Positions 1-64,000 of a stretch of 64,000 nucleotides of DNA are shown piece by piece (position 1 is the stretch's first letter; every line of letters begins with the position of its first letter). This DNA comes from Stegostoma tigrinum. Taxonomy: Eukaryota. The translations under genes and the position numbers were made by a program. The DNA is taken from NCBI RefSeq assembly GCF_030684315.1, contig NC_081373.1, positions 31,721,989-31,785,988 of the forward strand, written 5' to 3'. Under the pieces are notes generated by a model that saw only the letters and a list, made by a program, of their open reading frames with translations, searched no databases and was not told where the DNA came from.

Positions 1-480
1 AACATCATAATGCCATAAGAAACGGAAACAGGAGTCTGCTCCACCCTTCAATGTAATCATAGCTGATCCAAAACTCTTGCCATGCACTTTCCTGTGTTTT
101 CCCCACAACCCTTGATTCCTTGACTGATGAAGAATATATCTATCTCAGCCTTAAATATGCAGAAGTACTCCGCATCTCAGCTCTCTGTGGCAAGGAGTTC
201 CAAAGGCTCTCCAAGGGAAGAAATTCTTCCTCATCTCATCCTAAATTAGCGCTGCATTATTTTGAGACTATGCCTTCTAGTCCCAGACTTTCCCGTGAGG
301 GGAAACCTTCTCTCAGCATTTACCCTCTCAGGCCCATTAAGAAACCTGTACGTTTCAATGAGATCACTTCTCATTTTTCCAAACTCCAATAGGTAGAGTA
401 CCAACCTGTTTAACCTTTGCTCATAAGGCAATTCCTCCATTCTAGGGATCATCCATGTGAACTTCTCTGAACTTCCTCCA
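1..480 (-). mobile_element. CR1 LINE 3' fragment in an MMP21 intron
   Basis: MIPRMEELPYEQRLNRL..LIETYRFLNG..TRRHSLK, a typical CR1 ORF2 C-terminus. Confidence 0.75.
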
Positions 481-1514
481 ACGAGATGTCTCTCTGCTAT
501 GTGCGCTTTTCAAGACAGAACCATTAAACTACGTGTTTCTGTATTAGTTCTCCTGAAGTGCATCGCTCAAAGTTTCTCTGTACTAAACATGATTTGCCAC
601 ACTTGCATTCATTTTGCCATCTTGCCTATCATCCTGAAGTCTATGCCACTATTATCTATAATATTGCTAAATGTTGTATCACCTGAATCATAATGCTACT
701 CCCTACATCTGAGTCTAGATTTTTATTTATTAGAGCTGAAAACAGCAGCAGATCCAAAACTGAGAGTTTTAGGAACACTATTACAAGCCTCTCCCAACCT
801 GTAAAACACACATCCACAAACACACTTTGTTTCCTAAACAATGAGCCAAATAGAATCAGTCCTAGAACTGCCGAGTATATCCTTCCCAATTTGAACTGTA
901 ATATCAATATTTAGTCAATAGTACCATACACCCTCCATTCTTTGTTTCCTTACTATTCCTGAAAATTTTGTAACTAGCAATATTAAAACTTAATTCTTGA
1001 CCACACCATAATCCTCATGATAGCTTAACCTTGCAGCTCACCAACCTATTAGTTAATACTCCAAACATTGATTTGCTTACGATTTAAGTCTCTTCATCAC
1101 TTTTGCTATTTTCTATAATCTGGTTCCAGCATTTTTTGGGGGTGGGGGGGATATTTCCACAAGCCATTTAAAATACATAAAGTTCGACATACTGTGATTC
1201 TGAATGGCGCGAATGCACAGCAAAAATATTCCCAATTCTTTGTTTGGTGCCTGCTTTTAGAGTGACACAATGTCAAATAATTATAACTGTAGCAATGCCA
1301 TTTAAACATTGGTTTGAGTAGCCTCAGTCCTGCTAAACAATGTTTTCAAGAGGAGAGGAAATCTAGTGAAATTTAAGGATAATACAACAATTAATCTATC
1401 AAAATATTACAGCTCAATAAGTTTGGAAATGACTTGTTACAAATTTAACCATAAATAACAGAGCGTGAAACATAAAAATAAGCAAGGTTCAAAAATGCTG
1501 GTAACGGTTCTTAC

Positions 1515-1654
1515 CTTCAGCAGGCTAATTCCATTTGCATTATTTGGTGTTGTAAAATGGTCATCATCATCAAAATGAATGTCACCAAATTGCCAAGCGT
1601 GAGCAAATTCCTGCCCGTTGCCATCAAATGTTCGTGTGCAGCCCATATGTCGAC
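1515..1654 (-). CDS. MMP21: MMP21 exon 3 (140 nt)
   Basis: [34 protein letters not shown]...ISLLK; acceptor gcaccag, donor GTAAGA; phases consistent. Confidence 0.93.
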
Positions 1655-3940
1655 CTGGTGCAAAAAAACATATTAAATACATTAGTCCTTAAAATTTGTA
1701 TTACAATTGATGTCCGTAAACCAAGTCAATATTTTTCTACTGCAAAGTATCAAACCTCACATAGAACATTACAGCACAGTAAGGCCCTTCGGCCCTCTAT
1801 GTTATGCTGACCTGTCATACCGATCTCAAGCCCATCTAACCTACACTATTCCATGTATGTCCATATGCTTGTCCAATGATGACTTAAATGTTCCTAAAGT
1901 TGGCGAATCTACTACTGTTGCAGGCAAAGCGTTCCATTCCCTTACTACTCTCTGAGTAAAGAAACTACCTCTGACATCTGTCCTATATCTTTCACCCCTC
2001 AATTTAAAGCTATGCCCCCTCATGCTCGCTGTCACCATCCTAGGAAAAGGCTCTCCCTATCTAACCCTCTGCTTATTTTATATGTCTCAATTAAGTCACC
2101 TCAACCTTTTTCTCTCTAATGAAAACAGCCTCAAAAGCCTCAGCCTTTCCTCGTAAGACCTTCCCTCCATACCAGGCAACATCCTAGTAAATCTCCTCTG
2201 CACTCTTTTCAAAGCTTCCACATCCTTCTTATAATGCGGTGACCAGAACTGTACGCAATACTCCAAGTGCGGCTGCACCAGAGTTTTGTACAGCTTCACC
2301 ATAAACTCTTGGTTCCAGAACTCGATCCCTCTATTAATAAAAGCTAAACACTGTATGCCTTCTTAAAACACTGTATGCCTTCATAATTGTTTGTTGAAAT
2401 CTTTATTTTATTGACACACAAAAGTTAGTATATTTTCTGTTCTTGGGTTAATGACGTTCTAACTAGTCTGTATGTGTTAAATGTGATATGTACATCAACA
2501 TTACCTGTCCCAAAACCAAGCTTGATGTCAACCATTGATGCGGGAGAGTTGTTGTTCTCTTCAAACTGTAAAGGAATAACTTCACTCCACATCCTAAAAG
2601 CCATTCTCAACACATGTTTCTGGTCTTCGATGGAGAGCTGGTGGCTATAACCTTCTCCCATCAGGCGCCAAGTAAGTTTTGCTTTAGAAAAGGCCATTTC
2701 TGGTACTCTATTAAACAAGTCAGGGCGAACAGGCACCTTCTGTTGACTGGGAAAAAGCAGTAACTCTAAAAAACGCTTCTTGCGAACCTTTGAGGTTACG
2801 GTCATGTTGGTACCACTCTTGTTATCAGTTGTTTTATCGAAATCAGTGGCTTGGTTGAGAATATCTTGTGTCTCATTATCCATCAAGCTATCTTCAGACA
2901 CAACTCTATCTGGGACCCCACATCGCGGTTTGTTCATAGCTTCCTGGGTGGCTTTGTTTAGCTCTCCAGTCACGGGGATCCCATTGGCCTTCTGGAACTG
3001 TTTTAAAGCTTCAATATAGGCAGAGTTTTTCGTGGACTCAGCTTGACGTTGTTGCCATTGTTTGGAAGCTGAGGAGCCTTCCCTGATAAGATCCAACAAA
3101 TCTCTAGGAGCGCGATGCTCACCTGCAAAGTTCTCAGTTTTCTGGCGTTGGATGTTCTCCCACTTTATTTGTTCTGTCCATCCATATTTATGCAGATATT
3201 TCTTGAATAAAAAATATATTTTCCCAAATTCAGTAAACATGATATAGCGAAGTTTAACAGATAAACGTGCAAATGAAACAAAGGAGAAAATGCTGGAAAT
3301 AGTGCGCTAAATCTGTGGGCAGAACGAGCCTTGGGTCAACGACTCTTGGTCAGAACTGGTATGTAAAACTCGTTAAGCTACTGGTTCAGGTCGCATCTTA
3401 CGCAATTCCAGATCGCCTGAAACTGCGGTCAAATTTCTTCCTCAATTCAGCCACATCATATCAACACATCTGACTTAAAACTGCAGCCCTACCCTTCATA
3501 AGATAATGAAATGTGAGGCTGGATGAACACAGCAGGCCCAGCAGCATCTCAGGAGCACAAAAGCTGACGTTTCGCGCCTAGACCCTTCATCAGAGAGGGG
3601 GATGGGGTGATACAGCCCTACCCTTTAGACAGGATAGGCAAAGGTTGCTCAGATCCTAGAGAAACAGCATTCCAACCAAATATGAAAGTATCATCTCCTC
3701 AAATGCATATCAGTGCATTCATGATTAATCAATTTGCAACATTCCACAATGAACCATTTCAGCAATAATTAATGTTCAACTGTGCTTTCCTACCTCAGCT
3801 GCAGTTTGGCTCAGAATGGGACGTGCCCGGTATTCTGAAGATGAGATGTCCGAGTGGTCGCGACGATGAAACAGTCTCTCACAGTTCCCCCAGGTAATGA
3901 CGCTGAGCCACAACACTCTCAGGTATAAGACCAGCGGCAT
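1515..3940 (-). CDS. MMP21: Matrix metalloproteinase 21, 5' part (coding exons 1-3); catalytic HExxH and hemopexin exons lie beyond the left edge
   Basis: Exons 3940-3794, 3201-2505 and 1654-1515 join in frame with GT-AG junctions. They encode a signal peptide, LFHRRDHSD, cysteine switch PRCGVPD, furin site RKKR and [25 protein letters not shown]. Located next to UROS as in other vertebrates. Confidence 0.93.
1761..2382 (-). mobile_element. CR1 LINE 3' fragment (MMP21 intron 2)
   Basis: [21 protein letters not shown]...RGHSFKL...[14 protein letters not shown]; TTCTAT tail. Confidence 0.88.
2505..3201 (-). CDS. MMP21: MMP21 exon 2 (697 nt; prodomain and start of catalytic domain)
   Basis: KYLHKYGW...PRCGVPD...RKKR...WRLMGEGYS...KLGFGT; acceptor ttattcaag, donor GTAATG. 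Confidence 0.93.
3497..3612 (-). mobile_element. Short PLE pseudo-LTR insertion in MMP21 intron 1
   Basis: Matches the PLE 3' end; 13-bp TSD CAGCCCTACCCTT at 3484-3496 and 3613-3625; hammerhead core at 3566-3593 with a stem II mismatch. Confidence 0.85.
3794..3940 (-). CDS. MMP21: MMP21 exon 1 (147 nt)
   Basis: [31 protein letters not shown]...TAAE then GTAGG donor; hydrophobic signal peptide. Confidence 0.85.
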
Positions 3941-4759
3941 GCTGACGATTACTAGCCGATCTGGCCAACGCGCGGAAATCTTCGGTTTATGTAACAAAAG
4001 CGCTCACCCTGTCTCAACACACATTCACCAAACTTCAAAAAATCTCTTCGAGTTTCGCAAACACTCTGTCCAATCCCACCCGCGGAGTACATCGACTCTC
4101 TGAATTCTGAGGTTATTTGTTAACGGATCAATGGTATATTTACAGTAGTGCTGGCTTCTGCATTTAAAAAGGTGAGGTGCTTTGTAAAATGAGATTTGTA
4201 ACCAGGATGAGGTCAGTGTCTTGTTTAGACTTTTAAAGTTGGTAAACTCCAGTTATTTCAGTTATGTAAATTTGATAGCTGTCGAAATTTAACAGTTATG
4301 TAAAGTTGACAGCAATGAAAATTCCATAGCCATCTGGGGCTTGAATCATCTGGTCTTCTCAGCCTAATGTGAAAAATTGACTTTGAATTAATAAAATTTT
4401 GTGTTTCGAGCCTATTTTCCTGAATTTGTTTCACACTTAAAACTAGTGTTTTAAACAAGAAGAATTCAAATTGCCCCATTATTGACCTTGTTTACAATAA
4501 TTGGTAAATATAAATTTGAGGACTTCCATTTTGTACAGGGCTTTTGAGAATGCCACGCCGAAAGGAATGCAGTTGATGTTTCTAGCAAATTTTTGCTGAA
4601 AATTGAACGAGCCTGTAGAATTTCAGGCTGTTGATGAAGGCAACCTGTAAATTTTACCGTCGACTGCAATTTAAAGGTTAACTTATTCAGGTGTCAGGAA
4701 AAGTGTGAATCAATCCAACCAAACTTTAGCCTTTTGCAAAATCACTTTCAAGGATACAC

Positions 4760-5440
4760 GATAATAAAATGTGAGGCTGGATGAACACAGCAGGTCCAGC
4801 AGCATCTCAGGAGCACAAAAGCTGACGTTTCGGGCCTAGACCCTTCATCAGAGAGGGGGATGGGGTGAGGGTTCTGGAATAAATAGGGAGAGAGAGGGAG
4901 GCGGACCGAAGATGGAGAGAAAAGAAGATAGGTGGAGAGGAGAGTATAGGTTGGGAGGTAGGGGACAGGTCAGTCCAGAGAAGATGGACAGGTCAAGGAG
5001 GTAGGATGAGGTTAGGAGGTAGGATGAGGTTAGTAGGTAGGAGATGGAGGTGCGGCTTGGGGTGGGAGGAAGCGATGGGTGAGAGGAAGAACAGGTTAGG
5101 GAGGCAGAGACAGGTTGGACTGGTTTTGGGATGCAGTGGGTGGAGGGGAAGAGCTGGGCTGGTTGTGTGGTGCAGTGGGGGGAGGGGACGAACTGGGCTG
5201 GTTGTGGGATGCGGTGGGGGAAGGGGAGATTTTGAAGCTGGTGAAGTCCACATTGATACCATTGGGCTGCAGGGTTCCCAAGCGGAATATGAGTTGGTGT
5301 TCCTGCAACCTTCAGGTGGCATCATTGTGGCACTGCAGGAGGCCCATGATGGGCATGTCATCTAAAGAATGGGAGGGCGGAGTGGAAATGGTTTGCGACT
5401 GGGAGGTGCAGTTGTTTGTTGCGAACCGAGCAGAGGTGTT
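4760..5440 (-). mobile_element. 5'-truncated PLE (end of endonuclease plus pseudo-LTR with intact hammerhead core at 4824-4851)
   Basis: Near-identical to 14912-15570; [21 protein letters not shown]. Confidence 0.88.
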
Positions 5441-5689
5441 TAAATTAATTAGCTAAATTTAAAACCTGTTGTCTTAGTAAAAATGCTACTTTGCCTGCTA
5501 ACAGTATACCCCTTCAATATAAATGTTTCAATTCAAGAACTCTGTGCAGACATTTTGTCAAATTTCCAAGCTTTTTAAAGGGACCACACACTCTTGCCCC
5601 TAATCATTTTACAAACATCAAATGTTCTAATATCCTGCCTTTCAATCTACAAATACTCTACCCAACTTGACAGCATTTTAATAAGTCTC

Positions 5690-6200
5690 TTGAGGCCAGT
5701 GCTCCTGCATCAATAACTCACCTTCGAATTCTCCAAAGCCTGTCCATGATCAATAAAGCACGGGTCAGAAGGGTGACAAAATATTCTCCACTTGCCTGGA
5801 TGGTTGCAGCTTCAGCAACACTCAAGAAGGTTGACACTGTCCAGGACAAAGCAGCTCACTTTTTTGGCACCATATCCACTCCCTCCATCACTGTTGTTCA
5901 GTAGCACCTTCTGAACACATCATCTTCCAAACCCACGACCACTTCTATCTTGAAGGACAAGAGCAGCAAATACATGGAAACACCACAATCTGAAAATTCC
6001 AAGCCACACACACCCAGTCTTGGAAATACATCACTGTCCATTTGCTATTACTGGATCATAAGCCTGGAATTCCCTCTCTTAGGACCTTGTGGGACTACCT
6101 ACAACACATGGGCTGCAACTGTTCAAGAAGGCAGCTCACCACCTCCTGCTCAAGAACAACAAATGCTGGTCTAGCCAACAAAGCTCATGTCCCATGAGCG
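5690..6200 (+). mobile_element. L2/CR1-clade LINE 3' fragment
   Basis: tctccacttgcctggatg...ctcaagaaggttgacactgtccaggacaaagcagc; same family as 53870-55640. Confidence 0.6.
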
Positions 6201-9200
6201 AATAAGAGAATTGTGTAACAGTGTGCAATTTGGCTGTTGCAATTACCTATAGAGAAACAGTGACACCTCTGTAGGCGTACAAAGAAAATTCCGGGTCTTC
6301 AGCAACCAAAACCAATGATAAAGCAACTCTGAGACTTGGTTAGCATCCATATCCCTGAAATGGGAGGCCGGGATCAAGTCCCACCTATTCCAGAGCTGTG
6401 TAATAACATCTCTGAACAGGTTGATTAAAAAACAATTAAATAAAGAAAAAAACTGCATTGGCCCAGACCTGCTGGAAATGTAGAAGAGTCTGTTTCTGGC
6501 TGACGGCAGCAATGAGGACAGTTATAATCAGTGTCACTCAGACATAGAAGAGATGGAGGGAAGAAATCAGAAGTAGATGGCCTATTTGACTGTAAATATA
6601 TCAGTTCTTTTCTGAGGTCTGATTCACCATGATTAGACATGTACCGTACCTGGAAGGAAGATCTCTGATAAACTCACATTACTTAGAGATACAATCACCT
6701 ATGGGCAGGATAGTAGGATGGGTACCTTCTTCATTAACTTGAACCAGAAGGACCTTGACAAAATATTGCACATTTGGAGGCTCTCCAAAATAGGACTTGT
6801 GGTGGAAGTCTGCAAATGTATCCACTATTCTGACAAATATCAGTAGCAACATCTCAATCAATACTGAAAAGTTTTTTTGACAGTCCAATGACTTGTTTAT
6901 GAGTTCTTTCAAACCTTTGTCTGAGCCCATCAAGAGGGATGTGGGCACTATAAAGATTACAATTTCAACAAATAGAGGTGTTCAGGTCAAAGCTTCCTTG
7001 CACATGGATGATCTATTTTGTCCCCTTCACTGTTAAGTTACTGTATCAGAAGATGCTGGAGATTTAGTTTGGCATTATTTGGAGTTATACCAAAACTCAA
7101 AAAGAAAATCTGGCAATGGTGGATCTGTCAGAGGTCTTCCTGTCAAAATAATTTGCTAAAATGTCTCCTGTCTTGGAATTTTCAAACAAGCACTAAGCTG
7201 TCACTTGGCCGTAGGGGAGAAAAGCTAACACATCAGTCATTCCTGCATGCCTGGAATCCCATATCTTTGCATAGCAGCTGTGATGGGAAGAGGCTATTGT
7301 CCATCTCCACCTGGAATATGCCTTTGCAAAGCTGACGGAAAGAATTGGAATACTTTTCTGTCAGATATGACATAGTTTTTTCGAAGGGTTTTCCATTTGA
7401 CAGCCAGCCTATTTGATGAGTTCCCTGCTTGTTGGACAAAAAATGCTGCAAATAACTAACTGTGAAGAATCATGAATGAGTAGGGATAAAAAAGAAGAGA
7501 CTGCTGGAGAAACTCTGCAGGTCTGGATGCATCTGTAGAGAGAAAAACAAGAGTTAACATTTAGAGTCCAAAACTGATTCTTCTTTGGAACTGTACAAAG
7601 CAGCAAAAATATGAGTCTTTATGCTGTTGAAAAACTGGGGAGGTAGAACAAGCAACAGATGGAAAAGGTGCCCAGAGCGTAAGGCAAAGGGGATGCTGAT
7701 GGTAACACAAGACAAGGAAGCCCAGAGATATCACATTTCCAGCTACCTTCAGTTACAAAGAGAATTATATTGGACTTGAAAGGTTTAAATTTGTATCTGG
7801 CACTTTCAATTTTTATCTGAGATCTCTAGCATCCATAGTACTTTGCTTTTAATGGGGAAGGTGTAGGTCATAGTCACAGGAAAGGTTTGGGGTTTTGGAT
7901 GTGGTTTTTGAAAGAGGTTGATTCCAGTTACGATCATGGGAAGACAAACCAGTTTCAGTCGTGGTCACAGAGGTTTGGCAATCATGGACCAGGAAACAGG
8001 TTAGTTACTCCTACTGCTACTCCTCACCCACAAACAGAACTGGTAAATTTCCAATACAATATATAGGTGGTGTTCTTGGACACTGCCCTTCTCAAAGCCT
8101 TATGTTCACGAAGTCCATGATGTTGGAAACTTGATCAAAATGGATTAGAAGAACCTGTTAAAAAGAAGGCACACAGTCCTCTTATCAGATTTAGCAGACA
8201 CGGCCTTTCACCTGAGGGCAGATTGGTTGCCTGTGATCCGCTCCAACTTTGTTAAATATGCAAGTAGGTGGGTTTAAGACTGGTTGGTGGAATGTTTAAA
8301 ATTTTTCAAACATTAATGTCTCGCCAAACCCCAATTTAGCTGTTCTTCGGGCTTAAATTACCCTTGGTGTGTTAAAATCCTGTCCTCTAATTTACTAGAT
8401 TTGTAAAACTACAATATTCATTGGTTATCAAATATTGTAAAAATAGTGCTGCAGAAAAACTGAAAATTTTATTCATGTTCACGGCAAACAATAACTCCCA
8501 CAAAGATACTTTTATTCACCAATAACCAAAGTGTAGCTTTCTGCACTTGACTCTGATCCTGACTCAATTTTGTGGTCAGTGGTGAAATAGTGATGTGTGC
8601 CACTTACCTCAAAGGCAGTTGCCTTCTACAGAGTTTTGTGGTGTGGTGTTCCTCTTCCTCAGTGGCTTTTTAAGTCTTGCATCAAGTCAAAGTGATGTCA
8701 TTAGCTTGTAGCAGCACTGATATCAGCAAGCATGTTAAACAGCCAAACCCATTGAAATATGCATACACATAAAAAAAGTTAAAGCACAACACCCGACACT
8801 TTTAATTTATATTTTCAGGTAACAACAAAATTATGGTCCAACTAAAACAAGCTAAAAGAAGCTAGTATGAAGATAAGCCAGGCTTATGGAATTTTAAGTG
8901 TAACACATTATAATAAAGAAATATAACATTCTACAAATATTACTCTCCTCTTTTAAAGCTGGTAAGGGAGTTTAGCAGTAATTATGAAAATACTACCCTT
9001 AAAAATCCAGCTGCATTTCAATCAACAAAGTATAACCTTTTCGAGATTTCTATAGTGAGGCTAATAGGTAGGAGTGGAAATTGTGTCAATTTGTAAAATT
9101 TCTCACTGATTGCAGTTTGGAGATGCCTCCAAAATGAGCCCACTACGGTGACATAGAATCTTCTGTTTTTTTGTATTATTCCACACTTCAGAAGGCGTAG

Positions 9201-9939
9201 TCAGTTTCAGTGGAGGAACAGAAGTAAAAACTCTTCAGCTTTCCCCAGTGCAATATTTCGGCCATTGTTAAGTATCAATGATGTACTTCATCCTTCTCTT
9301 GTCAGTGTTTATCAGAGAAAAATTAATATCGGGACTATAAGTTTTGAAGTTTCAGTAAGCAAAAGCAGATGAACATCTCACTTAAATACAAAATTTCCAA
9401 TTTATCACCATTGTATTCCAGTCATGAATTATTTTAAAAGTCCTTGCTGTTTCAACCATTGGCAAACAGAAATTACTCAGTGAATACAGATCACTAGCCT
9501 CAGCTCTTCTTGTCCTTTTAAAGTCTAAACTATATTAAAATAAGTTAGATATTGCTCAGGATTGATAAACGAAATGACATATTGCAAAGCATTTTAGCAT
9601 CAATATTAGATCCAAAAATCAAATTTGCTCTTAAAAATATACAGAATCCTGCTAAGATGCCAGTCTCTGGTCATTTAACAATCAACAGAACATTGCAGAA
9701 ATGAATGGTAAATAAGACCACAGTCTTATAGCTCAGTTTGGATTCAGGTCAGCAAGTTTATTGAAATGGAGTAGTATGCACGTATCTTTGCTCTGACTGC
9801 CACTCCAAAGACAAAACAGAGGTAAAGCGTTTGGAAACAAAATATAACTTTGATAAAAATATAAGGTTATGTACAGAAAAACAAACTGTTGCCTAATTGA
9901 ATGCAGTTTAGCAAATCTCATACACAATAGCTTAGAGAA

Positions 9940-10205
9940 GGTGATGGTATAGTGGTAATATCACTGGAATAGTAATCCAGAGGCCCAGGTTCGTGTGTTT
10001 GAATCCCAAAATGGCAGATAGTGAAAATTGAACTCATTTTCAATCCATAATAAAAAGCTAGTCTAATGGCAACATATAACCACAGTTGATTGTCCTAAGA
10101 AAAAAAATCTGGTTCACTAAAGTCCTTTAGGGAAGGAAATCTATCATTCCTGCCTGGTCTGGCCTACAAGTGATTCCAGACCCATAGCAAAAGTGGTTAA
10201 CTCCA
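9940..10205 (+). mobile_element. DeuSINE (SacSINE1-like); a second partial copy is on minus at ~55660-55750
   Basis: tRNA-like head and ctggttcactaa.gtcctttagggaaggaaat...ctggtctggccta...ccagaccc core. Confidence 0.6.
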
Positions 10206-10795
10206 ACCTCTACCCAATTCTTATTAGTGAATAAATCCTGCCCTGAATGTCAACTCTTAGATCTTATAGTTTGAAATAATATGTATAATTTAAATATGTT
10301 ACCATCAATCTGAATAATAAGCATTCTAATGGGATGGCCCACACATACTTCACAAAATCCAGTCACCATCACTCCCAAATTGTTATCCAAAAAAATGTTT
10401 GCAAAGGTTAGAATCCAATAGTTTGGTGTTTATATTACAGTGCTGCTAGACTTTCATATTAACTTAGAAAAAAATCAAGATTTCTCAAAATATTTGGGCA
10501 AGATATAAAAAATTGTGCACTATAAATGAGATACTAACTTATAAAGAGATTTCTTATATCTTTGTATCAGTCTGACTAAGCAACACACAATTTCCAAGGG
10601 ATTCACAAATATAAATGCATTTTAGAAAATCAGGTTACAGAAATTAACTAACTAAAGTGAAATTTCCTGATTTAAGGTAACTTTAAAGGGTAGGAAACAT
10701 AAGGCTCCAATCTAAACAGAATCTAAAGAAAGAAAGGATGCTAAATAAACAACCATTTTAGTCATAAAAAGAAAAAGAAACAAATGTTTTACTAA

Positions 10796-11020
10796 GATAA
10801 TAAAATGTGAGGCTGGATGAACACAGCAGGCCCAGCAGCATCTCAGGAGCACAAAAGCTGACGTTTCAGGCCTAGACCCTTCATCAGAGCCTCTGATGAA
10901 GGGTCTAGGCCCGAAACGTCAGCTTTTGTGCTCCTGAGATGCTGCTGGGCCTGCTGTGTTCATCCAGCCTCACATTTTATTATCTTGGAATTCTCCAGCA
11001 TCTGCAGTTCCCATTATCTC
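10796..11020. mobile_element. Fold-back PLE pseudo-LTR insertion in the UROS 3' UTR
   Basis: Inverted arms 10794-10889 and 10891-10986 (one mismatch) plus a 36-nt tail. 14-bp TSD AAATGTTTTACTAA at 10782-10795 and 11021-11034. Confidence 0.9.
10852..10895 (-). ncRNA. Minimal type I hammerhead ribozyme motif (PLE-derived), UROS sense strand
   Basis: cagaggcu-CUGAUGA-a-ggg-ucuagg-ccu-GAAA-CGUC-agcuuuug: conserved core, 3-bp stem II, palindromic ACGU stem III, 8-bp stem I with two G-U pairs. Confidence 0.55.
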
Positions 11021-11052
11021 AAATGTTTTACTAATATGTTCTTGGCACTTTT

Positions 11053-11172
11053 TTATAGCACTCTTCTTATACTAGCTGCTAGATCTTCAGCTGTAGGTTT
11101 TTCTGCGGTACAACTCACAGTCAGTCCCTCTGTTGCCATGGCATCAGCTGTTGTTGGTCCTATTGCTGCAAA
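11053..11172 (-). CDS. UROS: UROS last coding exon (120 nt including TAA)
   Basis: [39 protein letters not shown]; tttacag acceptor. Confidence 0.93.
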
Positions 11173-14100
11173 CTGTAAAGACAATAAAACAAAAAGATGT
11201 AAAATTCTTCACTCGATTTAGTTACGAGGTGAGAAGAAAGCACCTGGAAAGGCACAGTTCAAATGCAGTGAAATAAACAGGGATAATTATAGAGAAATGT
11301 GAACAAACTGAACAGAGGCTTAGAACAAAGAAGAACAAAGAAACCTACAGCACAGGAACAGGCCCTTCAGCCCTCCAAGCCTGCGCCGATCAAGATGCTC
11401 TGTCTAACCTGTCATCTATTTTCTAACGGCCTCTGTCCATTTGCTCCCGACCCTTCCATGTGTCTGTCCAAACATATCTTAAAAGACGCTAACGTGTCTG
11501 CGTCTACCACCTCCGCTGGCAACGCGTTCCAGGCACCCACCACCCTCTGTGTAAAGAACTTTCCATGCATATCTCCCTTAAACTTTCCTCCTCTCACTTT
11601 GAACTCATGACCCCTAGTAATTGAGTCCCTCACTCTGGGAAAAAGCTTTTTGCTATCCACCCTGTCTATACCCCTCATGATTTTGCAGACCTCAATCAGG
11701 TCCCCCCCAGTCTCCGTTTTTCCAATGAAAATAATCCTAAACTACTCAACCTCTCTTCAAAGCTAGCACCCTCCATACCAGGCAACATCCTGGTGAACCT
11801 CCTTTGCACCCTCTCCAAAGCATCCACATCCTTTTGGTAATGTGGCGACCAGAACTGCACACAGTACTCCAAATGTGGCCGAACCAAAGTCCTATACAAC
11901 TGCAACATGACCTGCCAACGCTTGTACTCGATACCCCGCCCAATGAAGGAAAGCATGCCATAGCATGCAGATTATAATCTAATATGGTTTCTTATGGAAG
12001 TGAGTTAGTTGACAAATCACTTTAAGCAGTTCTTTGAAAATATTCCAAAATTCCTCCATAGCATGTCACAAGCTACGTTTAAATACTGGTCTGCCACCTG
12101 TTCATTGCTACAAATAAAGAGACAGGGAAACTTGCAGACCATAGAGCCATCGGCAACCTCAGCTGGTAGCTACATGGGTGGCACTGGGAGGAGGGAGTTA
12201 AGGCATCTTTGGACATGGTGTTAGATGAGCCAACATCTGAAATGCTGATTGCTGGGTTGAGTCCAAGTGGGTGTCAACACCAGAAGAGTAACTGCAACTG
12301 TCTTCATTATTTCAACACAAACTCTTTTTGCACAACTGCTATAGTCAAGCAAAACAGAATATTGCTCATTCATTAAACATGTGGTATTAGTCTCTGGTTG
12401 AAGCAATAGATAGAGTGGATAGCCAGAGACGTTTTCTCAGGGCGGAAATAACTTACAAGTTTTTAAAGTGATGGGAGGAAGGTATAGGGAGATGTCAGAG
12501 GTAAGCATATGGAATGTGCTGCCGGCAGTGGTAGTGGAGTCAGATACTTTAGAAACTTTTAAGCGACTCTTGGATAGGCACATGGAGGATAGTAAAATGT
12601 AGGGTATGCAGGGTAGTTTGATCTTAGTGGAATAATCGTTCGTCACAACTTTGTGGGCCAAAGAGCCCGTACTGTGCATTTCTGTTCTATGTTCTATGTG
12701 CTTAACAATGTTTAATAAAACAGAAAATAACTGGAAAATATTGAGCAGGTCTAGCAGCAGAGGGAAGCAGAATTAATGGTTTGAGTCCAAGGACTCTTCT
12801 TTGGAACTTTCGTAAAGAATATTTGGACTCAAAGCATTAACTCTATTTCTTTCTCCACAGATGCTGCCAAAATTACCGAGTTTCTCCAGTATTTTTTTTC
12901 TTTATTTCTAATTTCCAGTATCTGCAATATTTTACTTTTATTTGAATGTTTAGGAAAATCTGTCTATAAATAGTATTGCAATTGGAAATGCAACAATAAA
13001 TCGCAGCATTAAGTAGTTTAAAAACAGCTATATGAGAAGCACTAAGAAAAAAAGTGCAATTTCAGCTGTCAAACATATTGTTAAGAATGAACCTTGTAAA
13101 AGTCAGATCCAGAGATTACAGTAACAATGATTATAAATTAAAAACTCATACCAAAAGAGAGAATAGCTAAAGAGAATTGCTGATTTTTTTGTATGGGATC
13201 AATCTGACATATCTGACTAAAATTAAATGATCTTAAGGGTTCCATACCCCCTGTGCCAGTGACTCAAAAAGTTGAAAAATGCTGCCATCACTTAATTTAT
13301 CTATCACAAATGAGTAGCTTCAGCTTGCAACATGCTCCACAATGCAAGGAAACATCCCGTAAAAACACAACTGCTCAATTGGCCCCACGGTATCTCTTGT
13401 TGTAAAATCAGTCAAGTACAGGCCAGAAGATATTTCCAAGAAAAGTACCTTAATTGTGTCAATGAAGGCCCCTGCCAATTTTTTGATGGTGCTCAGACAA
13501 AATTTAACACCAGATGGACTGAAAAAGGTGATAATATCTGGGATTCCCTAGTGGGAGAAAGGAAAACAGATTAATTAATTTTTCTTACCAGTTCCAAACT
13601 GTGAAATTCCATGAGAAAATGTATCTCTTGGTAGAAAAACATGCCATACTGCTATCACACATCCTAATCAGATAATTAAAAAGTCTTTGTTTTCGCCATT
13701 GTAAATATATTAGAATGTACAAGTAACATGTACAAATTTATTATATGTTTGTATCGCATTCTGCTATTCACTAATTTAGTAGAGATGTTGTCCTACATGT
13801 CTGAAATGGCTTAACATTTCCCTTCAAACTGTGCGCACAGGAATGCCCTGTGAACATAACCAAATATTTCAATGTTGGTATTGTAAACATTTATTTCTTG
13901 AGGGTGAATTTTATTTGTGGCTCAATTGGCCCTACGGTATCTTCTGTTGTTGCTTATATTTTTGAGAATAAAATCAGTCAAGTACAGACCAAAAGATATT
14001 TCCTGTTAAAAATATTTTAATGCTGGTATTGTAAACATTTATTTCTTGAGGGTGAATTTTATTTGTGACTTGATATAAACATGTTTAAATATACATTAAT

Positions 14101-17100
14101 TTTATCTATTAATGCTGGATAGGGATTTTAAGCAGGAGTCCGAGTCTCGAGTTCAGAAGCATAAATTGATCCTTATTTGGAGTTCTTTTACCACGTGACG
14201 GAGGAGAGGTCAGTGATATTCTAATTTTCCCAATAAAGTACACGATATTTACACATTCCATGTTAAAATGCTTACATGCAACACTGACATCAGTGCTTGC
14301 CACAACTCCTGTGATACATGCATCCAATACTGTGAATACATGATCAATAATGAACAACTTCCTGGTCCACCTGAGGCCCTCCCATTACTTCGTGATGTTT
14401 GTCACACCATCTGTCACCTGCCCTTGGATTCCTACGATTATTGACCAAATTCCAGCACCGATTGTTACGTCCCTTCCTACTTGCTTATTACTAATGACTT
14501 TTCAAATTTGGTCATGTAATTCATATTCCTTGCTGAAATTTCTACCAATTGTCATAATATTTGTAATATCAGCTGTCATATAAAGTTATTTATAAAGTTA
14601 TACATAGTTGAACTTAATATTACGATTCTGTGACAAAGCTAACAATTTCAGGTGACCTACTCACTGCAGTATTCCTAGCCCCCAACCTGCTCTTGTAGCC
14701 ACTGTATTTATGTGGTGAGTCCAGATAAATGTCTGGTCAATGGAAAACCCTAAGATGTTCATAGTGGTGGATTCAGTGATGATAACTCAATTGAATGTCA
14801 AGGGGCAGCAGGTGAATTGACTCTTATTAGAATTTGTCATTGCTTCGCATTGTGTTACATGAATGTTACATTCTATTTGTCAGTCCAAACTGAGAAATTG
14901 TCCACATCTCGGATAATAAAATGTGAGGCTGGATGAACACAGCAGGCCAAGCAGCATCTCAGGAGCACAAAAGCTGACGTTTCGGGCCTAGACCCTTCAT
15001 CAGAGAGGGGGATGGGGAGAGGGTTCTGGAATAAATAGGGAGAGAGGGGGAGGCGGACCGAAGATGGAGGTAAAAGAAGATAGGTGGAGAGAGTATAGGT
15101 GGGGAGGTAGGGAGGGGATAGGTCAGTCCAGGGAAGACGGACAGGTCAAGGAGGTGGGATGAGGTTAGTAGGTAGATGGGGGTGCGGCTTGGGGTGGGAG
15201 GAAGGGATGGGTGAGAGGAAGAACAGGTTAGGGAGACAGAGACAGGTTGGACTGGTTTTGGGATGCAGTGGGTGGAGGGGAAGAGCTGGGCTGGTTGTGT
15301 GGTGCAGTGGGGGGAGGGGACGAACTGGGCTGGTTTAGGGATGCGGTGGGGGAAGGGGAGATTTTGAAACTGGTGAAGTCCACATTGATACCATTAGGCT
15401 GCAGGGTTCCCAGGCGGAATATGAGTTGCTGTTCCTGCAACCTTCGGGTGGCATCATTGTGGCACTGCAGGAGGCCCATGATGGGCATGTCATCTAAAGA
15501 ATGGGAGGGCAGAGTGGAAATGGTTTGCGACTGGGAGGTGCAGTTGTTTGTTGAGAACTGAGCGGAGGTGTTCTGCAAAGCAGTCCCCAAGCCTCCGCTT
15601 GGTTTCCCCAATGTAGAGGAAGCCACAACGGGTACAGTGGATGCAGTATACCACATTGGCAGATGTGCAGGTGAACCTCTGCTTAATGTGGAATGTCATC
15701 TTGGGGCCTGGGATAGGGGTGAGGGAGGAGGTGTGGGGGCAAGTGTAGCATTTCCTGCGGTTGCAGGGGAAGGTGCCGGGTGTGGTGGGGTTGGAAGGCA
15801 GTGTGGAGTGAACAAGGGAGTCACGGAGAGCGTGGTCTCTCTGGAAAGCAGACAGGGGTGGGGATGGAAAAATGTCTTGGGTGGTGGGGTCGGATTGTAG
15901 ATGGTGGAAGTGTCGGAGGATGATGCGTTGTATTTGGAGGTTGGTTGGGTGGTGTGTGAGAACGAGGGGGATCCTCTTAGGGTGGTTGTGGCGGGGGTGG
16001 GGTGTGAGGGATGTGTTGCGGGAAATACGGGAGACGCGGTCAAGAGCGTTCTCGATCACTGTGGGGGGAAAGTTGCGGTCCTTGAAGAACTTGGACATCT
16101 GGGATGTGCAGGAGTGGAATGTCTTATCGTGGGAGCAGATGCAGCGGAGGCGGAGGAATTGGGAATAGGGGATGGAATTTTTGCAGGAGGGTGGGTGGGA
16201 GGAGGTGTATTCTAGGTAGCTGTGGGAGTTGGTGGGCTTGAATTGGACATCAGTTACAAGCTGGTTGCCTGAGATGGAGACTGAGAGGTCCAGGAAGGTG
16301 AGGGATGTGCTGGAGATGGCCCAGGTGAACTGAAGATTGGGGTGGAAGGTGTTGGTGAAGTGGATGAACTGTTCGAGCTCCTCTGGGGAGCAAGAGGCGG
16401 CGCCGATACAGTCATCAATGTACCGGAGGAAGAGGTGGGGTTTGGGGCCTGTGTAGGTGCGGAAGAGGGAATGTTCTACGTAACCTACAAAGAGGCAGGC
16501 ATAGCTGGGGCCCATGCGGGTGCCCATGGCCACCCCCTTAGTCTGTAGGAAGTGGGAAGAGTCAAAAGAGAAGTTGTTGAGGGTGAGGACGAGTTCGGCT
16601 AGGCGGATGAGGGTGTCGGTGGAGGGGGACTGGTCGGGCCTGCGGGACAGGAAGAAGCGGAGGGCTTTGAGGCCATCTGCATGCGGAATGCAGGTGTATA
16701 GGGACTGGACGTCCCTGGTGAAGATGAGGTGTTGGGGGCCAGGGAATTGGAAGTCCTGGAGGAGGTGGAGGGCGTGGGTGGTGTCACGGACGTAGGTAGG
16801 GAGTTCCTGGACCAAAGGGGAGAAAATGGAGTCCAGATAGGTGGAGATGCGTTCGTTGGGGCAGGAGCAGGCTGAGACGATGGGTCGACCAGGGCAGGCA
16901 GGTTTGTGGATTTTGGGAAGGAGATAGAAACAGGCCGTGCGGGGTTGGGGAACAATGAGGTTGGGGGCTGTGGGTGGAAGGTCCCCTGAGGTGATGACCA
17001 CATCTCGTTGCATTTGAAATTGGACCATATCAGAATCTAAGCAGTTGTGAATGATACTGAAAATTGTGCAATCAGTGAACATCCCCACTTCTGACATTAT

Positions 17101-20100
17101 GATGGAGCTTGCTTGATGAAGCAGGTGAAGGTAGTTGAGCCTATGGCACTACTCCTCCACAGATATCCTGAGCTGAGTTGAGATGAGGAGCTAGGTTTGC
17201 CCCTGATTCCTACGGATTCCAAATTGTGCTCAGGCTTATGGATGCCACAATTGTTCGAATGCAGCCTTGATGTCGAGGGCTGACACTTGCACACCACCTC
17301 TGGAATTCAGCTCTATTGTCCATGTTTGAACAAAGGCTGTAATGAGGTTAGGACTCAAGTGGCTCTGGTGGAACCCAAACTGGGCATCACTGAGCAGGTT
17401 ATTGCAGAGCAGGTGCTGCTTCAGAGCACTGCTGACGACATCATCCATCATTTTCCTCATGATCGAGAGCAGACTGATGGAGCTAGAATTGGCCAGGTTG
17501 GATTTGTCCTGCTTTTTTATGTACAAGACATACCTGTGCACTTATCCACATTGTCAAGTTGATGCCTGAACTGTGCTGGCAGAACAGCTCGGTAGGGGAG
17601 CAGCAAATTCTAGAATACAAACCCTCAGTACCATTGCCAGAATGTTGTCAAAGCCCTTGCCTTCGCAGTATGTAAGGCCTCCAACCAAATCTTGATACCA
17701 GATGGAGTAAACAGAATTGGCATTTGCGAGTTAACATTTTTAATGGCCCACTGATGTATGATGCTCGTTTAAAGCATTTTCTGTCTGTTACATTCTTGCT
17801 GAACAATTATCAATAAGGAATGTTCAAATGTACACCTTATTTCCAAACATTTACTGGTACTATTTAATACTGGTAGGTACCATGGAAGGAACTAGAAAAG
17901 TGAGTTTTTATCACAAAGAATAAATCTATTTGTGAAGTCTCTGGAATTGATCTGTCAATGTTCAATACTTTGGTGAGGGCCACCAGCAATTTCAGGAAAC
18001 CCAAGGCTGATTTGAGGAGATGGATTTACAGGACACATCTCCGAACTATGTGCTACCTAGAAAGACCTCTTTGAGAAAGTGAGCAAGAGGGCTGCCTGTC
18101 CTAACAGGAAAGCGATTTTAAACACATTAGCTTCACAAATTTGTATTACATTTATGATAACAATTCATAATCTACATTTTCTGTGGAAGTAGAATGATTA
18201 TCATTTATTACAACTTGTGAAAAATGAGGTCCGAATTGTGAATGTCCAATTTAAAGGAATCACATGAGATTCCATGCTTTAAAACTTTTACTATAATAAA
18301 CTAAAATCAATATCAGCTAGGCACTACTCCAATAAAAGACTGACATTTTAACATACTCAAATTTCCATGTCACTTTTATATGATAGCACACTCTCTGCAG
18401 AATTGTGCAAACTTATATTTAGCTTCTTCAGGCATTTATCCTTGTTTCAGAGTCCTAACATCCAATGAAAGTCAAAGTCTTTCCCTTTAACCTTCAATAA
18501 ACCAGCCATCTGCAGCATGGTTCACTTTGGTGATGCCTTCCTGGAACCAACCTTCCAGTGTCCTTAAATTTCCATTTGTTCACGTCTTTGAACTGAGTAC
18601 ATCTTCCCACCTGCATGTTGTCTACAACAAATAGAGAAACAGTTTTTCTTCCTCTACTGGAATCACGTAAAACCCTGACCTGGTAAGTTCCCTGAAGGAC
18701 ATAAGTCAACCAGCTGTTTTTAACCCACATTTCATGGTAATTGTTCCCTCATGCAAAATGCCAATTGGTCCCCATTTCTAATGTTGGAAATTTTCTCCAA
18801 ACTGGACTTTTTGTGCAAACATCCAACTGTACTCAGTGAGTCCAAATGATTCTCTCCTATACTTGTTGGAATACATGTTATGTTTTTTCCAACCTGTTTA
18901 CATTCACTCATTCTATAATAATCAGCAATGCAGATCTTTTAAGTCAGAATATGCAACAGGTAGTTAACATGATACACTACCATTACTGAAACTGTCCCCT
19001 TCCACCTGTGCTCCAATCTATAGACTGCTCACAATTGCTCACCTTAATTCACCTGAGGTACAAAGTCGTTTTGAGTAAACTTATATATTTCTGGGGGGAA
19101 ATCGGGGAAAAAATTATGTTTGGAGCAATTAAAGCCTCCAAGGAAAGACATTTAATATAATTATAATACACAGGTACTTATTACACAATGGTGTCTGTCA
19201 GTGGATACTTTAGCTGATAACATTAACAGAACAATCCACATAACCAATATAATTCCATATACTTAAATAAACATGCGATGGAAAATAACCTGAATGACGT
19301 ACCTGTTCTGAAAAATAATTATCTAAAGCTTGCTGGAAGAAAGGATGCTGAGATGTTTTATAGACAGTTAAACATTCCAAAGGAACACCTGAAATCAGTG
19401 CAGACTTTTGTAAATATGAATTAAAAACATTATAACAGCTCTAATGAAGTCCACCTCCTATTTTTGTACACACTTTGCTGTAGAAGTAGAACAGATTTAA
19501 TTAATATTACCTCTTTCAATATTAATTGAGATCAATACGTCAGCAAGAATCGATTCTCAGCAAGTTTGCAAGACATACTTGTGTGCCATAGCAAAATTTT
19601 AGAGAAAAACACATTAAATTATTTGAAATATCTGGAAGAAGGGCGCTAGATAGAAAGTAGGCTGAACCCTAGATTTAAATACAGCCCTGATAGTTGGCAT
19701 TAGAATTTCCTAGGTTTACCTATTGTGAGGTTCCACCTTTGTGTAAATAAGTCGTAGATAAGAAAACAACAATCGCACAGGAGCGCAAATTACAATTACT
19801 GAAAGCAACATTATGCAAACCATAAATAAGATGTGTTGATCTTCTTGTATGAATTCTTAATAGGTGTTTTGAATGTGCAGTTTATTGTTTATCCCACAGA
19901 GTTATACAAAACTTGTAACAAACGCTGTTTTAAAGACAGTTTAGCAGATGTACCGTTGAACAGCTGGACTTGCGAAGAGACTATGTCTGGATCATACCAT
20001 AACTGACCAAAATATGGTTATTTAGGGAGGGTGTGAGATGGAAGAAAATACTACTTCTGCTCATTCTGTCTCTGAGACCTCACAATGTGATGATGCTTCA

Positions 20101-23100
20101 ATGTTATTACCATGGACATGACCCAGCAGAAAGCTCCCTCCTGACTTCACAGACAGGCACCATGAGATCTTGGTGGACAAGGAGGTAGAGAGGAGGACAC
20201 TACAGGAGGCTATGCCACCAGATCAAGACAACTTGGACACAAATTGAAGCTTGGGTCAGTGCTGTGTCCTAGATCAAGTAGGATACCAGCAGTACAGGAC
20301 GATGGTCAATGATCTTCTGCAGTTTGCAGGGATAAATGTCACAATCTTTTTTCTGCTACCTCATTCTCACAGAGCCACCACTTACTCCAACTCTGTCCGT
20401 ACACACACATCTCAAGGCTCAAGACTTCATCTCTCAAATGCACTCATCCTCCTCAAGTTCCCAAACTACTAAATCTTCCTGTCCTCTGCACCTCCTATTC
20501 ACTCTGCTTCACTAGGAATTGCTTTTGCGAATCACTTCCATCATACTCAATCATTCTTATTGTTTTTGAAGGAAAACTTGGTCCACGCTCTTGGACTGAT
20601 TACTGCACAGCATCTGATCAATTTACCTGTAATCATCAAACTTGTTGCACTTGACCTGCAGGATTGACTGGAATAGGATAAACCCTTTGACTCATTGTCG
20701 TAGTAAATCCTGACTGACTGTTGCTCGTTCATAGGGTCTGCTCCCCTTTGACTTTCACATATGGCTACTTCCTTGAAGCACAGAATGCATTTGCTGTGTA
20801 AACTGTTGGAACATACTGCAGGCATGATGTTACAAAAGGACATAAGGGCTAGGAACAGGAGTGTGCAATTCAGCCCTTTGAGCCTGATGGTGTAGCACAG
20901 TGCTATACCCACCGCCTTAACCGTTCAGTGCTCCTCACTGTGGCAAACTGCCTGTCTCTGTGCTAGAAGGCACAAATTAGAGAAGCTGAGAGCCTATAAC
21001 TGACTGCTAAAGACCTGCATGTTAATAAAACAATGTGACCAACACAGAGGCTAGCAACCCATAAGTCTGTGGTAAAAAAATCCATGACAGGGCACCGTAA
21101 GAGCAATCTAAAAGCAGATACATGAAATGTACGTCTGTCCCTGTGCACAAAGTAACCTGGCAGAAGCATGCAAACCATAGATGTCCCTGTGTTGAAGTGT
21201 GAAGGACTGAAGTGGTGTGAATGTTAGTCCAAGAGTAGGTTTGATGATGTGGTAACTTGCTGATGATAACATCTGTGGATGGTGGGTCAAGGTGGATAAT
21301 GGCCATAGAACAAGCATGTTTTCCAAAGAGTGGCAAAAGACAGATTGTCACTTTTTTTACATTAGCAAAAACCTCTGCTTCTGATTCTGATCACGGACTC
21401 TTCAAAAACATGCAGCATACCTTCAATTCAACAATGCCCTTGCAGTACAGGATAGTTGCGTGAAGACAAACCATGCTTGCTTTCTCGTGGCTGTAATTGC
21501 TGTATTCTGTAATTTAAGTGTCTAGCAGCATAAATAGTCACCAGGACAGGTACTATGAATGGGTAAGTATGTAAAGCATGTATGAGGCTGGGATACCAGA
21601 AAGGTGAGTGACAGGTAGGTAGAGTGCCAAAACACAAGTTGGGAAGCTTACTAGGTAAGTGATCGAGTGTTTAGGGCATGTCTGGGTGTGAAAAGGCATA
21701 TGGTCTGGCAGGACACGTGAAGCACTTGGGATGAATGACCTGCAGGTGGCCAAGGCTAGAAAGCTCAGAGTGGTAGCAAGGTGGAGAATTAAAACAGTGG
21801 ATGACTGGTAGCTCAAGTCACACTGGCGGACTGAAATAACGTGTTTCATAAAGTAGACACACGTTAGTCTCTGTAATATAGGGGAAGCTGCATCATGAGC
21901 AGTAGGCAATGGTCATAAGTATAAATTTATGTCATTAATTTCTTTCTTTATGCAATTCAAGTGAGAATAGACTTAAGAGATGCAGGTTCTATTGAAAAAA
22001 AACAGATGTGTAGAAGATTGATCTGCATCTAAAAAGGTAAATATCTCAACATTTCTTCATTAACACTGATGGATTTTGATGAAACATCACATCAAAAATA
22101 TTATTCTAAAAATGCTGACTGATGTGCAATATGATTCAAGCATTCGTTTTATTTTCATTACACATTTCCAGTATAAATAGTCTTCTTTGTACCTCAGAAA
22201 ATTAGCATATACCTTTTTCTCTTAGACATTCGGGAAGTACCTCTCTTTTTAGAGCACCACATGGAAACAGAAGAGGCAGGGAATTTGAAGATTCTTCTGC
22301 AGAAATGAGAACAAGATTTTTCTTTAGAAATAAAGCTCTAACACAATTTTAACCTGTGAATATAGAGATGCTGGTGATGGGGTGGACAAAGTCAGAAATC
22401 ACACAACACCACATTATAGTCCAACAGGTTTACTTAAAATCACAAGCTTTCGAAACACAGCTCCTTTGTTAGGTGAAGTGTGACTTCTGACAATTTTTAT
22501 CTGTACATGGTAATACAAAACACATTTATTACATCTATTACATTTAAGTTGTCATTGGACAAGCACATGGACGTACATGGAATAGTGTAGGTTAGATGGG
22601 CTCGAGATCGGTATGACAGGTCTGCACAACATCGAGGGCCGAAGGGCCTGTACTGTGCTGTAGTGTTCTATTACAATCAATATTGTACAATTTGTGAGTA
22701 TGCAATCAGGATGCCAACATGAATGGCCTGTTTCTGGGCTGAACATTCTACACAATAGACCATAAGTCACATAAAGTAACACTGCTGCATAATTGCCAGT
22801 TCAAATCTCAAGGTTTCATAAAATCATAGAATCCGAACAGTGTGGAAGCAGGTCATTCGGTCCAACAAGTCCACACAAGTTTCAGTTTGTGTCTTCCCAA
22901 AAACTTGTGTTATCCATCACGGAATACATATTTCATGAAGTCATCGTGTGTACATCACATATCTTGTCCAATTTCAACTGCTATTAACACTGGACAAGTC
23001 AGATCCCAAAGTGAAACCTGGCTTGATAAATCCCTGACTATGTTTTTTTGCAAAGCATGGAGGTCAATTCTGAATATATTCTCAAGAGTTTGCAAATGTA

Positions 23101-26100
23101 TCTTTTATGCAAATAATAAAATGTTTATTAACAAAACTTACTATTATTTTGACTTCAGAGCAACCATAGTAGTTCCCTAAATTCAGTTTTCAGTTATGTA
23201 GGATTAATTAATCCTGCTTCCACTCTCTAGCAAATCCTGACTGATTGGTTTACAGATGTTTTCCCCCCCAATTTTGTAAAAGCTCACTAAACATGTACAT
23301 ATACAAACAGGTGTCCAAAGTTTCCAGCACCAAGCTCACAAAAAAATCTAAAAATAATGTCTTCCTCTTATTAACACAAAATTACAAAAGATAAATGAAA
23401 CTTAAAAATTTATACACTGTTCCTAACAAAATAAGCATTTCTGTTTACTTTTAAACAATAGAATATCTCCGCCATGCTTTAATTACAAAGAAATGAAGTA
23501 GCCCAGTATACTTATTTTCTCGCTTTCCTAGATAATAAGTTTTATTTTATTCTTTCATGGCGTATGAGCAAATTTAGCATTTAGTTCCTGTCTCTATTAA
23601 CCTTTGAGAAGCCGGCTGTGTGCTTCCAGATCTGTTACAGATTATCTGGTGTAGATACACCCACAGTTGTTCGGAAAGACGATCCGGGTTTTGGTGCAGA
23701 TTCCAAGAAACAACGCCAATACTGTTCCAAGTTAAAATGTCATGTGATTAAGATCAGTATCTAAGTATTAACTGTTAAGTTTTCTATAATATTGGCTACA
23801 TGAATAATATGTATGAACTGAATTTGTGTTTTCTAAAATTTCACAAATTCTGAAGAGATTTTGTTCACTTACTGTTACAGATGTGCTCAGCTAGATTTTC
23901 TGCATTTCCTGAGTCCTCTCCTTGTGTTACAAGGCCAATTTCTTTGACTACTAAAAAAAATTAAAAAGTTTTTTTTTTAAAATCGCTGCTGCTACACATC
24001 AATCAGCATGATAGAAATGAAATAACTAAAATGCCATAAATCTGCAAACACATCAGCCACAAGCACTGGGGCACTTTCTTCCAGGGAATAGTGACTACTG
24101 GTCAACATTACACTTTTTCCAATCTAGGTTTAAATGCTTGGCTTTGCTTCTCTTCTATTTCCGAATTACTTTTTAAATATCTAAGTACAATTATAGATCT
24201 TAAATCAATGTTCTAAGCAAAGCAGCTACTACTGTATTCTAATTTTATTGTTATTATTATTTAGATGCACAGGCACCAACACTTCTTTGATGCCTCTTTA
24301 CACTTCCTTACATGAGCCAGTTTAGTCCTTTGCTGTGTTATAGTTTAAGAAGTATTTCATGTTGGTGCCAGAGAAAACTTACATTGGATAGCTGAGAGCC
24401 TGTGCAGAGCATACTAGAGACTTGGAGTGGTGCAGGGACAGTTGGTGGACTGGGGTATGGTGCAGGCACTCAGACTGTATGTGGAAGTCCCTATGCTGAG
24501 CTTCTGCAATGTAATAATTATTTGTCATTTGTTCACCTGACTGTAATGCCTATCCTTTTAACTGTGTTTTATTTCTAACTTATAATATGAATCACTGTAA
24601 AGTAATGCAGCTACGTTTCTTTTTTATTCCTCTTTTTTGTATCTAAGATTTGTACCTAGGTACTTGTACCTAAGATGGCACGATAAGAAGTGACATTGTA
24701 AAATTTTTCACTGTACTCCTGTACTTGAGTACATGACAATAAAGGACATTCTGTTATTAGTGATCCTTGACCACTAATAGTAATAAGTTACTGATTTACA
24801 GCTACCTGTGGGGGAAAACAGACAATTCAAACCTATGGTCACCTAATTTCCAGATAAGCGCTTGGTCAGAAAACACTACATGATAATTAGGATAATTCAG
24901 TTCCATAATCTAAGGGTAGCAGATTCAGTTAAAATGCCCAGAGCACATACTACCATCCAGACTTGACTAATGATCATTATACAAGGGCAGAAATTGAGTC
25001 CATGATATTCTTGCCAGTTATGTCTAGCCTACTACTTATTAAATAAGGTAACTAACTTAAATCAAGATCTATATATTCAAGACTGTTCCCGTAATTGTTC
25101 AGTGGTTAAGTTCACTCTAAATGCTCAGTCACACGTATCATGAAGAATCATGCAACACAACAATACAAAAGGAGCCCATGAAGTGTGAGATGATGCAGTT
25201 TGGTAGAAAGTACATTGGAAGACAATGTAAGAGAATGGTAAAGGGCAGAAAAGCCATTGAAGATAACAGGACAGATTGAGAGAGCAGCAAGTAAAACATA
25301 TAGTATCCTCAGTTTTATTAATAGGGATAACACAAAAAGGAGGTAATGCTGAATTTGTATAGGATACTTATTAAACCTCAGCTAAACTACACCATGCAAT
25401 TCTGGGTGCCACATTATAGGAGGAAAGTGAATGCAATGGAGAGAATACAGAAGCTAAAACAGAAGTTGCTTGAAAAGCTCAGCAGGTCTGGCAGCATCTG
25501 TGAAGAAAAAAATCAGAGCTAACATTTCAGGACTGGTGACCTGAAATGTTAACTCGGATTTTTTCTCATAAATGCTGCCTGACCTGCTGAGCTTTTCCAG
25601 CAACTTCTGTCTTTGTTCCTGATTTACAGAATTCACAGTTCTTTTGCACAGACTACTGAAGTGATTTACAAGAATTATTCAGGGATGAGAAAATTCAATA
25701 ATTTTGAAGAGTTTGGGACTGTTCTTCTTGGGGAGAAGAAAGCTAAGTGGATATTGTTTTTCAAAATCATAATGGGCTGAATAGAGTGGAAAGGGAGAAA
25801 CTGTTCTCGCTTGCACAAGGATGAAGAACAAGAGGGAGATTTAAAGTGATTTGCAAAGAAGCCAGGGTGATATCAGAAAAAACATTTTCACTCAGCGAGT
25901 AGTTAGGTTATGAAATAAACTGCCTGGAAGGTACAGGCAGGTTCAACTGAGGCATCAAGAAGGCAGATGATGATTATTTGAATAAAACTAATGTGCAATG
26001 GTATGGAGAGAAAAGCAGGAAGTAATGATGTTCATTTGAAGTGGTAGTCCAGGCACAATGGGCTGAATGCTGACCTTCTGTGCCATAAGACTACTGTGAT

Positions 26101-29100
26101 TCTGCCATTCATTCTGACCATTGAGTTTACACCAGATCTTTCATAAAGAAATCCAGCTAAACTCACTATCCTGACCTTTCCTGATATCCCTTCATTCTTT
26201 TCTTCATCAAATATTATCAAATTGTCTTATTGCTATTGAATCAGTTTCCATCACCCCATCAGTGGACTCTGCAATCACAATAAAGTGTGCCCTCTCGTTA
26301 CCAATCTTCCATTCAGTCCAGGTTTGATCCCTTGTGCTGCCTAGCTGACTGATCTCAGCTAAAGTTGTAATTGGGCACTACTACATCCTACAGCCATGCG
26401 TATTATCAAGTTCATTTCTACTAGAAAGTACATAATATTGTGCTACCTGGTGACTTTAATCATGCAAGCATGCAGCTATTACTAAATGAGTACTTGCTTG
26501 TGGGTGGGGGTGAATATTGAATATCAAAGACTCTGCTTAATAGTGAGATATAAATTAAAGACTTTTGCAAGCACAAATGTGGCAGAAACAAGCAAGTGAT
26601 CAAGGGTCTAGGCCCGAAACGTCAGCTTTTGTGCTCCTGAGATGCTGCTTGGCCTGCTGTGTTCATCCAGCTTCACACTTTGTTATCTATGAAATGCTAA
26701 TTTCTTTGAGATTGTCTTGGGGTCTTTGGTACAGGCAATACTGAGGAGGAGGCACTTCCTGATCCTCCGATGTTATGTCTTCAATGTAATAAAATGCCAC
26801 AAGGGCACTTCATGGGATAAAACAATATTTGATTTTAAGTCTCACAAGCATATGTTAAGGCAGAAAGACTTGATCAAAGAGGGAACTTTTAAGAACTGTT
26901 TTAAAGGGAGGAAACAAAAGACGGAGATAACAAAGTGTAGAGCTGGATGAACACAGCAGGCCAAGCAGCATCAGAGGAGCAGGAAGGCTGTTTTGGGCCT
27001 ATACCCTTCTTCAGAAAAGTCAGAGCTGTTTAGAATAGCTAGTACAAGAGGCCAATTTGTCTACTGTATTTGTACAAGCTTCCTGCAAGAGCAATTCAGC
27101 TTGTTCCATGCCTCTCCTTCTTCCATAGTCTTACAATTTCTTTTTTCTTCATTTTTACTCAATTTCCTTTTGAAAACCATGAGCGGATCTGCCTCTACTA
27201 CACTACCAGGCATTGCATTCCAAAACATAACATGCTGTGTATGAAAGATATTCCTGATGTTGCCATTTGTATTTTGCCATTCACCTTATACTGTACTATG
27301 GTGCTTGACTTTTCTATAAGGTAGTGAATTCCAGAGGTTAGGACCTAGACAACATATAGTTATTGAATGATTCAACACACTAGATATAAAAATCAGCTCT
27401 TTTTCAGCCAACGTGAGCATTTTATGCATAAGGCAATATTTTAAAAAATTCAGTTACAATTTACCAGCATAATGTAAGCCCTGATGTTTTCTGTTCTACT
27501 ATCCTTCACAATCTTGCCTTTTCCCAACTGTCCCTTACTAGACCTCTAGCATTTTGATAAACCTTGGTCCTTGACTGATAATTACACTTAAAGATGTAGC
27601 AGTAGTCTGAATTGGCATTACAATTCGCTAGATCACGATAAGCATTCAAACTTCACTTTCACAGTATGTACATTTACCAGAGTACTGATTAATAATATTT
27701 GCTTACTTACTCTGACTGTTATTGCGCATGCATATACAATACACATAGAACTAAGTTTTCTTACCCAATTTGGCTGTAGATTTTCCAACAACATAGACAG
27801 ATTTTTCTTTCCACTTGTCTTTTAAAATGTTGTTATTCCATTCTATTGACAATAAAAATGGAGATTTGGAAACATGATGAAATATATTAAGATTTTTGAT
27901 ACAACATTCTATCTTTATGTCAACAGCTTTCCTAATCATTACTAAATCTATGGAATCAAATTTAAAAAAAAATCAGTGAACATATTTATTACAGTAGAAC
28001 CATTAATATGCTTCAAAATTTATGTATGCATTGTGTAGATATAAAGTACGTACAACTTGTTGGATCCATAATAATTTCATTGTGTAATAACCATAATAAT
28101 CTTTAAGCACAAAAACAATTATTGTTCTTCTCCTACCAAGATTATAGTACTTCACACTTCGTTCCGTATTTAAGATTATAGCAGGCTAGATTTTTCAGTC
28201 AGAAGTGAAGCAATTTATAATTTACAGATAGCAAATACGTGGTTTAAATATGTAGAATGGATTAAGATAAAAGCTAAAATGTTGTAATATTTTTAAATTT
28301 TAGCATTATGTGGAATTTCTTATAATGGATAAATTTGATATTAGAGATTATAATTAGTTTTTTAGTTGACAGAACTTGTGTTTTGCTGAAAAAAGACACA
28401 TTTGTCAAAGGTTTTTACATTGCACTCATCAGGTCAATTCACAACTTTACCAATTTAAGGGGGAAATACCAACATTTATGATGCAGGAGAGAAGTATGTT
28501 GTTGTTCCGGACTGCTCGCACAAAAAAATAACAGCTAGTGAACTCAAGTTACCCAAGCTTCAGCTGGTTAGCAAAGTGGGTTGATTGGAAAAGACATCGC
28601 CAAATGAGATTTCACCAGTTAATGATGATTGACAGTTAGCTGTTAAGCTTTGTTCAAATTTTAAACCAGGCAGATTAACTTTGATTAGACAATCAGCAAA
28701 TGGTTGTTACCTACTTTGTAGTCTTGAAACACGCATGTTTCATGTTTTTTATGACTGCAAATAACAGGCCCTGTGTATTAATATATGTAGCTTCTAACAC
28801 ACAATTGTGCCACACTATAAGCCCAACTAACAATTGTAAATTGGCTGTAAGAGTAATTCTTTCCACACCCCAGGACTCTCATGCAAATATTGTCCAAATG
28901 AATTGTGATTCTACAATGCTGAAAACTATTGAGTTTCCCCTTAAATTAGACTATTAGAATAGTCCAAATGAATGCTGCAACAAAATCTGTCTTTTTTCAG
29001 TAAATATAAAATTACTCTTTCAGGGATACTTAGCAGTAATTTATGAACTTGTTATATCATTAAAAACCTAGTTACAGTACATTCAATAAAATATAACTTT

Positions 29101-32100
29101 ATAAAGAATTTTTACAGGGTTCACTATTGAACACTTTGAGCAATAAGATCACTTTTGGATTTTCACATTTAATTGCATGTGTTCATATTCCAGAAGCTGC
29201 TGTCAACTTCAAAGGAGTAATGGCATTGATCATAATTATGTAATCTGGGCTATGATGCTTGCAATACTTTCTCTAATAACAAACTTTGAGCAATTTTAAT
29301 GGTAAAATACCACCGTGAGCTAATAAAACAGAGAATTACAAATGTTGGAGATCTGAAAACAAAAACAAACAAATTGCAGGAGAAACTCAATAGGCATGGT
29401 AGCATATGTGGAAAGAAAACAGCGTTAACATTTCAAGTCCAGTGACCCTTCTTCACAACTGTTTGAAATGTTTTCTGCAACATTGTGGTGGTCTCTTATT
29501 GTTGCTGTATAATGAGGCACACGTTTTGAGGCTATCAGATGAAATGTAGGCAAGGGATTCTGCTAACAGTGTGGAGATCAACACCATGCAAAGGTGTAAA
29601 TGTCAACAAATTACAGTCACAAATTATTTGATTGCCTGTTCCTACTTATCTAATAAATTTGTGATGAAGAAGTCTTATTTGAAATATTAATTTATATTAG
29701 CATAAGACGGAAATGTGTACAATGAACTTTTCGAACGAAAAGCACTTGCTACAGCAGGACAAATGTATTTGCATAGAACACTGGATGCTTTACCTGGAGA
29801 CCGAGTACAAAACCTCCGGAGAGAGGTCCCATGACTTTGTTTACAGGTGTGAAACTATACTGGTTTCAACACAGATAGTTGGACAGAAGGGCAACAGCCT
29901 TCACCCTTTCCGGCTTTCTCTGAAATAACTTTCTTCGATGTTTGTGTATGTGTGTGTGTGTGTACGTGTTAAACCTTTTGTTAATAAGTTTTGCTTAAGT
30001 AAGTGTTTTTTGCAGTAAACTAGTTCCTTATTTGTTCAACAAAGCAGCCTCTTGTTTTGAAGACTAAGCATTTTCCGGTCTTCTCTATATATAACAAGCA
30101 ATATCAGGTTCCTTTTAAATTATAATTTTGTTATGCCCAGTAGGGGACAGGATGAGTAAAGGAATCAGTTCACTCCTTGCACTGGGCCATAACAAAGTCT
30201 ATTGTTTGTGTTTCTGTTTTTTCTGAAAGATTTGTCAAAACATTTTCAAATGTGATTGTAGTGACTTGAGTCGATTACTCAATGTAAAGAATTGATTAAA
30301 TTTTATTAATAAAGGATGCTTTAAGTACAGCAAAATTTCAGGAAAGCTGACATGAAACAATTTAAACACACGTTTGGAATAGATAATCAAATTTCTAAAC
30401 TGGATAGTTGTATCTGATGTGCTTTCAGCAAACTAGACATTCCATGCATCTCTCTAACTCTATGAAAGTTATCTGGATGAGAATATGAATAGGAAGGGTT
30501 TAGAGAGATATGGGTCAAATGCAAGCAAATAGGATTACATTTATTTAGAATATCTGGTTGGCATGGATAAGTTGAACTAAAAGGTCTGTTTCCATGCTGT
30601 ATATCGCTGGTTTTGCTTACGTAACTTAAGAGAAACTGCTTCTAGTGGCACGAGGGTCAGTAGCCAGAGGTTGCAGACTTAAGGTGATGGGAAAAGAACT
30701 ACAAACCACGAGGATATTTTTTCTTATGCAGAAAGTTTTCACGGTATAGAATACATTCCTTGAAAAGGTGGTAGAAACAGACACAACAGTAATTTTAAGG
30801 AGAACTGGATGAATACCTAATGGAGAACAAAAAGCTTATGGGAAAGAACAGGAACATGGGACGACTGCTAATCTCTTTCAAAGAACTCTCTCAGGCATAA
30901 TGCACTATATGGCCTCCCACTGTGCTTTAATACTCTCTAGTTCTACTCATGTTTAGGATTTGAGCATTGCTGACCACAGGCTCCAAGTTGCCCCAAAGAA
31001 GGTCTTTTTCTTGGAGAACTGCAATTATTGTGATGAAGGTATTCAAGTAGAACTGGTAGGGAATAAAAATGTAGGATCCATATTTTCTTAAAATAAAAGT
31101 AAAACACAAAAGCATTTAGGGTAAAGTTGTTAGTACTTTGTACCTTTCATGATGACTTCTGTTGTTTCATGTAGGCTGAGTGTTGGCTGAGTGGAATGAG
31201 TTACATATTGACAGGAAGTCAAAACTATTAACAAAATAAGTAAAACCACATGCAAGAATGCATGCATTGAAAGAGTATGCAAATTGAGTATTCTCTGATT
31301 GAGTTATTACCTCACTTGATTTGTGGAAGGTATGGTCTTAAAGCAACTTAAAGTTATTACAAACTACTCGTACAATTCATTCATCACTTACCTTCTCTGA
31401 CAGCCTTTTCACCCAAACATAATGTCACAGCCTCAACAGCTCTGGGACTGGTAAATATCAGACCACCATAACCTTCAGGATGTGAAAGCTACATACAGAT
31501 TAGAATGAAACTGTGTTACTGTAGAATTAATTGCTTATGAGAAACATTTTGAGTGGCTGTGTTTGCCTCTTCATGCACTAAATTTACAATTATAAATTAA
31601 TTCTGCCTCACATCATCTTCTACAAAACCGGTTTTAGTTCGTAGGCTGTATGTTAAAATTCTTTCTTTTACAAAATGTAGCTCTGTACTGAACAGAGGAA
31701 ATTCCATTTAAATGGTAGTTACAACATAATGATAATTCAAATGTGAATTAGATAATTATTTGAATCAATTATCATTCAAACTATTCAGACTATCATGGTT
31801 CTAAAGCTGCCAAATTTTATCATGCACTTGAATCTCACTTATATGCAGCTTGGAAACAGATCCTTCAGTCCAACTAAACTTGTACCCTCTAGTCTTAGAT
31901 ACATCTGCCAATGAGGAAGAGATTAACATGATCTACTCTGTCTAAACCTCGTCTGCTCCAAAGAAAGCATCTCAGCCTCATAAATGCATTGTTTCACCCC
32001 AGGCAACATGCTGGTGAATCTCCTATGCACTCTCTCCAATGCAATCATATCCTTCTGATAGTGTGGCAACCAGAAGTGCACAATATTTCATCCATGGCCC

Positions 32101-35100
32101 AACTAATGTACTATGAAATTGTAATAAGACTTCCCTGCTCCCACATTCTGCTCTTCAACTAATCAAGACAAACATCCAGTATGCCTTCTTCATCACCTGG
32201 TCTACCTGTGCTGAAATCTTTGGAGATCTAAAGGCTTGTACAACAGGTTCCCTTTGTTCCTGAATACTCCCTAGGAACGTATGATTCATTCTGTATATCC
32301 TTTGCTTATTAGACCTCCTAAAATGCATCATCTTGCACATATCAGATTAAACTCCATCTGCCATTGCTCTTACCAAATGATCAATACCAGACTGTAGCCT
32401 GAGACCATCCTCCTCACTATCAACAACACCACCAATTTTCATGTTATCCACAAACTTACTAATTGTACTTCGAAATTCACATCAAAGTTATTAATGTAAA
32501 TAACAAGTGGCAAGGGTCCCAACACCAAATCCGGTGGCAGATGGCTGGTCACAGACTCCCGATAACAAAAACAAGCCTTCATCAGTATCTGCTGCCTATT
32601 TGTAACCCAATTTTGGATCTAATTTGCCAACTTGCCTTGGATTCCATGGGCTTTTCTCTTCTAGACTAACTTTCAGTGTGGGATCTTGTCAAAGGCCTTA
32701 CTGAAGTCAAGTAAACCACATTAAATATTTGTTGAGGGTAGCGCAGTTAATCACCTTTTCAAAAAAATTCAACTAAATTAGTCTGACAGGATCTCCCTCT
32801 AACAAGTCTGCACAGACAATTCCTGATCAATGCCTGCCTTTCAAGTATTGATTAATGCTGTCCTTTAGGAATTTTTCCAATAATTTCCCTACCACTGATG
32901 TCAGACTAACTCTAAACTCAAAGTGAAATTCAGTAAAATGCAGCAACTGAAATGAATAGCATGGCTGTATTGTGTGCACACAGGAGGGGGACAAGGAACA
33001 GGAAGGTATTTTGATGTGCGTTTGATAACGAGGAGCAAAAATGGGCTGTTGTAGAGCACAAACACTTTTGTGCATATACTATATCACGTTACTCATGGAA
33101 ACTAGGGAAAGACATATGTTTAGGACTGTGAGAGGAGAGATTCGGTTTAGTATATTAGGGAAGGGGACAGAAGCTATGGAAGCAATTGATCAGTCCTCAT
33201 GACCAAGGAATTGATGAGCTCTTCTATATTGTTCTTGGAAGAGAAGGTGGAGGATGGCGGGGCCACCAAACCACACAACATTCGGGCTTGGAAACATTTC
33301 ACCATCTCTTCAGTGTCACTGGGTCAAAATCAAGGAATTCCAGCATTGTGGGTGAAATTTCAGTGCAAGAATGACAAGCAATTCATTACCGCCTTCTCAA
33401 AGGCAATTAGAGTGGGGGGAGAGAGTGACGATGAAAAGCAGGGGGTGACCAAAGAAGTTGGAGGAGGCAGGGCAGACACAGCATGGGAAGGGGGAGGCAG
33501 TGGAGGAGAGAGAATGGTGGGGAGGAGGGAGGAAAGAATACAGGATGTCAAGGAGATGAATAACCCAGTATCTTCCCATTGTAGGCAGAATTAAGAGGAA
33601 GGCCGAACCTGACAATGGTCCAGGCACAGCTGATGATTCATGTCCACTATTACTGTTCAAATCTGTTAACCCTCTAGCATGAAACAAAAGGGAAATAAAG
33701 TCCTCCTGCCTAATGAGGACATAAAATATTTTTAATGAGAGAGCACCTCTGACGTGCTTCTTGCTGTATCAATAATACTGTATATTTAACTTAAGCAAGA
33801 AATGTACTTTACATAATCCCAGTAAGAGATTAATATCTCTCTTTGTATATTGTTGTTGCACAATTCTGATTTACAGGTGACACCACTTTAGTGCATGTAT
33901 TAACTTTAGGAGAAAAGATATGGTGGCTCAGTGGTTAGCACTACTGCCTCACAGCGGCGGGAACCTACATTTGATTCTATCCTCGGGCAGCTGTCTGTGT
34001 GGAGTTTGTACATTTTCCCTGTTTCTGTGTGGGTTTCCTCTGCATGCTCTGGTTTCTTCCAATGGTCCAAAGATGTGCAGATTAGATGGACTGGCTATGT
34101 TAAATTTCCCAATAGTGTCCAGGGATGTGTAGGCTAGGTGGATTAGCCATGGGAAATGCAGGGTTACACGAGCAGGTTAGGGCAATGGGGCTGGGTGGGA
34201 TGCTCTTCAGAGGGATCAGCGTGGACATGATGGGCTGAATGGCATGCTTCCAAAATATAGAGATTCTATGCTTCAACTTGCACAATATTCATTTAAGTGT
34301 ATGAGCAAATAACTGCAGATGCTGAAATCTGTGCTGAAAATAAATAATGCTGGAGATCACAGTGGGTTAGACAATGTCCATGGACAGAAAGCAAGCTAAG
34401 GAAGAGCTCTGACGAAGAGTCATCTAGACTCAAAACGTCAGCTTGCTTTCTCACCACAGGTTATTTGTATGTCATTTACAGGTTTGTTTAATTAATGTCT
34501 CTAGCTTTCAGGAACCAAGGACTTACAGCAGTGATGTGAAGAAAGGAAAAGTTCAAAGAATTGCATTAGTTCTTGCTAATGACAAAGAATTATATTCTTC
34601 CTCAATACAGAAATGAAGAAAAAAATTGTGTTTTTTCGTATTTTTGACAATAAGTTAACAAAAATGTAAAAGTACACAAAAATATTTCATAAGAATATGG
34701 CACTGATATGCCCAACAATGGCACCTAGTCCTCAATTTATATTTAGTAATCTGAAATCCAATTGGCTTATCTGGAGTCCCGATTAGCTAAATGTGACTAG
34801 AGACTAAAGTACTGTACAAATTTGATGTAAAATTTACAGCACTGAACTTTATCAAAAAGAATGAAACAAATATAAATACAATATAAATACAAATAAAATT
34901 AATGTATTCCATGGAAAATTGTTTTTACTCTGATATATTTTAAAATGTTATAGTCTTCAAAAATATACTTCTTTTGCAAAGAAAAATGCATTGTAAAATG
35001 AACTATCCATTTCTCAAGATATAAGTATTTGGTTCATTGCACATTGACTAACAGGATAGTTGAGCACAGCCTACAGTACAAGAACAGGGAGATTACATTT

Positions 35101-36842
35101 GAACTGTATAAAACACTAGTTAGACCATAGTTAGAGACATGCATACAGCTTTGGTCAGTGGATTACAGGAAAGATCATTCTAGAGAGAGCAAGTGGAGGT
35201 TTACAAAGATGTCGTCAGTATGAAGCTTTTTAATGATGAGGAAAGATTAGATACACTCAAGTTTTTTCATTTAAACAATTGAGGCTGAGGAGGGAGTATT
35301 AGTTGAAGTAGATAATATTATGAGGAGCCCAGACAAAGTGAATAGTAAGGACCAATTTCTGCTAGCAGGGAGGTTAATAATCAAGATGTATAGGTTTAAC
35401 GTGACTAGCATAAGGAGTAAGGGAGGGTTTAATGAATACTTTATTTCAACAAAATCATGGTGAGATCCTCAAACTAACTTCCTGAAAGGGTGGTTAAAAG
35501 AAACCTAATTGCATTTGCAAAATATTTGGACACACACATGAGGCACTGTAAATTACACAGCTATGAACCAAGAGCTCAAATATGGGTTATTTTCACAGGC
35601 ACATTGGGTCAAACGGACTTTATTCTCTTAATAAGTAGAAATCTGTCTATATCATGAATATACTTATTAAACCATGGTTGACAGCATTCTGCAGTAAAGA
35701 TCCCACAGATTTAGTACCGTTGGACAGTGGAAGTTCCTCCTCATCTCTGTTCTAACTGGGTGACCACTTACTCTGAGGCAATGCTCTTTAGTTTAACTTT
35801 CCCACAAGGGGAAGCAACCTCTCCACATCTACCCTGTCAAGGCCTGTAATAACTTTATATGTTTGAATAAGGTCTCTTCAGATTCTGCTAAACTTCATTG
35901 AGAACAAGCCCAACCTACTAAATCTTCTTATAGAAAAATCTCTCCACACCCAGGATCAAACTATTAAGCCTTCTTAGGACTGACTCCAATGTCAATATAT
36001 CTTTCCTTAGATAAGAAGAACAAAACTATTCACAGTATTTAAGCTGTGTCTGACTAGTGCCTTATATTGTTTTAGCAAGACTTATTTTTATACTCCATTC
36101 CCTTTGGAATAAAGGCCGAAATTCCATTTGTCTTCTTTATTATCTGCTAAACCGAACACTAGATTTTAGTGAGTCATACAACAGGATCCCTCTGTGCTGC
36201 AGCTCTCTGCAGTCTTTCCAAAGTTAAGTAATATTCCAGCCTTTCTATTCTTCCTGCCAAAGTGCATAAAGTAATTCTTCAAATCATTTCAAATGTACAA
36301 ACCCTAATACAACTTCTGCTGATCACAACGTGACAACTTCAGTGGGTACTGTGTTATAATTTCAAATCACTTGCATTTTAGTATCTGAAAACTAACACAA
36401 AGTCAATAATTATTAAAAAATTTACCTTCTTTGATAAGTCCTGAAGTGATATAAATTCAAATGACAAAACAGGAATTAAAGTTGCTTGAAGGCCATGTGA
36501 AATAAACTCCTGATAACAAAAACAATTCAAATTCGATTGTGATAGAAATTCTGATTCCTTTTCATATAAAACTGCATAATTGAGCTTACACTGTTGTGTA
36601 ATTGCCTGCAAAATGTCTCCTCCAAAAGTACATTAGCCATACAATGATTAATCAAGATGTTTTGCATTAAGGTTGTATTAATAAAAATCTATTATTTTGA
36701 ATAAATATTTGCATACAATAACATTTGAAGAATTATAGAGATATAAAAGATCAAAATTAACACTTTCCCGGCCACTTACCTGAATATAAGGATCAGCTCC
36801 CAATTCTCCTTCTTTGGGTTCTTTAAGCAAAAGGACTTTCAT
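11053..36842 (-). CDS. UROS: Uroporphyrinogen-III synthase, complete CDS in 9 coding exons (786 nt, 261 aa)
   Basis: Exons 36842-36780, 36509-36426, 31488-31392, 27842-27765, 23947-23873, 22296-22213, 19388-19303, 13547-13449 and 11172-11053 are all GT-AG and in frame. Motifs [57 protein letters not shown]. Confidence 0.96.
11322..11960 (-). mobile_element. CR1 LINE 3' fragment (UROS last intron)
   Basis: [17 protein letters not shown]; [22 protein letters not shown]. Confidence 0.88.
12405..12700 (+). mobile_element. CR1 3' end fragment
   Basis: tggaatgtgctgcc...ttggataggcacatgga; TTCTATG tandem tail. Confidence 0.7.
12716..12945. mobile_element. Older fold-back PLE pseudo-LTR element
   Basis: Diverged inverted arms (tttgagtcca / tggactcaaa, cagatgctgcc). 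Confidence 0.55.
13373..14067. repeat. Local direct duplication A-B-A'-B' around UROS exon 9
   Basis: 13373-13437 resembles 13920-14003; 13862-13919 resembles 14010-14067. Confidence 0.8.
13449..13547 (-). CDS. UROS: UROS exon 9 (99 nt)
   Basis: [33 protein letters not shown]; cactag acceptor, GTACTT donor. Confidence 0.93.
14912..16997 (-). mobile_element. 5'-truncated Penelope-like retroelement (RT plus GIY-YIG endonuclease, Cys-linker/Neptune-like) with 3' pseudo-LTR
   Basis: Long open frame with [44 protein letters not shown] and [15 protein letters not shown]. 10-bp TSD CCACATCTCG at 14902-14911 and 16998-17007. Confidence 0.9.
14976..15003 (-). ncRNA. Minimal hammerhead core in PLE pseudo-LTR (UROS intron 8, sense)
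   Basis: CUGAUGA-a-GGG-ucuagg-CCC-GAAA-CGUC intact; stem I is only 2 bp. Confidence 0.5.
19303..19388 (-). CDS. UROS: UROS exon 8 (86 nt)
   Basis: [29 protein letters not shown]; tttcag acceptor, GTACGT donor. Confidence 0.92.
20125..21550. mobile_element. Highly decayed Harbinger-like DNA transposon (Myb/SANT-like remnant on plus, possible transposase remnants on minus)
   Basis: Plus-strand pieces [18 protein letters not shown] and [12 protein letters not shown]...[11 protein letters not shown] resemble the Harbinger Myb/SANT-like domain; stops and frameshifts throughout. Confidence 0.4.
22213..22296 (-). CDS. UROS: UROS exon 7 (84 nt)
   Basis: [27 protein letters not shown]; ctgcag acceptor, GTATAT donor. 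Confidence 0.92.
23873..23947 (-). CDS. UROS: UROS exon 6 (75 nt)
   Basis: [25 protein letters not shown]; tandem TAGTAG acceptor, GTAAGT donor. Confidence 0.92.
25230..26100 (+). mobile_element. Decayed CR1 3' fragment
   Basis: caattctgggtgccacattatagg and ttttcactcagcgagtagtt, CR1 ORF2 end motifs. Confidence 0.65.
25455..25645. mobile_element. Fold-back PLE pseudo-LTR element (centre deleted), nested in a CR1 fragment
   Basis: Arms agctcagcaggtctggcagcatctg / atgctgcctgacctgctgagct; same family as 52378-52588. Confidence 0.7.
26602..26688 (+). mobile_element. Short PLE pseudo-LTR fragment (a related minus-strand fragment lies at ~26923-27017)
   Basis: aagggtctaggcccgaaacgtcagcttttgtgctcctgagatgctg...ttatct, truncated inside the hammerhead core. 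Confidence 0.8.
27765..27842 (-). CDS. UROS: UROS exon 5 (78 nt)
   Basis: [25 protein letters not shown]; caatag acceptor, GTAAGA donor. Confidence 0.92.
28383..29003 (-). mobile_element. Decayed PLE of a different (Poseidon-like) family with inverted ends
   Basis: Ends ttgctgaaaaaagacacattt / aaatctgtcttttttcagtaa are inverted; minus-strand remnant [32 protein letters not shown] resembles a PLE endonuclease C-terminus; hammerhead relic at ~28402-28438. Confidence 0.6.
29944..29963. repeat. Short imperfect (TG)n microsatellite
   Basis: gtgtatgtgtgtgtgtgtgt. Confidence 0.7.
31392..31488 (-). CDS. UROS: UROS exon 4 (97 nt)
   Basis: [32 protein letters not shown]; GTAAGT donor. Confidence 0.94.
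31790..32910 (-). mobile_element. Decayed CR1 RT fragment
   Basis: [12 protein letters not shown] and CKMMHF remnants. Confidence 0.65.
33920..34270 (+). mobile_element. tRNA-derived V-SINE (HE1-like)
   Basis: A box TGGCTCAGTGG, V-domain-like ctgtgtggagtttg..gtgggtttcctc, CR1-like 3' tail gattctatg. Confidence 0.75.
35050..36270. mobile_element. Two decayed CR1 3' fragments, tail-to-tail (plus ~35050-35600, minus ~35690-36270)
   Basis: ctgtataaaacactagttagacc on plus; the complementary motif set on minus. Confidence 0.6.
36426..36509 (-). CDS. UROS: UROS exon 3 (84 nt)
   Basis: [28 protein letters not shown]; ttatcag acceptor, GTAAA donor. Confidence 0.93.
36780..36842 (-). CDS. UROS: UROS first coding exon (exon 2, 63 nt coding)
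   Basis: [21 protein letters not shown] then GTAAGT. Confidence 0.92.
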
Positions 36843-36943
36843 TTCTCACACTTCATCAGAATTGCTAACATCAATAGGATTACAAATAACTAAAATGCTT
36901 CGTACGCAGGACTGTAAACTGAAATGTACAGGCACACATTTTG

Positions 36944-37113
36944 TTATAACAAGATAAGTGTGTCACTTAGTCATCGATGCCTCCATTTTGTAGCCACGCC
37001 CTGTTTTAAGGATTGGATATCAATATCTAAGAGTTTCATTCAAATTCAAATTATAAAGATTTACACCGCTGTCTGTGAACTACCCTTCAACAAATGTGTG
37101 TTTTTACGATAAG
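36944..37113 (-). promoter_or_regulatory. Candidate erythroid-specific UROS promoter upstream of exon 2
   Basis: TTATAA 36944-36949, AGATAAG 36952-36958, KLF-type CCACGCCC 36994-37001, CCAAT (minus) 37012-37016, CGATAAG 37107-37113; all within about 270 nt of the ATG. Confidence 0.45.
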
Positions 37114-38479
37114 ACTTTTTTGTTAACACTAGTTTCTGTCTCCATCTCATCTTTCTAGGAAACGTTGCTTCAGACACTCAAAGAGGTGGCTGGGTGTAAA
37201 AAGCAATATGTAGCAAATGTATGAAGAAATAATTGTACATTACATAGTGTATATTCGAATCTCATTACTGTCATTAATAAAGCATTTAATACACAGGTTA
37301 GATGAATACTGCTAAATACCACACCAATGTTTCTTAGTATCATTGTTAATGGGGCAAAGGTATAATATTTAATTATTTGAATATGCCTGTTTGACAAAAC
37401 TTGTGTTAGTTAAGTCTGTGTCCTCAGCTAAATTTTCACTTGCCTAGGAATGGTGAGGATATTTGTAACTCACTCAATTCTATCCTGTCAGCCACATACT
37501 GGGCATTGAATCTTGAATTTTTCTCAACTGCACTATTGTTTAATGTTATGGCAACATACTTAACGGCATACTGGGAGATTCATGTTTCTACTGCGCATTA
37601 AGAATTCTTAAGTGAATTTCTCATTTTAAGTTTGTAACACCTTTTCTATCAATTCCTTTGCTTTCACTTACTGTACCTCACACATTTACTTCCATTTCCT
37701 GTGTGTATTTATTTCTGTCCATTCATCCTACATGTACTTGATCATGGCTCTGTTCTTTTCTCTCTGTTTCTTGGATTTTACAGGGCACCAGTCTCTGCAT
37801 TCTCAGCTAAAAAGTAGATGGATGGGGAGCCCACTAATGATCTTGATGGTTGTCCCACAGCAAATTAACACTGGAAGCAGGGCTAATTGCTTTAAGGTGA
37901 GACTTCTTTTGGTTTCTCAGGAGGAAAAGTATTGGCCAATTAGTAGCTCTGTAGACTAAGCAACACCAGCTGGGCATACTGGCCAATGCTATTGCCACAG
38001 ACAGTTATATCATGTCGAAGAGTCCTCGTAATTCTGGAGTTGGGGATGTCAGTGGGGGAGTGAGGTTGGGAGGCTGGGTTCATGAGACCAGGGATCAGAT
38101 GATACATGGGGTTGGCCTAGAGGACTTGCAATGGAGTTCTCCACAACCCCTTCAACTGTACTCCTTGCCTGACACCAGCCTATGCAATTAAAGCTTACCG
38201 GATTTCCCACATGATGTCAGCCTCCCCAATACAGGTCAAATAATAGTGGCAGAGGAATCCTCAAAAGGTCCAAGGGCAAGTGGACAGCAGATGTCTCCCC
38301 AACGTAAAATTTTAGAAATGTCATGAGGTGGCCGAAAGATCAACAGTTTGATTTTACACGCTTCCTACCTTGACAGAAAGCAGAAGTGGCAGGGATAGCA
38401 AGGCAAGTTAATTGTAGGAGGAACCTTATAAAATTGCCAACAATAGTTGCAAACCTGAAGATTTGGAGAATTTTACAAT

Positions 38480-39980
38480 TCAGCAAAGAAGGACAAAGAA
38501 ATTGTTACAAAAACAGAATGGAATGAATGTAAGTAGTAAGAAACATAAAACAGATTGTAAAAGCCTTTGAAGATAAATATAAAGGAAATAATTAGTAGAG
38601 ATGAATGAGGGTCCATTATAGTCAGAGACAGATGAATTTATAAACAAGACAGAAATGGCAGAGAAACCAAATAAATACTTTTTGTCTGTCTTTACAGAAG
38701 AAGGCAAAAGAAGTTTCCTGAAATAATGAAGATCCAGAAGTCCAGTGACCAATTGTAGAAATGAAAGAAATTAGTGTTAGTAAAGTTATAGTATTTTGGA
38801 AATTACTCCGACTGAGAGTTGACAAACCCCTGGGGCCCAATAACCTTCAAACAGATACCTAGAGAGACAATAGATGCATTAGTGATTACCTTTCAAAAAT
38901 TCTGCAATGGTGCCTACAGATTGGAAGATTGAAAATTTAACCAGACTATTTAAGAAAGAAAGGGGAGGGAAAACATCACAGCTTTATTGGCTTGCACCAG
39001 TAGCAGGTAAAATACTAGACTCTGTTTTAAAAAAATGCTTTTACTGGGTATTTAGAAAATGGTTGTCTGATTGGACAGAGTCAACATAGATTTATGAAGG
39101 GGAAATCAGATTTGACAAATGTGATGAAGATTTTGATGATGCTACTAGCAGATAACAAGTGGTTATGGGATATTTGGATTTTCAGAAGTCCTTTGATAAA
39201 GTCTCACATAGGAAGTCGGCAAACAAGATTAAAGTGCATGACATTAGGGATATTGTGCAGCAATGATTAAGTATTGGTTAACACACAGAAAGCTGACAGT
39301 AGGAATGAATAGTTAATTCTCAAGTTGGTAGGGTATCTCATTGCTTAGGCCCCAGCTGTTCATAATCTGTATCAATGATCTGGGGACCAATTATAATATT
39401 TCAAGTTTGCAAATGATTCAAATGGGAATTTGAGCTGTGAGGGGGGAGGCAATGTGGCTTTAAGAATCTTAGACTGAATCTGTACTCAAGAGCATGGTAG
39501 ATGGAATATAACATTGATATGTAAAAAGTTTATCCACTTTGGTAGGAGCAACAAAGGTACAGAATATTGCATTAATGGTGTTGATTGGAAAATGTTGAAA
39601 TCTAAAAAGACCTAGATGTCCTTGATCATAGGTCACTGGCAGCTAGTATGCATCTGCAGCAAGCAATTCAGAAAGCAAATCGACTGTTGGTCTTTATCCC
39701 AACAGAATCTGAGCACAGGAGTTAGAGGTTCTTGTTCAGTGTACATAAAACTGGTGAGACCACAACTAGATTATTGTACACAGTTCTGATCCTCTTGGCA
39801 TAGGATTACAGTAAGGTTTACCAGATTGGTTTATGGGATGCTAAGACGGTCCGATGAGGAGGGATTGAGCAGACTGGGCCTGCATTCCCTGGAGTTTAGA
39901 AGACTGAGAGGTGATCTACGAGGTACTTACAAAATTCTTGAAGGGATAGACAGGTGTCAAGTAGAAAAGATGTTTCTTGA
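38480..39980 (+). mobile_element. Decayed CR1 ORF2 fragment (UROS intron 1)
   Basis: VPTDWKIENLTRLFKK, ttggattttcagaagtcctttgataa, LHSLEFRRLRGDL. Confidence 0.75.
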
Positions 39981-42174
39981 GGTCTCAATCCAGCAGATGT
40001 TGCCTCAGAATAAAAGCCAAACCATTTAACTTGGTGCAGGCAATTCAAGAAGCACTGTTTTGGCTTGGGAATTTAATTTATAGCCTGAGAACTATGTCCG
40101 TTATATTTATTCTAACTTTTTCCCAACTTGAATACAAGTTGCAACATGGAGAATTACATTTTTAAACTTTCCAACAATAAAAACTTGTTAGTCATGAGGC
40201 TAATAGCCTTTCCTTGGTTGTTGATTGCTAACATTGCAGCTGCCACTAAGCTCTTTTTTGAAATGATCCAAATGCTTTGCTAGATAGGAGTAGCAGTAAA
40301 ACAGTTGATTCAGCACTATAGCGTTTAATAAGTTCATTTGGGTTCAGGATAATGCAGCTTTTTGGACCAGCAACAATGCCAGACCCACATCCAATATCTT
40401 GATTTCTTATTCATAGCATGATTATTCATAATCCAATTTTACATTACTCTATTACCAATGAATCCTGATGGGCAAAATTATCATGAGGAATCTGTTTAAT
40501 CAATGGAAGCACAGACCCTAATTTTCCGACTCACCAATGTGAACAAAAACCTCTTATTTGCTTTGTACATGATGAAGGACTATTGATCCAGTCCAGTACA
40601 TTGTCTAAACATGTAAATGTGGTGCCTGTAGTCACTGTCTAAGTGATTAAGATCTGAATGAAAAGCAAAATCACAATGGGCACACTTTTACATGGGTTAG
40701 TGACGGAGGGACAGCTTACCCAATGCATCCCCCACACCCCACAGCAAAGTCAGTGAGGAGTGGATTGACCAAGAAGAAAGCCACGCTGCAGCTGTAGCTA
40801 TTGCACAGGAGGGGATAGGGGTGTTAGTGCTGGTGTATCAATTGAATTCGTGGATGAGACTGGGGCAGCTACCCATCACTGGGGAGAGGTCCCACCTCTT
40901 GAAGCTGCTGACCAACCTCATTAACTAATCGCTCCAGAAGTCAGTTTGGCTCCTGTCCACCTACCATGGTATGGGAGTGAGCTCAGAGATGGGTGAGAAA
41001 GGGGTGAGGTTGGCACCCTTCCAAATTTACATACCCACTCTGCCAAAAACACAGAGGTGCATGTAAAATTCAGACCATATCTTGCAATGCTTCCCTCTAT
41101 GGTTCGCTTTGTGCATATCAATATTGATCTTTCTGTTGCCCATTCAGAGTATTTATGCCACTCAGTGTCATTTCCTACTATGTACATATCTCAGTCACTC
41201 AACATACAATCCCTTTGCATGTAGCTGTCAGTCAAACTATGCCTTTGTCAATGTGATATTCTGTAAGCACCTGTGATTGAATTGTTAACTGTCACTCTTA
41301 CTCAGTACGTAGCTGGGTGTCAGTATTCTGCTAGATAGGTGTCATTCAGTTTATGCGGCTCTATATGTAACTGAAATTCATACTGTTTTATCCTTGTACC
41401 ACTCATCTGATATGTACCTCTCTCTGTAACTTCTCAATCTCTTGATTCTTTCACTGTTTCTAAATTATCAGACTAGTTGTCTGACATCTAACAACAAAAA
41501 TCACTTCCAATTAAATATTGGGAAGATTGAAACCATTGTCTTCAGTCACTACCACAAATTCCATTTCATCACGCTCTACGGCAACCATCTGAGGCTGAAC
41601 CAAATTATTCATAACATTAGCAGAATATCTGACCTCAGTACCCGTTTCAGACTATATATCTGCCATCACCAAGACTGTCTGATTTCTAACTCCGTAGAAT
41701 TACCACTACCTCAGCGCATCTGCTGGAACAGTGATCCACACTTTTGTTATTTCTAGACTCAACCAGTCTAAAAAGCTCCTGGCTTCCTTCCCACATTCCA
41801 AAATCTTAAGCTCATCCTAAATTCTGCAGTGTTCTTGCATTAGTCTTATTCATTCATCAATCCTTTATTAGCCAAATTGTACTTGCTTCTGATCAAACTA
41901 CTCCCAAGTTTTAAAATTCAAATTTTTTTCAAATCCCTCCATGGCCTCTCTCTGGAATTGCCTCCAGACTCTCTATGTGTTTCTGACTGTACATTTCTGT
42001 CACTTTATTTCACTGTCAACTATAAATGGATCAAAGGATATAGGGCAAAGTCAGGAGCAAGGTATTTAATTGGATCATCAGCCATTATTATTCTGAATGG
42101 CACAGCAGGCTTGAAGGGCTGAGTGGCCTATTCTGGCTCCTATATTCTATGGTTCTATGTCAATGTTTCTACAT

Positions 42175-42455
42175 GGTGGCTCAGTGGTTAGCACTGCTGC
42201 CTCACGGCACCAGGGGCCCGGGTTTGATGCCAACCTCAGGCGACTGTCTGTGTGGAGTTTGCACATTCTCCCCATGTCTGCGTGGATTTCCTCCCACAGT
42301 CCAAAGGTGTGCAGGGTAAGTGGATCGGCCATGCTAAATTGCCCATAGTGTTGAGGGATGTGTAGATTAGGGGGATGGGACTGGGTGCGATGCTCTGAGG
42401 GTCAGTGTGTAGATCTGTTGGGCGAAGGGCCTGTTTCCACTGTAGGGATTCTATG
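42175..42455 (+). mobile_element. tRNA-derived V-SINE (HE1-like)
   Basis: tggtggctcagtggttagcactgctgcctcac, B-box-like ggtttgatgcc, tgtgtggagtttgcacattctcccc, tail agggattctatg. Confidence 0.78.
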
Positions 42456-43039
42456 ATTTTCTACTTCTACGATCATTTTGAACTGTCACATTGTCTATGT
42501 TTTTGACTGTAGCTTTTTGCATATTTCAGGCTGGCACTGAGTATTGTCACTCTCTATATTTCTAACTGTCACTATATATGTACTTGAGGCTATCCATTTC
42601 TATGTATATCAATCTGGCACTTTCTGTATATTTCAGGTAGTCCTTTAAATGTCAGCTATGTACCCAGAGGTTATCACTCACTCTTTACATTACTTACTAT
42701 CATTGACTATGTATTTGATGGTCACTGTACATTTTGGACTGTTCTTCTCCTTACATATTTTAGACCACCCCTCCCTGTATTTCAAATGTATCTTTATAAT
42801 TCAGACTGTCCCTCTCTATGTAAGAAGGATCTCTATATTACAGGAGATTTCTTTTTATATTACTACAGGGACCTTTACATTCCAGAAGTCTCTCTCTTTA
42901 TTAACAAAAGGTACCTACATATTTCATACTGTCCCCTCTCTGCATTGTAGGCGGATCTCTGTATACGCCACACTATCCCTCTCCATGCATTTCAGATAGA
43001 TCCCTATATTACAGACAGTTTGCTCTCTCCACCACATAC

Positions 43040-44270
43040 TGCATCCTGTCTGGACTCCCCAGATTTCAGACTGTGCCAATTATATTCCTTCTGCAACAGT
43101 ATTCCAGATCGCCTCAATAGTATTCCAGACTACCCCTCCCCTCGACAGTCCAGGCACTCCCACATATTCCAGACATTTATATTCCAGACACCCCTGTATT
43201 ACTCATGTCCTCCCGACAATCCAGGCCCCTTCATGATATTCCAGTCCTCACCATTTCCAGACTCCCTCCTACATCCAGACCCCTACATATTCCAACTCGT
43301 ACCCCATATTCCAAAGATTACTCTTTCCAGATCCACCCCTATAATCCAGACTCCCCCAATATTTCAACCGTCCCTAAACTCCACATCTCCCCTTATACCC
43401 GAATCCACTATATTTCAGTTACGACCTATGTTCAGTCCCCCTTACATTCCAGATGTCCTCTACATTTCAGTTCTGCCTACTAAGAGTCCAGTCCGTACCT
43501 ATAATCCAGATGCCCCCTACATTTCAGTCCCTCCCTGTATTCCACATCCACCCTACATTCTCATCCCCCATATTCCAGTCCCCACAATTATATTCCAACT
43601 CCCCACTTTATACTAGATCCCCTCTCTATTCCTGTCTTACTATGTTCCAGTGCTTCCTTATATTCAATCCCCTATATTCCAGTACTTCTCTATATCCCAG
43701 ATGGCCCTACATTCCAGTCCCCAATGTTTCAGTCCTTGTCAAATTCCAGATCCACCCTATATTCTCAACGCCAATATACCCGTACCTACACCTTTATTCC
43801 AGTCCTTCCTTAAATCCCCACTCTATTCCAGTTCCTACTATGTTCCAGTACTTCTCTATATTCAGTCCCCAATATTCCAGAACCTCTCTGGACTCCAGAT
43901 CCCCCCCATATTTCAGTAAACCCCTAGATCCCAGATCCATCCTATACTCTAATCCTGCTATATTCCAGTTTCCCCAATTACTTTTCAAATCCCTACTTTA
44001 TTCCAGCCCCTCTCTGTATTTCAGATTAAACCTACATTCTAGTCCCCCTATACTTCAGATCCTCTCTCATATTTCAGTTATTTCAGTTCCTTCAAGTTAC
44101 TCCCTATGTTCAGTACCACCTACCATCCAAATCCCCCTCCCCTTTATTTCCAGTCCTCTTCTATTCCTGCACTCCCATTTTCCAGATTCCTTTCTATTCC
44201 AAACCACTACATTCCATGGTCCCACCACCCCCATATTCCAGTCCTCCCTTTATCCCAGTAGCTCTCTCTC
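43040..44270. repeat. Degenerate C/T-rich minisatellite-like tract (~17-20 bp unit CCCCATATTCCAG)
   Basis: Dozens of diverged tattccag/tatttcag cores; explains the spurious Pro/Ser-rich ORFs. Confidence 0.75.
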
Positions 44271-44445
44271 TTAGGATCAGGTGTGGAGCTGCAAGAACAC
44301 AGCAGGCACGGCAGCATCAGACGACCAGGAATTCCCGATGTTTCGGGTGTGGACCCTCCTTCAGAAATCTCCTCTCTATTCCTATTCCCACCGCGCCCCC
44401 ATTCCAGGTCCGCCCTATATCTACAATACTACAGACTTATTTCTC

Positions 44446-44735
44446 ACTCACTGCCAAGGCGTTCCCACCGATGACGTCACCGCAGGTCGCCCGCTTTGGG
44501 GTCGAAGGTCATGAATGGGCAGCGCCAAATGATCCCTGCACCCAACAGTAGCTTTAATCTGACACTCACAGAAAGAGGTGTTTCTTCACACTTCACACGA
44601 TACGGAATCGCAGATGATTTTCGCGGCAAGTGGGAATGGTTGTCACGGTTTAGAGCAATGATTTCCGGCTGTGGAAAAGGCCCCCGGGCAGTGTAGTTTC
44701 CGCTGACGTTGCGCTCTGGAAGATGGCGTCTTCGG
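44446..44735. promoter_or_regulatory. CpG-rich bidirectional UROS/BCCIP promoter with probable UROS non-coding exon 1
   Basis: CpG-dense patch. Full CRE TGACGTCA at 44472-44479, E2F-like TTTCGCGG at 44619-44626, ETS-like ATTTCCGG at 44661-44668, ACTACA-type motif (minus) at 44686-44697, YY1-like AAGATGGCG over the BCCIP ATG. Minus-strand donor GTGAGT at 44451-44446. Confidence 0.7.
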
Positions 44736-44839
44736 CCAAACGGCGGCAGCTGGATCCGGCAGTAGAGGAGTCTAGGGGAAGTGGAACGGAGGAAGAGTCT
44801 GGGGACAGTAGTGAAGAGTCGGAGCCGGAAATACACCAA
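44723..44839 (+). CDS. BCCIP: BCCIP exon 1 (117 nt)
   Basis: MASSAKRR plus acidic tract, then GTGAGA donor. Confidence 0.88.
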
Positions 44840-47800
44840 GTGAGAAAAATAACGGTCGACCCAACCGTCACCGCCCGCGAGACGGGTTTAGAACCCGAGC
44901 GCGCGCAGCCACTGGGGAGGTGGGGAGCACAGAGAGCGGGAGAGACTAGAGGATACAGGAGGTGAATTAGGCCATTCAGTCCATCAAATCTTCTCCAACA
45001 TGGCCGATGTCTTTCTCAATCCCATCCTCTTGCCTTCTGTTCTCCCCATCGCCATCTCCGCCTCAAGAGGTAGCAAGAACTGCAGATGTTGGCGTCAGCG
45101 AAAATACAGCGTGGAGCTGGAGGAATACAGCAGGCCAGGCAGCATCAGAGGAACAACTTTCCGGCTGCCCTGGCTCCCTGTGTTCTTCCAGCTCCACAGT
45201 ATTATCCCCACAATAACCCTTCATCCCCCTTACTAATCAACAACCTATCTGTTTCTTTTCAAGAGTGAGAGAGACTCAGGACGGAAGAGAAATGGATATG
45301 GACACAAGTGGAAAAAGTCAGGGTAGATAAGATGGAGTAGTGGAGATTGGGTGTGTTGAGGGAAATGGGAAATGGGAAAGGGTAGTGGGGCAGAGGAGAG
45401 GGTAAAATTGTATCAGAGATAATGGGAACTGCAGATGCTGGAGAATTCGAGATAACAGAGTGTGGAGCTGGATGAACACAGCAGGCCAAGCAGCATCTCA
45501 GGAGCACAACAGCTGACGTTTTGGGCCAAGGCCCTTCTTCAGAAAAGGGGGAGGGGGAGGCAGATTGAAGAAGGATAGAGGAGAAGATAGGTGGAGAGGA
45601 GACAGACAAGTTAGAAGGGCAGGGATGGAGCCTGTAGAGGTGTGTGCAGGTGGGGAGGTAGGGAATGGATAGGTCAATCTGGGGAGGACGGATAGGCCAA
45701 GGGGGTGGGGTGAGGTTAATAGGTAGGAAATAGAGGTGCGGCTTGAGGTGGGAGGAGGGCATAGGTGAGAGGAAGAACTGGTTAGGGAGGCTGGGATGAG
45801 CTGGGCTGGTTTTGGGATGCAGTGGGGGGGGGGAAGAAGGGAGATTTTCAATCTTGTGAAATCCACATTGATACCATTGGGCTGCAGGGTTTCCAAGCGG
45901 AATATGAGTTGCTGTTCCTGCAACCGTCGGGTGGCGTCGTTGTGGCACTGCAGGAGGCCCCGTATGGACATGTCGTCTGAGGAATGGGAGGGGGAGTTGA
46001 AATGGTTCACGACTGGGCGGTGCAGTTGTTTATTGTGGACCGAGCGTAGGTGTTCTGCAAAGCGGTCCCCATGCCTTCACTTGGTTTCCCTGATGTAGAG
46101 GAGGCCACAACAGGTACAGCGGATGCAGTATACCACATCGGCAGATGTGCAGGTGAACAACTGCTTGATGTGGAAGCCCGCCTTGGGCGTGGGATGGGGG
46201 TGAGGGAGGTGATGTGTGGGCAAGTGTAGCACTTCCTGGGGTTGCAGGGGATAGTGCCGGGCGTGGTAGGGTTGGAGGGGTGTCTGGAGCAGACAAGGGA
46301 GTCACGGAGAGAGTGGTCTCTCCGGAAAGCAGACAAGGGTGGGGATGGAAAAATGTCTTGGTGTTGGGGTCAGATTGTAGATGGTGGAAGTGTTGGAGGG
46401 TGATGCGTTGGATCCGGAGGTTGATCGGGTGGTATCTGAGGACGAGGGGGATTCTCTTTTGGTGGTTATTGCAGGGACGGGATGTGAGGGATGAGTTGCG
46501 GTGAATGCAGGAGGCATGGTCGAGGATATTCTCGAACACTGCGGGGGAAGTTGTGATCCTTGAAGGATGAGTTATGTCTGGGATGTACGGGAGTGGAATG
46601 CCTCATCCTGGGAGCAGATGTGGCGGAGGTGATGGAATTGGGAATAGGGGATGGAATTTTAGCAGGAAGGTGGGTGGGAGGAGGTGTATTCCAGGTAGCT
46701 GTGGGAGTCGGTGGCCTTGAAATGGATATCGGTTTCTAGATGGTTGCCTGAGATGAAGACAGAGAGGTCCAGCAAGGTGAGGGATGTGTTTGGAGATGGT
46801 CCAGGTGAACTTCAAGGACCGCGACTTCCCCTCCGCAGTGGTCAAGAATGCTCTCGACCGTGTCTCCCGCATTTCCCGCAACTCATCTGTGATTCCCTTG
46901 TCTGCTCCACACTCCCCTCCAACCCCACCACACCTGGCACTTTCCCCTGCAACTGCGGGAAGTGCTACACTTGCCCACACACCACCTCCCTCAACCCCAT
47001 CCCATGCTCCAAGAAGACCTTCCACATCAAGCAGATGTTCACCTGCACATCTGCCGATGTGGTATACTGCATTTGCTGTACCTGTTGTGGCCACCTCTAC
47101 ATCAGGTAAACTAAGTGGAGGCTTGGGGACTGCTTTGCAGAACACCTATACTTGGTCTGCAATAAACAACAGCACCTCCCAGTCACGAACCATTTCAACT
47201 ACCCCCCCCTTTCATTCCTCAGACAACATGTCCATCCTGGGCCTCCTACAGTGCCACAACAATGCCACCCGAAGGTTGCAGGAACAGCAACTCGTATTCC
47301 GCCTGGGAACCCTGTAACCCAATTGTGTCAATGTGGATTTCACAAGCTTCAGAATCTCTCCACCCTCCCCCCTCACCACCACTGCATCCCAAAACTAGCC
47401 CAGCTCGTCCCCACCTCCCTAACCTGTTAGACCATAAGGCCATAAGACATAGGAGTGGAAGTGAGGCCATTCAGCCCATCAAGTCCACTCCGCCATTTAA
47501 ATCATGGCTGATGGGCATTTCAACACCACTTCCCTGCACTACCCCCCGTAGCCCTTGATTCCTTTTGAGATCAAGAATTTGTCGATCTCTGCCTTGAAGG
47601 CATCCAACGCCCCTGCCTCCACTGCACTCTGCGGCAATGAATTCCACAAGCCCACCACTCTCTGGCTGAAGAAATGTCGTCTCATTTCAGTTTTAAATTT
47701 ACCCCCTCTAATTTTAAGGCTATGCCCACGGGTCCTAGTCTCCCTGCCTAACGGAAACAACTTCCTAGCGTCCACCCCTTCTAAACCATACATTATCTTG

Positions 47801-50800
47801 TAAGTTTCTATTAGATCTCCCCTCAACCTTCTAAACTCTAATGAGTACAATCCCAGGATCCTTAGCCGTTCATCATACGTTAAACCTACCATTCCAGGGA
47901 TCATCGCTGTGAATCTCCGCTGGACACCCTCCAGGGCTAATATGTTCTTCCTGAGGTGTGTGGCCCAAAATTGGACACAGTATTCTAAATGGGGCCTAAC
48001 TAGAGCCTTACAAAGCCTCAGAAGCACATCGCTGCTTTTATATTCCAACCCTCTTGAGATAAACAACAACATTACATTCACTTTCTTAATTACGGACTCT
48101 ACCTGCAAGTTAACCTTTAGAGAATCCTGGACCAACACTCCCAGATCCCTTTTGCACTTCTGATCTGCGAATTTTCTCACCGTTTAAATTGCCTGTATTT
48201 TTTTTTTCCAAAGTGCAAAACCCCACATTTACTCACATTGAATTTCATCAGCCATTTCCTGGACCACTCTCCTAAACTGTCTAAGTCTTTCTGCAGCTTC
48301 CCCACCTCCTCAGTACTACCTGCCCGTCCACCTATCTTCGTATCATCAGCAAACTTCGCCAGAATGCCCCCAGTCCCTTCATCCAGATCATTAATATACA
48401 AGGTGAACAGCTGTGGCCCCAACACTGAACCCTGCGCGACACCACTCGTCACCGATTGCCGTTCCGAAAAAGACCCTTTTATCCCAACTCTCTGCCTTCT
48501 GTCAGACAGCCAATCCTCAATCCAAGCCAGTAGCTCACCTTGAACACCATGGGCCCTCACCTTGCTCAGCAGCCTCCCGTGAGGCACTGTATCAAAGGCC
48601 TTTTGGAAGTCTAGATAGATAACATCTACTGGGTTTCCCTGGTCTAACATACTTGTTACCTCTTCAAAGAATTCTCACAGGTTTGTCAGGCATGACCTCC
48701 CCTTACTAAAACCATGCTGACATGTTTTAATCTGACCCTGCACTTCCAGGAATTTAGAAATCTCATCCTTGACAATGAATTCTAGAATTTTACCAACTAT
48801 TGAGGTTAAGCTAATCGGCCTATAATTTTCCATCTTTTGCCTTGATCCTTTCTTAAACAAGGGAGTTACAACAGTAGTTTTCCAATCATCTGGGACTTTC
48901 CCTGACTCCAGTGATTTTTGAAAGATCACGACCAAAGCCTCCGCTATTTCCTCAGCCACGTCCCTCAGAACTCTGGGATGCAGCCCATTGGGGCCAGGAG
49001 ATTTATCAATTTTTAGCTTTTCTAGCACTTTCTCGTTTGTAATGCCTACCATACTCAACTCTGCCCCCTGGCTCTCCCTAATTGTTGGCATACTACTCAT
49101 GTCTTCCACTGTGAAGACTGATGCGAAGTATTTATTAAGTTCTTCAGCTATTTCCTTATCTCCCATCACTAGCCTTCCTGCATCAATTTGGAGCGGGCCA
49201 ATATCTACTTTTGCCTCTTGTTTGTTTCTTATGTATTGAAAGAAGCTTTTACTATCATTTCTAATATTACTAGCTAGCTTACCTTCATATTTGATCTTCT
49301 CCTTCCTTATTGCTCTCTTTGTTATCCTCTGTCTGTTTTTGTAGCTTTCCCAACCTTCTGATTTCCCAGTGCTCTTGGCCACTTTATAGGCTGTCTCTTT
49401 TTCTTTGACATATCTCCTGACTTCCTTTGTCAGCCATGGCTGTCTAAGCCCACCCCGGATAATCTTTCTTTTCTTTGGGATGAACCTCTGTACTGTGTCC
49501 TCAATTACACCCAGAAATTCCTGCCATTGTTGGTCTACTGCCTTCCTTGCTAGGCTCTGCTTCTAGTCGATTTTCATCAATTCCTCTCTCATGCCCCTGT
49601 AATTACCTTTATTTAACTGTAACACCATTACATCCGATTTTGCCTTCTCTCTTTCACACTGCAGATTGAACTCTACCATATTATGATCGCTGCCTCCGAA
49701 GTGTTCCCTTACTTTAAGGTCTTTTATAAAGTCTGGCTCATTACATAGCAGTAAGTCCAGAATAGCCTGCTCCCTTGTGGGCTCCATCACAAGCTGTTCC
49801 CAAAAGCCATCCTGCAAACATACCATGCATTCTCTTTCTTTGGATCCACCAGCAGCATTATTCACCCAATCCACCTGCATATTGAAGTCCCCCATGATCA
49901 CCGTGACCTTGCCTTTCTGACATGCCCTATTTATTTCTCGGTGCATCTTGCGACCCTTGTCCTGATCACTGTTAGGAGGTCTATACATAACTCCCATTAT
50001 AGTTTTTTTTTGCTTTTGTGGTTCTCAATTCCACCCACACAGACTCCACATATACTGACCCTCTGTCATTCAGTGCCATAGATTTAATTCCATTCTTAAC
50101 TAACAATGCAACCCCACCCCCTCTGCCCACCTCCCTGTCTTTTCGATATGTTGTGAATCCTTGGATGTTTAACTGCCAGTCCTGAGCTCCCTGCAACCTT
50201 GTGTCTGTGATGCCTATCACATCATAATCATTCAAGAGGATTTGTGCTGTTAATTCATCTACTTTGTTGTGAATACCGAGAGCATTTAGATAAAGTGTCT
50301 TAATGCTAGCTTTCTTATCATTATTAGAGAGGTTGGAAATCCCAAAGTGTCTTAAGCTATCCTTCCTTTTTGCTGTATTCCTAGTCTGCCTCGAGCTTAA
50401 ATCCACCTGTACGCATGCTATCCTGTTGCTTATCTTTTCACTTAACTCCATACTCCCTCTCTCTTTCACTTTCCTTTCCCCCCGACTCACTAGTTTAAAG
50501 TCCTACTGACCACCCTATTTATCCTTTTCGCTAGAATGTTCTTCCTCTCACTTATGCCCTCCTCCCACTTCAAGCTGCAACTCCATTTCCTACCTACTAA
50601 CTTCATCCCGCCCCCTTGACCTGTCCGTCCTCCCCGGACTGACCTATCCCATCCCTACCTCCCCACTCTCTAAACTCACCTCTAGAGGCTTCATTCCCGC
50701 CCCTTTAACCTGTCTGTCTCCTCTCCACCTATCTTCTCCTCTATCCATCTTCGATCTGCCTCCCCCTCTCTCCCTATTTATTTCAAAACCCTCTCCCCCT

Positions 50801-53800
50801 CCCCCTTTTCTGATGAAGGATCTAGGCCTGAAACGGCAGCTTTTGTGCTCCTAAGATGCTGCTTGGCCTGCTGTGTTCATCCAGCTTCACACTTTATTAT
50901 CTCGGAGGAGCAGATAGTTGCGCAGTGGGCAAAAGTTGGAGGATGATAAGAAAGGGAAGAAGTTGGAGGGAAGGGGACAAGAAATTGGCGGAAGGGTTGA
51001 AGGGGAGGGGACAAGGAAGGTGAGAGAGCCCAATTGATTTGGACCACCTCCGCCTTAATCACTCAATTCACCATCTCTGTGTTGCAAAATACACTGCAGC
51101 CATTCACCAAGGTTCCTTCTCAACTTCCCAAACTCATTTGCCAAATTGGTTGCATTTCCAAGTTGCTTGTGTTGAAAATATGTATTCATTCTTTTACTGT
51201 CACTATGGTAAATACTAGAGGCCCCTATGTAACCGCAGTGGTGCAAGGTGGCATCTTGCCGCCATCTTGGTAATTGCAGATGGGTTAAACGATACTGACT
51301 TTGCTGCTGGTGTCCCACCCTCTATGGTGTTAATGCCTGCATATGTTTACAAATATTTCTGTTCTGCAGGAAGTGCAAGTAGATTTTGAAGCGCATGCCA
51401 TATCTGACAATGATCATAATGGAATCAAGAGACTGTTGCAACAGGTAACTTTGAAAATGTGAGATTTTTTTAGGTGTAGGTTTTGTGTGGCTAATTTAGT
51501 GCCAATTTACAACAGTTGTAATGCTGCATTTCATTGTTTTTCCTTTTGCAGTTATTTCTCAAGGCCAGTATCAACATCATTGAACTAGCTAACATCATAA
51601 TTCAACAAAATCATGTTGGAAGTGTTATTCGGGTATGTCAACTGAGTTGGCTTTGTTCTTAAGTACTATCACAGAGTACCTGATCAAAACTGAGAAAGAT
51701 AATAATAGCTTTTTTCCCTGCTTGATCTTCATATTTTTAAAATAGATTTTTGAGCTTGAAAATTGAGCTTAAAGTTGCAAATAAATTTGGTTTGTCATTT
51801 GGTCAAATTAGCTCATAAAAATTGCAGATTCTGATACAGAGTCTGGTTAGGCATGTTTTGATAATTCCAGATTATTCTGCAATGTTTCATGTATTTCATA
51901 TGATTTAACCAACATAAACATGAGACCTATGCAAAGATGCTGTTGTATGAGCAGATGGCATTAGTATCCCTGCGATGACTTCCTTATGAAATGCAACTAT
52001 TATTTGTAAACTTGTTTCAGAGTTGAGTTTGTACAGCAATTGGTACTGTTCAAGGTATGTAGTTAGCATGATTGCCTACATGTGAAAGTTATATTCTCCT
52101 CCAACATGTAGTGAAGGCAATCCTGTTACTGCTACTTATGAAATTTTATAGCTATCTTCTCAGGCCAGTTATCCAAGGAGAATAGTTTGTTGGTAATTTG
52201 AAGTAGTGCTCCTTTCACTCGGGGGTCAAAACATCACAACAAAAAATGTTGGAGTACAAAGCAAGTCAGTGATCTGAAGAAGAAAATTGGATTAATGTTT
52301 TTGCCCTGACAGTTATGTTCATAATAATGATGTTGGAATGTGCTACTGGAAGTATCTTAAAAAATTAAGATGAGAATGGTCTGGCGACATCTGTGGAGGA
52401 GAAAACAGAGTTAACGTTTTGGACTTGGTGACCCTTCCTCAGAACTCAGAACAGTTCTAGGCGGTATGGTCACCGGAACCAAAACATTAACTCTGTTTTC
52501 TCCTCCACAGATGCTGCCAGACCTGCAGAGCTTTTCCAGCAACTTTGTTTTTGTTCCTGATTTACAGCATCGGCAGTTCTTTTGGCTTTTAAGATGAGAA
52601 CGGTTCTTGATTTACTAATCTGACTGCTTGATATTATTAACACACTTTGCACTGTTTGGTGCCATGTGAATCATATTCATAGTATGCTTCATATTTGATA
52701 TTAGAGAAATTTGAAAGTCAGTGAAGTGTCTTGGGTTCAAAAGAGAAACTGGATGTACTTATTCTGAAGTACTCCTAGGTATTAAATGGAAATAAGACTT
52801 GTATGAATTGTTTAGCTTGAATTTATGCTTCACTGCATTGTATAGATTAATCCTTTTATATTTTAAAGCAAGCTGAGATATTGGATGGAAGTAATGAAGA
52901 AGATGACGAAGATGACATCTTTGGGTTCATCACTGCTATAAATCTGACTGAAAGAAAGGTAAATACGCCATTCTTAACTGAGTTTGTAAATTGCTTTATT
53001 TGTGTTTGAATTTACATGCAACTGATTTCTAATATAGAAATTAAGCTGGTTATTGTATGTTTTCTTCGACTGTTTTGAAAATCGTCTTTAGGACCAGTGC
53101 ATTTAATAGTGATTAAATACTGCAACTAATCTCTACATTTATGTTAATATCAGTTGTTGAAATCGGAATCCTTGGCATTTTTCCCTGAAGAAGGGAAGTA
53201 GTCGGGTTCACCACCTTTTGAAGCAGGCAAACCACTCTTAAATTTTTCCAAGCATTTTTGGAAATAAGAATTATGCCAGATGGCTAGAGAGTGACAAATG
53301 TTATGTCCCTGTTCAAAATTGAAAAGGGTAGGGCAATAAATTATTGGTCATTTGGTTTCATGGTCATTCTGGGTTAACTTCTAGAATTTGTTAGTTATGA
53401 CTAGAAATATGGCAGTGAGCCGCAAATATGTGAATTAGCAGGACAAGTGCACTCAGCCCCCTGAGCCTCCTTTGCTATTCAGTAATGGTTGATCTGATTA
53501 CTGTACATTCCCAGCCATCCTTGAATTCTTGTGCACGAGCAAATTGAGAATAGTCAACAGATTTGTAAACACAGGTAATGCTTAAACAATGAGAATGAAG
53601 TTGATAGATATGTAAGTTTTGCCATCTAAAACATGGTGTATATATAGAAATGCTCAAGAAAGATCTAAGAAAAGGGTAAATGGATTTTATTTTAACTTAC
53701 TGAATAGTGATGCTCCCTAGGAGCTGCTGCAGGAATTTTTTTGTTGTTCTCTTTTACAGATTTTAAATATGTATTTGGGAATTATCAAAATTTTGCCAAA

Positions 53801-56800
53801 TATCAGTTGGCAAAGTGTGAGGAAGAAATTGTAATAAGATATAGTTCGGTGAAGTGACATGCATTTCTTTATTATTTATTCATAGGAGTTGGTATTGCTG
53901 TTTAGCCAGTATTTATTGTCCAACCCTAATTGCCCTGGAGAAAGTGGTGGTGAGTTGCCTTCTTGTAGTTAATGGAGCGTAGGTACACCTGCTGTGCTGT
54001 TAGAAAGGTAGTGCCAGAATCTTGATCCAGCAACAGTGAAGGAGCAGCAATATATTTCGAAGTTGGGATGGTGAGTGGAAGGGGAAATTGCAATTGATGT
54101 TCTCATTTTTTTTCGTTCTAGGTTGCAAAGTTTGTGGGTTTGGAAAATGCTGTTGGTGGAGCTTTGCTGAGTTATTGCAGTCCATCTTGTAGATGGTACA
54201 CACTGCTGCAGTTGTGCGTTGGTGATGAAGGGAGTGAATACCAAATGTGTTGAATGAGGCGTTAGTAAAATAGGTTGCTTTGTCCTGGATGATGTCAAAC
54301 TTCTTAAATGATTTTGGAGTTGCACCCCTCAAAGCAAGTGAAGATTAACATTCCTGCTCCTGGGTTGTGTATTGTATATGGTGAGTTGGCCTTGGAAAAT
54401 CAGGAGATGAGTTACTTGCTGCAGGATTCTTAGCCTTCAATTTGCTGTTGTGGCCGCTGTATTTACATTGCTAGTCCAGTTTACTTTTCTGGTCAATGGT
54501 AATCTCAGGGTGTTGATAATCGGAGATTCAGTGATGGCAAAACCATTGAATGTTCAGGAAATGGTTGTTAGATTCTCTTTTGTTGGGGATGGTTATTGCC
54601 TGGCATTTGTGTGGCATGGATATTGACACAAAGCCCAAATGTAATCTGGCTGATATGGATGTGGACTGCTTTAATATCTTGGAGTTGCAAATAGTGTTTG
54701 CCATCATTCAGTTCTTAGTGTACTCCTTGCTGCCATACTCAGTCAAATGTTATGTTGACAAGGGCAGTTACTATCACATCACTGGAGTTCAGCCCTTTTA
54801 TCCAAGTTTAGACCAAGACTGCAGTGAGGCCAGAAGTTGTGATACTAGGTATCAGTGATCAGGTCACTTCTTTTATAGCACTGTCAATGCTCCTCTCATC
54901 ACTTTTCTGATCAAGGATACTGATATGGCAGTAATTGGCCAGGCCATATTTGTTTTCTATGTTCAGGACAAACGTGGCCATATTTCCATTGTCAGTAGAT
55001 TAAAAATGTTTATAGTTGTGCTGGAAAGCTAGTTCTGAAGAGCAATCCTTCAGTACTGTGGCTATCAAATGTGTATCCAGTGTCTTCAACTACTTTTTAA
55101 TATAATGTGGAGTGAATTGAATTGTTTTAAGATTTTACATTTGTGTTGCTGGGGACCTCTGAAGGAGGCTGAAATGGATCATCCACTTGATTAGTGGATA
55201 TGCAGGATTGTGAAAGTTACAGACTTTGTTTGAAGACAACAGGTAGTAATCACCATGAGGTTTCATTTCCCATATTTGACTTGAGATATCATGAGGTCTT
55301 GAGAGCTCTTGCTTGGCTATATACCACTGTCCCATCATCTTTACTTGGTCTCTCCTGCTGTTGGGACAGGATATAGCCAGAAGTTGTGGCGATAGCGTCT
55401 GCACTGTTGTCCCTAGGCTATAATTCTGTGAACATAGTTTCAGGCTGCTGTTGCACATCTATTGAAACAGCACTCCTAATTTTGGCACAAGCTCCCAGAT
55501 GATGTAGGGGAGGATTTTGTAGGGTCAACAGGGCTGTTCACAACTGTCATTTTCAGTTCCTAGATTAGTGTCACATGGTATGTCAATTTCATCATTTTGA
55601 TTGGACATCATGGAAGCTTGCTACAATGGAGTGGCATTTGAGGACACTTCAGAGGATTGTTAAAAGTTAATCACTTTGCTGTGGGTCTGGAGTCACATGC
55701 AGCCCAAATGTCATAAGGAAGATTCCGTTTCCTAAAGGGCATTAGTGAAACACTTCATTGAATGTGATGTGTTAATTTTGAGAATAAGAACTGTGCATAC
55801 AGCAACACTATTTGAATGGTCAGATTCTCAGTAATTAGAAGAGGAGTGATAATCATTGTGAGTCTTTTAATGACAATGCATGTTGAGTTTGATTAAAATT
55901 AATTTGCTTTTTTTAAAAATGTAATTCTCAGTTTTGAACACCAAGGCGTTGGACAGAAAAATAAGGAAGTGATGCTGATTTTTGAAATAGGTCTTAATAA
56001 TCACCCATTAAAAGTTCTCCTACAATTCTGGGCCCCCTCATCAGAAACATATTAGACATTCATAGAAAAAGTACTGAGGCTTGACTGAAATGATCTGGAA
56101 TTAAAACATTAAAGATGAAGATTGAAGTCGAATCCAGTGTAAGGTTTCAAAACTTTGAAAGATACTGATCAAAATTAGTGAAAGTTAGGATCTACTGTTT
56201 GACAAATATAATAAGAGACCACAGATTCAGATCATTACCTGATTTAATAAAGAGGTTTAAAAAAAATTTTAATAGTAGGCATTTCAAATATGGAATGTTT
56301 TTTCAAAAGTCACTTTAAAGGCAATGATTAAACATAATCTTAAATAGTTTTATCTTTAAGGTAGAAGTTGAACTGTATCTTAAGGCAAAGCTTTAATGCA
56401 AATTGAATCTTTGTAGTTTGATATCAAAATCTTCTAATGGGCCTAAAATGTTTGTAGTTCTTCAGTGTCTTTGGGCATGTGGTAATTTTGCTTCCTCATT
56501 TAGCTGTTTTTGACCCTGACTTTATATAAGCACCTGCTTTTGTGCTTGCGATTTTGGTTTCATACTGACTCTATGGCACAATAGATGTAAATTCCTATCA
56601 TACATATTAACAAACCTGGAGTTTGTTGCAAGTCAAAAGGAAGCGGTTTTATGAAGCCCAAGGTCGTCAACAAGCAAGTTCATAAGTTAACTATTGGAAA
56701 CTTAAACTGTCATTGCAATGAAGAAATAACGTGAGTGCAGGAATAAATGAACAGTTAGGCTTGAGGAAACAATGGGAAGTGGAGTGAGAATTGAGGACAA

Positions 56801-59800
56801 TTTGGAGAAAACTGTATGAAGGAGTAAGATAGATGCACTGAATATTTCATTTATATTAATTTTCTTTATTACATCTGTGTAATTAGGTAATTTTTCCTTT
56901 TTAAATATGTTGAGATAATACACTTTTTACCAGTGTAAAGTACAACTAGCATGAGAAACCACATCTATATTTTTCTGTAATTTGGAACAATGTCATGAAA
57001 TAAAAACAAAGTTCTGGAGAAAACTTAAGTTGTAAAGTGGAATCTTATTAGACTGAACATTTAACTGTTGCTCTGTTCACTGCTGCCAAACTGGAGATTC
57101 TCCAGTGTTCTTTTTTGTTTTCATTTTAGATCTCTGGCATCTATTGTGGTTTACTTTAGTTAAGAATGGCATGGTATGCTTTAAGCATCAGCTCATTAAC
57201 TGAAGAGAAATTCAACGGTAGCAGGTCGATATACAGTATTCATTAGAAGCAGTTATGCAACCATATAGAAAGATATTATAATTAAAAGTGCATCTAATCA
57301 AATTGATTTAAGTTCATTTGTGGGTAGGATTTACTTGAGCTTGCATGAGTTGGGTAAGTTTTTGAATTTAAATAAATAAAAAGCAAAAATAAATAATATT
57401 TCTCTTCATACAGATTTCCTTAATAGTTTTCAAAATAAACTTGTTTTTCCTTCAATTTGACAGTGACAATAAAATTTTCAAACCACTAGATATTGAATAA
57501 TAGCTGCTTTGCTGTTATAGCCTGTTTCAGTAGCATCAATGATATATTTGTGAGCTTATCTGAAAAGTGTGTACTTTTTTTGCTACTTTTTTATATCATT
57601 GTGAATTAATTTTATGTTGAGGCACAGTGTAAATCAGTATGGCTAACTGATTTATTTCTGTGATCTTTTAGGGAATGGAGCCTGTTGAGCAGATTAAAGA
57701 ATTGGTTCTGAGCCAGTGCGAGACTCACCACCAGGGTACAGCTGAGCAGCTGGACAAAATACTAAATGACAACAGCAAGCCAGTGAGCTTTCTCATCAGT
57801 GAACGCTTCATCAATGTGCCACCACAGATCTCTCTGCCCTTACACAAACAACTCCAGTAAGTACCTCATGCTGAGCTATTGTTGTTATAAAAGGCTTGTT
57901 TGTGAATAATCCAAGGTCAGGGTGGGGTTGTTGGCAGAAACATGTTGAGTTTCTAATCCAGTGACACAAATTAGTACAATAAAGTTGGTTAAAAGTTCCA
58001 CTTAAACAAGATGAAGCCCTCATTAACTGACAAAGTATTAGTTCATATTTGGAGTAAACGGTCAAAAAAATTGTTGCTCACTGCATACACTTGTAATCAT
58101 ACTTGCTAGTATATTATGCATTCCATAAAAGGCTGTAGGCAGATACGACCAGTGTGGACAGCTTAAATCTACAGTTTGAACTTGCATTAATGAAAAATAC
58201 TCTTTCGAAGGCCTTTTCGACAAGTAGAACGGGGGTTGGTCTTAGAACCCTATAAGCAATCATGGCTGACCTGTAGCCTAATTCAATATACCCACCATTG
58301 TCTCATGCCTCTCGTAGATTCTTTTTAACCAAAGTCTGAACTGATTTTAAAATTGGTATCCCCTTGGGAGTGTGGAAGGCACTTGCCCAGGAATACAGTC
58401 CATGAGAAGAATCTGTGCAGGGAATGTTTTAATGTAGGGAGATTGTTGCACAGTAGCTGTCACACTGTTCTGATTTCCCGACCCTGTGCCAGAGACACAT
58501 CAGAAGAATTTATAGGTTAATAATGAACCTGTTTATTATGGATGCATCTTCCTTTACCATCAGTTCATGGGCTGACACTTGAATCATGGTTTACTGGCTC
58601 AGAGCCATTGATGTTACCCACTAAGCCACGACACCACAAGCAGTGGAAAATAGTTTTTCTTCATCTAACTTATCTGTTGCCCTTAATGTCTTTTAAAACT
58701 ATGATGACATCATATTTTAACCATCTAAATTTTAGGGAATACAGCCCGGGTTTGTGTAGTCTTTTCCCTTAATTGAATGTTATCCATTTAATTCTGTTCA
58801 AAGCCAGTATCTCCTTAAAGTCTGCTTAAGGATTCTTGTGGCCCAGTCATACCCTCCCAACCTCTGCACCGGGAGACTGAGATTCAAGTCCCAGAGGGCA
58901 CTTAACAACGTCTCTGCACAAGCTGATCAGACAATATCTATCCTTAGTGTGTTGCCCAGAACTGTTCAAGGTATTGGAGGTGTGGTCGGTCTCTCTGGAT
59001 TTTCAAAAGCCCAAAAACCTATTAGCTAACGTTACTGCTGTTGAGTTGATCGAAGGCTGAAGATGAAGGAGAACATAATTTTTTGAACCATAATGGAGTT
59101 GATTGTTGTTTATCTGCACGGTAACGCTAATTACTTGGCAAACTGAAGCATAATCCTTCTACTTTAACATACTGCCGACATGGAATTTTTCATATTTTGA
59201 TTTCAATACTATTTTGAATATATTTAGGACTGAATTGATGGATGCCCGCAAGACCAATAAATCTTGTGGCAAGAGTCATTATTACCTTATGATCAGCAAG
59301 ACCTGTATGGAAGCGGGAAAAAAAAAAGTGCCACAACAAAAGGGCAAAGTGAAAGAAGAATTAAGGTTTATAAATGCAGAAGAGGAATTCTTTTATGAGG
59401 TGAGTTTCTTCCACCCTCATCCCCAAAAAAATATACAGCAAACTTTTTATTAACTGCCACCTATGTGTCCACCAGCAGTGGGCCAGTTGATCAATAGGTT
59501 CACATAGTCAATGTAAAAACAGACACTAAATCATAGAAATGTAATGCAGAGATATATATATATGACTGTTAAACTTTACTTACAGAGTAAATCACTTAAA
59601 TAATGTAACTTTGCCTTAAATAAAACTTAACTCAGCGAGCCATTTCACTTGCACCCTCCACTGACTACTCAGACATCGCTGAGATTGTGATCATATAGTA
59701 AAATTCTGGTATGTCAGATATCTAACTTCTTGCCAGTTTATTGAGAATACTGGTTATTAAAATGCTGGTCAAAACAGATTGCTGTATTTGGTATGATATC

Positions 59801-60174
59801 AATTATAACTTGATCCAATTCCTTGCCAAGCTTATCAAAGTAGTTGTATTGCAGAGGTTTTTGTTTAAATGAAGTCTGCTAATAAAGGAAAAGTATTGTG
59901 ATGTGTCTGCTATGGTTTAAACTTAAATGTATCACTTTTATTTTATTGAATGTTGTATCTTTTAATATGACTTCCCTTTTCTAATTATCTGCTTTCATTT
60001 TAGCAATCTGTTATAACATACAGCTACTCTGTGCAAGAAGAGAGTGACAGCTCTCTCTCTGGACGCTGGTCTTTTGATGACGTACCTATGAAACCTCTTC
60101 GAACAGTTATGCTAATTCCTGCTGACCGAATAAATGCAATTATGAACAAACTTGAAGAATACTTAACAATATAA
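44723..60174 (+). CDS. BCCIP: BRCA2 and CDKN1A-interacting protein, complete CDS in 7 exons (891 nt, 296 aa, beta-type C-terminus)
   Basis: Exons 44723-44839, 51370-51444, 51552-51632, 52869-52958, 57672-57856, 59228-59399 and 60004-60174 are in frame and GT-AG. Motifs EVQVDFEA, GIKRLLQQLFLKA, FGFITAINLTERK, LISERFINVPPQI, FINAEEEFF, GRWSFDDVPMKPLRTV. Confidence 0.96.
45416..46810 (-). mobile_element. PLE left arm of an inverted composite in BCCIP intron 1
   Basis: Tail plus pseudo-LTR at 45416-45830, GIY-YIG and C-terminal RT remnants with frameshifts. Confidence 0.88.
46811..50903 (+). mobile_element. PLE right arm (46811-47428 and 50541-50903), split by a CR1 insertion
   Basis: CNCGKCYTC, VVYCICCTCC and QLVFRLGTL on plus; pseudo-LTR sequence aacctgtt|cttcctctca resumes after the CR1. 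Confidence 0.85.
47429..50536 (-). mobile_element. CR1 LINE, near-complete but frameshifted ORF2 (APE endonuclease plus RT)
   Basis: APE motifs LYLNA, GGGVALLV, MGDFN, GSDH; RT motifs NYRPISLTS, LDFQKAFD, QGSVLGP, KFADD; [13 protein letters not shown]; 3' short tandem tail (CTTATGG); flanked by TGTT. Confidence 0.93.
51370..51444 (+). CDS. BCCIP: BCCIP exon 2 (75 nt)
   Basis: EVQVDFEAHAISDNDHNGIKRLLQQ; ctgcag / GTAACT. Confidence 0.93.
51552..51632 (+). CDS. BCCIP: BCCIP exon 3 (81 nt)
   Basis: LFLKASINIIELANIIIQQNHVGSVIR; ttgcag / GTATGT. Confidence 0.93.
52378..52588. mobile_element. Fold-back PLE pseudo-LTR insertion, second subfamily (BCCIP intron 3)
   Basis: Inverted arms around ~52450; TSD TTAAGATGAGAA at 52365-52376 and 52589-52600; decayed hammerhead CUGAGGA-a-ggg...ucc-AAAA-CGUU with 5-bp stem I on minus. 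Confidence 0.75.
52869..52958 (+). CDS. BCCIP: BCCIP exon 4 (90 nt)
   Basis: QAEILDGSNEEDDEDDIFGFITAINLTERK; ttaaag / GTAAAT. Confidence 0.92.
53870..55640 (-). mobile_element. Decayed L2/CR1-clade LINE (BCCIP intron 4)
   Basis: KKFDIIQDKA..IHSLHHQRTTAAVCTIYKMDC remnant; homologous to 14650-17720. Confidence 0.65.
57672..57856 (+). CDS. BCCIP: BCCIP exon 5 (185 nt)
   Basis: GMEPVEQIKELVL...SERFINVPPQISLPLHKQL; ttttag / GTAAGT. Confidence 0.94.
59228..59399 (+). CDS. BCCIP: BCCIP exon 6 (172 nt)
   Basis: TELMDARKTNKSCGKSHYYLMISKTC...FINAEEEFFYE; atttag / GTGAGT. Confidence 0.93.
60004..60174 (+). CDS. BCCIP: BCCIP exon 7 (171 nt including TAA)
   Basis: QSVITYSYSVQEESDSSLSGRWSFDDVPMKPLRTVMLIP...EYLTI*. 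Confidence 0.93.
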   Translation, partial: QSVITYSYSVQEESDSSLSGRWSFDDVPMKPLRTVMLIPADRINAIMNKLEEYLTI

Positions 60175-60291
60175 TGAACTGAAACTACAGAAGTTATCCA
60201 CTTTAGACAAAATGTTTCAAGTTGTAAATATGTGGTTACTTTATCCCATTAATTTGGTATTTTAGTGAAAAGATAAATCTTTTGAAATAGA

Positions 60292-60327
60292 AATAAAAAA
60301 CAATTTCTTGGTTTATTCTCTTTTATT
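60292..60327. terminator. Opposed polyadenylation signals of BCCIP (+) and DHX32 (-)
   Basis: AATAAA at 60292-60297 (plus); TTTATT (minus-strand AATAAA) at 60312-60317 and 60322-60327, with another at 60490-60495. Confidence 0.55.
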
Positions 60328-60546
60328 TAGACAAATGAGTATTAAAATTTTTAAAGTAATACATTTGACCTAAAATTTAACCAGAGTAAAATCCATTAAG
60401 TTAGCTTTAAAGAGTATTAAAGCCTTGAGAGTTCCTGGAGATGTTTTATGTGATGTTTTTCCACAAAATATAAACATAAGCTTTGGCCCTTTATTTTTCT
60501 ATTGAAGTTTTTTTTGCCCAATCTAGTAATTGTGCAATTTAGTCCA

Positions 60547-63972
<3,426 letters not shown>

Positions 63973-64000
63973 TCATTATGTAATGACTAATTTGTTTTAA

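Follow-up and report, generated by a model that had tools for sequence, protein, structure and literature searches.

A young insertion of two Penelope-like element (PLE) ends, joined head to head, lies just downstream of the last coding exon of UROS in the 64 000-nucleotide stretch of DNA analysed here (the window). We consider it probable that this insertion is a passenger of the UROS 3' UTR, in which it is predicted to form a fixed 95-bp hairpin that would keep its hammerhead motif silent.

A head-to-head pair of PLE ends follows the UROS stop codon

The initial annotation had described a 225-bp insertion with two inverted arms, a single arm mismatch and a TSD, and these coordinates hold (Table 1). 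The repeat spans 14 bp, or 15 bp when an ambiguous C that is also the last base of the element is counted. The distance of 32 nt from stop codon to insertion and the position given for the TAA were also correct, the exon matching Pfam HEM4 (E 6.8e-7, 29.1 bits, cut-off 27.5). The paired stem begins 66 nt after the stop. The sole difference between the arms, at 10868/10912, becomes a G-U pair when the minus strand folds, so that the arms pair essentially fully on the UROS sense strand, as had been proposed. The computed minus-strand fold has about 95 pairs, a 3-nt apex loop and an energy of -206.9 kcal/mol (z -27), and none of 200 shuffled sequences folded as well.

Table 1. Features of the insertion and its surroundings, in window coordinates.
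Feature	Position	Strand	Remarks
Last coding exon of UROS	11053-11172	-	TAA 11055-11053; Pfam HEM4 match
TSD copy near stop	11021-11034	.	14 bp; target present once in the organism C contig
One-sided pseudo-LTR tail	10987-11020	+	34 nt; unpaired in the hairpin
Inverted arms	10794-10889 and 10891-10986		96 nt each; 99% complementary; 1-nt spacer
First arm in UROS mRNA	10891-10986	+	Pseudo-LTR, element-sense; intact hammerhead core 10893-10920 antisense to UROS
AATAAA from first arm	10976-10981	- (UROS sense)	72 nt after stop
Apex base, head-to-head junction	10890	.	27-nt junction with 200 identical occurrences genome-wide
Second arm in UROS mRNA	10794-10889	-	Inverted pseudo-LTR; element-derived portion 10796-10889
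Minimal hammerhead motif, UROS sense	10852-10895	-	Stem I 10895-10888/10859-10852; no stem III loop
Hammerhead details	core 10887-10881; stem II 10879-10868	-	C11.1U at 10868; predicted cut after 10860
TSD distal copy	10782-10795	.	14-bp direct repeat partner of 11021-11034
Downstream UROS 3' UTR	9732-10781	-	AATAAA at 9762-9757; end probably near 9732
Single-arm copies (eight in all)	3500-3608, 4757-4853, 14912-15005, 26597-26698		74-99% identity, several ages
Remaining single-arm copies	26925-27015, 44282-44365, 45416-45543, 50809-50906		Same PLE family

The insertion consists of two pseudo-LTR ends, set head to head and without an ORF, from a Penelope-like retrotransposon that is abundant in the genome. 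Its identification as PLE ends was borne out by sister copies carrying an RT motif and GIY-YIG, and by agreement with the PLE layout given in passages of PMC3846280 and PMC8557442, where an inverted pseudo-LTR meets its partner head to head at a palindromic junction, with a TSD and an optional tail of 31 bp. Because the longer sister copies hold upstream frames with a YIDD RT motif (L025) and with GIY-YIG (among the first 30 core loci), the element is an endonuclease-positive (EN+) PLE. Both of the proteins scanned (2/2) matched Pfam GIY-YIG with E-values of 1.6e-4 and 3.3e-4, at scores 0.3 and 1.3 bits below the cut-off, and Pfam RT gave no match on the truncated upstream frame of a sister copy. 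L033 and L034 contain a C-x4-C-x2-C motif; the linker criterion of the Neptune clade is CX2-5CxxC between RT and endonuclease. A MITE was ruled out by the tail-out arms, the one-sided tail and the family tie to an RT/GIY-YIG ORF.

Genome-wide, the 31-nt core of the element had 96 925 exact matches. Head-to-head junctions numbered 1316 by a narrow pattern and 5929 by a wider pattern at the same point, and the 27-nt apex junction of the UROS insertion recurred in 200 identical occurrences; all of these copy and junction counts are sequence-pattern matches. In a sample of 400 kb (forty 10-kb stretches at round coordinates), 14 head-to-head pairs were found among 77 matches, which scales to about 112 000 fold-backs of all ages in the genome (61 000-188 000). 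Fold-back hairpins of the family occurred about once per 29 kb of the sample and could supply introns and UTRs with large amounts of endogenous dsRNA. Forty-five sister fold-back loci were fetched, 39 of them distinct. The tail was on exactly one arm in 34 of the 39, a TSD of at least 10 bp was present in 30 (14-15 bp in 19), and 16 had no more than one arm mismatch. An inverted repeat in a UROS intron (12759-12854; 40 nt, 78% complementary, 16-nt spacer) partly resembles the element end and probably goes back to an ancient fold-back event in a related family.

Among described elements, the insertion most readily invites comparison with the EN+ PLEs of the Pen2a_Av type from Adineta vaga. In passages of PMC3846280 and PMC8557442, inverted pseudo-LTRs likewise stand head to head around a palindromic junction and are flanked by a TSD. 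The hammerhead in the pseudo-LTR and the family ORF with an RT motif and GIY-YIG are also shared, as is a tail on one arm (34 nt at UROS, 30-40 bp and optional in those descriptions). Unlike Pen2a_Av as described there, the UROS insertion has no ORF or internal sequence between its arms and is therefore wholly hairpin; it also differs from the rotifer PLEs of these passages in its longer TSD (14-15 bp versus 8-10 bp) and in its location in a host 3' UTR. No description of the UROS insertion was found among the literature listings searched, in which one paper combined sharks, Penelope-like elements and hammerheads; the supplementary hammerhead alignments of PMC4209133 may hold shark motifs. Only the placement at UROS is new; the kind of insertion is known.

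According to passages of PMC11167929, both strands of the target are extended in vitro by a purified PLE protein, which begins copying at two internal RNA sites that delimit the tail. We infer that the UROS insertion arose by priming from both strands and the joining of two short copies. A staggered cut of 14-15 bp would be made and both strands would prime reverse transcription, which would start at the element's two start points, the arm end on one side and the tail end on the other. Both copies would stop just 5' of the hammerhead core and would then be joined.

The insertion is young

In organism C, a related species (run X18), one contig of 2381 nt covers both flanks with a single target copy, and the site is therefore empty there; this contig differs from the window at 44 positions in 686 UTR nt. 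Comparison with the majority of 75 sister arms (75 of 78; three were too divergent and were dropped) revealed two differing columns only in the UROS arms. One is common to both arms and was therefore inherited from the source copy, and the other, a C-to-T change at a CpG, is the arm mismatch. Since the site is empty in organism C and the arms stand so near the sister majority, these comparisons place the insertion well after the divergence from organism C. There is no sign of function from conservation, the insertion being young and absent from the one relative with cover (1/1). Organism B (run X11) had no cover of the exon, hence no call of presence or absence, and no empty allele was seen among the organism A matches listed.

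The hairpin is probably part of the UROS 3' UTR

Cover of the locus was assessed with contigs of X4-X6, X11 and X18. In X4, X5 and X18 the exon contigs break off at 11174 and leave the intron uncovered, a loose end being listed for X5 and X18. Because they stop at the splice junction without intron cover, they were read as RNA; no run, X4-X6 included, is on record as RNA, and it is the splicing that points to their RNA nature. The spliced X4 contig runs 26 nt into the tail with no differences. A second X4 contig (9732-10818, 0 differences) starts 23 nt inside the second arm and ends 24 nt past the AATAAA at 9762-9757, and a GU/U-rich run lies behind this 3' UTR end near 9732. X6 supplied a contig at 9756-10139 and X5 contigs at 10107-10520 (second study), while the X5 exon contig extends 4 nt into the insertion.

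The hairpin is probably part of a UROS 3' UTR of about 1.3 kb. The earlier proposal that the insertion lies within the UROS mRNA stands in that contigs enter it from both ends and run on for about 1 kb to a poly(A) signal; it falls short in that the X4 entries, at 26 and 23 nt, are below the 31-letter standard for bridging. X4 and the probable source of the assembly belong to the same study. Depth over the exon contig and downstream was 42 versus 10.8 in X4 and 62 versus 66 in X5, a measure that is unfit to rank parts of a gene; the drop in X4 might reflect transcripts that are lost or that terminate early at the hairpin. The gaps in cover (10521-11016 in X5, above 10139 in X6) carry no evidential weight.

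The downstream RNA was not ascribed to a convergent gene, since the nearest gene observed beyond UROS lies on the UROS strand. The exon by which that gene is recognized (2425-3306, minus strand, downstream of UROS) is a matrix metalloproteinase exon with a cysteine-switch motif, and we take it to be MMP21-like from this motif and human synteny. In organism C, a UROS 3' UTR contig reaches about 8473 (8473-8516), 1.2 kb beyond the X4/X6 end, and may reflect an alternative or shifted poly(A) site.

Predicted effect of the hairpin on UROS output

If the insertion is a passenger, the UROS mRNA would carry the hairpin, ADAR would probably edit it, and UROS output would be little changed because the duplex begins as close as 66 nt after the stop. 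Passages of PMC3458544 report that mRNAs with inverted Alu elements in their 3' UTRs are edited, exported and stable, with translation repressed only when the duplex is far from the stop; in HeLa reporters, the effect on translation was lost with the duplex 65 nt from the stop. By this analogy we predict that the UROS hairpin is edited yet nearly neutral, the neutrality being extrapolated from human reporters with Alu duplexes. As in the inverted Alu pairs of that source, a transposon-derived intramolecular duplex is an expected ADAR substrate, and its distance from the stop is near that of the inactive 65-nt construct. Unlike those pairs, the UROS duplex stems from one insertion event, is shorter (95 bp) and near-perfect, and has a 3-nt loop.

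The ribozyme could be silent while the hairpin itself, acting as a dsRNA element, alters UROS output through editing-linked retention, binding of Staufen or PKR, or Dicer products. Sensors of dsRNA are served better by a near-perfect duplex of 95 bp than by Alu pairs. The great stability and near-perfection of the duplex and the transcript cover on either side of it are in keeping with such an effect, as are excerpts reporting that some human inverted-repeat 3' UTRs cut reporter output 2- to 5-fold (PMC3458544) and that inverted-repeat mRNAs are retained in the nucleus (PMC4378195). We nevertheless regard it as unlikely. In the first of these sources, duplexes placed 15-65 nt after the stop had no effect, and export and stability were unchanged; the insertion is moreover young and unconserved. 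By chance, young fold-backs would be expected in the 3' UTRs of 19-56 genes (from 5929 junctions, assuming 10-30 Mb of 3' UTR).

Early polyadenylation would remove the hairpin altogether: a substantial fraction of UROS mRNAs might end at the AATAAA of the first arm, a signal that the initial annotation had overlooked, and so contain neither the hairpin nor the sense hammerhead. The hexamer, at 10981, is canonical, lies close to the stop and is transcribed about 180 nt ahead of its pairing partner. Against this, no U/GU-rich run was found behind it, and contigs from three runs (two studies) cover the UTR past the hairpin, two of them ending near the AATAAA at 9762. It is improbable that the first-arm signal accounts for much of the UROS mRNA. 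In every antisense arm of the young subfamily an AATAAA is present, and insertions could give host genes poly(A) signals.

If the UROS insertion is the passenger that we favour, it is one of thousands of similar scars. It could then serve to mark the species, and would show by natural experiment how well a cell of the cartilaginous-fish type copes with a housekeeping mRNA that contains a near-perfect duplex of 95 bp.

The hammerhead motif is likely held silent by the hairpin

All core letters of a minimal hammerhead (CUGANGA, GAAA, UH and the palindromic 15.2-16.2) are present on the UROS sense strand between 10887 and 10860. The motif was read by eye against a published minimal descriptor, given that Rfam matched no hammerhead at its gathering score in the window and none at E<=10 within 10700-11100. 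The 15 Rfam matches within 10700-11100 were of a generic miRNA-hairpin type, all below the cut-off, and were rejected. The arrangement is that of metazoan PLE minimal hammerheads and of anole Poseidon in passages of PMC4209133 and PMC11167929: CUGAUGA, an extra base, stem II, GAAA, palindromic ACGU and UC, without a stem III loop. It differs from those motifs in that the UROS sense copy faces its full complement in cis, has a G10.1-U11.1 pair and takes its stem I from the junction.

Sense stem I has 8 bp (2 G-U, 3 A-U) as against 2 bp in the plus-strand copy and in 3/3 parental copies tested in the window, just as the initial annotation had counted. The longer stem is not special to UROS: the identical junction recurs 200 times, and 40 of the first 50 junctions listed give a stem I of 6-8 bp on one strand (same pairing rule, counted by hand). 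The longer stem I is a generic by-product of fold-back. The arm mismatch, in a point that the initial annotation had missed, falls on position 11.1 and converts the conserved G10.1-C11.1 pair to G-U in the sense copy (10879/10868). The pair is unbroken in the copy antisense to UROS, and C occupies 11.1 in 67/75 sister arms. The change shifts the computed energy of stem II from -3.7 to -2.0 kcal/mol. Passages of PMC4209133 call the G10.1-C11.1 pair highly conserved, and no measured rate for the kinetic cost of G10.1-U11.1 was found in literature passages on hammerheads.

In computed folds with stems I and II forced, the hammerhead-constrained ensemble lay 49-61 kcal/mol above the free hairpin ensemble. 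From 10880 onward, that is, once eight core bases exist, the computed pairing of the core with the first arm exceeded 90%. Because the complement, the first arm, is transcribed before the core, no cotranscriptional window would be left for the hammerhead. In the isolated 44-mer (10895-10852), a mispaired core was favoured by 2.4 kcal/mol, and the dimer preferred a non-hammerhead duplex. These energies leave proteins out of account. According to the models, the hairpin likely keeps the hammerhead silent, in line with the fallback already offered, that the more stable hairpin silences the ribozyme.

In passages of PMC4209133, minimal PLE hammerheads failed to cleave as monomers and cleaved at a low level when dimeric; in those of PMC11167929, the anole hammerhead cleaved only in the presence of the element's protein. 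It is conceivable, with a very slight chance of being right, that one insertion gave the UROS mRNA a hammerhead with a lengthened stem I by fold-back, and that editing, a helicase or the element protein opens the UROS hairpin, so that the abundant element transcripts pair in trans with the UROS mRNA and cut it, which would couple heme synthesis to transposon activity. In a more modest form of this reading, fold-back insertions would generate perfect dsRNA in the 3' UTRs of dozens of genes of this animal, each in a single step.

The initial annotation had suggested a gained switch between hairpin and self-cleavage. In a fuller form of this proposal, the UROS mRNA would alternate between hairpin and self-cleaving hammerhead, with the help of dimers, element protein or editing, and so tune heme synthesis. 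This would be a rare one-step recruitment of a transposon ribozyme to control a metabolic gene. It could draw on the complete core letters and the 8-bp sense stem I, on some 97 000 intact cores as potential partners in trans, and on the junction counts given below, which hint that the family's ribozyme can cut; a hammerhead in the rodent Clec2d 3' UTR lowers reporter output (passages of PMC2950038). The proposal is nonetheless highly improbable and is not sustained by our results, given the energy gap of 49-61 kcal/mol in favour of the hairpin, the closed cotranscriptional window, C11.1U, the missing stem III loop, the preferences of the isolated 44-mer, a stem I shared with 200 loci that carry the identical junction, and the absence of the insertion from organism C. 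The UROS motif resembles the rodent and mammalian Clec2 case in that a hammerhead core sits in a host 3' UTR. According to the passages of PMC2950038, mammals in general conserve the Clec2 hammerhead, which folds in cis and was shown to be active; unlike it, the UROS motif is unconserved, requires a partner and is predicted to be buried.

Fold-back chimeras are a known type of assembly error and the evidence includes no raw read across the apex, but the probability that the palindrome arose in this way is negligible, in view of the TSD, the one-sided tail, the single arm mismatch, the empty site in organism C, the X4 contigs that enter the insertion from both ends and the thousands of similar junctions with varied apexes in the genome.

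Fold-back junctions at the predicted cut site

Another group of fold-backs, together with copies truncated at the 5' end, starts at the predicted cut (L087-L091, L132-L151), several-fold more often than at neighbouring palindromes. Genome-wide, 710 fold-back apexes lay near the predicted cut, 659 were spread over stem II and 103 lay further 3'. Among the first 50 listed near the cut, 39 were centred exactly on the four bases after it and 4 on the palindrome just before it. Germ-line cleavage by the ribozyme of this family is hinted at by these junctions, which may be a fossil of cleavage in vivo; alternatively, microhomology at the same palindrome could yield cut-site junctions. The statistics bear on whether PLE hammerheads cut in vivo, which is a matter for the family. 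Copies whose match starts at the cut numbered 1031, compared with 242 starting three bases upstream, the two patterns being unequally strict. Inspection of 20 cut-start copies showed 10 flagged as fold-backs, and several of the others were small deletions.
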